Assembly: GCF_000237865.1 (NCBI RefSeq) | Contig: NC_017459.1 | Coordinates: 120,001 to 152,000, forward strand | Length of the DNA stretch: 32,000 nucleotides | DNA from: Haloquadratum walsbyi C23 | Lineage (GTDB): Archaea; Halobacteriota; Halobacteria; Halobacteriales; Haloferacaceae | Direction: 5' to 3' | Part shown: piece by piece, positions 1 to 32,000 of the stretch | Position numbering within the stretch: the stretch's first letter is position 1 | Layout of the letters: the number at the start of each line of letters is the position of its first letter | Program-made: the position numbers and the translations under genes | The notes under the pieces: model-generated | Databases searched by the model: none | The model's input: the letters and a program-made list of their open reading frames with translations, nothing else | What the model was told of the DNA's origin: nothing

Positions 1-3000
1 CGACATGAATTGCGTCGGGGCGCGACCTTGCATCTCTAAGGCTTGAGTGTCGTCACCAACGGTCCCGAAGCCGGTTGCTCCACCCGACGAGCCGCTTCCG
101 GTCGCAGCCGTCTGGTTGGTCGCGCCTTTGTCCCAGTAGGCGCCCGAAAGTTGCCCAGTATTGTTCCCGACGAGTCCGCCAACGGTGCTCCCGCCCTTGA
201 CGCGTCCGCTGGCGTACGACCGAGTTACATCTACATCCTCGGTCTCGCCGACGAGACCACCAACTTTGTCGCCCGATGTGGTGACATCACCGCGCGCGTA
301 CGAATCGGTAATAGACCCGTCATTATTCGTATCGCCGATGAGTCCACCAACGTAGTCGCCATCAGTGGAGACGTTGCCTCGTGCATACGATGTTTCGACA
401 CCATCGCCATCCTTGTAGTACCCAATCAGCCCACCGACCCGCTGTCCAGTTGCGTCAACGTCACCGGTGGCCGAGGCGTTTGTCAGGATGTGATCAGCTG
501 AATCGTGGTGAAGTTCGCCAAACAGTCCACCGACTAGGTTCCCGCCTCCGGGGTCACTGGCGTTGACATCACCGGTAGCAGAGACATCTGTCACGTTTCC
601 TGCGTTCTGGAACTCTCCGACGAGCCCGCCGGTATACGCATCTGTCCCCGTGTTCGTCGCGTTAACGACGCCCGAAGCATGAGCGTTAGAGACGGTGATC
701 GGGTTCCCGGAACTTGACTTCGCCTGACCGACCAATCCGCCCACGTACCCACCGGAGGTGCCGTTCACGCTCCCGCCTGCAGAGGCGTTGATCACGTCAG
801 CCTGCCCCCGGCCGAGGAGACCACCAATGTAGCTCGTCCCGGTGACAGCCCCGGAGGCGTTCACGTCGGTCACCGGCGTCGTACTCTGGTGATCACCGAT
901 GAGACCACCAGCGTACTGATCAGTCGCGGTGACGGTCCCGCTCGCACTGGCGTTGTTCACCGCGCCGTTACTCTCTCCGACCAGTCCACCGATGGACTGA
1001 CTGCCGTTTGCGGTCGCCGTTGTGGTCGCGTCAGTAACGACACCGCCACTATTGACGGTTCCAACGAGACCACCAATCCGATCGCTTCCGCGGACGGCTC
1101 CCGAGGCGGTGACGTTCTGGACCGTGTCGTTGTTGGCTCCGACGGCCACGCCGAGGTCGTTGACCCCGTCTATCGAGGCGTCCTCGACCGTTAGGTTCTG
1201 GATTGTGCCGTCGTTAGTTCCGGCTACCACGCCAAGTTCGTCGCTCCCGGTGACCGAGGCGTTCTGGATTGTCAGATTCTGGATCGCCCCGTTCGAGTCG
1301 AGCGCGCCGACGAGCCCAGCCGTGCTCGCTCCGCTTCGGTTGATCGACAGGTTCGAAATCGTGGTGTCGTTACCGTCAAGTGAGCCGGTGAATGGCGCAA
1401 TCGGCTCGAAGCCGCTGCCACCGTTCCACGAGGCGTTGCCCGTCGCCGACGTGTCGATATCTTCGGCGAGTCGGTAATTATCAGCACGCGCAGCACTGCT
1501 GTTGTCGATTGCTTGCAGATCTGCAAGCGAGTCGATCAGGTACGGATTGTCAGCGGTGCCGTTTCCGCTATACACCGCGGTCAATTCTTCGCCATCTTCG
1601 CGGACGTAAGTTCGTACCGCCCCATCGCTCACGGTGACCGTCGCGTTCGCCGTCGCGGTCGAATAGCCGACCACAGTAAATGTCGGGCTAAACGTCCCGG
1701 TATCCGATTCAGTGATCGAGAGTGTTGCGGTCCCCGTCTCGTTCGTCACGGCCGTAGCGTTCTCAAGGCTGGTGAGACCTCCGGTATCCTGAACGCCCAC
1801 GATGAGCCCCTCAGCCGTGCTGGTGCCAGCTGTCGTCACTGTGACCGAAACCGAGACCTGCTCGGACTGAATCGCGCTCGCGTTGGTAGCGGTGACCGTA
1901 TTGACTGTGCGAGGTGGCTGTTCGGTTCCAGTCGACTGCGCCTGCAAGACCGGATAGCCCCGTGTGACGTTCCACGTAGTCGTGTAGTGTAGCCCATCCA
2001 TGAGCTCAGTCGCCGCCCGACCCTGCATCTGCGGTGCCGGCGTGGTGTCACCGACAGATCCGTAGCCAGTTGCCCCGTCCGGCGTGCCGCTTCCTGTCGC
2101 ATCCGACTGGGCAGTCGCGCCTTTGTCCCAGTAAGACTCGGAGATCTGCCCTGAGTTATCACCGATGAGCCCGCCAAGACCACTGTTCCCCTCAACTCGG
2201 CCGCTCGCGTACACGCGTGCCGTGTCGCCGTTTGTCTGCCCGATGAGTCCGCCGACGGGTCCCGTCCCAGAGACATTACCCTGTGCGTATGAGTCCTGCA
2301 CTGTACCGAGCGTCCCTTCAGTGCCCCCAATCAGCCCACCGGTTGGCCCAGCCGCATCCGCGTTGACATCACCTGTCGCGGAGGCGTTTGCCACAATGTT
2401 TGCCCCCGATTCGTGGTCAATTACCCCGATGAGTCCGCCAACATGCTCACCATTAAAACCAGTACTAGCGGATACATTGACTTGACCACTGGCGGAGACG
2501 TTCGTCACGTTCTTTGCGTTTCGAATTTCGCCAATAAGTCCGCCGACGTACCCGCGACCGCTGCCGACTGCCGCGGTGACATCACCGCTTGCGTCCGCAT
2601 CAGAGATACTAACGGGACTGGTCTGTATGGCACCAACCAGTCCACCGGCGCCCTGGTTTCTGGTCGACACGTTACCTGATGCCGAGACGTTTGCAATTGT
2701 CGCTACCTGGCTTGGGTCGTGCTTGCCGATCAGTCCACCGACGTTACTACCAGTACTATTCACGTCCCCAGTTGCTGACGAACGTCGGATGATGCTGGCG
2801 TCCGCCGATCCGAGTAATCCACCAACACTCTGGCCAGTCGCAGAGACGTTGCCTCGTGCATTCGAGTCCTCGACTGTACCGCCACCACTGTATGTCCCGA
2901 TTAATCCGCCGACTTGACCGTTCGTGTCAGTAGCAACATCGCCCGTCGCAGAGGCATTTGCAACGATGCGTGATGCCGATTCGTGCTCAAAGCTACCGAT

Positions 3001-6000
3001 GAGTCCGCCAACACGTCCATTGACGCCTTGTTTTCCGGCGATAGAGGCATTCACCTGACCAGTGGCGGAGACGTTTGTCACGTTCTTTGCGTTTTGAATC
3101 TCACCGATGAGTCCACCGGTGAAAGCATTGTTACCGCTGAGATCCGATGTCGTAACATTACCATCAGCACGCGCGTTCAAGATAGTGACAGGAGAGCCGG
3201 AAATCGAACTGCCAACCAGTCCACCAACGCGCACGCCCTTACTGGTCGAAACATCACCCGACGCCGAGACGTTTGCAATTGTCGCTACCTGAGTTGGGTC
3301 GTGCTCACCGATGAGTCCACCGACGTTAGATCCGGTAGTACCGTTCACGCGCCCGCTCGCCGAGGAATCGGTCACGTTAGCCTGTGCTCGACCAATCAGC
3401 CCACCGGTGCTCTCTGTCCCGGTGACGGCCCCGGAGGCACTCACGTCGGTTACCGGAGTCGAACTCTGGTGATCGCCAATGAGCCCACCAGCGTACTGCC
3501 CGGTTGCAGTGACAGTTCCGCTCGCACTGGCATTGTTCACCGCCCCGCTACTCTGTCCGACTAACCCGCCAATGGACTTGCTCCCGCTTGTAGTCGCGGC
3601 TGCAGTTGAGTCGGTTAAGACGCCACCAGAGTTGACCGTCCCAACGAGGCCCCCGATCCGGTCATTTCCGATAACCGTCCCTGAGGCAGTGACGTCCTGG
3701 ACGGTACCAGTGTTGATTCCGACTGTCACACCGACGTCGTTGTTCCCGGTGACAGAGGCGTTCTCGATGGTCAGGTTCTGGATCGTTCCGTCGCTGGTCC
3801 CGGCTATCACACCGAGGTCGTCGCTCCCGGTGACAGAGGCGTTCTGGATTGTCAGATTCTGGATTACCCCGCTGGAATCGAGCGTGCCGACGAGCCCAGC
3901 CGTACTCGTGTCGCTCCGATTGACAGATAGATTCGAGATTGTGTGCCCGTCTCCGTCGAGCGTACCATCGAATGTTCCGCTCTCACCCGCAATCGGTTCG
4001 AAGCCGTTGCCACTGTTCCAGGAGGCGTTGTTCGTCGCCGACGTGTCGATATCCTCGGCGAGTCGGTACTGTTCACCACGCGTGGTCGCGTTGATGTTGA
4101 TCGCTTGGAGATCCGCGAGCGAGTCGAGGAGGTACGGGCTCGTGTCCGTCCCGTTACCGGGATACGTCGCCGTTAGCTCGGTGTCGTCATCACGAGTGTA
4201 CGTCCGCACTGTGCCCGGCTCCACCTCGACCGTCGCGGTCGTCGAGACGGTCGATTCTCCCGCTGCACCGAACGTCGGCTCGAACGTCCCGATTGCTGAT
4301 TCGGCGAAGGTGAACGTTGCAGTGCCGTTCGCGTCGGTCACGGCCCCGGCGTCCGCGAGTTCGGTGAGGCCGTCCGCGTTGTCGACACGGATCACATAGC
4401 CTGCATCAGCAGGGGTACCGTCGACCGTCGCGGTGACGTCGATCGTCGTCTGCTCGGTCTGCAGTGCTGTCGTGTCGGAGGCCTCCATCGAGTCGATGGG
4501 CGAAAGCGAGGGCCCGGTCGTGTTCGACTCCCGTTGGAAGACCGGATACGTACTCGTGAGCTTCCACGGCGACGTGTAGTTCAACGGCTTCATGAACGTC
4601 GTCGGCGCTCGGCCCTGCATCTCCAAGGCGCGGGTGTCGCCGACTGTCCCGAAGCCAGTGGCTCCAGCCGACGAGCCGCTTCCGGTTGCACCCGTCTGGT
4701 TGGTCGCGCCCTTGTCCCAGTAGGCGTCCGAGAGTGCTCCGTTGTTGTTCCCGACGAGTCCGCCGACAGTGCTCCCGCCCTCGACGCGTCCGCTGGCGTA
4801 CACGCGCTTCACATCTCCGCTCGCTTCACCGACGAGGCCACCAACGTAGTCTCCCGAGCTATTGACATCACCGCGCGCGTACGAATCGGTGATAGAACCG
4901 CCATTCGTATCGCCGATGAGTCCACCAACGTAGTCACCATCAGTGGAGACGTCGCCTCGTGCATACGAGGTTTCGACTCTATCGCCATTCTGGTGGTAGC
5001 CGATTAGCCCGCCGACTCGCTGTCCCGTCGCGTCAACGTTACCGGTGGCCGAAGCATTCGTCAGGATGTAGTTTGCCGAATCATGGTGAAGTTCGCCGGC
5101 TAGTCCGCCGACTCGGCGACCGTTTCCGGAGGCACTGGAGATATTAACATTGCCGGTGGCAGAGACATTTGTCACGTCGGTCGCGTGTCGAAGCCTGCCA
5201 AAGAGTCCCCCGGCGTACGCGTACGTACCAGTGTTTGTTGTGACGACATCACCTGTGGCGTGTACATCAGAGACAGTAATCTGGTTAACAGACTCCGAAG
5301 TACCGACCAGTCCACCGACTTTCTGACCACTGGTCGATACGTTACCCGACGCTGAGACGTTCGTGATCGTCGCCGCTTGATTATGGCGGTGATCGCCGAT
5401 CAGTCCGCCAACCCGGTCGCCAGACGTACTATTCACCTCGCCGCTGGCGGTCGACTCTCGGATGTTGCTGGCGTCCGTCTGTCCGAGTAACCCGCCGATA
5501 TGATCTCCCCCACCCGACACGGTGCCGGTCGCGGTGGCATTTCTCACCACCTCACCGTTCTGGTGATACCCGATGAGCCCACCGACTCGCTGTCCTGTCG
5601 CGTCAACGTCACCAGTGGCCGAAGCGTTCGTCAGGATGTAGTTTGCCGAATCATGGTGAAGTTCGCCAAACAGTCCGCCGACTCGGCGACCGTAGGAATT
5701 ATCTTGAGCGGAAACGTCACCGGTGGCGGAGACGTTTGTCACGTCGACGGCGTGTCGAAGTCGACCGAAGAGTCCCCCGGCGTACGAGTTTGTACCAGTC
5801 TCCGTTGCATTGATCTCACCCGTAGCGTGGGCATCAGAGACGGTGATCTGGTTGCCGGACTCCGAAGCACCGACCAGTCCACCGACTTTCTGACCCCCGG
5901 CCGACACGTTACCTGACGCTGAGACGCTCTCGATTGTCGCTGCCTGATTAGGGCGGTGTTCGCCGATCAGTCCGCCAACGTACCCGCCGGATGTGCTCGT

Positions 6001-9000
6001 CACGGTCCCACTAGCTGAGGAGTTGCTCACGCTCGCACTTACACGTCCGAACAGTCCGCCTGTGTAGTCGCCGTCACTGGCGACGTCACCAATCGCAGAG
6101 ACGTTTTCAATTGTCTCACCGTTCGTATGATCGCCAATCAGTCCACCCGCGTAACCAGCGCCACCCGACACATCGCCAGTCGCGGTGGCGTCTCTCACCA
6201 CCTCACCGTTCTGGTGGTAGCCGATGAGCCCGCCGACTCGCCGTCCCGTCGCGTCAACATCACCGGTGGCCGAGGCGTTCGTCAGGATGTAATTAGCTGA
6301 ATCGTGGTGGAGTTGGCCAAACAGTCCGCCGACTTGGCGACCATAGGAGTTGTCTTGAGCCGAAACGTCACCGGTGGCGGAGACGTTTGTCACGTCGACA
6401 GCGTGTCGAAGTCGACCGAAGAGTCCCCCGACGTACGAGTTCGTGCCGGTCTCTGTCGCGTTGACGTCACCCGTAGCGTGGGCGTTAGAGATGGTAATCC
6501 GGTCGGTAGTCTCTGAGGTGCCGACCAGCCCACCGACCTTCTGGCCACTGGTTGATACGTTGCCTGACGCCGAGACGCTCTTGATTGTCGCCGCCTGATT
6601 GGGGCGGTGATCGCCGATCAGTCCACCAACCTTGTTGCCAGACGTGCTATTCACGTCACCGCTGGCGGACGACTCTCGGATGACGCTAGCGTCCGTCTCT
6701 CCGAGTAATCCGCCGACCCTCTTTCCCACAGTTGATACGTCGCCCGTTGCAGTAACGTTATTGATCGTCCTCCCTTTGTCGTGATACCCGATCAGCCCGC
6801 CGACGCGCTGTCCAGTTGTGTCAACATCGCCGCTTGCTGACGCGTTTGCAACGATATAATTAGCTTGATCGTGGTGGAGTTCGCCAAACAGTCCGCCAAC
6901 TCGGCGACCGTTTCCGGGCGTACTGGAAGCGTTGACATCACCGGTAGCAGAGACGTCTGTCACGTCGGTCGCGTGTCGAAGCTCGCCAAAGAGCCCCCCG
7001 GCGTACGCGTACGTGCCAGTGTTTGTTGTGACGACATCACCTGTGGCGTGTACATCAGAGACAGTAATCTGGTTGCCAGACTCCGAGCTGCCGACCAATC
7101 CACCGACCCGGTTGCCGCTGCCCGACACGTTACCCGATGCCGAGACGTTCCTGATCGTCGCCGCCTGATTGGGATTGTGATTGCCGATCAATCCACCAAC
7201 CCGGTCGCCGGACGTGCTCGTCACGTCGCCGCTGGCGGAGGCGTTGATGACGCCGGTCCGCGCCCGCCCGACGAGGCCGCCAGTGTAGCTGGTTCCGGTG
7301 ACAGCCCCCGAGGCGTTCACGTCGGTCACCGGCGTCGAACTCTGGTGATCACCGATGAGCCCACCGGCGTACTGCCCGCTCGCGGTGACAGTCACGCTCG
7401 CGCTGACGTTGTTCACAGTCCCTCCAGACGTGACAGTCCCAACGACGCCACCGATTTCCCGGCGGCCCTCGACCGTCCCTGATACGGTGACGTTCTGGAC
7501 AGTCCCAGCGCTTTCTCCGACCACCGCACCGATGTGTCTGTCACCGACGACCGAGACGTTCGTGAGAGCGAGGTTCCGAACCACACCACCCGATTCCAGT
7601 GTCCCGACGAACCCGAGCTCGTTTTTTGTAGTCGCACTCTGATCGATCGACAGGTTCGATATCGTGTGGCCGCCGCCGTCGAGCGAGCCACTAAATGCGG
7701 CACCGCTGTCGATGCCAAACAGCCCACCGATCGGCGCGAACCCTTTCCCGTGTTCGCTGGGCACGTTCCACGACCGCGTGGCCGAGGCGTCGAGGTCGGA
7801 GCCCAGCTGATAGTTGTATCCGCGCGTGGTGGCGTTTTTGTTGATCGCCTGTAGATCGACGAGCGAGTCGATGATGTACGGGTCCACCGTCGACCCGTTG
7901 CCGGCAAACGTGCCGGTCTGGATGGTACCGTTGACCTCGTGATCCCACGACGCCTGACTCCCGGCAATCGTCGTTGCGCTGGCGTTGTTCCCCAGCGAGT
8001 CTGTCATCGACACGATTACCTCCCGAGACAGCGCCGGGTTCGCCCCAACAGTCACATTCCCGGTGAAGTTCCCGTTGCCGGTGTCTGTCAGCGTGACGGA
8101 ATCACTGTCGGCATCCAGTGCGGAGACGTCGGCCGTGGCAGTGGTGATTGAGCCGGCCTCGGACACGGTCGCGTTGATATCGAACGTATCTCCCTCCGAC
8201 AGCGGCGCGGTGCCACCGGTCCGTGTGATCGTCACCGAATCGATACTTGGGGGTGAAGTGTCCACTGCGAGCGTGTTCGACCGGGTGCCGGTCACCTGCG
8301 TGCTGGCGTTCCAGGCGAGATAGCCGACAGTCGTAGGTGCGTGCCCATCTTTATCAATCGCTGCATCCTCTTCAACCCGAACGTCGACACTGTCTTTCGT
8401 GCGATCATCATAACGGAGATAGGCTGGTTGACCTCCACTGCTATCTTGCAGATCAGCAATAAATCCGGCAGGATGCGGGTCGTCGAAAGTGATTTTCTTA
8501 AGCTGGTTATTGACCCCGCTGATCTCGTCAGCAGTGAAGTTCGTCTCACCCAGCACTGAGTCGCCCTGTTCAATAGCGATGTACCCTATCGTCTCGGTCC
8601 CGTGTGCCGTCCCGTCGTTTCCGCTCGCTTCGTCTTCTTGAATAAACACGTCCAGCCCGTTCGAGTCGATGTTTTGATTTCGCGTGCTCACCGCGTCGGG
8701 ATCGTTGAATGTCTGCGGTTGCGTAAATCCGATTGGCGTGCCGGATAATGACTGGTTAAACGCGACTGAATTGATCGTGCCTTCGCTCAGAGTTGTCGTC
8801 CCAGCGTCAACTTTTGTCCCGTCGTCGAGTTCTGTCGTGCCGGCCTCGGCTACGATGTATGAGACGTTCGCGGTCGGGTGGCCGTTGTCTTGGTTCGACC
8901 ACTCCTCGACGCGAATCTCGAAGGAATCCGACTGGACGTTCCGAATACGGGTGTGGCCGCGCTTCTCCGTGGCCACGTCTTCGCTATCTTTTTTAGATGA

Positions 9001-14067: not shown

Positions 14068-16616
14068 TGACTCTTCAGTTTCCACTGGTAGCATATTTTA
14101 GCATATTACTGACTGTAGGGTTACTCTGTACGGGATACGCGCTTCTTCGGAGGTGCCGTCAATCAGGCGATTACTTGACATTTCGATTTGTCGGCATAAT
14201 CATTGGAGTATCGCTCTGGTGGTTAGTCATGTCGACAGTAAAATTCACAGCGACAAGTCTTGAATTGAAAATTCTATCTTACCGACTCTCGATGGCAGCG
14301 TGGATTGGGCTTCCAATCTCAACATGTATTTTTTCTTTTATCGGAATATATCATCGCGATGCGTCCAGCACCCAACTACACCGTGGCGTCATTGCATTTC
14401 TCGCTGGACTTCTCGCTTTCATTATGCTGATTCCACAGTCAGCCCTGTTTACGACACCACATCTCTTATCAGTTGGTGAGTTTGTCACGCTTGAACATGG
14501 AGTTAGTGTCACAACGGCCGTCATTACCGGTATTGCATGGACAATAACTCTTTTTGGAATTGCGATTGCTCTCTCCCGTGTAGTTCATAAAAAATATGTC
14601 CCTCCGGTTGTCGCACTTGCTGCTGTAATCCCATCGTTACCAGGGATAATAGGCGTGCTCAAACTGTTCGAAATATACCCTGCTGGAGGGGCTGGATTCA
14701 ATCTAGCCCCTCATCTCGCCGGTCTCGCTACTATCCTTTTTGCTGCTGTGACGCATCGAAAAGGGCTCACGACGATTATTTTGGACTCGCGACACGCCGC
14801 CATTGAGAATGCGACTGAGGGATATGTGCTTGCTGATGAGACTGAGATAATTCGTGATATGAATACGGAAGCGAAACGATTGGTCGATGCCACGGTTGGC
14901 GACCAACTTCCCTCATGGCTTGCCGAGTCATCCGCTGAAACCGCCGAAGGTGTGAATCGTACCACTCCAACGGGAAAGGAGATTGATCTGCAACAACACA
15001 CGGTCGGCAGCCATAGAGCCACAAACAAAGTGTTTCTTCTCCGTGATCGAACCGAACAATTGACCCGGATGCGCAAACTTGAATCTCGTGACCGTCTGAT
15101 TGCTGACCTCCCAGTCGGCGTTTTTCGAATTCAACGTGGGACATCACCACGTTTCGTATATATGAATCAAGCGTTTGCTGAGTTATTTAATATCAGCGAC
15201 GTGGATCAAATTGACAAGCACGCGGTATCAGATGTATTCGGAGCGCAGCAACCACAACTGATCGGTAATCAATCGAATTACTCAACTCCAGAGAACCCAG
15301 AGACAACTGAACAGTTATTTTCGCCACCGGGCACCGATTCGTTTTGGGGGCTTGTCTCCACGTATCCCTCGTCGACTCAGGATCCTGATATGATTGAGGG
15401 TGTCATTGTTGATATCACTGCTGAAAAACAAGCGGAGGCTCTCCTTACAGAGGAACTTGATAATATATCGCATGACCTAGAGTTAACTGAGCAACTCTGG
15501 GAACTCTCAGTTCGTCTTGAGGGGTTCGACGCCTTCGCTCAGGAGGCACTTTCATTACTAACCGATATTGATACTATTGAGTGCGCTGAAGTTGTTCGGT
15601 CAGGACGGGTATGCTGCGGTGAACCGGAGACTATTGTTGCAAATGGGACCACCCATATTCCGGATACAGCAGTGTCGAACGCGATAGAACACGCATATAC
15701 TGAGGAGAACAAGCGTACTGAGACACTTACTATAGATGATGAGAGATATACGCTCATTACGACGCCGATCATGACAGAACACGTTGCTGACTCCGCCCTC
15801 ATGATATTGAGTGCGTCGCCACCAGATGATCGCGTTGAGCATCTGGTGACAGACACCGCTGAAGCATTGGCGTATAAACGTGCAGTCAATTACCGCGAGA
15901 AGTATACTGATGAGGATAAAATGACCGAACTCCGCATTGCTAATACAGATACGGACAAACCACATCCACTGAGCCAACTTCTCACTACTGCCGACGTGGA
16001 TGTTGATATAGAATCATCGCCGCTTACGTTCACTAATGTACGCGCTGAGGGTCAGATAACATGGTATCTCTTACGGGCGGATCAAGCGGTATGTAACGCA
16101 GTGACTGCAGCAGCAACGGCACACGACTCAATCAAAGCAACGACACCGATATCGATAAACGATGATGAGAATCAATCTCGGTGTCAAATCGGCATTGAGA
16201 CGGGTGATATTCATCGTTCTCTCAATACCGAGGGGGTCACAGTGGTTACTATCTCTGCTAATGCGCGTGGAACAGAATTTCTCTTACACCTTCCAACTGA
16301 TCTCAAGGTTGCGGACATCATTGACATCTTCCGAACACGGTTTCCAGCAATGCATCTCCGGTCACGACAAACAATTGAGCGTGAGTCAGTGGACACGCAG
16401 GTATTCACCGAATTAGATGAATATCAGCGACAGGCTATGGAGGCTGCAACACGAATGGGATTTTTCTCACGCCCACAAGGTGCAACAGCGGGGGATGTCG
16501 CAAACACATTAGATATCGGTCGAACAACATTCACACGTCGTCTTAAAAATGCGCAGACAACAGTATTCAATAAGCTGCTTGATTCACAGACTGATACTGA
16601 ACCGGCGGATGACTGA
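14067..16616 (+). CDS. Membrane-anchored Bat-family transcription regulator: about 7 TM helices at the N-terminus, a PAS domain, a GAF-like region and a C-terminal HTH_10 domain.
   Basis: The first ~230 aa contain seven hydrophobic segments. The PAS-like block is LIADLPVGVFRIQRGTSPRFVYMNQAFAELFNIS...IEGVIVDITAEKQAE. The C-terminus QRQAMEAATRMGFFSRPQGATAGDVANTLDIGRTTFTRRLKNAQTTVFNKLL matches the bacterio-opsin-activator HTH pattern. Confidence 0.85.
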   Translation: MTLQFPLVAYFSILLTVGLLCTGYALLRRCRQSGDYLTFRFVGIIIGVSLWWLVMSTVKFTATSLELKILSYRLSMAAWIGLPISTCIFSFIGIYHRDASSTQLHRGVIAFLAGLLAFIMLIPQSALFTTPHLLSVGEFVTLEHGVSVTTAVITGIAWTITLFGIAIALSRVVHKKYVPPVVALAAVIPSLPGIIGVLKLFEIYPAGGAGFNLAPHLAGLATILFAAVTHRKGLTTIILDSRHAAIENATEGYVLADETEIIRDMNTEAKRLVDATVGDQLPSWLAESSAETAEGVNRTTPTGKEIDLQQHTVGSHRATNKVFLLRDRTEQLTRMRKLESRDRLIADLPVGVFRIQRGTSPRFVYMNQAFAELFNISDVDQIDKHAVSDVFGAQQPQLIGNQSNYSTPENPETTEQLFSPPGTDSFWGLVSTYPSSTQDPDMIEGVIVDITAEKQAEALLTEELDNISHDLELTEQLWELSVRLEGFDAFAQEALSLLTDIDTIECAEVVRSGRVCCGEPETIVANGTTHIPDTAVSNAIEHAYTEENKRTETLTIDDERYTLITTPIMTEHVADSALMILSASPPDDRVEHLVTDTAEALAYKRAVNYREKYTDEDKMTELRIANTDTDKPHPLSQLLTTADVDVDIESSPLTFTNVRAEGQITWYLLRADQAVCNAVTAAATAHDSIKATTPISINDDENQSRCQIGIETGDIHRSLNTEGVTVVTISANARGTEFLLHLPTDLKVADIIDIFRTRFPAMHLRSRQTIERESVDTQVFTELDEYQRQAMEAATRMGFFSRPQGATAGDVANTLDIGRTTFTRRLKNAQTTVFNKLLDSQTDTEPADD

Positions 16617-16667
16617 GCAGTTGATACTCTCAGATACGCCCGTCACGCGACACTGATTAACCAATAG

Positions 16668-18074
16668 CTATACAGACTCGATCTTTTCTGTCGCCGAACG
16701 AATAAGCCCATCAATAATCTCAGGTGTTGTCGGGTGATATGCCCGATCTGGGAGTTCTCGAACATCGAGTCCTAATTCAACAGCAACTTGCATTGTTTTT
16801 GCCATCGGGTCAGCATGGTAATGTAATCCTTGCCATCCAAGCACCGTACCATCAACATCAACAACTAACCGAGCAAGCCCATCTGGCACGTTTTTTGATT
16901 TAAATACTCCATCGCTTGCCGCCTCTCGGGTCACAGTAATAAAGTCATGATTGCTTGCTTCTGCGGATTCAACCGAGTGACCAACGCGAGCGTATGGCAG
17001 AACGCCAAGTCCGCTGAATACAACATGATGATGAATATTCTGATACGATGTGAGTTCGTCGCCCGCAGCATGTGCACGAATATTTTCCGCAGCGGTGACA
17101 CCTTGCTCCTTGGCAACATGGAGGATTGGCTCTCGTCCATTCGCGTCACCAGCAACGAAAATTCGGTCACTCCCACGGGCTTGCATCGTCGCTGGAACCC
17201 ATCCAGGTTCAGGATTCAATGAAGTCTGTTCAAGACCCAGATTGTCAACTGCAGGTCGACGCCCGGTAAATCCAAATAACTGGTCTGCCTCGATTGTCTC
17301 TTCGTGTCCATTTCGCCTGACCGACATTCTCACTCCGCCGTCTGCTGTCGGTTCAACGCGGCGCTCGTCAGTTTCAGTGAGTACTGTGATATCAAATGCA
17401 TCACGGTAATACGACAGCAGTGCATCACCAAAGGCTGGGTCAGCTTCATCAAGTGGTCGAGAATCATGCTCGATTACGGTGAGATCCATCTCCCCTGCCT
17501 CAGTAAGATATGGGACCATTTCCATACCGACGTATCCAAAGCCCATGACGATTCCTGAATCTTCGAATGCGGTCGCATCAAGCACATCCGCACTTGTCAT
17601 CATTGAGACGTCCTCCATACCAGGAAGCGAGGGCTCATTTACTGTCGATCCAGTCGCGATGACAATATAATCTGGCTCAATGACCGTCTCACCGACTGAG
17701 AGTGTTCGATCATCGATGAACTCTGCTGTTTCGGTACGAAATTGCACGTTCTCCTTTTCAGCAAGCTTCTCGACACCTGCTCGTCTATGTGCTGCGAAAT
17801 TTAACACACGCTCATTCTTTGTCTCAACAACTGCATCGAGATCAACATCCGGTATCGGTCCATCTATCCGGTTGTCATGTCGAGCCGCAAAGCGATGTTC
17901 AGCAGCTGAGAGTACCTCCTTTGATGGCATACATCCTCGAAGAATACAGAGCCCGCCCCCAGGTTCGCCGTCATCGATCATTGTCACTTCAACTTCTGGC
18001 ATCTCGGCAAGTCGCTGTGCAGTAGCAATCCCAGCGCTACCATACGCGCCGATAACGGCGACATGTGTAGACAT
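16668..18074 (-). CDS. Class I FAD-dependent pyridine nucleotide-disulfide oxidoreductase (dihydrolipoamide dehydrogenase / mercuric reductase-like).
   Basis: The N-terminus has the dinucleotide fold VAVIGAYGSAGIA. The redox-active disulfide motif is GGLCILRGCMPSK. The C-terminal dimerisation motif is AYHPTTPE. The product is 468 aa. Confidence 0.85.
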   Translation of the reverse strand: MSTHVAVIGAYGSAGIATAQRLAEMPEVEVTMIDDGEPGGGLCILRGCMPSKEVLSAAEHRFAARHDNRIDGPIPDVDLDAVVETKNERVLNFAAHRRAGVEKLAEKENVQFRTETAEFIDDRTLSVGETVIEPDYIVIATGSTVNEPSLPGMEDVSMMTSADVLDATAFEDSGIVMGFGYVGMEMVPYLTEAGEMDLTVIEHDSRPLDEADPAFGDALLSYYRDAFDITVLTETDERRVEPTADGGVRMSVRRNGHEETIEADQLFGFTGRRPAVDNLGLEQTSLNPEPGWVPATMQARGSDRIFVAGDANGREPILHVAKEQGVTAAENIRAHAAGDELTSYQNIHHHVVFSGLGVLPYARVGHSVESAEASNHDFITVTREAASDGVFKSKNVPDGLARLVVDVDGTVLGWQGLHYHADPMAKTMQVAVELGLDVRELPDRAYHPTTPEIIDGLIRSATEKIESV

Positions 18075-18237
18075 AATTATATTATGGCATCCACCTGATT
18101 AACAGTTCGGTGGCGTTGTTCAGTGGTCACACAGCCGAATTTCCATCTCCAGATGAAACAACATGAGTATCTCAGAGCGTTCAATTATTGATGAGAAAAT
18201 TCACTATCTGTTTTGCTAAAATAACTGATTCCATACG

Positions 18238-18350
18238 TGTGAACTACCCCCTACTCAACAACGCTTTGCGTTGCTTCCGTGAGGGCGAGGCTTCCTACTT
18301 CTACGACGCGACTTGCATCCACGACGATAGACGATGAGTCGCCACCCTAA
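18238..18350 (-). mobile_element. Possible remnant of an IS200/IS605-type right end (second sequence family).
   Basis: The minus strand reads CACGGAAGC-AACGCAAAGCGTT(hairpin)-GTTGAGTAGGGGGTAGTTCAC. The same layout occurs on the plus strand at 23855-23890 (CACGGGAAGCCTTGGCTTGACCCCGAGGCGGTTCAC). The assignment is tentative. Confidence 0.25.
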
Positions 18351-18372
18351 CTGTCTGATCAGTCATTGAGAC

Positions 18373-18846
18373 TTATCTCCGGTCAACATACCATATGATG
18401 CTAGTTATCCCAATAATGATTAGACTGGGCCAGATATCGGAACTCAGATAGATATCTCCTGATGGGAGACGTGCCCAGGTGAGTGGATATAGATATGCCG
18501 GTGCAGTGCCATCAGTCCGGATGACTAGAAGGTCAAGAAACATATGTGTCACCACACCGAGGCTGAGACCTCCAACTATTGCCGGTCTCTCATCAGCCTG
18601 AAATAGCAATACTCCGGCAAATATAAATGCTACTGCTGACCCAATCGTCTGCAGTGCATACCAGGACCCTCTGATTCCGAATACGACAAACTCTGGTCCT
18701 GTGAGCAACAATCCCTTAGCGGCATCTGGAATGACTGCCCCAAGCATTGTGATTCCAACATAACGGCGATTAAACCAGTCAATCTGCCACACTGCGAGCG
18801 TGCTCAAAACATACATACTGAGAACATGTGTCAGTAAGTCGCTCAT
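18373..18846 (-). CDS. Small polytopic membrane protein, tentatively YdjM/DUF457-like membrane-bound metal-dependent hydrolase.
   Basis: The 157-aa product is hydrophobic. Conserved-looking polar residues sit in LLTHV (N-terminus), IPDAAKG (middle) and THMFLDLL (C-terminal part). The ATG overlaps the upstream stop (ATGA at 18843-18846). Confidence 0.65.
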   Translation of the reverse strand: MSDLLTHVLSMYVLSTLAVWQIDWFNRRYVGITMLGAVIPDAAKGLLLTGPEFVVFGIRGSWYALQTIGSAVAFIFAGVLLFQADERPAIVGGLSLGVVTHMFLDLLVIRTDGTAPAYLYPLTWARLPSGDIYLSSDIWPSLIIIGITSIIWYVDRR

Positions 18847-19301
18847 GGGTCACGTGGGACGATTGTCCAGCGCTCGGTATCTATTTTCCAGTGACGGACA
18901 AACATAATTAATGCAAGTAGCACACCTCCTGCGGAGACGGCTATCATGTACAGGCGGTTTGACTGGGGGCTCACCACGATACGCTCGACGACGAGTTCCT
19001 GCTTTGCGTTGAGTTCACCGTATACCTGAACCCAGTCACCAGAGCGCACTGAGAGATCAGACGTTTGAATATACAGCGGTTGTCCATACGTGACCCCGAC
19101 TGTATCCTCTTGAACTATACTCACCTGACTCCAGAAGTTCACCTGATCGCCGATATGTGTTTGATAATCATTTTTTACCTCTTCGGCTGTTGGATACGGT
19201 GATTGCCTTTCAGCATGATGGGCGTAATCAATCATCATCACCCCATTGAGAGATAGAAGCAAACAAAATACAATAGCTCGAATCCAGAGAGTGGAATTCA
19301 T
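18843..19301 (-). CDS. Hypothetical bitopic membrane protein: N-terminal signal/anchor, soluble beta-rich middle, C-terminal TM.
   Basis: The start is ATG and the product is 152 aa. Hydrophobic segments are WIRAIVFCLLLSLNGVMMI and LYMIAVSAGGVLLALIMFV. It overlaps the downstream membrane protein gene by 4 nt. Confidence 0.6.
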   Translation of the reverse strand: MNSTLWIRAIVFCLLLSLNGVMMIDYAHHAERQSPYPTAEEVKNDYQTHIGDQVNFWSQVSIVQEDTVGVTYGQPLYIQTSDLSVRSGDWVQVYGELNAKQELVVERIVVSPQSNRLYMIAVSAGGVLLALIMFVRHWKIDTERWTIVPRDP

Positions 19302-19470
19302 ATATGATTGATTGACAGTGAAATATTGTCAAAACTTCTGATTATTTACAGGCGGAGCAGGCCGAGTGTCTCGGGGCTTGACTCTGAGATGCTTCACCTG
19401 CTATGATGCGTGATATTGATAGGTTATACAACGATGCGGCATATTACTTTTTGATAGAGCATCCATCCCA

Positions 19471-20073
19471 ATGTCCAATACCCCCAGCGATCACTCACCC
19501 CATGATACCGATAAACAAGATGTTCAATACGATCCTGACGATGACTCATATAATATTCTGCAATGCACACAATGTGATACGACCGCTCTTAGTATCGGTC
19601 ATGATGATCCACCGATATCCTGTCATGACGAACCGATGGAACATATCAACCAGGTCAATATGACAGTCAAGCCCCCAGATATCCGCGAGGTCTTATTTCA
19701 AGTATTTGGACTTCCAAAGTCAGGTCTTGATATCTGCTTATGTGTAATCGGCGAGGGTCCGCTGTCAGCCAGCGAGGTAGCAACAAAACTTGATTATGAT
19801 CGAACAACTGTCACTCGGTATCTTAACAAACTCGTTGATCTTGGATTATTACGCCGCTCTGAACTCAACCGAGAAAATGGTGGTATTATCAATGTATATC
19901 ACTCAGTTGATCTCGAGCAGATGCGTCTAGAGACACTTACTGGATTCTATCTCTGGGCGGGCGAAGCAGCAACACTCATTGAGAATGCGAATATGACAAA
20001 ACAAGAATATCTTGCGGAAAACCCCGACCAAGATCTTCCAGATGTGTTTTGGGAGTCATTCCCTCATAAATAG
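19471..20073 (+). CDS. Winged-HTH transcription regulator (TrmB/ArsR-like) with an N-terminal Cys/His motif.
   Basis: The wHTH block is LPKSGLDICLCVIGEGPLSASEVATKLDYDRTTVTRYLNKLVDLGLLRRSE. The N-terminal motif CTQCDTTALSIGHDDPPISCHDEPMEH may bind metal. The protein is acidic. Confidence 0.75.
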   Translation: MSNTPSDHSPHDTDKQDVQYDPDDDSYNILQCTQCDTTALSIGHDDPPISCHDEPMEHINQVNMTVKPPDIREVLFQVFGLPKSGLDICLCVIGEGPLSASEVATKLDYDRTTVTRYLNKLVDLGLLRRSELNRENGGIINVYHSVDLEQMRLETLTGFYLWAGEAATLIENANMTKQEYLAENPDQDLPDVFWESFPHK

Positions 20074-20114
20074 CCTTTCTGAGAACACTCTCAGATCAGC
20101 TATCCCTCTTTCAT

Positions 20115-20472
20115 AGGTATCGGAGGCTCAATATCAAAACGAACCATACTCATTACGGCGGTGCGAGGAGAAAGCCCCCGCGCTTCAGGGCTGTCTCTTA
20201 CCCACAACTCGAGTCAGGATTTTAGCGGAACGGGATCGGCGATCCCGACTGAAATCCTCGGTGTCTACAGTTTCAGCATCTCTTTGGAACAATTGTAGTG
20301 GGCTTGATTACCGACGTTCTGTCACCCCCACAGCCGATATCACTGTCTGAATCGCTTCTCGCCTCGGTTTTTTGAGTTCAAAATACCTCTGAAAGCGTCT
20401 GAAACGTCCGGTTACGACTCCACAAACTTATGGGTAAGAGACAGCCGTTCACGGCGGGATGAATCTGACAAC
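20115..20472 (+). mobile_element. Short tnpB-tail/right-end remnant split by a MITE insertion.
   Basis: 20131-20190 (ATATCAAAACGAACCATACTCATTACGGCGGTGCGAGGAGAAAGCCCCCGCGCTTCAGGG) parallels 20711-20775 of the fuller copy. The end box GGGATGAATCTGACAAC resumes at 20456-20472, after the MITE. Confidence 0.4.
20189..20446. mobile_element. MITE-like element of about 258 bp with perfect 16-bp terminal inverted repeats (GGCTGTCTCTTACCCA / TGGGTAAGAGACAGCC).
   Basis: The TIRs lie at 20189-20204 and 20431-20446. There is no ORF inside. An internal long hairpin reads AGGATTT..CGGGATCGGCGATCCCG..AAATCCT. The flanks CTTCAGGG and GTTCACGG could be a decayed target duplication. Confidence 0.55.
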
Positions 20473-20477
20473 CCCTA

Positions 20478-20788
20478 CGTGAACCACGTTCGACGTGTCG
20501 AACGGATGGGTTAAGTGACGAGATGCCGTATCGATACATAACCGAGGCGGTCTACCCCACTAATCGGATAATATCGGGATTCCCCGATTCCATGCAGAAA
20601 GCACCCCTTTCTGTTGTGGAACTCAGGGTGCAGTAAGAAGTACCTCCGAATCCCATGCCGGGATAGGAGTAACGGCTGGCTGGCACAGCCAGGAGCCGTC
20701 ATCGAGACGGCTACAAATCTTGAACATCCCAATCCAGCGGCGCGGTGCCGTGGGAATCTTCGCCCTTCAGGGCGGAGAGGATGTCAAG
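20478..20788 (+). mobile_element. Decayed 3' end of an IS1341/IS605-family tnpB gene plus its right-end hairpin (an omega-RNA-type module). No intact ORF remains.
   Basis: One frame reads ...CRDRSNGWLAQPGAVIETATNLEHP. The DR.NGWLAQP block is one I recall near the C-terminus of haloarchaeal TnpB proteins. It is followed by the hairpin CGCCC-TTCA-GGGCG and GAGAGGATGTCAAG, ending at 20788. Stops interrupt all frames upstream. Confidence 0.5.
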
Positions 20789-20795
20789 TCTAACC

Positions 20796-21776
20796 TCAAT
20801 ATTGATCAGTCGTTGATGATGGCATTGGATTATCCTTTTCCTGGTTGGTCGTATTGAGCATATGAATACGCTCTTTCACAGTTTCTGAAATAATCTCCTC
20901 AGGCGGAAGCCCCTGGTCGATTGTTCCTGTTCCTGTTCCTGTTCTTGTTCCTGTATACGAGTGAGATAATTCTGACGCGTACTCAAGCACTGCTTGCGTA
21001 GCCGTCTTACCAACGGCGGATGCACCGACTGCAACAGCAAGTGCAAAGATATCAGCTTCAAGATTTCCATCATATGTAGTATTCTCATCGTCTTTTATCC
21101 GCTGGAGCGTTTGGTCCTGACCAAAGGCACGGACAACGCCCACCGCTCGACCTGCCGCGTCAGTCCGAGCAAGCAAAGCAAATCCACGTGAGACGAATAC
21201 ATCCGCAGCAAGAACCTCAAGATCGGCGTCAATATCTTTTTTTATCCCCGTCTTTGCTGTTGTTGACCCGACCCATGGTTCTGTGTCAGCGAGCGTTCGG
21301 GTGAGGCGTAATCCTTCATATATTAATTGTACGCCCGCTGCACGGTCAACTAACGATAATCGATGCACATTCTCAGCTGCGTCTGTCTGTTGAGTGAGAC
21401 GGCGATGACCGGATGACTCATCCGCTGATTCCTTGTTCAGATTACCGCTTGATTCGGCATTTGGGTCATGAGAATGCACTTCGCTGTCGTTGACCCCGGA
21501 TTCAGGAATATGTCCATGAGTCCCTCCAGATGCATTCCCAGCTCCATCGCTGATTGGTGGTCCATCTCGGTCCTGGTCTTTACCCTTGTCTTGCATATCA
21601 TCAGTGTCGCCACTCTCATCAGAACTGCTGAGTGCACGAGCGCTCGCGAGTGTAAGCACCGCGGGTGTCATCGCCGTGTCTGTGAGGCGAGTGTGAAGCG
21701 CCGTGCGGAGAGGACCAGGTTCAATATCCATAACTGCCTCCCGGGCGGCGTCACGGACCCGCACGGCATCGTCCAT
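20796..21776 (-). CDS. Hypothetical acidic protein with a long low-complexity insert and a (Gly-Thr)n tract.
   Basis: The start is ATG and the product is 326 aa. The composition is halophile-like and acidic. The flanks look conserved (AGVQLIYEGLRLTRTLADTEPW, VLAADVFVSRGFALLARTD) around a D/E/S/G-rich insert. I recognise no family. Confidence 0.7.
   Translation of the reverse strand: MDDAVRVRDAAREAVMDIEPGPLRTALHTRLTDTAMTPAVLTLASARALSSSDESGDTDDMQDKGKDQDRDGPPISDGAGNASGGTHGHIPESGVNDSEVHSHDPNAESSGNLNKESADESSGHRRLTQQTDAAENVHRLSLVDRAAGVQLIYEGLRLTRTLADTEPWVGSTTAKTGIKKDIDADLEVLAADVFVSRGFALLARTDAAGRAVGVVRAFGQDQTLQRIKDDENTTYDGNLEADIFALAVAVGASAVGKTATQAVLEYASELSHSYTGTRTGTGTGTIDQGLPPEEIISETVKERIHMLNTTNQEKDNPMPSSTTDQY
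20922..20954 (-). repeat. Hexanucleotide microsatellite (TGTTCC)n inside the CDS, encoding TGTRTGTGTGT.
   Basis: Reading directly gives TGTTCC x3, TGTTCT, TGTTCC, TGT. Confidence 0.9.
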
Positions 21777-21985
21777 TAAACATAAGTAACTACGGCAGGG
21801 GCAAAGACCTTTGGAAAATCACCGCCATACGGCGACCGAATATATAATTGATCTGAATCAATGACCGTACTTAGCACAATTTCTTATCCATACCGAATTA
21901 CCAACTACGATAGTCTAAGCTCTTCTTACTCAATGAGATTTCCTGTGCTCATGTAATATCAATCAAATATGTATATGATGCCGTC

Positions 21986-22834
21986 TCAGAGGGATAGTGA
22001 CGGTGGTGCAGGTGGCATCTGTCGTTTATGTTTACTCTTCTCATATAATTCAACAACCCGAGTGATATCTTCAGACGTCACATCAAGCTGTCGAACAGTC
22101 GCATCGACTGATAATGGTCCATCAACATGCAGTGCAAGAATGGCATCGACGGTATCATACCCTAATCCAAGTTCTTCTTCATCAGTCTGTCCAACCCACA
22201 TACCTGCAGAAGGTGTTTTCATTACTAATTCTTCAGGAATTCCAACTGATGCAGCCAATTGCCTCACCTGTTGCTTATACAGGTTTCCGATTGGATTGCA
22301 ATCGACTGCTTGGTCACCGTATTTTGTGTAGTATCCGGTCAATGCCTCCGACCGATTTCCGGTTCCAAGAACAATTTTGTTTTCATGATTTGCAAGAAAA
22401 TAATTGAGCACTGCTCGTGTCCGGACATACACATTCCCAACAGCCATTTGATCATCTGCAGCCTCTGGGATTGCCTCAAAAAATGACTCAGCAATCGGCT
22501 GGATCTCAATAACCTCATATGGAATATCAAGTTCCTCTGCAACCCACTCAGCGTCACTCATATTCGCATCATCATTGACCTCGCTCGGCATCACAAGTCC
22601 GTGTACATTCTCTGCACCGAGTGCATCAACCGCCATATATGCGACTGTTGTGCTATCGATTCCTCCTGAAAGTCCAAGAACGGCACCGTCTGCTCCTGCA
22701 TCAGCAACGATATCAGTGATAAACTGACTCACATGTGATTCAACCGTTTCGAGCTCTTCCGGTGATAATCGAAGATCAAGCGGTGCATCTGTTGAGAGAA
22801 CTGATTGTTGCATGCTCATCACCGAATCATACAT
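21986..22834 (-). CDS. nadE: NH3-dependent NAD+ synthetase.
   Basis: The PP-loop is LGLSGGIDSTTVAYMA. The 282-aa length and overall pattern are typical of NadE. Confidence 0.9.
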   Translation of the reverse strand: MYDSVMSMQQSVLSTDAPLDLRLSPEELETVESHVSQFITDIVADAGADGAVLGLSGGIDSTTVAYMAVDALGAENVHGLVMPSEVNDDANMSDAEWVAEELDIPYEVIEIQPIAESFFEAIPEAADDQMAVGNVYVRTRAVLNYFLANHENKIVLGTGNRSEALTGYYTKYGDQAVDCNPIGNLYKQQVRQLAASVGIPEELVMKTPSAGMWVGQTDEEELGLGYDTVDAILALHVDGPLSVDATVRQLDVTSEDITRVVELYEKSKHKRQMPPAPPSLSL

Positions 22835-23142
22835 TATCAGCGGACTAATATCTACTTCCTTTTGATGACGCGATTCTCAACCTCCTTGTAAAAAAGCTAT
22901 TTCAGTACACTATCATAGCTGATACAGGCGCAATACCACGGTCTTGCGGAGGAGAATGTCAATTGGGAGTATATACCCCGATGAATATTATGCAACAATG
23001 ACTGATCTGATATCGAGTATCAACACCACTCACTGACTATCATAATCAAGATACTCTTTGTGAGTGTCTGCATGTGATGTAATCGTCACAATTAAGATTA
23101 TTGCATTGATAATTTCTATGTAGTATATTATACTCATTTCTC

Positions 23143-23213
23143 GCGCCGGTGGTCCAATGGTAGGACTCGGGCTTCCCAAGCCCGCGGTCCGGGTTCGATT
23201 CCCGGTCGGCGCA
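23143..23213 (+). tRNA. tRNA-Gly (anticodon CCC), 71 nt, no encoded CCA.
   Basis: The cloverleaf was folded by eye. The acceptor stem is GCGCCGG/TCGGCGC and the D stem is GTCC/GGAC. The anticodon stem CGGGC/GCCCG carries the loop TTCCCAA. The T stem CCGGG/CCCGG carries the loop TTCGATT, and the discriminator is A. A T-run (CTTTT) follows and an AT-rich TATA-like region precedes. Confidence 0.92.
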
Positions 23214-23270
23214 CTTTTGAGTCCTCTCTGACGACGATGGATTACCGAAGCACGGGAAGATGTCGAAATA

Positions 23271-23448
23271 GGGTGCATGCAGTAAGAAGTACCTCCAGAT
23301 CCTCCAGATCCCCTACCGGCACAGGAGTACCAGTTGGTCGGCACAGCCAGTAGTCGTCATCGAGGCGTCTCCAAACTCTATTCATTCCAACTCAGCGGTA
23401 CAGTACCGTTGGAATATTTATGATTATCAGGGCAGAAATGATGTCAAC
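23271..23448 (+). mobile_element. Second decayed tnpB-tail/right-end module, homologous to 20625-20788.
   Basis: It shares the blocks GCAGTAAGAAGTACCTCC, GGCACAGCCAG, GTCATCGAG, CAGCGG, GGAAT, CAGGGC and GATGTCAA in the same order. The corresponding frame reads RSTSWSAQPVVVIEASPNS, versus RSNGWLAQPGAVIETATNL in the other copy. It contains an internal 9-bp duplication (CTCCAGATC x2). Confidence 0.5.
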
Positions 23449-23463
23449 TCCAACTCTATCTCA

Positions 23464-23498
23464 ATCGATAATCGATAGTCGATAGTCGATAGTCGATA
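23464..23498. repeat. Five tandem copies of the heptamer RTCGATA.
   Basis: The sequence reads ATCGATA ATCGATA GTCGATA GTCGATA GTCGATA. It sits between the IS remnant and the stop of the 66-aa gene. Confidence 0.9.
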
Positions 23499-23505
23499 AT
23501 ATAGT

Positions 23506-23706
23506 TCAGACATCGAATCCGTTTCGTCGCAGTGCGTCTGCTAAGTCGCCATCAGGGGCAGCCGAAAACTCTGTAAACGATGATTCCGGTCGGGTTGTCG
23601 TATAGAGGTCAGAGTCAATATTGTCCGGAATTTCGTTTGCGTGTGTCTCTTCAACGACGGCGACCGTTAGTGCCCGCCGTGTAGGGTCATCATCTGACTC
23701 ACTCAT
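23506..23706 (-). CDS. Small, very acidic hypothetical protein (66 aa).
   Basis: The start is ATG and the composition is halophile-type (many D/E). No motif was recognised, so the call rests on composition only. Confidence 0.5.
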   Translation of the reverse strand: MSESDDDPTRRALTVAVVEETHANEIPDNIDSDLYTTTRPESSFTEFSAAPDGDLADALRRNGFDV

Positions 23707-24061
23707 TACTTATTATAAGGGAACCTGACGTTTGTCACTTTGCATTCCGACAACTACTTTATTTATTACAGAACACGCTGATATGATTGTCAAACGTTGT
23801 CATGACAACTGTGGTCGTCCCTGCCCACCATCGGGTATGTTGTATATACTAAACCACGGGAAGCCTTGGCTTGACCCCGAGGCGGTTCACTCTGTAGGTT
23901 TGTGTAGTTAGCAACATGTAGAAATGCTCGTGGATGTAGTAATCATTCGAATGATGCTTCTACACCTGTTGTCGGATTATCTGAGGATAGACGGGCATTA
24001 CACTAGCATATCTCTTCGCCCGCTCGTGTGCGTACGATACAAGAATGGCTAAGTAAGTCGC

Positions 24062-25159
24062 ATGCATTGTTTTGGTATGCACTATCGAACACTGGGCACT
24101 TCCGGTGTTGAGGTCAGCGAAGTTGGATTCGGTGCATGGGTCGTCGGAACCGATTGGTGGGGTGATCGCACCCGCAGTGACTCAATTGAATTAATACATC
24201 ACGCTATTGATCAAGGCATTACCTATTTTGACACAGGTGATGTCTACGGTCATGGTGATAGTGAGTCAATCATTGGTGAGGCGCTTGCACCGTATCGTGA
24301 TGAAGTCACTGTTGCAACGAAAGTTGGCTATGATTTCTATAATAATCCACAAGCTGGACACGGCGAATTACCAAAGGAAATAACAGGCGAGTGGATACGA
24401 AATGCAACCCGTCGTAGCCTTGACCGGCTTGACATGGAGTATGTCGACGTATTACAACTACACAATGCAAATGTCGATGAGGTCGATGCAGACGTACTTG
24501 AGACATTAGATGAACTCCGTGAAGAAGGGCTCGTTGATGCAATCGGATGGGCACTTGGTCCCTCAATCGGATGGCTGGCTGAAGGTGATTTGGCTATCAC
24601 CGAAGAGTTTGATTCAGTACAACTTGTCTGGAACCTCTTTGAACAGGATGTCGGCAATCACTTTCTTAATACAATCGAAAACACAAATTCCTCAACAAGC
24701 CTCATCCCACGCGTCCCTCACTCATCAGGGATTCTCAACGAGCAAGTAACACCCGAAACAGGGTATGATCTTGATGACCACCGTGGATTCCGACCGGATG
24801 CATGGTATGAAACCGGATGGGAAAAAATTGAGACACTTCGATTTCTTGAACGTGATGATGAACGGACCATGGGTCAGGCTGCGATTGCATATCTCCTCAG
24901 TCATGATGCAGTCCCAACAGTGACACCAACGTTCCACACTAGCGAGGATATCTCTGCGTGGGCAGCTGCCTCCGATGTTCCAAAACTCTCAGCCGAAGAA
25001 CTCTCTAAGGTATCATCACTCTATGCAGAGAACTTCGGGATCGACCGCGATGATGGAATGGATCAACTTCGCTCATCTGTTGATGGTGAAGATATCCGTG
25101 CTGCTGGAATTAATAAACGGGCAACACGTGGTCCGCGGAATACAGCATCATCAGATTAG
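24062..25159 (+). CDS. Aldo/keto reductase family oxidoreductase.
   Basis: Characteristic blocks are YRTLGTSGVEVSEVGFGAW and YFDTGDVYGHGDSE. The biological start is more likely the second ATG at 24077 (MHYRTLG...). Confidence 0.85.
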   Translation: MHCFGMHYRTLGTSGVEVSEVGFGAWVVGTDWWGDRTRSDSIELIHHAIDQGITYFDTGDVYGHGDSESIIGEALAPYRDEVTVATKVGYDFYNNPQAGHGELPKEITGEWIRNATRRSLDRLDMEYVDVLQLHNANVDEVDADVLETLDELREEGLVDAIGWALGPSIGWLAEGDLAITEEFDSVQLVWNLFEQDVGNHFLNTIENTNSSTSLIPRVPHSSGILNEQVTPETGYDLDDHRGFRPDAWYETGWEKIETLRFLERDDERTMGQAAIAYLLSHDAVPTVTPTFHTSEDISAWAAASDVPKLSAEELSKVSSLYAENFGIDRDDGMDQLRSSVDGEDIRAAGINKRATRGPRNTASSD

Positions 25160-25214
25160 GCATATCCAATCAACCAATCAACTAAGTGTTGGACCACAAA
25201 TACAATTGAACTGT

Positions 25215-26843
25215 TCAAGCTAAAAACACATGTCGTGGGCGCTCAGAAAGAACGTCACGCCCCCATTCGACAGTTTCACTGAATTCATCAGACCGGAAAA
25301 ATGACATTGCATCCTCACGTGCATCCCATTGACTTGAAATAAACATATCATTCTCATCTTCGAGATTTATCATCAAATCTGTCTGTTGGTGACCGTCCAT
25401 CTCGGTGAGGATCCCCCCAACAGTATCAAACGTGTCATTGAATTCACCGCGATATTCTGATTTCACCGTATAGAACATTCCCATTGTTCCAAAGCCTGAT
25501 TCTTCACCTGCTCGTGAGACAACATCCGGTAACTCTGAAATAAATCCAGCTGCCGTCTCTGCGGCTGATTGTGTCTCCCAAATGCTGACAACAGCATTCC
25601 GATGGCGATTGCGAGCTTCGTATACCGCTGTCTTTACATGTGTCTCATAATGATCGAAGTTCCCTCTGAGTCCCTCAACCTCTGAAAATAGCTCATCGGT
25701 AGTGGCTTCTGAATACAGAACTGTTGCATAGACATCTTCACCATGTGGTTGTCCTGCATAGATGTCATACTCTGCTAACTGTTCGCGAATTTCGCTATCT
25801 TGAGTGTTTGTGTTTGTGTTTGTGTTTGTGCTTGTGTCTGATTGTGTTGTATCCGCACTCGTGGTCGACCTGGAGTCGCTATGATCTGCATCTTCTGTCC
25901 CATGTGCTGATCCGCCGGCACTGGCACCTCCAGGTGACTGTCCATGGGAGCTGCCCCCACCCCCTCCGCTTCCGTGTGGGGAATCCCCATGGGCGTGTCC
26001 GTGTGCTTCACCATGTGCTGTTGGCGCGTCAACATCCTGTTCGACTGTCGGAATTGCCTTTCCTTCGAGAAGTGCACCGAGGTCAGCTGGCGGGAAGCGT
26101 TGTCCAATATAGAATGTCCCGAATTCGCCATATTTTGCAGACACCTCATCGAACCGCATCTCATAGACAATATCTTTGATATCTGTTGGATCATCGGCGA
26201 ATAGCGTTACCCCCCACTCATAATCATCAAAGCCAACTGAGGATGCAATGACTTGCTTGATCTTCCCTGCGTATTCCTTTCCAGTTTCAGCGTGAGCCTC
26301 CATCATTTCAGCTCGCTCATCAATCGGGAGATCATACCAATTATACGTCTCACCTCGACGCTTTGACATCGGGTAGAACCCAGCATAGTCCTTATCAGGT
26401 ATCTCAGGTGTCAACTTTCCTTGCATATACTGCCGTAATCCCTCGTCTGCGGCATCTGGATTCTCAAAATATCCGGGTGTCGTATATCCTGATATCTCTG
26501 CGACAGAAACATACGATGTTGGCTGCGTTGTAAATCCGGCAAATGTCGTTTGCTCAAATTGTCGTTCAGCACGTGAGAGTGCATCAAGCGTCGGTCGAAA
26601 GTGTGTGATGAGGATGTCAGCTTTATGTCCAAGCACAGAGAATACCGCTGAGGAGCCCTCTTCAGCGTCAGCAATCGATTCATGTTTTCGAAGATACTCC
26701 ACACCATCACCGATTGCAGCCTCTCGACGGTGTGTTGGTGCTTCACGCCATGCATCCCAGTCAACAGTGCGAAAATCATGCAGGACAAACCAGCCCTCGT
26801 CAGTCGGCGGAACCTCTGACATATCTGTATATTCAATCGCCAT
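25215..26843 (-). CDS. Chlorite-dismutase-family domain fused to an antibiotic-biosynthesis-monooxygenase (ABM) domain (PitA-like), joined by a His/Gly/Ser/Thr-rich linker.
   Basis: The N-terminal half (GWFVLHDFRTVDW..., SVLGHKADILITHF, YPMSKRR) looks Cld/HemQ-like. The C-terminal ~100 aa (MGMFYTVKSEYRGEFNDTF...FISSQWDAREDAMSFFRSDEF) looks ABM-like. This fusion is known from Haloferax volcanii PitA (from memory). Confidence 0.85.
   Translation of the reverse strand: MAIEYTDMSEVPPTDEGWFVLHDFRTVDWDAWREAPTHRREAAIGDGVEYLRKHESIADAEEGSSAVFSVLGHKADILITHFRPTLDALSRAERQFEQTTFAGFTTQPTSYVSVAEISGYTTPGYFENPDAADEGLRQYMQGKLTPEIPDKDYAGFYPMSKRRGETYNWYDLPIDERAEMMEAHAETGKEYAGKIKQVIASSVGFDDYEWGVTLFADDPTDIKDIVYEMRFDEVSAKYGEFGTFYIGQRFPPADLGALLEGKAIPTVEQDVDAPTAHGEAHGHAHGDSPHGSGGGGGSSHGQSPGGASAGGSAHGTEDADHSDSRSTTSADTTQSDTSTNTNTNTNTQDSEIREQLAEYDIYAGQPHGEDVYATVLYSEATTDELFSEVEGLRGNFDHYETHVKTAVYEARNRHRNAVVSIWETQSAAETAAGFISELPDVVSRAGEESGFGTMGMFYTVKSEYRGEFNDTFDTVGGILTEMDGHQQTDLMINLEDENDMFISSQWDAREDAMSFFRSDEFSETVEWGRDVLSERPRHVFLA
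25804..25839 (-). repeat. Hexanucleotide microsatellite (GTGTTT)4 plus two degenerate units, encoding (Thr-Asn)n in the PitA-like linker.
   Basis: Reading directly gives GTGTTT x4, GTGCTT, GTGTCT. The protein reads TSTNTNTNTNTQ. Confidence 0.9.
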
Positions 26844-26989
26844 CTGTATGTGCGTTGCGAGTCAGCCGTCTTCTCTTATTCAACTATTATATACGATAAG
26901 AGTCCTCTGCGCTTCAGCGCCAGGATACAGTGCTTGCACGTGGTCTGGCGGTTGTCCACCGCCAATGGACCTTGATGGATAGAGATTTT

Positions 26990-28816
26990 CTATCCACTGA
27001 GCACCGTTGGACCGAACACTAACAGTAGCAATGATAAAAGCATAATTATTCCAACACTTGTTGTGATTGTTCGAACCAATCGGCGCTTTCCGCTCGCAGG
27101 GAGCGGTAATCGTGAAACAACCGCCTCAGCACTTGTTCGAAGAATGCGTCCTCCATCAAGCGGATGCCCAGGAATGAAATTAAATATTCCTAACTGGAGA
27201 TTAATCCACGCCGTCCAAAAGGCAATATTTGCTATGAGGAACACTCCACTCCCAATCGGCTCGAGTGGACCAGTAATTGCATAGAAATTATGTACTGCTC
27301 CAGTAAATCCCGGGAAGTTTGGAATGCCAAGAACAACGGATGCAAGCGGCAATACAAGCGATACATAGACGGCTCCAAGTGGTGAATCAGCAATTGTCCC
27401 ACTCAGCCCAATCGCCCCAGGACCACCCTCTCCGCCAAGCAATTCAAGATATGTTCCGGCAGGATATGATTGCGCACCAAAGTCTGTTAACAATAATCCG
27501 CTTGTCCCTGGGAATATATTCACACCTAAGAAACCACTCCCATCTTGTGGATTCTCGCCAAGACGGACTGAATATTCTTTTCGTTCACCTGATACGACAG
27601 CCTCAACCATGACTTCCTCACCCGGTTGTGTTGTATCTAAAACTGCTGTTAGTTCATTCGAAGATACAACACGCTGACCATCGATTGCAGTCACAATTAC
27701 GCCGGGGTTGCTTGGAACACCAGCCTGAGCAAGCGGTCCATCAGACGCAACTCGTGTCAGATATGCTCCAGCAGGAATTGTGGTCGTTCCGCGCGTTGTG
27801 GTCAATTCAATGAATCGGTCTGTCCCAACAGCATTGGCAAATCCTGCTTGTGTATAGACTGCGGTGCCATTCACTGTCTCGACGCCAATTGGGTCGCCCT
27901 CGGCGTCGACATTAATATCCGCAGGATTCCCACCAACCGATCCAGCAACAATCAATTCTCGCTCAACGGTGAGCGTCTGCGACTCCCGCTTCGCTGCACT
28001 TGTCCCATCATTAATCTTGACGGTGATCTCTCGATTACTTCTCTCCGATAAAATATTATTGAGTTCGCTTTCATTACTAATTGGCGTTCCAGCCACGGTT
28101 GTAATCCGATCACCTTGCTCGATTCCCGCTGTTGCTGCCGGTGATTCATCATACGCCCCAGAAACAGCCAGTCCCGGTGCAACAGTGATGCTTCCGATTA
28201 TCGGACCGAATAAAAGCACAAACGCAATGATCGTGATTGCGAAATTGTTTGTGACCCCTGCTGCGAACATCCGTGTTCGTCCTCCTCGACTTGCGAATCG
28301 CTCGCTCTCTTCATCAGGTTCGACAAACGCACCAAGCGGTATAATCGTTAAGAGGAATACCCCCATTGATTCAATCTCAATCCCTTCAACTCGACAAAGT
28401 ATTCCATGACCGCCCTCATGAACAACCAGCCCAACAAGCAGTCCAAAAATAATCTCTGGAGCAACGGATAATGGGAGAAAATCATTCACACCTGGAATGA
28501 CGAGGAAGTTCTCCGGCTGATTTACCGCCGATGGTGCCGGTGGGTTCTGAAGAATTGAGATTCCCTGAATAAGTAAGAACGCAAACATTCCAACCATAAT
28601 CACAAGTGCTGTGCCGACACCGAAGTTCGTCCATGCTCGCCAGAATCGCTTTGGCTGCGCAATCCACTCGATGAATTCTCGCCCACGCTGGGTATGAATC
28701 GTTGTAAACGGTCCTTGCACCTGAACGAACTTTGGCAGCAGTCCACGCTGAGAGAGAAAGAATGTGCCTGCTGAGTATGCAGCAAGACCAACAAGCACCC
28801 ATAGAAGCGTGTTCAT
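26990..28816 (-). CDS. Site-2 protease family (peptidase M50) intramembrane metalloprotease with PDZ-like inserts.
   Basis: The HExxH motif is VVHEGGHGI. The second M50 motif is FNFIPGHPLDGGR. There are multiple TM segments and PDZ-like blocks (GIEQGDRITTVAGTPI, VIVTAIDGQRV). Confidence 0.85.
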   Translation of the reverse strand: MNTLLWVLVGLAAYSAGTFFLSQRGLLPKFVQVQGPFTTIHTQRGREFIEWIAQPKRFWRAWTNFGVGTALVIMVGMFAFLLIQGISILQNPPAPSAVNQPENFLVIPGVNDFLPLSVAPEIIFGLLVGLVVHEGGHGILCRVEGIEIESMGVFLLTIIPLGAFVEPDEESERFASRGGRTRMFAAGVTNNFAITIIAFVLLFGPIIGSITVAPGLAVSGAYDESPAATAGIEQGDRITTVAGTPISNESELNNILSERSNREITVKINDGTSAAKRESQTLTVERELIVAGSVGGNPADINVDAEGDPIGVETVNGTAVYTQAGFANAVGTDRFIELTTTRGTTTIPAGAYLTRVASDGPLAQAGVPSNPGVIVTAIDGQRVVSSNELTAVLDTTQPGEEVMVEAVVSGERKEYSVRLGENPQDGSGFLGVNIFPGTSGLLLTDFGAQSYPAGTYLELLGGEGGPGAIGLSGTIADSPLGAVYVSLVLPLASVVLGIPNFPGFTGAVHNFYAITGPLEPIGSGVFLIANIAFWTAWINLQLGIFNFIPGHPLDGGRILRTSAEAVVSRLPLPASGKRRLVRTITTSVGIIMLLSLLLLVFGPTVLSG

Positions 28817-29030
28817 CAGAATAAAAAAGACGTGCTGTGGGGAAATGCGTTCGGGTTAGTCACTCTCAGTACCCTATCCTGTCTGTTATGATATGTGATA
28901 TGACCGACTGACAGGGAGATGCTGAATCCATGGCAGGGGAAAATATCAGCACTCAATACTGATCGTCATTATATTGATGATCTCGCTCATATACTCACCA
29001 AATTGTCAATAAGGTGAATGCACGAGAATG

Positions 29031-29039
29031 TTTATATTA
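29031..29039 (+). promoter_or_regulatory. TATA-box candidate for a leaderless transcript of the 29059 gene.
   Basis: TTTATATTA is centred about 24 nt upstream of the ATG at 29059. That matches the archaeal TATA-to-start spacing if the mRNA is leaderless. Confidence 0.35.
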
Positions 29040-29058
29040 ATGAGAACCACCCACGGTC

Positions 29059-29610
29059 ATGTTCGAGAGTCGGTATTATGAGGTACGTCGAGGGTTCGGC
29101 TTCGGGACAGCATATCACATATATGAAAATGAAACCCCGATTCTCAAGACCGCGTATAGCACACTCCAACGAAGCGAAAGCTTTCGATTTAGTGATCCAC
29201 AAACGGGAACCGACCAATTCGGTATCCGAGAAACCCCGACAGCGACCGTTGATGAAGCAAATACATACGATATTATTGATGCCCAGACCGGCGAACGAGT
29301 CGGGACTGTTCGACGTAATGTAATCTCCCATCTCCAACATGAATACACACTCTCCAATGATGATGGTCATATCGTTGCCACGTTACGAGAAGATAGACCC
29401 CCAGTGGCGGTCGCACGCCGTCTTCTCAGTAGCATTCTACCCTTCTCGTGTGAGATTATTGCATCAGGTGGCACCCAGGCAGGAATAGTCACAGGCGCGC
29501 TTTCACTTCGCGATCAATTCAGTATTGAGTTGTTTACCACTCAAATTGACCCACAACTTGCTGTTGTTGGCACGATCGTTGCCGATGCTATCGAAGATAT
29601 TGAACTCTGA
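29059..29610 (+). CDS. Hypothetical soluble protein, possibly LURP-one-related/tubby-C-like fold (tentative).
   Basis: The start is ATG, the product is 183 aa and the composition is acidic. The family guess rests only on a loose repeated beta-strand pattern. Confidence 0.6.
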   Translation: MFESRYYEVRRGFGFGTAYHIYENETPILKTAYSTLQRSESFRFSDPQTGTDQFGIRETPTATVDEANTYDIIDAQTGERVGTVRRNVISHLQHEYTLSNDDGHIVATLREDRPPVAVARRLLSSILPFSCEIIASGGTQAGIVTGALSLRDQFSIELFTTQIDPQLAVVGTIVADAIEDIEL

Positions 29611-29856
29611 CTATCCAAACCGTCAGTCTGAATAACATCTCAGCCGTGCATCCATTCAGCATAACTGACCGGGATAATACCAAGATCGACTCAAAATCGA
29701 CTATAGTATAATCCATTCAATATGTGATACTGTATTTTCGAATGAACCCTACAAATCTATAACTCAATCATCACAGGGTTGACCCTGAAATAATTCAATG
29801 TGATTCAGTGTAATTGATATTGATTGTATACGATGATTTCAGCTTTCATTGATGCG

Positions 29857-31524
29857 TCACCCCTCTCGGCGGAGGCGCTGCACAACAAACTCAGCATCAA
29901 GTTCGCCAAGAAACTTGCCAAGACGGGGACCCGCTGACTGATCGAAAAATAGCTGATATCCGACTTCGAAGAACTCACCAACGGGAATGTCATAATCTCT
30001 TGCAATGTCAAAAATTGCCTCTTGAATCTCCTCACCATCACTTCCCTCTGCAACAACCTCAGCGAGTGTATCGAGGGCTTTTGCTGTATCTGATGTTGGA
30101 TCAATATCAATAGCCGGTTGGGTTTCCTGTAATTGATAATTGTATGTATTATCCATTCGCTCTGCCCATATACGGGCTTTCTCGATACGATTGAGCGCAT
30201 CAGTAACTGCCCATTCAGGCGTTTCTGCATCAATATGACCTTCATTACGTGCCATCTCAATCTGGAGTGATCGGTCGTCCGTCATCCCCAGTACTGCCGC
30301 AAAAGTATATGGAAGCCGAACACGTTCTGAGTCAATATTCTCAACGACATATGGATATGCCTGTTCAGCAAATTCATTTATTGACTCATCATTCACCCCA
30401 TCGAAGTATGCACGCTCAAATCGGTCAAAATCATCAACAAGTTGGTCAAGATTCTCAAGATCGAGATCACGCGCCCGCCGCGGGTCAAGTGCAAAGAAAT
30501 ACCGAATAACGGCTGGTTCAAGCAGCGTGAGGAGCTCAGTAACTGTTACTATATTTCCTGTCGATGAAGACAATGACTCATCATTGACTGTGAACCACTC
30601 ATACACCATCGGGATAGGAGGAACAGTATCAAGAACGTTTTCGGCGATATCCGTTCCGGACGGCCATGATCCCTCAGCATGGTCCTTACCAAACGGCTCA
30701 AAATCGACATCAAGAATTTGCCACTGTGCAGGCCATTCGAACCGCCACGGAAGTTTCCCCTCTCGGAATGTCGCTACACCTTCATGTCCACACCCGTCAA
30801 TTGTCTTTTCACCGGCAGTCATATCGGTACACTGATATGTGACTGTCTGCGCGTCAAGATCAATATCGGTGACAGTTTCTGTTATTTTTCCACAGTTTTG
30901 ACAGAGCGGATTGAATGGAACGTAGTCCTCATCTACCTTTGATTGATACTCGCTGAGTACTTCACGTGCGGTATCAATATCTTCGAGTATACATTTGATA
31001 CTCTCCTCAAATTTCCCTTCTTGATAATATTCAGTATTCGAGATTATCTCAACCGGAATATCGAGACGGTCAGCATCGGCTGCTAACAATTTTGTGAAAT
31101 GAGCGGCGTATGACTTCGATTCGCCAAATGGGTCGGGGATATCAGTGTATGGTCGCCCTAAATTCCGACCAAGAGCACCGGCGTCGACATCGCCTAAACC
31201 AACAATCTCACCAGTATCATCAGCAAGTCTTTGTGGGAGACTCCGCAATGGGTCGCGGTCGTCACTCGTGAACACCTGTCTTACCTCATGACCACGCTCT
31301 CGAAGCACCTCAGCAATATAGTACCCCCGCATTACTTCATTGAAATTCCCAAGATGTGCAACTCCAGATGGTGACACCCCACCTTTGATTACAATCGGAT
31401 CAGTTGGGTCAGTCTCTTCAATCTCATCCGCAGCGGTTGCAGCCCAAAATGCGTGTGTCTGTGGTTCATCTTCATCTGTTGATTCAGCATTCTCTGTCTC
31501 GGCAGTCTGTGTGTCATTATTCAT
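29857..31524 (-). CDS. lysS: Lysyl-tRNA synthetase, class I (archaeal type).
   Basis: The HIGH-type motif is PSGVAHLGNFNEV and the KMSKS-type motif is SLSSSTGN. The 555-aa length fits. The ATG lies 6 nt downstream of the pyrH stop. Confidence 0.92.
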   Translation of the reverse strand: MNNDTQTAETENAESTDEDEPQTHAFWAATAADEIEETDPTDPIVIKGGVSPSGVAHLGNFNEVMRGYYIAEVLRERGHEVRQVFTSDDRDPLRSLPQRLADDTGEIVGLGDVDAGALGRNLGRPYTDIPDPFGESKSYAAHFTKLLAADADRLDIPVEIISNTEYYQEGKFEESIKCILEDIDTAREVLSEYQSKVDEDYVPFNPLCQNCGKITETVTDIDLDAQTVTYQCTDMTAGEKTIDGCGHEGVATFREGKLPWRFEWPAQWQILDVDFEPFGKDHAEGSWPSGTDIAENVLDTVPPIPMVYEWFTVNDESLSSSTGNIVTVTELLTLLEPAVIRYFFALDPRRARDLDLENLDQLVDDFDRFERAYFDGVNDESINEFAEQAYPYVVENIDSERVRLPYTFAAVLGMTDDRSLQIEMARNEGHIDAETPEWAVTDALNRIEKARIWAERMDNTYNYQLQETQPAIDIDPTSDTAKALDTLAEVVAEGSDGEEIQEAIFDIARDYDIPVGEFFEVGYQLFFDQSAGPRLGKFLGELDAEFVVQRLRREG

Positions 31525-31530
31525 CGGTAG

Positions 31531-32000
31531 TTATTGCTCAGCGTGAACCCATGTTGCTAAATCATCTTTCCCGTCGGGAGGGATAATATCTGTTCCGTTA
31601 TGTTCACCATCGAGAACGGCTGATTCGATGTGTTGTGGGTCAGCTCCATCAAGAACAATTGTTCGCATCCCTGCTCGCTGAATGAGCTTTGCTGCAAGAA
31701 GGTCAACGGGTGCAGACGCACCAGCATCACGACTCATTGGTGCAACAACATCGACTAATTCGGTTGGCAGCAACTGCGTATACTTTTGAGCTTCATCCTG
31801 TGAACTTGGGTCAGCATCGTACACGCCATCAACACTTGTTGCATACACGAGTAAGTCTGCATCGACGTACTCAGCAAGCGCAGCAGCGACCGCATCAGTC
31901 GTCTGTCCTGGCATAATTCCACCCATTATGGATATATCACCGCGTCGCACAGCATCACCCGCGTCCTCATAATCCCGTGCAACTTTAGGGTCAACACGCG
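31531..32000 (-). CDS. pyrH: Uridylate (UMP) kinase, C-terminal part. The start lies beyond the right edge.
   Basis: The blocks IMGGIMPGQTTDAVAAALAE..., LLVYATSVDGVYDADP and RTIVLDG are typical of archaeal PyrH. The track start at 31950 is an internal GTG, and the frame stays open to the window edge. Confidence 0.85.
   Translation of the reverse strand, partial: RVDPKVARDYEDAGDAVRRGDISIMGGIMPGQTTDAVAAALAEYVDADLLVYATSVDGVYDADPSSQDEAQKYTQLLPTELVDVVAPMSRDAGASAPVDLLAAKLIQRAGMRTIVLDGADPQHIESAVLDGEHNGTDIIPPDGKDDLATWVHAEQ

Follow-up and report, generated by a model that had tools for sequence, protein, structure and literature searches.

Halomucin has been known since 2006 in the square archaeon Haloquadratum walsbyi, and to our knowledge it was once the largest archaeal protein known. 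The HmuI of strain HBSQ001 (HQ_1081A) is a protein of 9159 aa, and that of strain C23 has been published as a single protein of 7836-7837 aa (PMC3119063, PMC4378361). A Sec signal has been reported for HmuI (PMC1544339, PMC3119063), which also comprises a Ser/Gly-rich region and a conserved C-terminal region of 559 codons. Two paralogues, Hmu2 (2885 aa) and Hmu3 (2079 aa; PMC1544339), are both missing from C23. The hmu1 gene adjoins capC and capB (Fig. 1 legend, PMC1544339), and hmu has been described as a 'high GC gene with highly biased codon usage', with 57.7% GC (PMC1544339, PMC3119063); values of about 57.7-57.9% G+C and a deviant codon usage are given for hmuI, the genome as a whole having about 47.9% GC (PMC3119063, Table 3). 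The transcript level is low, 3.3 TPM (PMC5496347), and the protein is extracellular, forming clouds outside the cells that are only loosely attached, as seen by immunofluorescence (PMC4378361). Some natural Haloquadratum genomes do not have hmu (PMC4330952). A protective function of halomucin is a hypothesis found in the literature.

We consider here the left part of the window, by which we mean the whole stretch of 32,000 nucleotides that was analysed. With a probability of about 0.9, judging from sequence matches, its long open frame appears to belong to hmuI, which encodes the halomucin of H. walsbyi, and to cover the 5′ 44% of it, most probably in the version of the type strain C23 (Hqrw_1107, 7836 aa). 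Translation of the minus strand from 10278 to 1 gives 3426 codons and 0 stops: the minus-strand ORF of more than 10.2 kb which a sequence-only reading had proposed, and which was not listed in the ORF track, is real. From base composition (stop probability 0.034 per codon) about 117 chance stops would be expected in 3426 codons (log10 P of no stop, -51.7), and the remaining five frames of 1-10278 contain 52, 84, 106, 158 and 173 of them. The earliest possible start is the ATG at 10278, an in-frame TAG standing five codons upstream with no ATG, GTG or TTG in between; the frame is still open at the window edge, its stop codon lying beyond. The ORF list shows in the same interval short ORFs only, 14 of the 16 being on the plus strand. 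By rule it leaves out ORFs that run off either source end, and this is why hmuI does not figure there: the absence reflects the listing rule and is no biological oddity. The forecast that a pipeline would miss the gene or call shadow ORFs went too far, since partial-gene callers do call its start on metagenome contigs, two of which (L015 and L016) have a called 48-residue partial gene with exactly the hmuI start. The present case shows that ORF lists that drop edge-truncated ORFs can conceal the largest gene of a window yet show its shadow ORFs.

Table. Features of the hmuI part and of its upstream neighbours (nucleotide positions in the window; residues counted from the ATG at 10278)
Feature	Residues or length	Position	Strand	Basis or remark
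hmuI, 5′ part	codons 1-3426	1..10278	-	0 stops, GC/GC3, Pfam Glug, primers and epitope
Putative Sec-type signal peptide	1-31	10186..10278	-	K-containing n-region, 18-residue hydrophobic core
DUF642/CBM_4_9-like beta-sandwich domain	34-187	9718..10179	-	PF04862, PF02018
Two Ig-like domains	195-290 and 291-395	9094..9696	-	Big_13, Big_7; domain 2 by similarity
Module of three H-type-lectin-like units	400-665 (~265 residues)	8284..9081	-	homologue profiles, internal repeat
Third Ig-like domain	670-785	7924..8271	-	includes epitope counterpart, residues 668-684 (nt 8227-8277)
GLUG beta-helix super-module 1	790-1897	4588..7911	-	31 motifs; motif counts, DNA repeats, caps
Ig-like spacer	1915-2025	4204..4536	-	weak Big_1 (E 0.02); 45% identity to next spacer
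GLUG beta-helix super-module 2	2035-2787	1918..4176	-	17 motifs; AlphaFold2, Foldseek, primers
Ig-like spacer	2795-2890	1609..1896	-	45% identity to spacer 4204-4536
GLUG beta-helix super-module 3	2895-3426	1..1596	-	11 motifs; similarity to module 2
Upstream intergenic region		10279..11052	-	GAGG ~7-10 nt before hmuI ATG
PgsB/CapB-like amide ligase	388 aa	11053..12219	-	TIGR04012 poly_gGlu_PgsB E 1e-25, below its cutoff
CapC/PgsC-like membrane protein	410 aa	12222..13454	-	PF14102 Caps_synth_CapC E 6e-30; TIGR04011 E 3.7e-5

The sequence-only reading had spoken of halomucin or its paralogues in H. walsbyi; length, capC/capB neighbours, primers and epitope now allow the locus to be named as hmuI, and no paralogue. 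The frame, with at least 3426 codons, already exceeds the lengths of Hmu2 and Hmu3, and the capB- and capC-like genes stand directly upstream on the same strand. The pcr3 RT-PCR primers of HBSQ001 hmu1 have exact sites (pcr3-for at 3044-3065 on the minus strand, pcr3-rev at 2090-2110 on the plus strand) which face each other over a span of 976 bp, and this fits the published hmu1 PCR products of '1 kbp'; primer pcr1-for, with 2 mismatches, has its site at the signal-peptide cleavage position, and several other HBSQ001 hmu1 primers have no site in the window. Residues 668-684 read NTLAVDTSPPSIDSVTI, as compared with NELSVDTSAPQIDDLSA for the HBSQ001 antibody epitope, with differences at 8 of 17 positions, and C23 has been reported to differ from that epitope at 8 of 17 positions (PMC4378361). 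The epitope covers residues 1458-1474 in HBSQ001, hence an offset of 790 residues, which fits the 793-codon deletion of C23 (codons 283-1075), by which the C-type lectin-like domains (CTLDs) were lost; a Pfam scan of the 3426 residues found no match to Lectin_C. The divergent part of C23 hmuI has been placed at 108448-129921, with 119 common N-terminal codons beside it (PMC3119063, Table 3 and Table S5): now, 129921 + 357 = 130278 = 120000 + 10278, that is, the ATG on the minus strand. Composition may be added to these coincidences, with 59.8% GC and a GC3 of 0.666 in the hmuI part as against a GC3 of 0.35-0.42 in the neighbouring genes and 44-50% GC in the region; the low-GC haloarchaeal context that had been suggested takes the form of a background of 47% GC, from which the gene stands out with about 60%. 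Identity with the deposited hmu1/hmuI was tested in this way indirectly, through primers, one epitope, neighbours, composition and the coordinate coincidence.

The published C23 HmuI resembles the gene of the window in being a giant minus-strand ORF, here open over at least 3426 codons, with a Sec signal, high GC, capC/capB neighbours, GLUG motifs and a missing CTLD pair, and no difference from its description was found in the window part. The HmuI of HBSQ001 does differ: as compared with it, the window gene is without codons 283-1075 (the CTLDs), has the two pcr1-for mismatches and has several primer sites gone. Because the gene is assigned to C23, the window would hold residues 1-3426 of about 7836 and would correspond to positions 120001-152000 of the chromosome; should the DNA come from a strain close to C23 and not from C23 itself, the identity of the gene would be unaffected. 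This gene is already known, and the present detail is a domain map together with a confident beta-helix model of one super-module, and no discovery.

As far as profile and repeat matches can tell, the chain would begin with a signal peptide followed by a DUF642/CBM-like domain, Ig-like domains and a triple H-type-lectin-like module, and go on with three GLUG super-modules with Ig-like spacers. Its N-terminus, MSQTAKPIFAVVVALSVLISGVAFIESVSA followed by QQ, is the sole strongly hydrophobic stretch among the 3426 residues; n-, h- and c-regions are visible in it, with a putative cleavage after SVSA and before QQ, and the Sec signal peptide that had been claimed is, on such features, a signal-peptide-like start. 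The family models to which the earlier reading pointed fared unequally. Residues 34-187 match DUF642 (PF04862) with an E of 5.5e-16 and 59.2 bits, above the cutoff of 27, as well as PF02018 (E 3.7e-6) and, below its cutoff of 120, TIGR04362 choice_anch_C (E 8.1e-29, 100.9 bits). The Ig-like models recognized one domain, the first (Big_13 E 1.7e-7, Big_7 E 9.5e-5), the others giving weak matches: the second has weak profile matches only and is 32% identical to the third (E 3e-14). As to the lectin-like module, residues 400-665 themselves remain sub-threshold with H_lectin (PF09458, 14 bits, E 0.056), and the assignment is supported via homologues, 14 of the 16 sequences in the module alignment (15 of them homologues) matching PF09458 with a best E of 3.3e-11. 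The same stretch carries an internal repeat and is the best-aligned one for dozens of the best 150 library matches, at 30-39% identity. The H-lectin-like profile found nothing in the PDB, and a single-sequence AlphaFold prediction of residues 395-790 (pLDDT 37) is unusable. Residues 1-292 recur, with 74-78% identity, in shorter DUF642 proteins from H. walsbyi and from metagenomes, and consequently the N-terminus alone cannot identify the gene.

The remainder of the chain is dominated by GLUG motifs. The strict pattern GGL[IVFL]G is found 57 times and GG[LIVF][LIVFA]G 59 times, as against 0.7 on average and at most 5 in residue shuffles, and the earlier hand count of about 55-60 was accurate. 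The motifs follow each other at 26-37 residues inside three blocks of 31, 17 and 11, and Pfam Glug (PF07581), another of the models proposed beforehand, matches with E=3e-95 and 306.7 bits for a cutoff of 20.5. The YWD context that had been attributed to each motif does not hold: each super-module has a single YWD, in its C-terminal cap, and there are only three in all. Super-module 1 contains an internal unit of about 190-217 residues in four copies, visible also as DNA repeats spaced by 567/651/570 nt with 79-86% identity, between an N-cap (PYIIDSL...) and a C-cap (...YWDKG...). Super-module 3 is 58% identical to super-module 2 over 552 columns; its C-terminal cap, with the motif YWDKGATNQ... 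from residue 3381, is cut by the window edge. The two Ig-like spacers are likewise related (E 3e-27). The AlphaFold2 model of residues 2030-2790 is a regular all-beta solenoid (pLDDT 88.9, pTM 0.84). Its best Foldseek match in the PDB is 3n6z (E 7.8e-5), together with the IgA1 proteases 7uvl, 7uvk, 6xja and 7jgj, the probability reaching 0.98-1.0 for the GLUG beta-helices of 3n6z, 7uvl, 7uvk and 7jgj; adhesin, lyase and tailspike beta-helices come as further matches. The GLUG repeat array is predicted, and this is a prediction only, to adopt a beta-helix (solenoid) fold. The 3426-residue chain is acidic, with 0 Cys and 2.1% Pro, and contains 120 N-x-S/T sequons as against 52 ± 6 in shuffles: glycosylation of halomucin, if present, would potentially be N-linked, on folded beta-helices.

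Upstream of the gene, a 120-codon ORF (10275-10637) overlaps the hmuI ATG by 4 nt. It is probably non-coding, having no match in Pfam or NCBIfam and flat GC1/2/3 values of 0.43/0.47/0.46, unlike the real genes of the region; its counterpart on metagenome contigs is called as a gene there. A scan of the hmuI upstream region for sigma-70 promoters and terminators was uninformative for an archaeon. Syntenic capB-like loci in 14 haloarchaeal genomes have no GLUG giant downstream in any of them, and in the metagenome-assembled genome (MAG) J07HQW1 all that remains of hmu downstream of the capB orthologue is a relic of 59 residues, from the first Ig-like domain.

Could the minus frame be misleading? 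The plus-strand ORFs of 1-10278 are what the ORF list displays, and the plus frame opposite hmuI has 52 stops only; that they should be the true genes, the long minus frame being a by-product of composition, is nevertheless practically inconceivable. None of the six longest has a Pfam match, and all are R/P/S-rich, as expected when a gene rich in G/T/S/A/V is read antisense or in a shifted frame; we reject them as real genes, without families as they are and antisense-like in composition, whereas for the minus frame there are homologues, strong matches to protein families and a confidently predicted fold, and an hmu1 sense transcript has been detected by RT-PCR (PMC1544339). A related concern is that of a decaying hmu pseudogene, intact in its 5′ part and broken further downstream. 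Degraded hmu genes are indeed documented, as environmental eHmu2/eHmu3 and in Haloquadratum sp. J07HQX50 (PMC4330952), the J07HQW1 relic is another example, and 56% of hmuI lies outside the window. Yet 10.3 kb with 0 stops instead of some 117, super-modules that are conserved, one of them modelled with high confidence, and publication of the C23 HmuI as one uninterrupted chain make such decay highly improbable.

Granting an intact gene, we must still ask which one it is, and of what kind. Its identity as the hmuI of C23 rests on indirect matches: homologue searches found neither a halomucin entry nor any match as long as 950 aa, those with residues 1-400 and 1830-2230 giving only proteins shorter than 700 aa, an exact 60-mer from the left end of the window had no match in genome or metagenome contigs, and the best long protein in the representative library is 36% identical to the halomucin part. 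Add to this that the N-terminal residues are shared with shorter proteins, and that metagenome contigs with the neighbouring genes are 98.9-99.2% identical to the window, and one may think of a paralogue (Hmu2, Hmu3 or another GLUG giant), or of the hmu of a different Haloquadratum lineage, rather than of a C23-like hmuI. This is very unlikely, however: Hmu2 and Hmu3 are too short, and both are missing from C23, while the capC/capB neighbours, the exact pcr3 pair, the 8/17 epitope differences, the 790-residue offset and the coordinate 130278 all lead to the hmuI of C23. The other question is raised by the fold itself, the best matches being IgA1 proteases, then PL6 lyases and phage tailspike depolymerases, to which a weak match to Peptidase_M26_N (E 2e-4) may be added: the protein could act as an enzyme instead of serving as a structural coat, be it an IgA1 protease of type M26 or a beta-helix that cleaves polysaccharides as a lyase or depolymerase. 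But the M26_N match (21.1 bits, cutoff 27.7) is confined to the GLUG-like part, the lyase and tailspike matches have probabilities of 0.03-0.3 and TM-scores of 0.3 or less, neither HExxH nor the M26 catalytic domain (Peptidase_M26_C) occurs in the 3426 residues, and profile scans detected no catalytic family anywhere in them. The IgA1 protease reading is rejected for want of that catalytic domain, and an enzyme of any of these types is exceedingly improbable.

We may now compare the hmuI product with other proteins. The M26 IgA1 proteases (streptococcal and from Gemella) and BACOVA_03286 (3n6z) share its motif PF07581 and are the best structural matches to its super-module; the M26 proteases possess a metalloprotease domain, HExxH and LPxTG, which the halomucin part does not have, and one short beta-helix, where halomucin has three or more very long ones, of 11-31 rungs. 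Large bacterial and archaeal GLUG, exoprotein or filamentous haemagglutinin-like proteins follow the same grammar of N-cap, rungs, cap and Ig-like spacers, including a common cap pattern (...S.WD...GQ..S.GGTG..T.EM...); they are mostly of 1000-6000 aa, and no TPS secretion domain is present in the halomucin part. Relatives at E<=1e-10 number 11340, and among the best 150 of them no long protein with the order DUF642, Ig, triple H-lectin, GLUG exceeds 36% identity; a sequence search with the whole protein gave nothing significant in the PDB. H-type lectin triple-repeat modules of other large secreted proteins align to residues 400-665 with 30-56% identity, and 14 of 16 match PF09458, for which the halomucin copy is too divergent; its sugar binding is putative. 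Animal gel-forming mucins are, like halomucin, very large, secreted, Ser/Thr/Gly-rich and presumably heavily glycosylated, with a proposed protective or hydrating role, but their glycans are O-linked on disordered PTS repeats, whereas the potential sites of halomucin are N-linked ones (N-x-S/T) on folded beta-helices. A Pfam scan of the 3426 residues did not find VWD, C8 or CK, only Glug and the weak M26_N match; homology to mucins is rejected, as there are no common domains and the chain has neither the Cys nor the Pro content of a mucin. The word 'mucin' refers to composition and presumed role, not to ancestry, the protein being by homology a GLUG beta-helix exoprotein. The domain map and the beta-helix model favour a lectin-headed GLUG beta-helix filament over a mucin homologue.

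We may imagine how such a filament would work. After Sec export, the beta-helix modules would fold into rigid rods, each of roughly 10 nm or more, which Ig-like hinges would join into a segmented acidic filament, well over 100 nm long and heavily N-glycosylated. The N-terminal CBM-like and lectin-like domains might bind glycans of the S-layer, of other halomucin molecules or of a capsule polymer, and the filaments together would make a loose extracellular mesh shielding the cell, its proposed roles being those of a hydrated or ionic buffer and of a halophage barrier.

The C-terminal region of the gene is about 13 kb beyond the window, and was seen only on two environmental contigs, L024 and L025, to which a degenerate DNA pattern derived from the published C-terminal epitope had led. 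A PGF-CTERM anchor had been suggested: these 3′ ends have helix-hairpin-helix (HhH) domains and end with ...EMHLNNNS, without PGF-CTERM, and the 3426 residues of the window contain no PGF. In their conserved C-terminal module an S/G linker comes first, then a polybasic segment of about 100 residues (net charge about +36) with a weakly hydrophobic stretch on either side, and finally three HhH units. It bears on how halomucin stays near the cell. It is conceivable that it serves as a membrane anchor of the protein, the polybasic loop then lying in the cytoplasm, or alternatively that it binds an extracellular polyanion, for example poly-gamma-glutamate from the neighbouring capBC-like genes or environmental DNA; that halomucin would be a tethered beta-helix filament and not a freely secreted 'mucin' is a tentative idea, which we find rather doubtful. 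The polybasic/HhH module recurs at 41-47% identity in further haloarchaeal open frames, which are themselves cut by the ends of their contigs. In all three loci with readable downstream DNA (L024, L026 and L027), the next gene after it is an ion channel.

Translation of the minus strand bears out the claim of the sequence-only reading that one frame stays open from the ATG at window position 10278 to base 1: its 3426 codons hold 0 stops, where base composition would predict about 117 (log10 P of no stop about -52), and the other five frames of window 1-10278 have 52-173. An in-frame TAG lies five codons 5′ of this ATG, with no ATG, GTG or TTG in between, so that the ATG is the first possible start. 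The long gene was rightly said to be absent from the ORF track, which has only short ORFs there, mostly on the plus strand; this is fully explained by the rule of the list, which drops ORFs that run off the source. That an automated pipeline would miss the gene is overstated, as partial-gene callers do call the start of hmu on metagenome contigs.

The halomucin gene hmu is already known and well described. Bolhuis et al. (2006; PMC1544339) described hmu1 as large, rich in GC and sharing its region with capC and capB, and we placed their RT-PCR primers for it on the window. Primers pcr3-for, at 3044-3065 (-), and pcr3-rev, at 2090-2110 (+), are exact matches that face one another and span 976 bp; the site of pcr1-for, where the signal peptide would be cleaved, has two mismatches. 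Residues 1458-1474 of HQ_1081A (HmuI of strain HBSQ001), used as an antibody peptide by Zenke et al. (2015), align at residue 668 of the ORF with 8 of 17 positions differing, which is the number of epitope differences that these authors published for strain C23. The offset of 790 residues is consistent with the deletion of 793 codons by which C23 lost its CTLD pair, and Pfam detected no C-type lectin domain in the 3426 residues. Dyall-Smith et al. (2011; PMC3119063, Table 3, Table S5) placed the divergent core of C23 hmuI at 108448-129921, with 119 common codons on its N-terminal side, and 129921 + 357 = 130278 = 120000 + 10278, the position of the hmu ATG. We infer that the window is most probably 120001-152000 of the C23 chromosome and the long ORF Hqrw_1107, the HmuI of C23, codons 1-3426 of 7836. 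The paralogues Hmu2 (2885 aa) and Hmu3 (2079 aa) are too short and do not occur in C23, which excludes both.

GC content is 59.8% in the long ORF against 40-51% in the remaining 22 kb of the window, the gap lying largely in synonymous sites: ten neighbouring genes have a GC3 of 0.35-0.42, the long ORF one of 0.67. AAC makes up 76% of the Asn codons in hmu and GTC 51% of the Val codons, compared with 23% and 24% in the same ten neighbours. This codon usage, typical of high-GC haloarchaea yet found inside a low-GC genome, is known in the literature as 'highly biased codon usage'; either foreign origin or selection may be its cause.

The observation was correct, and the reading of the product as a secreted GLUG giant of halomucin type is supported. 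The N-terminus is of export type, MSQTAKPIFAVVVALSVLISGVAFIESVSA|QQ being the sole strongly hydrophobic stretch of the product. The hand count of about 55-60 GLUG motifs agrees with 57 occurrences of GGL[IVFL]G and 59 of a slightly wider motif (mean of 0.7 in residue shuffles), which form three blocks (31, 17 and 11 motifs) with a spacing of 26-37 residues, and the Pfam Glug profile matches at 306.7 bits (E 3e-95). Among the other families that had been proposed, DUF642 is matched, and an Ig-like profile is matched by the first such domain, the others being recognized by comparison. The H-type-lectin-like module is common in large proteins (30-39% identity), and in its alignment 14 of 16 members match PF09458.

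Domain map of the halomucin product within the window
Feature	Residues	Basis
Putative signal peptide	1-31	hydrophobic N-terminus
DUF642 / CBM_4_9-like	34-187	E 5.5e-16; NCBIfam choice-of-anchor C under cutoff
Two Ig-like domains	195-395	Big_13 E 1.7e-7 for the first
Three H-type-lectin-like units	400-665	own Pfam match just E 0.056
Ig-like domain	670-785	32% identity to second Ig-like domain
GLUG super-module 1	790-1897	motif block, N- and C-caps
Ig-like spacer	1915-2025	weak profile match, comparison with other spacer
GLUG super-module 2	2035-2787	AlphaFold2 model, caps
Ig-like spacer	2795-2890	comparison with other spacer
GLUG super-module 3, cut by window edge	2895-3426	identity to other modules, caps

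The three super-modules are 47-58% identical, and each is capped by PY[IL][IL]DSL...TLDG.GHTISNL on its N-terminal and by YWDKGAT...EMQGRA...YP on its C-terminal side; in the first, a unit of about 190-217 residues occurs four times (DNA repeats, 79-86% identity). The 3426 residues are acidic (D+E 10.6%, K+R 4.3%), have 0 Cys, and contain 120 N-x-S/T sequons, where shuffles give 52 +/- 6; a motif search of them found no HExxH, LPxTG or PGF. Signal peptide, DUF642 and first Ig-like domain (residues 1-292, window 9403-10278 (-)) form a cassette common to three proteins of 471-648 aa (74-78% identity), with similarity ending after it; one of them, P0003, is an H. walsbyi 'DUF642 domain-containing protein'. 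This sharing suggests domain shuffling among surface proteins.

The second super-module is predicted by AlphaFold2 (55-sequence alignment; pLDDT 88.9, pTM 0.84) to be a regular all-beta solenoid. A Foldseek search of the PDB with it found the GLUG beta-helix of BACOVA_03286 (3n6z, E 7.8e-5) and those of IgA1 proteases, with probabilities of 0.82-1.0, followed at low probability by beta-helices of adhesins, lyases and tailspikes. That the ORF encodes an enzyme of IgA1-protease or lyase type is nevertheless very improbable, no catalytic domain having been found in it. That it is instead a paralogue, or the hmu of another lineage, is improbable, and a gene broken beyond the window slightly more so; the plus-strand ORFs of window 1-10278, taken as real genes, deserve next to no credence, for they have no family matches and their composition is antisense-like.

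With the long ORF read as hmuI, the frame is intact within the window, and the domain predictions present a head of carbohydrate-binding-type domains followed by long beta-helix rods with Ig-like hinges. The hmu1 transcript has been detected along the whole gene (PMC1544339), and halomucin lies outside the cells, only loosely attached to them (PMC4378361); its expression is low in culture (PMC5496347), and some natural Haloquadratum genomes have no hmu, or degraded copies (PMC4330952). Halomucin would then be a segmented, heavily N-glycosylated filament whose lectin-like head may bind surface or capsule glycans, and such filaments could make a loose mesh buffering the cell surface and hindering phage access. 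Its likeness to mucins is one of composition and proposed role only, and Pfam detected no mucin domains in the 3426 residues.

Back-translated into a degenerate DNA pattern, the published C-terminal epitope was searched against metagenome contigs and identified two environmental hmu 3′ ends, L024 3-1706 (+) and L025 (reverse strand); the corresponding place in the source genome is about 13 kb to the left of the first window base. Both stop exactly 386 residues past the epitope start, as does HQ_1081A, and neither has the PGF-CTERM anchor that had been suggested. In their tail of 567 residues an S/G-rich linker comes first; next, two weakly hydrophobic stretches, the second of which includes the epitope, enclose a polybasic part (about 100 residues, net charge about +36), and three helix-hairpin-helix units follow (HHH_5 E 1.2e-14; DUF4332 E 1.7e-9). 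In high-GC haloarchaeal metagenome contigs, including L026 and L027, similar tails (41-47% identity, polybasic part nearly invariant) terminate open frames that are cut off at the contig start. Where the DNA downstream could be read, in the three loci L024, L026 and L027, the next gene is an Ion_trans channel. Our literature search found no paper pairing 'halomucin' with 'helix-hairpin-helix'. As a lead from outside the window, this tail may be a tether or polyanion-binding end.

Two genes lie directly upstream of hmu on the same strand; one encodes a ligase of PgsB/CapB type (TIGR04012, E 1e-25), the other a membrane protein resembling CapC (PF14102, E 6e-30). For the CapB-like ligase, the closest genomic relatives are in Haloquadratum MAGs (90% and 81% identity), each of which has two paralogous capB/capC-like pairs, whose CapB-like members are 90/74% and 81/74% identical to that of the window. 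The pair (window 11053-13454 (-)) is divergent: the PgsB score is 90 bits where the cutoff is 223, and the CapC domain spans only the first ~125 of 410 residues. For both genes, poly-gamma-glutamate synthesis is a candidate function only. In the MAG Haloquadratum walsbyi J07HQW1 (KE356560.1), a 59-residue relic of halomucin's first Ig-like domain (L001 11797-11973, 71% identity) sits downstream of a capB orthologue (90% aa identity), with no signal peptide, DUF642 domain or GLUG modules there. The pattern looks like loss of hmu in situ; part of the gene may instead have been lost in assembly, a scaffold gap (run of N) lying about 1.6 kb past the relic. Two independent metagenome assemblies, L015 and L016, carry the hmu neighbours at about 98.9% identity and both stop at window 10135, 144 nt into hmu (codon 48), well upstream of its first repeats; this shared end is probably population-level sequence variation at the hmu 5′ end.

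A 120-codon ORF at 10275-10637 (-), its stop overlapping the hmu ATG by 4 nt (ATGA), is called on metagenome contigs as a 118-aa gene. It has no Pfam or NCBIfam match and, unlike real genes nearby, a GC content flat over codon positions (0.43/0.47/0.46); the stretch is probably leader or promoter rather than coding DNA. The sole RNA gene found in the window (ARAGORN, Rfam), a tRNA-Gly(CCC) at 23143-23214 (+), is overlapped by a 104-codon minus ORF (23030-23344), which is probably spurious because of this overlap and its lack of a family match. Unconnected with the hmu finding, a 542-aa fusion at 25215-26843 (-) joins a chlorite-dismutase-like domain (E 9.7e-63) to a C-terminal ABM monooxygenase domain (E 6.4e-10).

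Follow-up and report, generated by a model that had tools for sequence, protein, structure and literature searches.

A regulator annotated as Bat adjoins halomucin-like giant exoproteins: a possible regulatory lead at the known halomucin locus of Haloquadratum walsbyi C23

The window analysed here, a single stretch of 32,000 nucleotides, corresponds to positions 120,001-152,000 of the Haloquadratum walsbyi C23 chromosome, and four of its proteins match CCC39080, CCC39081, CCC39083 and CCC39084 exactly. Its gene set comprises the 5' part of the halomucin gene hmuI, capB, a fused capC (capCC) and a regulator; the giant open reading frame lies at the position published for hmuI, with capB and capC flanking it. 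The core of this arrangement is already known, since Bolhuis et al. 2006 (PMC1544339) drew hmu1 together with capC and capB in their Fig. 1 and proposed that halomucin and poly-gamma-glutamate (PGA) act as a water shield. A hydrated coat of halomucin and PGA, as put forward in a preliminary description of this DNA, is thus a published hypothesis that is neither new nor proven. Gene order and orientation are identical to those of the HBSQ001 halomucin locus (hmu1-capB-capC-bat; HQ1081A-HQ1084A), of which the window is the C23 ortholog, and the publications on that locus (Bolhuis 2006, Dyall-Smith 2011) already describe the high-GC hmu, its signal peptide and GLUG repeats, and capC/capB. C23 HmuI differs from its HBSQ001 counterpart in being shorter (7,837 versus 9,159 aa) and in lacking a pair of C-type lectin domains. 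Open reading frame and domain scans bore out every gene position given in the preliminary description, as well as the orientations: the regulator is on the plus strand, divergent from capCC-capB, and the giant gene is on the minus strand like capCC-capB. Among the adaptations proposed for H. walsbyi, the organism that is most abundant in salt-saturated brines, halomucin is the emblematic one, and our analysis leaves the identity of its locus unchanged. What we add is a modest regulatory lead, namely that in other haloarchaea the "Bat" regulator adjoins halomucin-like giant exoproteins. Neither a connection between the regulator and hmu nor a high-GC relative of hmu appears in the literature on the HBSQ001 halomucin locus.

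The 5' part of hmuI (1..10278, minus strand) covers codons 1-3426 of 7,837 and continues past the left end of the window. Its frame is free of stops over 1-10290 with an ATG at 10278, in agreement with the report that DV1 ends at 129,921, 119 codons into hmuI (Dyall-Smith 2011). The protein starts with a Sec-type signal peptide read from the sequence, MSQTAKPIFAVVVALSVLISGVAFIESVSAQQ (aa 1-30; 10189..10278, minus strand), which has been published as a Sec signal (Dyall-Smith 2011). This is followed by a DUF642/choice-of-anchor-C carbohydrate-binding-like head (aa 38-191; 9706..10167, minus strand), where PF04862, with a cutoff of 27 bits, scores 60 and aligns over model positions 1-156 of 157. 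TIGR04362 (E=8e-29) and CBM_4_9 (28.6 bits) match the head as well, and the DUF642-like assignment made earlier is solid. Two or three bacterial Ig-like modules come next (aa 197-400; 9079..9690, minus strand; Big_13 at 33.6 bits, Big_7 weak), and aa 281-400 share 90% amino acid identity with the homolog L037. The adjoining triple repeat (aa 400-665; 8284..9081, minus strand) had been described as an H-lectin-like head, a label that we drop in favor of a repeat of unassigned fold. PF09458 stays below its cutoff of 24 bits there (13.8-14.9 bits, E=0.03-0.06), and it matches repeat 1 of the three only, over model positions 32-65 of 67. Scans of each repeat and of the L037 homolog did not rescue the H-lectin assignment, and AF2 run on the single sequence gave a model too poor to use (pLDDT 36.6). 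Domain scans of the halomucin head found no anchoring or transpeptidase domain.

The remainder of the encoded protein, from aa ~790 to 3426 (1..7911, minus strand), consists of GLUG-repeat super-repeats (Pfam Glug, 306 bits in the giant ORF) interrupted by Ig-like linkers around aa 1900-2040 and aa 2760-2900; the starts of the three super-repeats share 64-70% identity. The 3,426 aa contain 120 N-X-S/T sequons. An AF2 model of aa 2040-2460 is all-beta (pLDDT 74.7, pTM 0.76), and the top Foldseek matches to this model are all right-handed beta-helix proteins, but weak ones (E at least 5e-3, TM at most 0.33). Judging from this model, the long GLUG-repeat body of halomucin probably forms a beta-helix; the earlier description of a giant beta-helix protein is supported only qualitatively, by the all-beta model and the kind of match it draws. 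GLUG exoproteins and beta-solenoid adhesins, such as the N-terminal region of IgA1 protease, the L. reuteri SRRP and PfbA, are the nearest known counterparts, with which halomucin has GLUG motif repeats and, by prediction, an all-beta repetitive fold in common. Halomucin exceeds these proteins severalfold in length and is heavily laden with sequons, and the structural matches to it are weak.

Upstream of hmuI, and on the same strand, lie the two cap genes. capB (11053..12219, minus strand) encodes a putative PgsB-like Mur-ligase-family amide ligase of 388 aa that is identical to CCC39080 ('CapB domain protein'), and capCC (12222..13454, minus strand) encodes a fused tandem CapC/PgsC membrane protein of 410 aa with ~10-12 hydrophobic segments by hydropathy. 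CapCC belongs to the PgsC/CapC family, with PF14102 (CapC), for which the cutoff is 27 bits, reaching 104.5 in two stretches, and its two halves are 31% identical to one another (E=9e-12). The PgsC NCBIfam equivalog scores 24 bits against a cutoff of 96. CapB matches TIGR04012 (PgsB) at E=1e-25 but reaches 90.3 bits where the cutoff is 222.7, and the alignment is confined to residues 30-198, in the N-terminal half. Its P-loop, G47-R49-G50-K51-S52 (GxRGKS), is invariant in 12 homologs, and its nearest solved structures in the PDB are Mur ligases and FolC only (E at least 8e-6). The pairing of a putative Mur-ligase-type amide ligase with a CapC-family membrane protein recalls Bacillus PgsBCA(E) and B. 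anthracis CapBCADE. Several features set the haloarchaeal pair apart: capC precedes capB, CapC is duplicated in tandem and fused, CapB has no predicted TM segment, N-terminal or otherwise, PgsA, PgsE and CapD are absent, neither protein reaches its NCBIfam equivalog cutoff, and the product is a predicted one. By analogy to Bacillus PgsBC, capCC-capB most likely joins glutamate into a polyamide with gamma linkages. Because both CapB and CapC score below the PgsB and PgsC equivalog cutoffs, the polymer could also be something other than PGA, such as a polyglutamine-like one.

We surveyed 26 capB-centred loci of GTDB species, taking 10 kb around each, from genera that include Halorubrum, Halolamina, Halobellus, Halobacterium, Natronorubrum, Natrialba and Halostagnicola. 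In 25/26 of these haloarchaeal loci, capCC lies directly upstream of capB. A homolog of the regulator was found within 10 kb of capB in none of the 26, and outside of Haloquadratum no halomucin homolog was found there either; within Haloquadratum, J07HQW1 has a halomucin remnant near capB and J07HQX50 one weak Ig-like match. There is no recurrent third gene across the 26 loci, save an unannotated 393-aa gene in Natrialbaceae. The capCC-capB pair is therefore an autonomous, PgsA-less two-gene module that is widespread in Halobacteria, and the conservation of a three-part arrangement, which the preliminary description had proposed as a check, fails. That description had also noted the missing PgsA and CapD, and indeed no homolog of PgsA/CapA, of CapD/GGT or of PgsE was found among window ORFs of at least 100 aa. 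Its further suggestion, that halomucin stands in for these proteins, is unsupported. In B. subtilis, pgsBC alone yields L-rich PGA (d/l 5/95; PMC6029982); with PgsA dispensable for synthesis and absent near every haloarchaeal capB locus, there is no function for halomucin to replace. Natrialba aegyptiaca makes 100% L-PGA, and the capCC-capB pair is present in a Natrialba genome (L025). Given that the module is widespread and self-contained in haloarchaea, it is a good candidate for the polyglutamate synthase of Natrialba.

Divergent from capCC is the gene for a membrane-bound one-component regulator of 849 aa (14067..16616, plus strand), the HQ1084A ortholog, which bears the curated name 'Bat (homolog to bacterioopsin activator)'. 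Its hydropathy profile has six clear hydrophobic segments and a weaker seventh, and the HisKA_7TM model scores 26.4 bits, just under its cutoff of 28.6. These are accompanied by PAS_8 (33.8 bits), BAT (PF15915, 46.2 bits) and HTH_10 (PF04967, 39.7 bits) domains, and no GAF model matches at E of 0.01 or below. Bat of Hbt. salinarum is a soluble PAS-GAF-HTH protein. The PAS, BAT and HTH_10 C-terminal architecture and the small ORFs annotated upstream are shared with the Hbt. salinarum Bat/Brz/Brb system, whereas the extra N-terminal domain of 6-7 TM segments is not, and the neighbours here are halomucin-family exoprotein genes instead of bop, brp or crt. In terms of how it might work, the protein can be compared to ToxR and CadC, membrane-bound one-component regulators that combine a sensor and a DNA-binding domain in one polypeptide and act on a nearby envelope-related gene. 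This is a comparison of working principle only, as the folds are unrelated, ToxR and CadC come from another domain of life and have one TM segment versus seven, and DNA binding by the haloarchaeal protein is putative.

The regulator family is small, with ~5 full-length representatives at 50% clustering, and a tblastn search of PLSDB plasmids found nothing. Its homologs form four lineages: A, which is H. walsbyi, and B, C and D, which share 45% identity with A and 41-58% with each other. In all four, the regulator adjoins a signal-peptide-bearing GLUG/DUF642/lectin exoprotein of the halomucin family. Across lineages B-D, a co-directional gene for a signal-peptide protein with GLUG, DUF642, Cadherin_3, Lectin_C or Big domains follows in 13/13 contigs that extend at least 0.6 kb downstream. 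We count four lineages and not 13 contigs as independent evidence, since lineage B supplies most of the contigs and many are near-duplicates. These exoproteins share up to 90% protein identity and 78-84% DNA identity with segments of halomucin. The pairing is co-directional in B-D and divergent in A, the flanking genes vary between lineages, and in B-D the pair occurs without capCC-capB. Homologs at a greater distance (22-24% identity; L050-L052) are mixed in this respect: one is next to a divergent Tat-secreted repeat protein, one next to a convergent surface protein, and one next to nothing obvious. Some small ORFs have a stop codon that overlaps the exoprotein ATG, namely ORF120 in the window and ORFs of 100-123 aa (mostly 112) in lineages B and D. 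We considered them as a conserved third gene and rejected them as probable non-genes, because their sequences form unrelated groups, they are not acidic, and a relocated 283-bp segment accounts for half of ORF120.

The exoprotein genes of all four lineages also share an alignable block of ~50 nt, centred on TGnn(C/T)ATATGnnCA, that lies 0.28-0.41 kb upstream of the gene. In the window, its palindrome-framed core TGGGCATATGGCCA (10684..10697, minus strand) is 407-419 nt upstream of the hmu ATG and is a candidate operator or core promoter. The pattern TGNNYATATGNNCA has a single site in the window against 0.16 expected and one site in each of the 17 regulator loci whose sequence covers the intergenic region; the 26 capB loci have none. 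We take the block to be unlike the bop UAS. It lies in a longer conserved segment upstream of hmu, a candidate promoter or leader (10453..10735, minus strand), that shares 91% DNA identity with a sister lineage of H. walsbyi (L027:208-490 and L049:892-1174). In that sister lineage, capCC is immediately preceded by the hmu-type segment, whose block is oriented toward it.

The composition of hmu sets it apart from the genes around it. Its GC is 0.60 against 0.44-0.48 in neighbouring genes, and its GC3 is 0.67 against 0.35-0.43 in ten neighbours. Together with a Sec signal peptide and GLUG direct repeats, this atypically high G+C is a hallmark of HmuI. The break falls inside the gene: over nt 1-540, the DUF642 head region, GC3 is 0.46-0.47 and near native, and afterwards it ranges over 0.53-0.84, comparable to the 0.61-0.73 of the lineage B-D genes. 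Close DNA relatives of hmu, at 78-84% identity, are genes on higher-GC, Halorubrum-like contigs. Because of this codon composition and these relatives, hmu from ~codon 190 onward was probably imported or exchanged by recombination. The composition break can be read directly from the gene, whereas we infer the direction of transfer. Codon selection in a repetitive gene could in principle also be the source of the high GC3.

Taken together, these patterns make it rather likely that the locus is composed of two conserved gene pairs, independent of each other, that adjoin here. The first would consist of the regulator, with its 6-7 TM, PAS, BAT and HTH_10 parts, and the giant secreted halomucin-family protein. 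The TM and PAS part would sense a membrane or envelope signal, and the protein would act on transcription of the exoprotein gene through the ~50-nt TGnn(C/T)ATATGnnCA block. The second pair, capCC-capB, would be of PGA type; in Haloquadratum it lies between the regulator and hmu, whose body was probably imported or exchanged. Given that halomucin-like genes adjoin the regulator in several other haloarchaea, it may control halomucin rather than bacteriorhodopsin. Of the sensor control over the whole locus that had been proposed earlier, the part concerning halomucin gains unexpected support from the linkage in four lineages and the shared upstream block. Co-regulation of both pairs within Haloquadratum is plausible but unproven, as the sister-lineage capCC carries the hmu-type upstream block. 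More tentatively, regulator, block and exoprotein may together represent a previously undescribed cassette of at least four lineages, in which 'bat' is the misnamed, envelope-signal-responsive controller of halomucin, and possibly of an inserted capCC-capB, and recombination at the cassette brought in the hmu body from Halorubrum-like organisms or exchanged it with theirs. A functional pairing would supply a concrete candidate regulator and a 14-nt candidate site, would cast doubt on treating the gene as 'bat' when modelling how Haloquadratum regulates bacteriorhodopsin, and would account for the odd composition of hmu by exchange of modules with the higher-GC organisms that share its brines.

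Under the published annotation, the gene would encode a functional Bat that works with HQ1083B (zinc-finger-like) and HQ1083C (basic) on bop and retinal genes, and its vicinity to capC and hmu would be coincidental. We consider this unlikely. The BAT, HTH_10 and PAS domains and the curated name are those of the Bat family, but the N-terminal 6-7 TM domain speaks against it, and the genomic link to bop, brp or crt is missing: no opsin, brp or crt gene was found in the window or among the annotated neighbours of regulator homologs, and in four lineages the neighbour is a halomucin-family gene. Tarasov 2011 and Bolhuis 2017 both treat the gene as bat, and its transcript level is about double the average, with bopI highly expressed as well. 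The two small ORFs lie in the AT-rich spacer between capCC and the regulator (13455..14066), the HQ1083B-like one at 13651-13836 and the HQ1083C/'Bp'-like one at 13903-14067, both on the plus strand; their assignment draws on the HBSQ001 coordinates and on Tarasov 2011. They are essentially untranscribed in HBSQ001 (0.41 and 0 TPM), and upstream of the regulator in lineages B-D we noticed an unrelated 65-aa ORF and no homolog of either. This spacer contains no copy of the palindrome block and no CxxC-type zinc-finger ORF, only a His/Cys cluster that ends the HQ1083B-like ORF. The available expression data cover one culture in light and dark, with no light/dark effect, and two field samples that give values for hmu only. 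In the HBSQ001 culture, the regulator reaches 43.9 TPM, capB 7.8 and hmu 3.3, so the high regulator level is not matched by a high hmu level. A repressor, or the absence of a signal, could account for this mismatch, which lends no support to the link.

A second alternative, slightly less probable still, dispenses with coupling altogether: surface-protein genes would be recombination hot spots, the regulator a stable landmark beside them, and the block the exoprotein core promoter. The block could indeed be a core promoter only, rather than a binding site for the regulator, but its palindromic frame is what would be expected of a site for a dimeric HTH protein. In favor of this alternative, regulators of lineage B that are 83-94% identical to each other adjoin exoproteins with at least three N-terminal architectures, the genes have a mosaic GC3, and hmu varies between strains and genomovars. 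However, a mere landmark does not readily explain why the pairing is kept in four lineages despite changes of gene order and orientation, or why family members stay paired when their chromosomal position is not fixed and their flanks differ by lineage. The least probable reading is the one originally proposed, a single matrix system of regulator, PGA synthase and halomucin in which halomucin organises or anchors PGA and replaces PgsA/CapD: the three elements are adjacent in C23 and in the environmental H. walsbyi contigs L034 and L035, a combined shield is a published hypothesis, and the hmu-type block precedes capCC in the sister lineage, but capCC-capB has no neighbouring regulator in the 26 capB loci and, outside of Haloquadratum, no neighbouring halomucin, regulator and exoprotein occur without capCC-capB in lineages B-D, PgsA is dispensable, the halomucin head has no recognizable anchor, and hmu is missing or degraded in some Haloquadratum genomes (Tully 2015).

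The preliminary description had pointed to the two AT-rich spacers of the window. We found no similarity between them, and a scan of 9800-14300 against Rfam matched no known RNA family. Long AT-rich spacers are not special in the H. walsbyi genome, for which published figures give a mean intergenic spacing of 289 bp and a coding density of 76%.

The new lead from this locus is a candidate cassette pairing the regulator with an exoprotein, along with the 14-nt core site it carries and a probable exchange of modules with Halorubrum-like organisms. ORF calls and Pfam/NCBIfam searches bore out the genes, labels and strands of the preliminary description, including the divergent regulator. The giant minus-strand halomucin gene (hmu) lies in a stop-free frame at 1-10290, with its ATG at 10278 directly followed by a Sec-type signal peptide; 3,426 codons fall in the window before the ORF exits its left end. 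On the same strand are capB (11053-12219, 388 aa) and a double capC (12222-13454, 410 aa), together the pgs pair capCC-capB, and the 849-aa regulator is divergent on the plus strand (14067-16616). These last three proteins match exactly H. walsbyi C23 CCC39080 (CapB domain protein), CCC39081 (CapC domain protein) and CCC39083 (Bat-type regulator), as does a 468-aa protein to CCC39084. The 410-aa protein matches the CapC model twice (104.5 bits), and its halves are 31% identical to each other (E=9e-12). CapB matches the PgsB model partially (E=1e-25, 90 bits; equivalog cutoff 222.7) and has zero TM segments by hydropathy, by which the regulator has six clear and one weak; the regulator's domains are HisKA_7TM (slightly under cutoff), PAS, BAT and HTH_10. 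In the giant ORF, the Pfam/NCBIfam scan found GLUG repeats (306 bits) and, of the two heads proposed for halomucin, DUF642/choice-of-anchor-C (60 bits); the other, an H-type lectin, reached 13.8-14.9 bits where 24 are required, in the first of three repeats only, and modelling its structure gave no usable result. One GLUG segment was modelled as all-beta (pLDDT 74.7), and its best structural matches were all right-handed beta-helix proteins, yet weak (E at least 5e-3, TM at most 0.33). The observation is confirmed, with the caveats that hmu is truncated by the window and the lectin head is unconfirmed.

Much of this was already known. In Dyall-Smith et al. 2011 the strain-variable portion of hmuI spans C23 108,448-129,921, and sequence common to strains reaches 119 codons into the gene; the hmu ATG at 10278 of C23 120,001-152,000 agrees exactly with those coordinates. 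A halomucin shield with a poly-gamma-glutamate capsule was proposed by Bolhuis et al. 2006 (PMC1544339). The observation is thus correct, and what lies at the core of its interpretation is a standing hypothesis on this locus. The regulator was published as 'bat' (HQ1084A), with small zinc-finger and basic-protein ORFs upstream (Tarasov et al. 2011; Bolhuis et al. 2017). Both ORFs have C23 counterparts: that of HQ1083B ('zinc finger') lies at 13651-13836 (+) and has only a C-terminal H-x2-C-x4-H-x2-C-x2-H cluster, and that of HQ1083C ('basic protein') lies at 13903-14067 (+).

We built a CapB homolog profile and fetched 26 loci with 10-kb flanks from one-genome-per-species haloarchaeal assemblies. 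In 25 of these loci a fused double capC immediately precedes capB; in the remaining one the scaffold has a gap there. Carriers include Halorubrum, Halolamina, Halorarius, Halobellus, Halobacterium and Haloparvum, as well as Natronorubrum, Natronolimnohabitans, Halostagnicola, Halapricum and Natrialba. No regulator homolog was found within 10 kb of capB (0/26), and only two halomucin-related matches were near these loci, a remnant beside capB in Haloquadratum MAG J07HQW1 and a weak Ig-like match in J07HQX50. Clustering of neighboring ORFs gave no further recurrent partner across the 26 loci besides a ~393-aa gene in Natrialbaceae. Since this synteny shows the capCC partner without the regulator or another recurrent neighbor, capCC-capB is a self-contained module. 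Taken as one system, the three parts do not hold together: they are not a conserved unit, and what is conserved is two pairs, interleaved, as it happens, in Haloquadratum. Nor is halomucin needed to substitute for a missing PgsA, as had been suggested, because in B. subtilis pgsBC alone makes 26 g/L PGA (d/l ratio 5/95; PMC6029982). The haloarchaeon Natrialba aegyptiaca makes pure L-PGA.

The ~393-aa gene, unannotated and without a Pfam match, lies straight after capB in Natrialbaceae-type loci (L013:11131-12312, with equivalents in L014, L017, L023 and L025) and may be a third synthase component in that clade. The 32-kb window holds one capCC-capB pair; the Lake Tyrrell Haloquadratum MAGs J07HQW1 (loci L001/L003) and J07HQX50 (L002/L004) have two capB copies each, 90% and 74% identical to the window copy in the first and 81% and 74% in the second. 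Three of these four copies sit beside capCC; at the remaining copy (L001) the scaffold is interrupted there.

The regulator family is small, with about five full-length representatives at 50% clustering and only 16 matches at E<=1e-30 among 1.84 billion representative proteins. Homolog contigs, together with a regulator-centred scan of metagenome contigs, gave a set that sorts into four lineages: A (H. walsbyi and a sister at 81% identity), B (members 83-100% identical, on contigs of 56-62% GC), C (contigs of 67% GC) and D (a MAG). Regulators of lineage A share 45% identity with those of the other three, among which identity is 41-58%, and flanking housekeeping proteins place contigs L040 (lineage B) and L041 (lineage C) with Halorubrum. 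Outside lineage A, 13 contigs extend 0.6 kb or more past the regulator, and every one of them has a co-directional, halomucin-related gene for a signal-peptide protein. The L032 exoprotein begins with a signal peptide, DUF642 and Ig-like modules (70% identity to halomucin residues 1-282). That of L037 (at least 2,034 aa) carries Cadherin_3, Big_7, DUF642, two C-type lectin domains and GLUG repeats, and matches halomucin residues 281-1141 at 61-90% identity. It shares the architecture of HBSQ001 halomucin, including the lectin pair lost in C23. Five others (L031, L033, L039, L040 and L046) open with the halomucin super-repeat head module at 29-47% identity, and GLUG-repeat matches or Pfam Glug motifs also occur in L033, L039 and L040. 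Neither capCC nor capB was found on the lineage B-D exoprotein contigs. Lineage A has the regulator and exoprotein genes in divergent orientation with capCC-capB in between, so the pairing has been kept despite a change of order and orientation; survival through such rearrangement is the usual sign of, and here suggests, a functional link.

A DUF7114 gene within 2-5 kb of the regulator in lineages A (20796-21776, -) and B (L040:5192-5857) is residual synteny in support of regulator orthology. The gene beside the regulator (16668-18074, -), a bis-gamma-glutamylcystine reductase in UniProt (pyridine nucleotide-disulfide oxidoreductase), is 98% identical in the sister lineage where the regulator is 81% identical, so the regulator is evolving much faster than its neighbor. 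Distant homologs (22-24% identity) have mixed neighborhoods. One of them, full-length at 24% identity and on L050, has a divergent neighbor (L050:2-961, -) that combines a Tat signal with adhesin-like GGxN repeats, a hint that the association with secreted repeat proteins may reach further.

When the regions upstream of the exoprotein genes were aligned, a block of ~50 nt emerged, centred on a palindrome-framed core that reads TGGGCATATGGCCA in lineage A (10684-10697), GTGCATATGTCCAC in B1, GGCCATATGTTCAA in B2, GAGCATATGCTCAC in C and GAACATATGTTCGG in D. The pattern TGNNYATATGNNCA occurs once in the 32-kb window (0.16 expected), once per locus in all 17 regulator loci spanning the intergenic region, and in none of the 26 capB loci; a narrower pattern, GNNCATATGNNC, matches once in 454 kb of capB loci. 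The distance from the core down to the exoprotein ATG is 279-411 nt in every case. Because the lineage A core keeps company with hmu rather than with the 3' end of the regulator, the block is part of the target gene's upstream region, where it may be a regulator operator, a core promoter or both. The sister lineage has a 283-bp segment including the block (L027:208-490 and L049:892-1174), 91% identical to 10453-10735, which in the window is upstream of hmu; in the sister lineage, on contigs that both end inside capCC, its place is between capCC and the regulator, immediately upstream of capCC and oriented toward it. Judged from sequence, the pgs genes have a halomucin-type upstream region in that lineage at least, and this segment was the only evidence found linking the pgs pair to regulator and halomucin. 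The proposed control by the membrane sensor is the element of the model that is strengthened, by the halomucin-like genes beside the regulator in four lineages and by their shared upstream block. This support also calls into question the name 'bat'.

Small ORFs whose stop overlaps the exoprotein ATG (ATGA) span 100-123 aa, mostly 112 aa (10275-10637, -; L030:5221-5559, L031:3931-4269, L033:3102-3440, L040:10481-10819). Found in lineages A, B and D yet non-homologous between groups, and not acidic in composition, they are probably spurious as genes; their regular size and overlap are odd nonetheless.

The composition of hmu sets it apart. G+C is 57-63% from 1 to ~9,800 and 40-51% over the remainder, with a sharp break. 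GC3 is 0.35-0.43 in ten other window genes, including capB, capCC and the regulator; in hmu it is 0.46-0.47 over nt 1-540 (signal peptide and DUF642), rises to 0.73-0.84 beyond, and is then 0.53-0.76 per kb. Lineage B-D regulators have GC3 of 0.61-0.73, and their exoprotein genes mostly have similar values. At the DNA level, hmu shares 78-84% identity with L037 and L032 over nt 97-852 and 845-2648, where the adjoining regulators share only 45% protein identity with that of the window. The simplest reading of this pattern is recombination at a resident regulator-exoprotein cassette, through which hmu gained most of its length from higher-GC haloarchaea or exchanged it with them. Within the high-GC3 genes of the Halorubrum-like lineage B, GC3 of the DUF642 module is low (0.39-0.40), which suggests that DUF642 moved as a module, possibly out of a low-GC donor; the traffic of modules seems to have run both ways. 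The module has GC3 of 0.39-0.47 over 9706-10167, L032:3629-4170 and L037 near 4650-5110. Our literature search found no paper naming higher-GC relatives of hmu.

In HBSQ001 batch culture, TPM was 3.3 for hmu, 7.8 for capB, 33.5 for capC, 43.9 for the regulator and 5.9 for the gene after it (HQ1085A). HQ1083B and HQ1083C were essentially untranscribed (0.41 and 0). In field samples hmu stood at 0.6-0.7 times average, and in culture light and dark showed no significant difference in expression. Bolhuis et al. 2017 reported the regulator near twice average and hmu very low. These data are neutral on co-regulation, neither supporting nor refuting it.

Site-2 proteases free membrane-tethered regulators in bacteria. 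A gene for one, with Peptidase_M50 and PDZ domains, lies ~10 kb from the regulator (26990-28816, -) and is probably just a housekeeping gene.

Follow-up and report, generated by a model that had tools for sequence, protein, structure and literature searches.

The class of PATEs (palindrome-associated transposable elements) was defined in Haloquadratum walsbyi (Dyall-Smith et al. 2011, PLoS One 6:e20968, PMC3119063), and one of its families, HqIRS54, has members of 370-381 bp. Table S9 of that study gives the 5' end of HqIRS54 as TTAC GGCGGTGCGAGGAGAAAGCCCC..., and also as TTAC GGCGGTGCGAGGAGAAAGCCCCGCCGTTCACGGCGGGATGAATC..., gives the 3' end as ...GGTGCCGTGGGAATCTTTGCCCTTCAGGGCGGAGGGGATGTCAA, and also as ...CGGCGCGGTGCCGTGGGAATCTTTGCCCTTCAGGGCGGAGGGGATGTCAA, and ties the HqIRS54 ends to ISHwa24 and ISNph18. 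The same study reported strain-specific PATE insertions and catalogued 'HqIRS54(targeted)' copies with an inserted repeat, one of them 635 bp long. In strain C23, all tnpA genes are disrupted and 17 of 100 tnpB genes are undisrupted; the latter include that of ISHwa24, a full-length tnpB element that is intact in this strain (PMC3119063 Tables S8 and S9).

IS200/IS605 elements are known from the literature to insert 3' of a tetranucleotide such as TTAC, with TnpA moving single strands. Retention of the element is promoted by TnpB and the omega RNA, which together cut the site left empty, made up of the TAM and the flank (Meers 2023). The gene-less elements of Geobacillus stearothermophilus 'often encode omega RNAs' and would need TnpB in trans, so that PATE-borne omega RNAs depending on a TnpB supplied in trans have already been proposed (Meers et al. 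2023). The RNA sot0042 (RF02656) is a sense-overlapping transcript of IS1341 tnpB and is now equated with omega RNA. The Halobacterium work on such transcripts, to which a preliminary description of our locus referred, is published (PMC4615843), and it also describes VNG_R6334, a sequenced intergenic RNA of 275 nt from pNRC200 268030-268304 (+) (Gomes-Filho et al. 2015, PMC4615843). VNG_R6334 and VNG_R0052 were both said to have an 'RE-like tetraloop'; VNG_R0052 was termed a PATE, and VNG_R6334 was not so described (Gomes-Filho et al. 2015, RNA Biol 12:490).

Here we examine two modules, A and B, in a stretch of 32,000 nt from H. walsbyi C23 (hereafter the window), which the preliminary description had treated as orphan tnpB tails. 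A 468-aa protein encoded in the window is identical to CCC39084.1 / WP_014555025.1 of this strain. Our reading, which we hold with good confidence for the explanation as a whole, mechanism included, is that A and B are the right-end halves of gene-less PATEs derived from IS1341-type, tnpB-only IS200/IS605 elements and located in the C23 chromosome.

Two related modules and the boundaries of PATE A

The + strand blocks at 20629-20787 (A) and 23278-23447 (B; 23267-23447 by profile) are homologous. Their pairwise alignment contains 125 identities, corresponding to 78.6% of A and 72.7% of aligned columns, which bears out the earlier impression of two related modules. Two stretches, the 18-mer GCAGTAAGAAGTACCTCC and the 21 nt at the terminus (TCAGGGCrGArAkGATGTCAA), are each present at exactly two places in the window, where chance alone predicts about zero, and the motifs common to A and B were recovered in 0 of 100 shuffles. 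Both modules terminate in GATGTCAA, the terminal box noted before, but the end coordinates had been placed one base too far, since the last base is 20787 in A and 23447 in B. The terminal hairpin was likewise attributed to both modules; it is present in A, with 8 bp and a UUCA loop, but not in B, where the 5' arm reads AUGAUU as opposed to GGGCAG.

The tail peptides in frame 1, ..CRDRSNGWLAQPGAVIE.. (A) and ..HRSTSWSAQPVVVIE.. (B), are of the DRSNGWLAQP type, as had been recognized in both modules, and match the C-terminal ends of annotated TnpB proteins on haloarchaeal plasmids (..QDRSNGWLAQPS.. in L012, from Halolamina, and ..EDRSTGWLAQPG.. in L013, from Halorientalis). Past the TnpB tail, the DNA of L012 and L013 continues into ...GGAGGATGTCAA. 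The window contains no tnpB: tblastn with two TnpBs matched only the 17-aa and 13-aa tail peptides of the modules, and Pfam revealed no TnpB domain among the larger window ORFs tested. The nuclease gene is therefore gone from the window, as stated earlier.

Module A is not the isolated tail of ~165 nt that it was taken for, because homology runs 190 nt further upstream and then, past a MITE, to 20157. The composite element, PATE A, measures 631 nt, or 377 nt without the 254-nt MITE, and is arranged in the order TTAC, left end (LE) split by the MITE, hairpin core, omega-RNA scaffold and TCAA. The features of both elements are listed below.

20153..20156, + strand: TTAC, the TAM-equivalent target tetranucleotide, directly before PATE A's left end; CATTAC followed by GGCGGTGCGAGGAGAAAGCC, matching the published HqIRS54 5' end
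20157..20190, + strand: LE part 1, reaching as far as the hairpin's 5' arm; assigned by sequence identity with the 5' end of HqIRS54 (PMC3119063 Table S9)
20191..20444, no strand assigned: 254-nt MITE within the LE hairpin, with Tn5-like inverted ends CTGTCTCTTACCC ... GGGTAAGAGACAG; recognized by the inverted repeat
20445..20538, + strand: LE part 2, with the remaining hairpin sequence, an invariant block (GGGATGAATCTGAC) and a TATA-like box; homologous to the LE of L012 and L013
20510-20517, + strand: TATA-like GTTAAGTG in LE part 2
20539..20628, + strand: PATE-specific core of three hairpins, the predicted 5' part of the RNA; from the family alignment
20629..20787, + strand: module A, homologue of the tnpB tail and omega-RNA scaffold, with the right-end TCAA; from Rfam, fold, profile and tail peptide
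20758..20777, + strand: right-end (RE) subterminal hairpin of 8 bp with a UUCA loop; read from the sequence and from compensatory changes
20788..20805, + strand: guide-equivalent flank GTCTAACCTCAATATTGA; from its position after TCAA and the 3' extension of VNG_R6334
23143..23214, + strand: tRNA-Gly(CCC), 27 nt upstream of B's TTAC; ARAGORN, and Rfam tRNA at 66.1 bits
23242..23245, + strand: TTAC ahead of B's LE stub; GGATTAC followed by CGAAGCACGGGAAG, resembling the family's TTAC followed by GGAAGTACGAGGAGAAAG
23246..23447, + strand: module B, an internally deleted, decayed PATE with its TCAA end at 23444-23447, with 23246-23266 as its LE stub and 23267-23447 as its right-end half; from the family profile, sot0042 and fold

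The published HqIRS54 ends match the window at 20153-20190 and 20740-20787, and the length of 377 nt without the MITE falls within the 370-381 bp given for the family. Both A and B have a TTAC 5' target and a ...GGATGTCAA 3' end with no target duplication, the right TCAA of A being at 20784-20787, and the elements are too short for TnpA or TnpB and encode neither. A carries subterminal palindromes without terminal inverted repeats, whereas neither hairpin is intact in B. PATE A is a member of the HqIRS54 family, and its boundaries are established. It retains an LE hairpin, which the MITE interrupts so that the two parts lie at 20177-20190 and 20445-20458. The MITE is flanked in PATE A by a degenerate duplication of ~9-10 nt, and a MITE of ~250 nt occupies the same LE position in TnpB-encoding elements on plasmids of other genera, including L013. 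Another TTAC, at 20412-20415, was considered as the left boundary of A and rejected in favour of 20153-20156, being itself part of the MITE.

Module B retains TTAC and ~20 nt of the left end, joined to the right-end half at GAAGATGTCGAAATAGGGTGCATGCAG, and has neither the LE hairpin nor the core. It contains a 9-nt tandem duplication, CCTCCAGAT x2, at 23292-23309. The G+C of B is 0.50, compared to 0.58 in the scaffold of A and 0.47 in the surrounding genome (47% in the window past 10 kb), so B's composition has drifted toward the genomic value. B represents an ancient copy of a related element and is most likely an inert relic.

RNA scaffold and dispersal of the family

Against the Rfam model of sot0042 (RF02656), module A scored 74.5 bits (E = 2e-18) and module B 14.2 bits (E = 1.6), both below the gathering threshold of 88 bits. 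In a calibration with known loci, the tnpB-linked copies reached 178.6 bits (L012) and 62.8 bits (L013), VNG_R6334 reached 76.3 bits and other PATE copies 75-78 bits; the shortfall of A is due to its shortened variable stem. The omega-RNA covariance scan suggested earlier succeeded in part, finding A, yet under the threshold, and not finding B. The homology claimed to the 3' end of an IS1341-type tnpB and to omega/sot RNA stands on the score of A and on the blocks it has in common with L012 and L013. The model of HgcC (RF00062) gave 33.9 bits (E = 2.5e-5) at 20671-20800, below its gathering threshold of 50 bits. We had also considered the extended conserved unit, with motifs such as GAGGAGAAAGCC, as an RNase P or group II intron-like RNA, which was rejected as Rfam returned sot0042 and no such hit.

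A profile built from the family matched A with 260 bits (E 2e-78) and B with 101 bits (E 4e-30), the latter over positions 86-257 only. The fold of A was better than that of shuffled sequences (z = -4.6 to -4.8; 0/200 shuffles equally good), and that of B was not (z = +0.28; 124/200 equally good). The consensus structure of 57 non-identical copies has 97.8% of its cells paired. Compensatory changes were seen in three helices: AU<->GC exchanges in 14-21 sequences in the core hairpin (columns 68-85), CG<->UA in 26 sequences and CG<->GC in 16 in the terminal hairpin, and a P3 hairpin that forms in nearly all of 45 variant sequences. The remaining helices are invariant and hence uninformative, and invariance of the core motif is a consequence of having searched with it. 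Many one-sided G-C/G-U/A-U exchanges are compatible with the + strand only. A long-range helix offered by RNAalifold, pairing core AUAUC with terminal GAUGU, is unsupported: its 5' side lies inside the sequence-collecting motif, and it appears invariant because the sample was chosen with that motif. These data show that the scaffold of A is homologous to the omega-RNA region of tnpB and that A is structurally intact.

In PATEs the tail derived from tnpB does not encode protein. Counts of variation at the three codon positions were 284/266/271, with no 3-periodicity, and in 22 copies there is a TGA inside the 'W' codon with the base pair retained. Since the tail is non-coding, we infer that the near-invariance of GGATAGGAGTAACGGCTGGTTGGCACAGCC reflects a constraint at the level of the RNA or of single-stranded DNA.

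Copies of the unit were found well beyond C23. A genome scan with the 18-mer matched Halopenitus, Halorubrum and H. walsbyi J07HQW1, and homology extended ~190 nt upstream of module A in 3/3. Searching plasmids by blastn recovered a unit of 340-370 nt without tnpB in Halobacterium salinarum pNRC200, Hbt. hubeiense, Halorarius and Haloferax gibbonsii, and only the last ~65 nt of the unit also matched the 3' ends of many annotated tnpB genes. Seven long copies have TTAC on the left, GATGTCAA on the right and unrelated flanks, except that the J07HQW1 copy ends in GATGATAT. A metagenome scan with the core motif, by which this family sample was therefore picked, yielded 102 stretches of uniform layout, in which 222-231 nt separate the core motif and the right end, and the unit is now known in six genera and in hypersaline metagenomes. 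Viral contigs scanned with two motifs gave no match. Among copies with both sides readable, TTAC stands at the left boundary in 56/59 distinct left contexts. All family right ends are GGATGTCAA-like, and the 64 distinct right flanks have random base composition from the first base past TCAA. Copies thus occur at many unrelated sites (64 right flanks, 59 left contexts, six genera), as is typical of PATEs. The TTAC/TCAA boundaries and the unrelated flanks indicate that the unit moves whole, and the HqIRS54-type family is mobile in this complete form among genera of haloarchaea.

Homology links the two ends of the PATE to those of intact tnpB elements (L012, L013). The left part of PATE A begins like the left ends of L012 and L013, with TTAC, GGAAGnnCGAGGAGAAAGCC, a hairpin and then GGGGATGAATCCGAC. 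The family profile matches L012 and L013 only from position ~101 on, and nothing in the 3' regions of tnpB elements matches the PATE core. Contig L041 carries both kinds of element 3 kb apart, a PATE and an intact TnpB (85% identical to L012) whose right end also matches the PATE profile. A full-length tnpB with a homologous end, which the preliminary description had made a test of its proposal, is reported intact in the C23 genome as ISHwa24 (PMC3119063 Tables S8 and S9). These tables are also our source for naming ISHwa24 as the cognate Haloquadratum TnpB; a protein search from L012 gave no Haloquadratum-named TnpB among the best 120 hits, all of which belonged to other genera.

The dispersal of the family bears on an alternative in which a full-length tnpB element lost its gene in place, leaving an inactive remnant that never moved in gene-less form. 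Such local pseudogene decay could apply to B, which is structurally decayed and could have been deleted in place, as B-type copies (profile positions 86-257) were found at the syntenic locus only, in ~0.9 Mb examined around loci selected via the core motif, a selection that would miss short B-like forms elsewhere. Internal deletions of IS605-type elements are also frequent in Haloquadratum (PMC3119063). For A, however, the reading is already contradicted: its LE-core-RE layout, with a core absent from tnpB elements, recurs at at least 64 unrelated flanks and in six genera, so the deletion is older than the dispersal. We therefore consider local decay an unlikely account of the pair. A is half of a mobile gene-less PATE and not the leftover of a local gene loss.

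Predicted transcript, proposed mechanism and possible host function

VNG_R6334 is the RNA of the PATE copy on pNRC200 (267947-268286). It starts 84 nt into the element, just ahead of the core hairpins, and its 3' end lies 18 nt past TCAA, which is a guide-length extension. Relative to the mapped start of VNG_R6334, positions -29 to -22 of the family consensus read TTTTAAGT, a TATA-like box; in A this box is weakened to GGTTAAGT (20510-20517). By homology to VNG_R6334, A would give rise to an RNA of ~265 nt, from ~20539 to ~20805. The guide-equivalent flank of A overlaps the stop codon (20796-20798) and the last codons of a convergent DUF7114 gene; the exact DUF7114 protein is not on record. 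It had been noted earlier that the guide would run into this stop codon, and the overlap is real, but it merely reflects the insertion site. The flank is unique in the window, and no TTAC + guide site was found in the window.

In the population, all C23-like environmental contigs examined carry both modules, at 97-99% identity, and one environmental strain (L127) has a 45-nt deletion inside the scaffold of A. In some strains a different left flank is present from 20444-20450 leftward, and in L086 that left flank is combined with another right flank, which indicates recombination between PATE copies. Scaffold variability in A was 1.9% versus 2.9% in adjacent intergenic DNA, and with too few differences among these near-identical contigs the lower value is not clearly below the higher one and shows no selection for A in this host. 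Syntenic loci of the J07HQW1 lineage gave no profile match, and the intergenic region there is 300 nt as compared to 730 nt. No clean empty-site junction (TTAC directly followed by the flank) was found in the J07HQW1-lineage intergenic DNA, which is too diverged, and short matches to PATE parts within it were unconvincing.

These observations also speak to a domesticated small RNA, in which A would have acquired a host function, such as antisense action on the DUF7114 gene or one in which the UUCA-loop hairpin works independently of TnpB. Overexpression of sot0042 and of VNG_R0052, another PATE-derived RNA, gave better growth of Halobacterium (PMC4615843), A is retained in every C23-like contig examined, and it is arranged tail to tail with the DUF7114 gene, with its predicted 3' end over the stop codon. 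We nevertheless regard this explanation as improbable: flanks differ at every copy, so there is no common target, the J07HQW1 lineage has no recognisable copy at the syntenic site, and one strain has lost 45 nt of the scaffold. Moreover, conservation tracks the transposon ends and the scaffold blocks common to tnpB elements. Chance resemblance or a low-complexity artefact, to which the sub-threshold Rfam scores might point, has a negligible probability given the sot0042 E-value of 2e-18, profile E-values of 2e-78 (A) and 4e-30 (B) and the absence of the motifs from 100 shuffles.

If A and B are gene-less PATEs, as we favour, movement of PATE A would need the Y1 transposase (TnpA) in trans. The TATA-like element in A's left end would drive an RNA comprising the core, the scaffold and ~18 nt of flank; this would be a guide RNA that lacks a nuclease of its own. 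Loaded with this RNA, a cognate TnpB of the ISHwa23/24 type would be expected to cut only the emptied site, TTAC + GTCTAACC..., the predicted target being TTAC-GTCTAACCTCAATATT, after which recombination could restore the PATE, as has been demonstrated for elements that are complete. The occupied site would be immune, because there the guide match is preceded by TCAA and not by TTAC. Trans-loading of A's RNA by TnpB is plausible. Loading of an RNA from B would be unlikely, as the terminal hairpin is lost and the fold shows no excess over shuffles. This makes A a plausible substrate for trans-loading and B, with its decayed scaffold, a built-in negative control. The present-day mobility of A is doubtful due to its weakened TATA-like box and its MITE-split LE hairpin.

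A stronger version of this mechanism would make PATEs guide-only hitchhikers, with their own left-end promoter, a trimmed omega RNA and a TnpB borrowed from ISHwa23/24-type elements, and with A still competent; we put this forward tentatively and lean against it. Were it true, homing and retention would be gained without a nuclease in polyploid haloarchaea, TnpA and TnpB would both be parasitised, and every PATE copy would add a programmable TnpB target (TTAC + flank). More generally, a TnpB guide-RNA module can travel and persist without the nuclease gene, which bears on the evolution of modular RNA-guided systems (TnpB to Cas12) and on selfish elements that exploit each other. For the window itself, the practical value lies mainly in annotation, the 'orphan tails' being catalogued PATEs.

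Comparison with known systems

The closest described system is HqIRS54 ('homogeneous PATE'), which agrees with A in organism, in the 5' end TTAC GGCGGTGCGAGGAGAAAGCCCC..., in the 3' end ...TTCAGGGCGGAG.GGATGTCAA and in length without the MITE. It is likewise without a transposase gene and has subterminal palindromes related to ISHwa24 and ISNph18, so that nothing essential differs. B, in contrast, is a truncated and divergent relative and not a complete HqIRS54.

The VNG_R6334 locus (pNRC200 267947-268286) is ~82% identical to 20456-20787, through the left end, core, scaffold and right end, and scores 76.3 bits against sot0042, compared to 74.5 bits for A. The RNA covers the core, the scaffold and 18 nt of flank. 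Expression was shown in Halobacterium only, whereas A has the weaker TATA-like box and a MITE in its LE.

The omega RNA of TnpB is reportedly the subject of Karvelis 2021 and Altae-Tran 2021. A has in common with it the blocks AAGUAyCUCCGA, GGAUAGGAGUAACGGCUGGuUGGCACAGCC, AUCCCAA..GUGGGAAU, the UUCA hairpin and GGAUGUCAA. The scaffold of A stops exactly at TCAA, the transposon right end, so that the flank would lie at the guide position. An omega RNA, however, lies partly within the 3' end of its own element's tnpB ORF, an overlap that A lacks, there being no tnpB in the window. The P3 stem of A is cut to a hairpin of ~6-10 bp, the 5' part is the PATE-specific core, and expression would use a left-end promoter and not the processing of a tnpB mRNA.

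The PATE-like IS605 elements of G. stearothermophilus (Meers et al. 2023) resemble A in having both ends and no protein genes. They are bacterial and unrelated in sequence, and the use of TnpB in trans is a proposal there too. HgcC (RF00062) resembles A in its terminal hairpin and GAGGAnGUCA end, but comes from hyperthermophilic Euryarchaeota and aligns convincingly in the 3' third only.

Already published are the element class, the HqIRS54 family, its presence in this genome, the expression of an orthologue and the idea of TnpB acting in trans. What is added here is the assignment of VNG_R6334 to the HqIRS54-type PATEs; the spread of the family over six or more genera, together with its hairpin core, which is specific to PATEs, and its conserved TATA-like box; and the finding that A is MITE-interrupted yet structurally intact, whereas B is decayed.

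Conservation of DNA and peptide at the tnpB 3' end

The DNA coding for DRS(N/T)GW(L/V)AQP is nearly identical (GATAGGAGTAmCGGCTGkkTGGCACAGCC) across the tnpB 3' ends of Halolamina (L012), Halorientalis (L013) and L104, despite only 50-57% identity among their TnpB proteins, and it is conserved to an equal degree in non-coding PATEs, the gene-less derivatives of IS200/IS605 elements. The peptide motif may therefore be kept mainly by the overlapping RNA.

Variation among PATE copies

Some environmental strains (L022, L083, L118, L120 and L121) retain the right flank of PATE A (20157-20787) and carry an unrelated left flank, with the break inside the PATE left end (window 20444-20450). In L086, this very left flank adjoins another right flank. 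Such an exchange of flanks is the pattern expected of recombination between two PATE copies, and it corresponds to the distribution of variability, which is highest among the segments in LE2 (part 2 of the left end, 21%) and in the core of PATE-specific hairpins (13%). In one environmental contig, L127, a 45-nt deletion (junction 2225/2226, window 20679-20723) removes stems P2/P3 of module A, the tnpB-tail or omega-RNA scaffold.

Neighboring genes and tandem repeats

The left part of the window differs in composition from the rest (G+C of about 60% vs. 47%) and contains a long frame that probably belongs to the H. walsbyi gene for the giant protein halomucin. No short plus-strand ORF within 1-10290 had a Pfam match.

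1-10290, minus strand: stop-free frame of >3430 codons, continuing beyond the left window edge
11053-12219, minus strand: 388-aa ORF without a Pfam match, adjoining the next
12222-13454, minus strand: 410-aa CapC-like (capsule biosynthesis) ORF

Two tandem repeats were also observed: the heptamer AATCGAT (x 5.4, 23463-23500), starting 16 nt past the right end of module B, a decayed PATE, and the hexamer TGTTCC (x 5.5, 20922-20954) within the DUF7114 gene. In-frame "polyrepeat" indels of the hexamer-repeat kind are listed among the differences between Haloquadratum strains (PMC3119063).

Insertions in IS605-type hairpins

Subterminal hairpins were interrupted by two kinds of insertion.

Window 20191-20444: 254-nt MITE with Tn5-like ends (CTGTCTCTTACCC...), within the left-end hairpin of PATE A
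L016, L055, L058, L059, L110 and L115: mini-insertion of ~55 nt, left-end hairpin
L005, 1930-1985: mini-insertion of ~55 nt, right-end hairpin

The same MITE lies in the identical hairpin of TnpB-encoding elements of Halorientalis, Haloplanus and Halobellus (L013, ~800-1050; plasmid matches H41-H47), which suggests that it targets IS605-type hairpins site-specifically. In L127 the MITE is 28 nt shorter (deletion of window 20363-20390). The mini-insertions, with two short hairpins apiece, split subterminal hairpins in several PATE copies and are similar to the small mobile repeats of which PATEs are said to be targets (PMC3119063).
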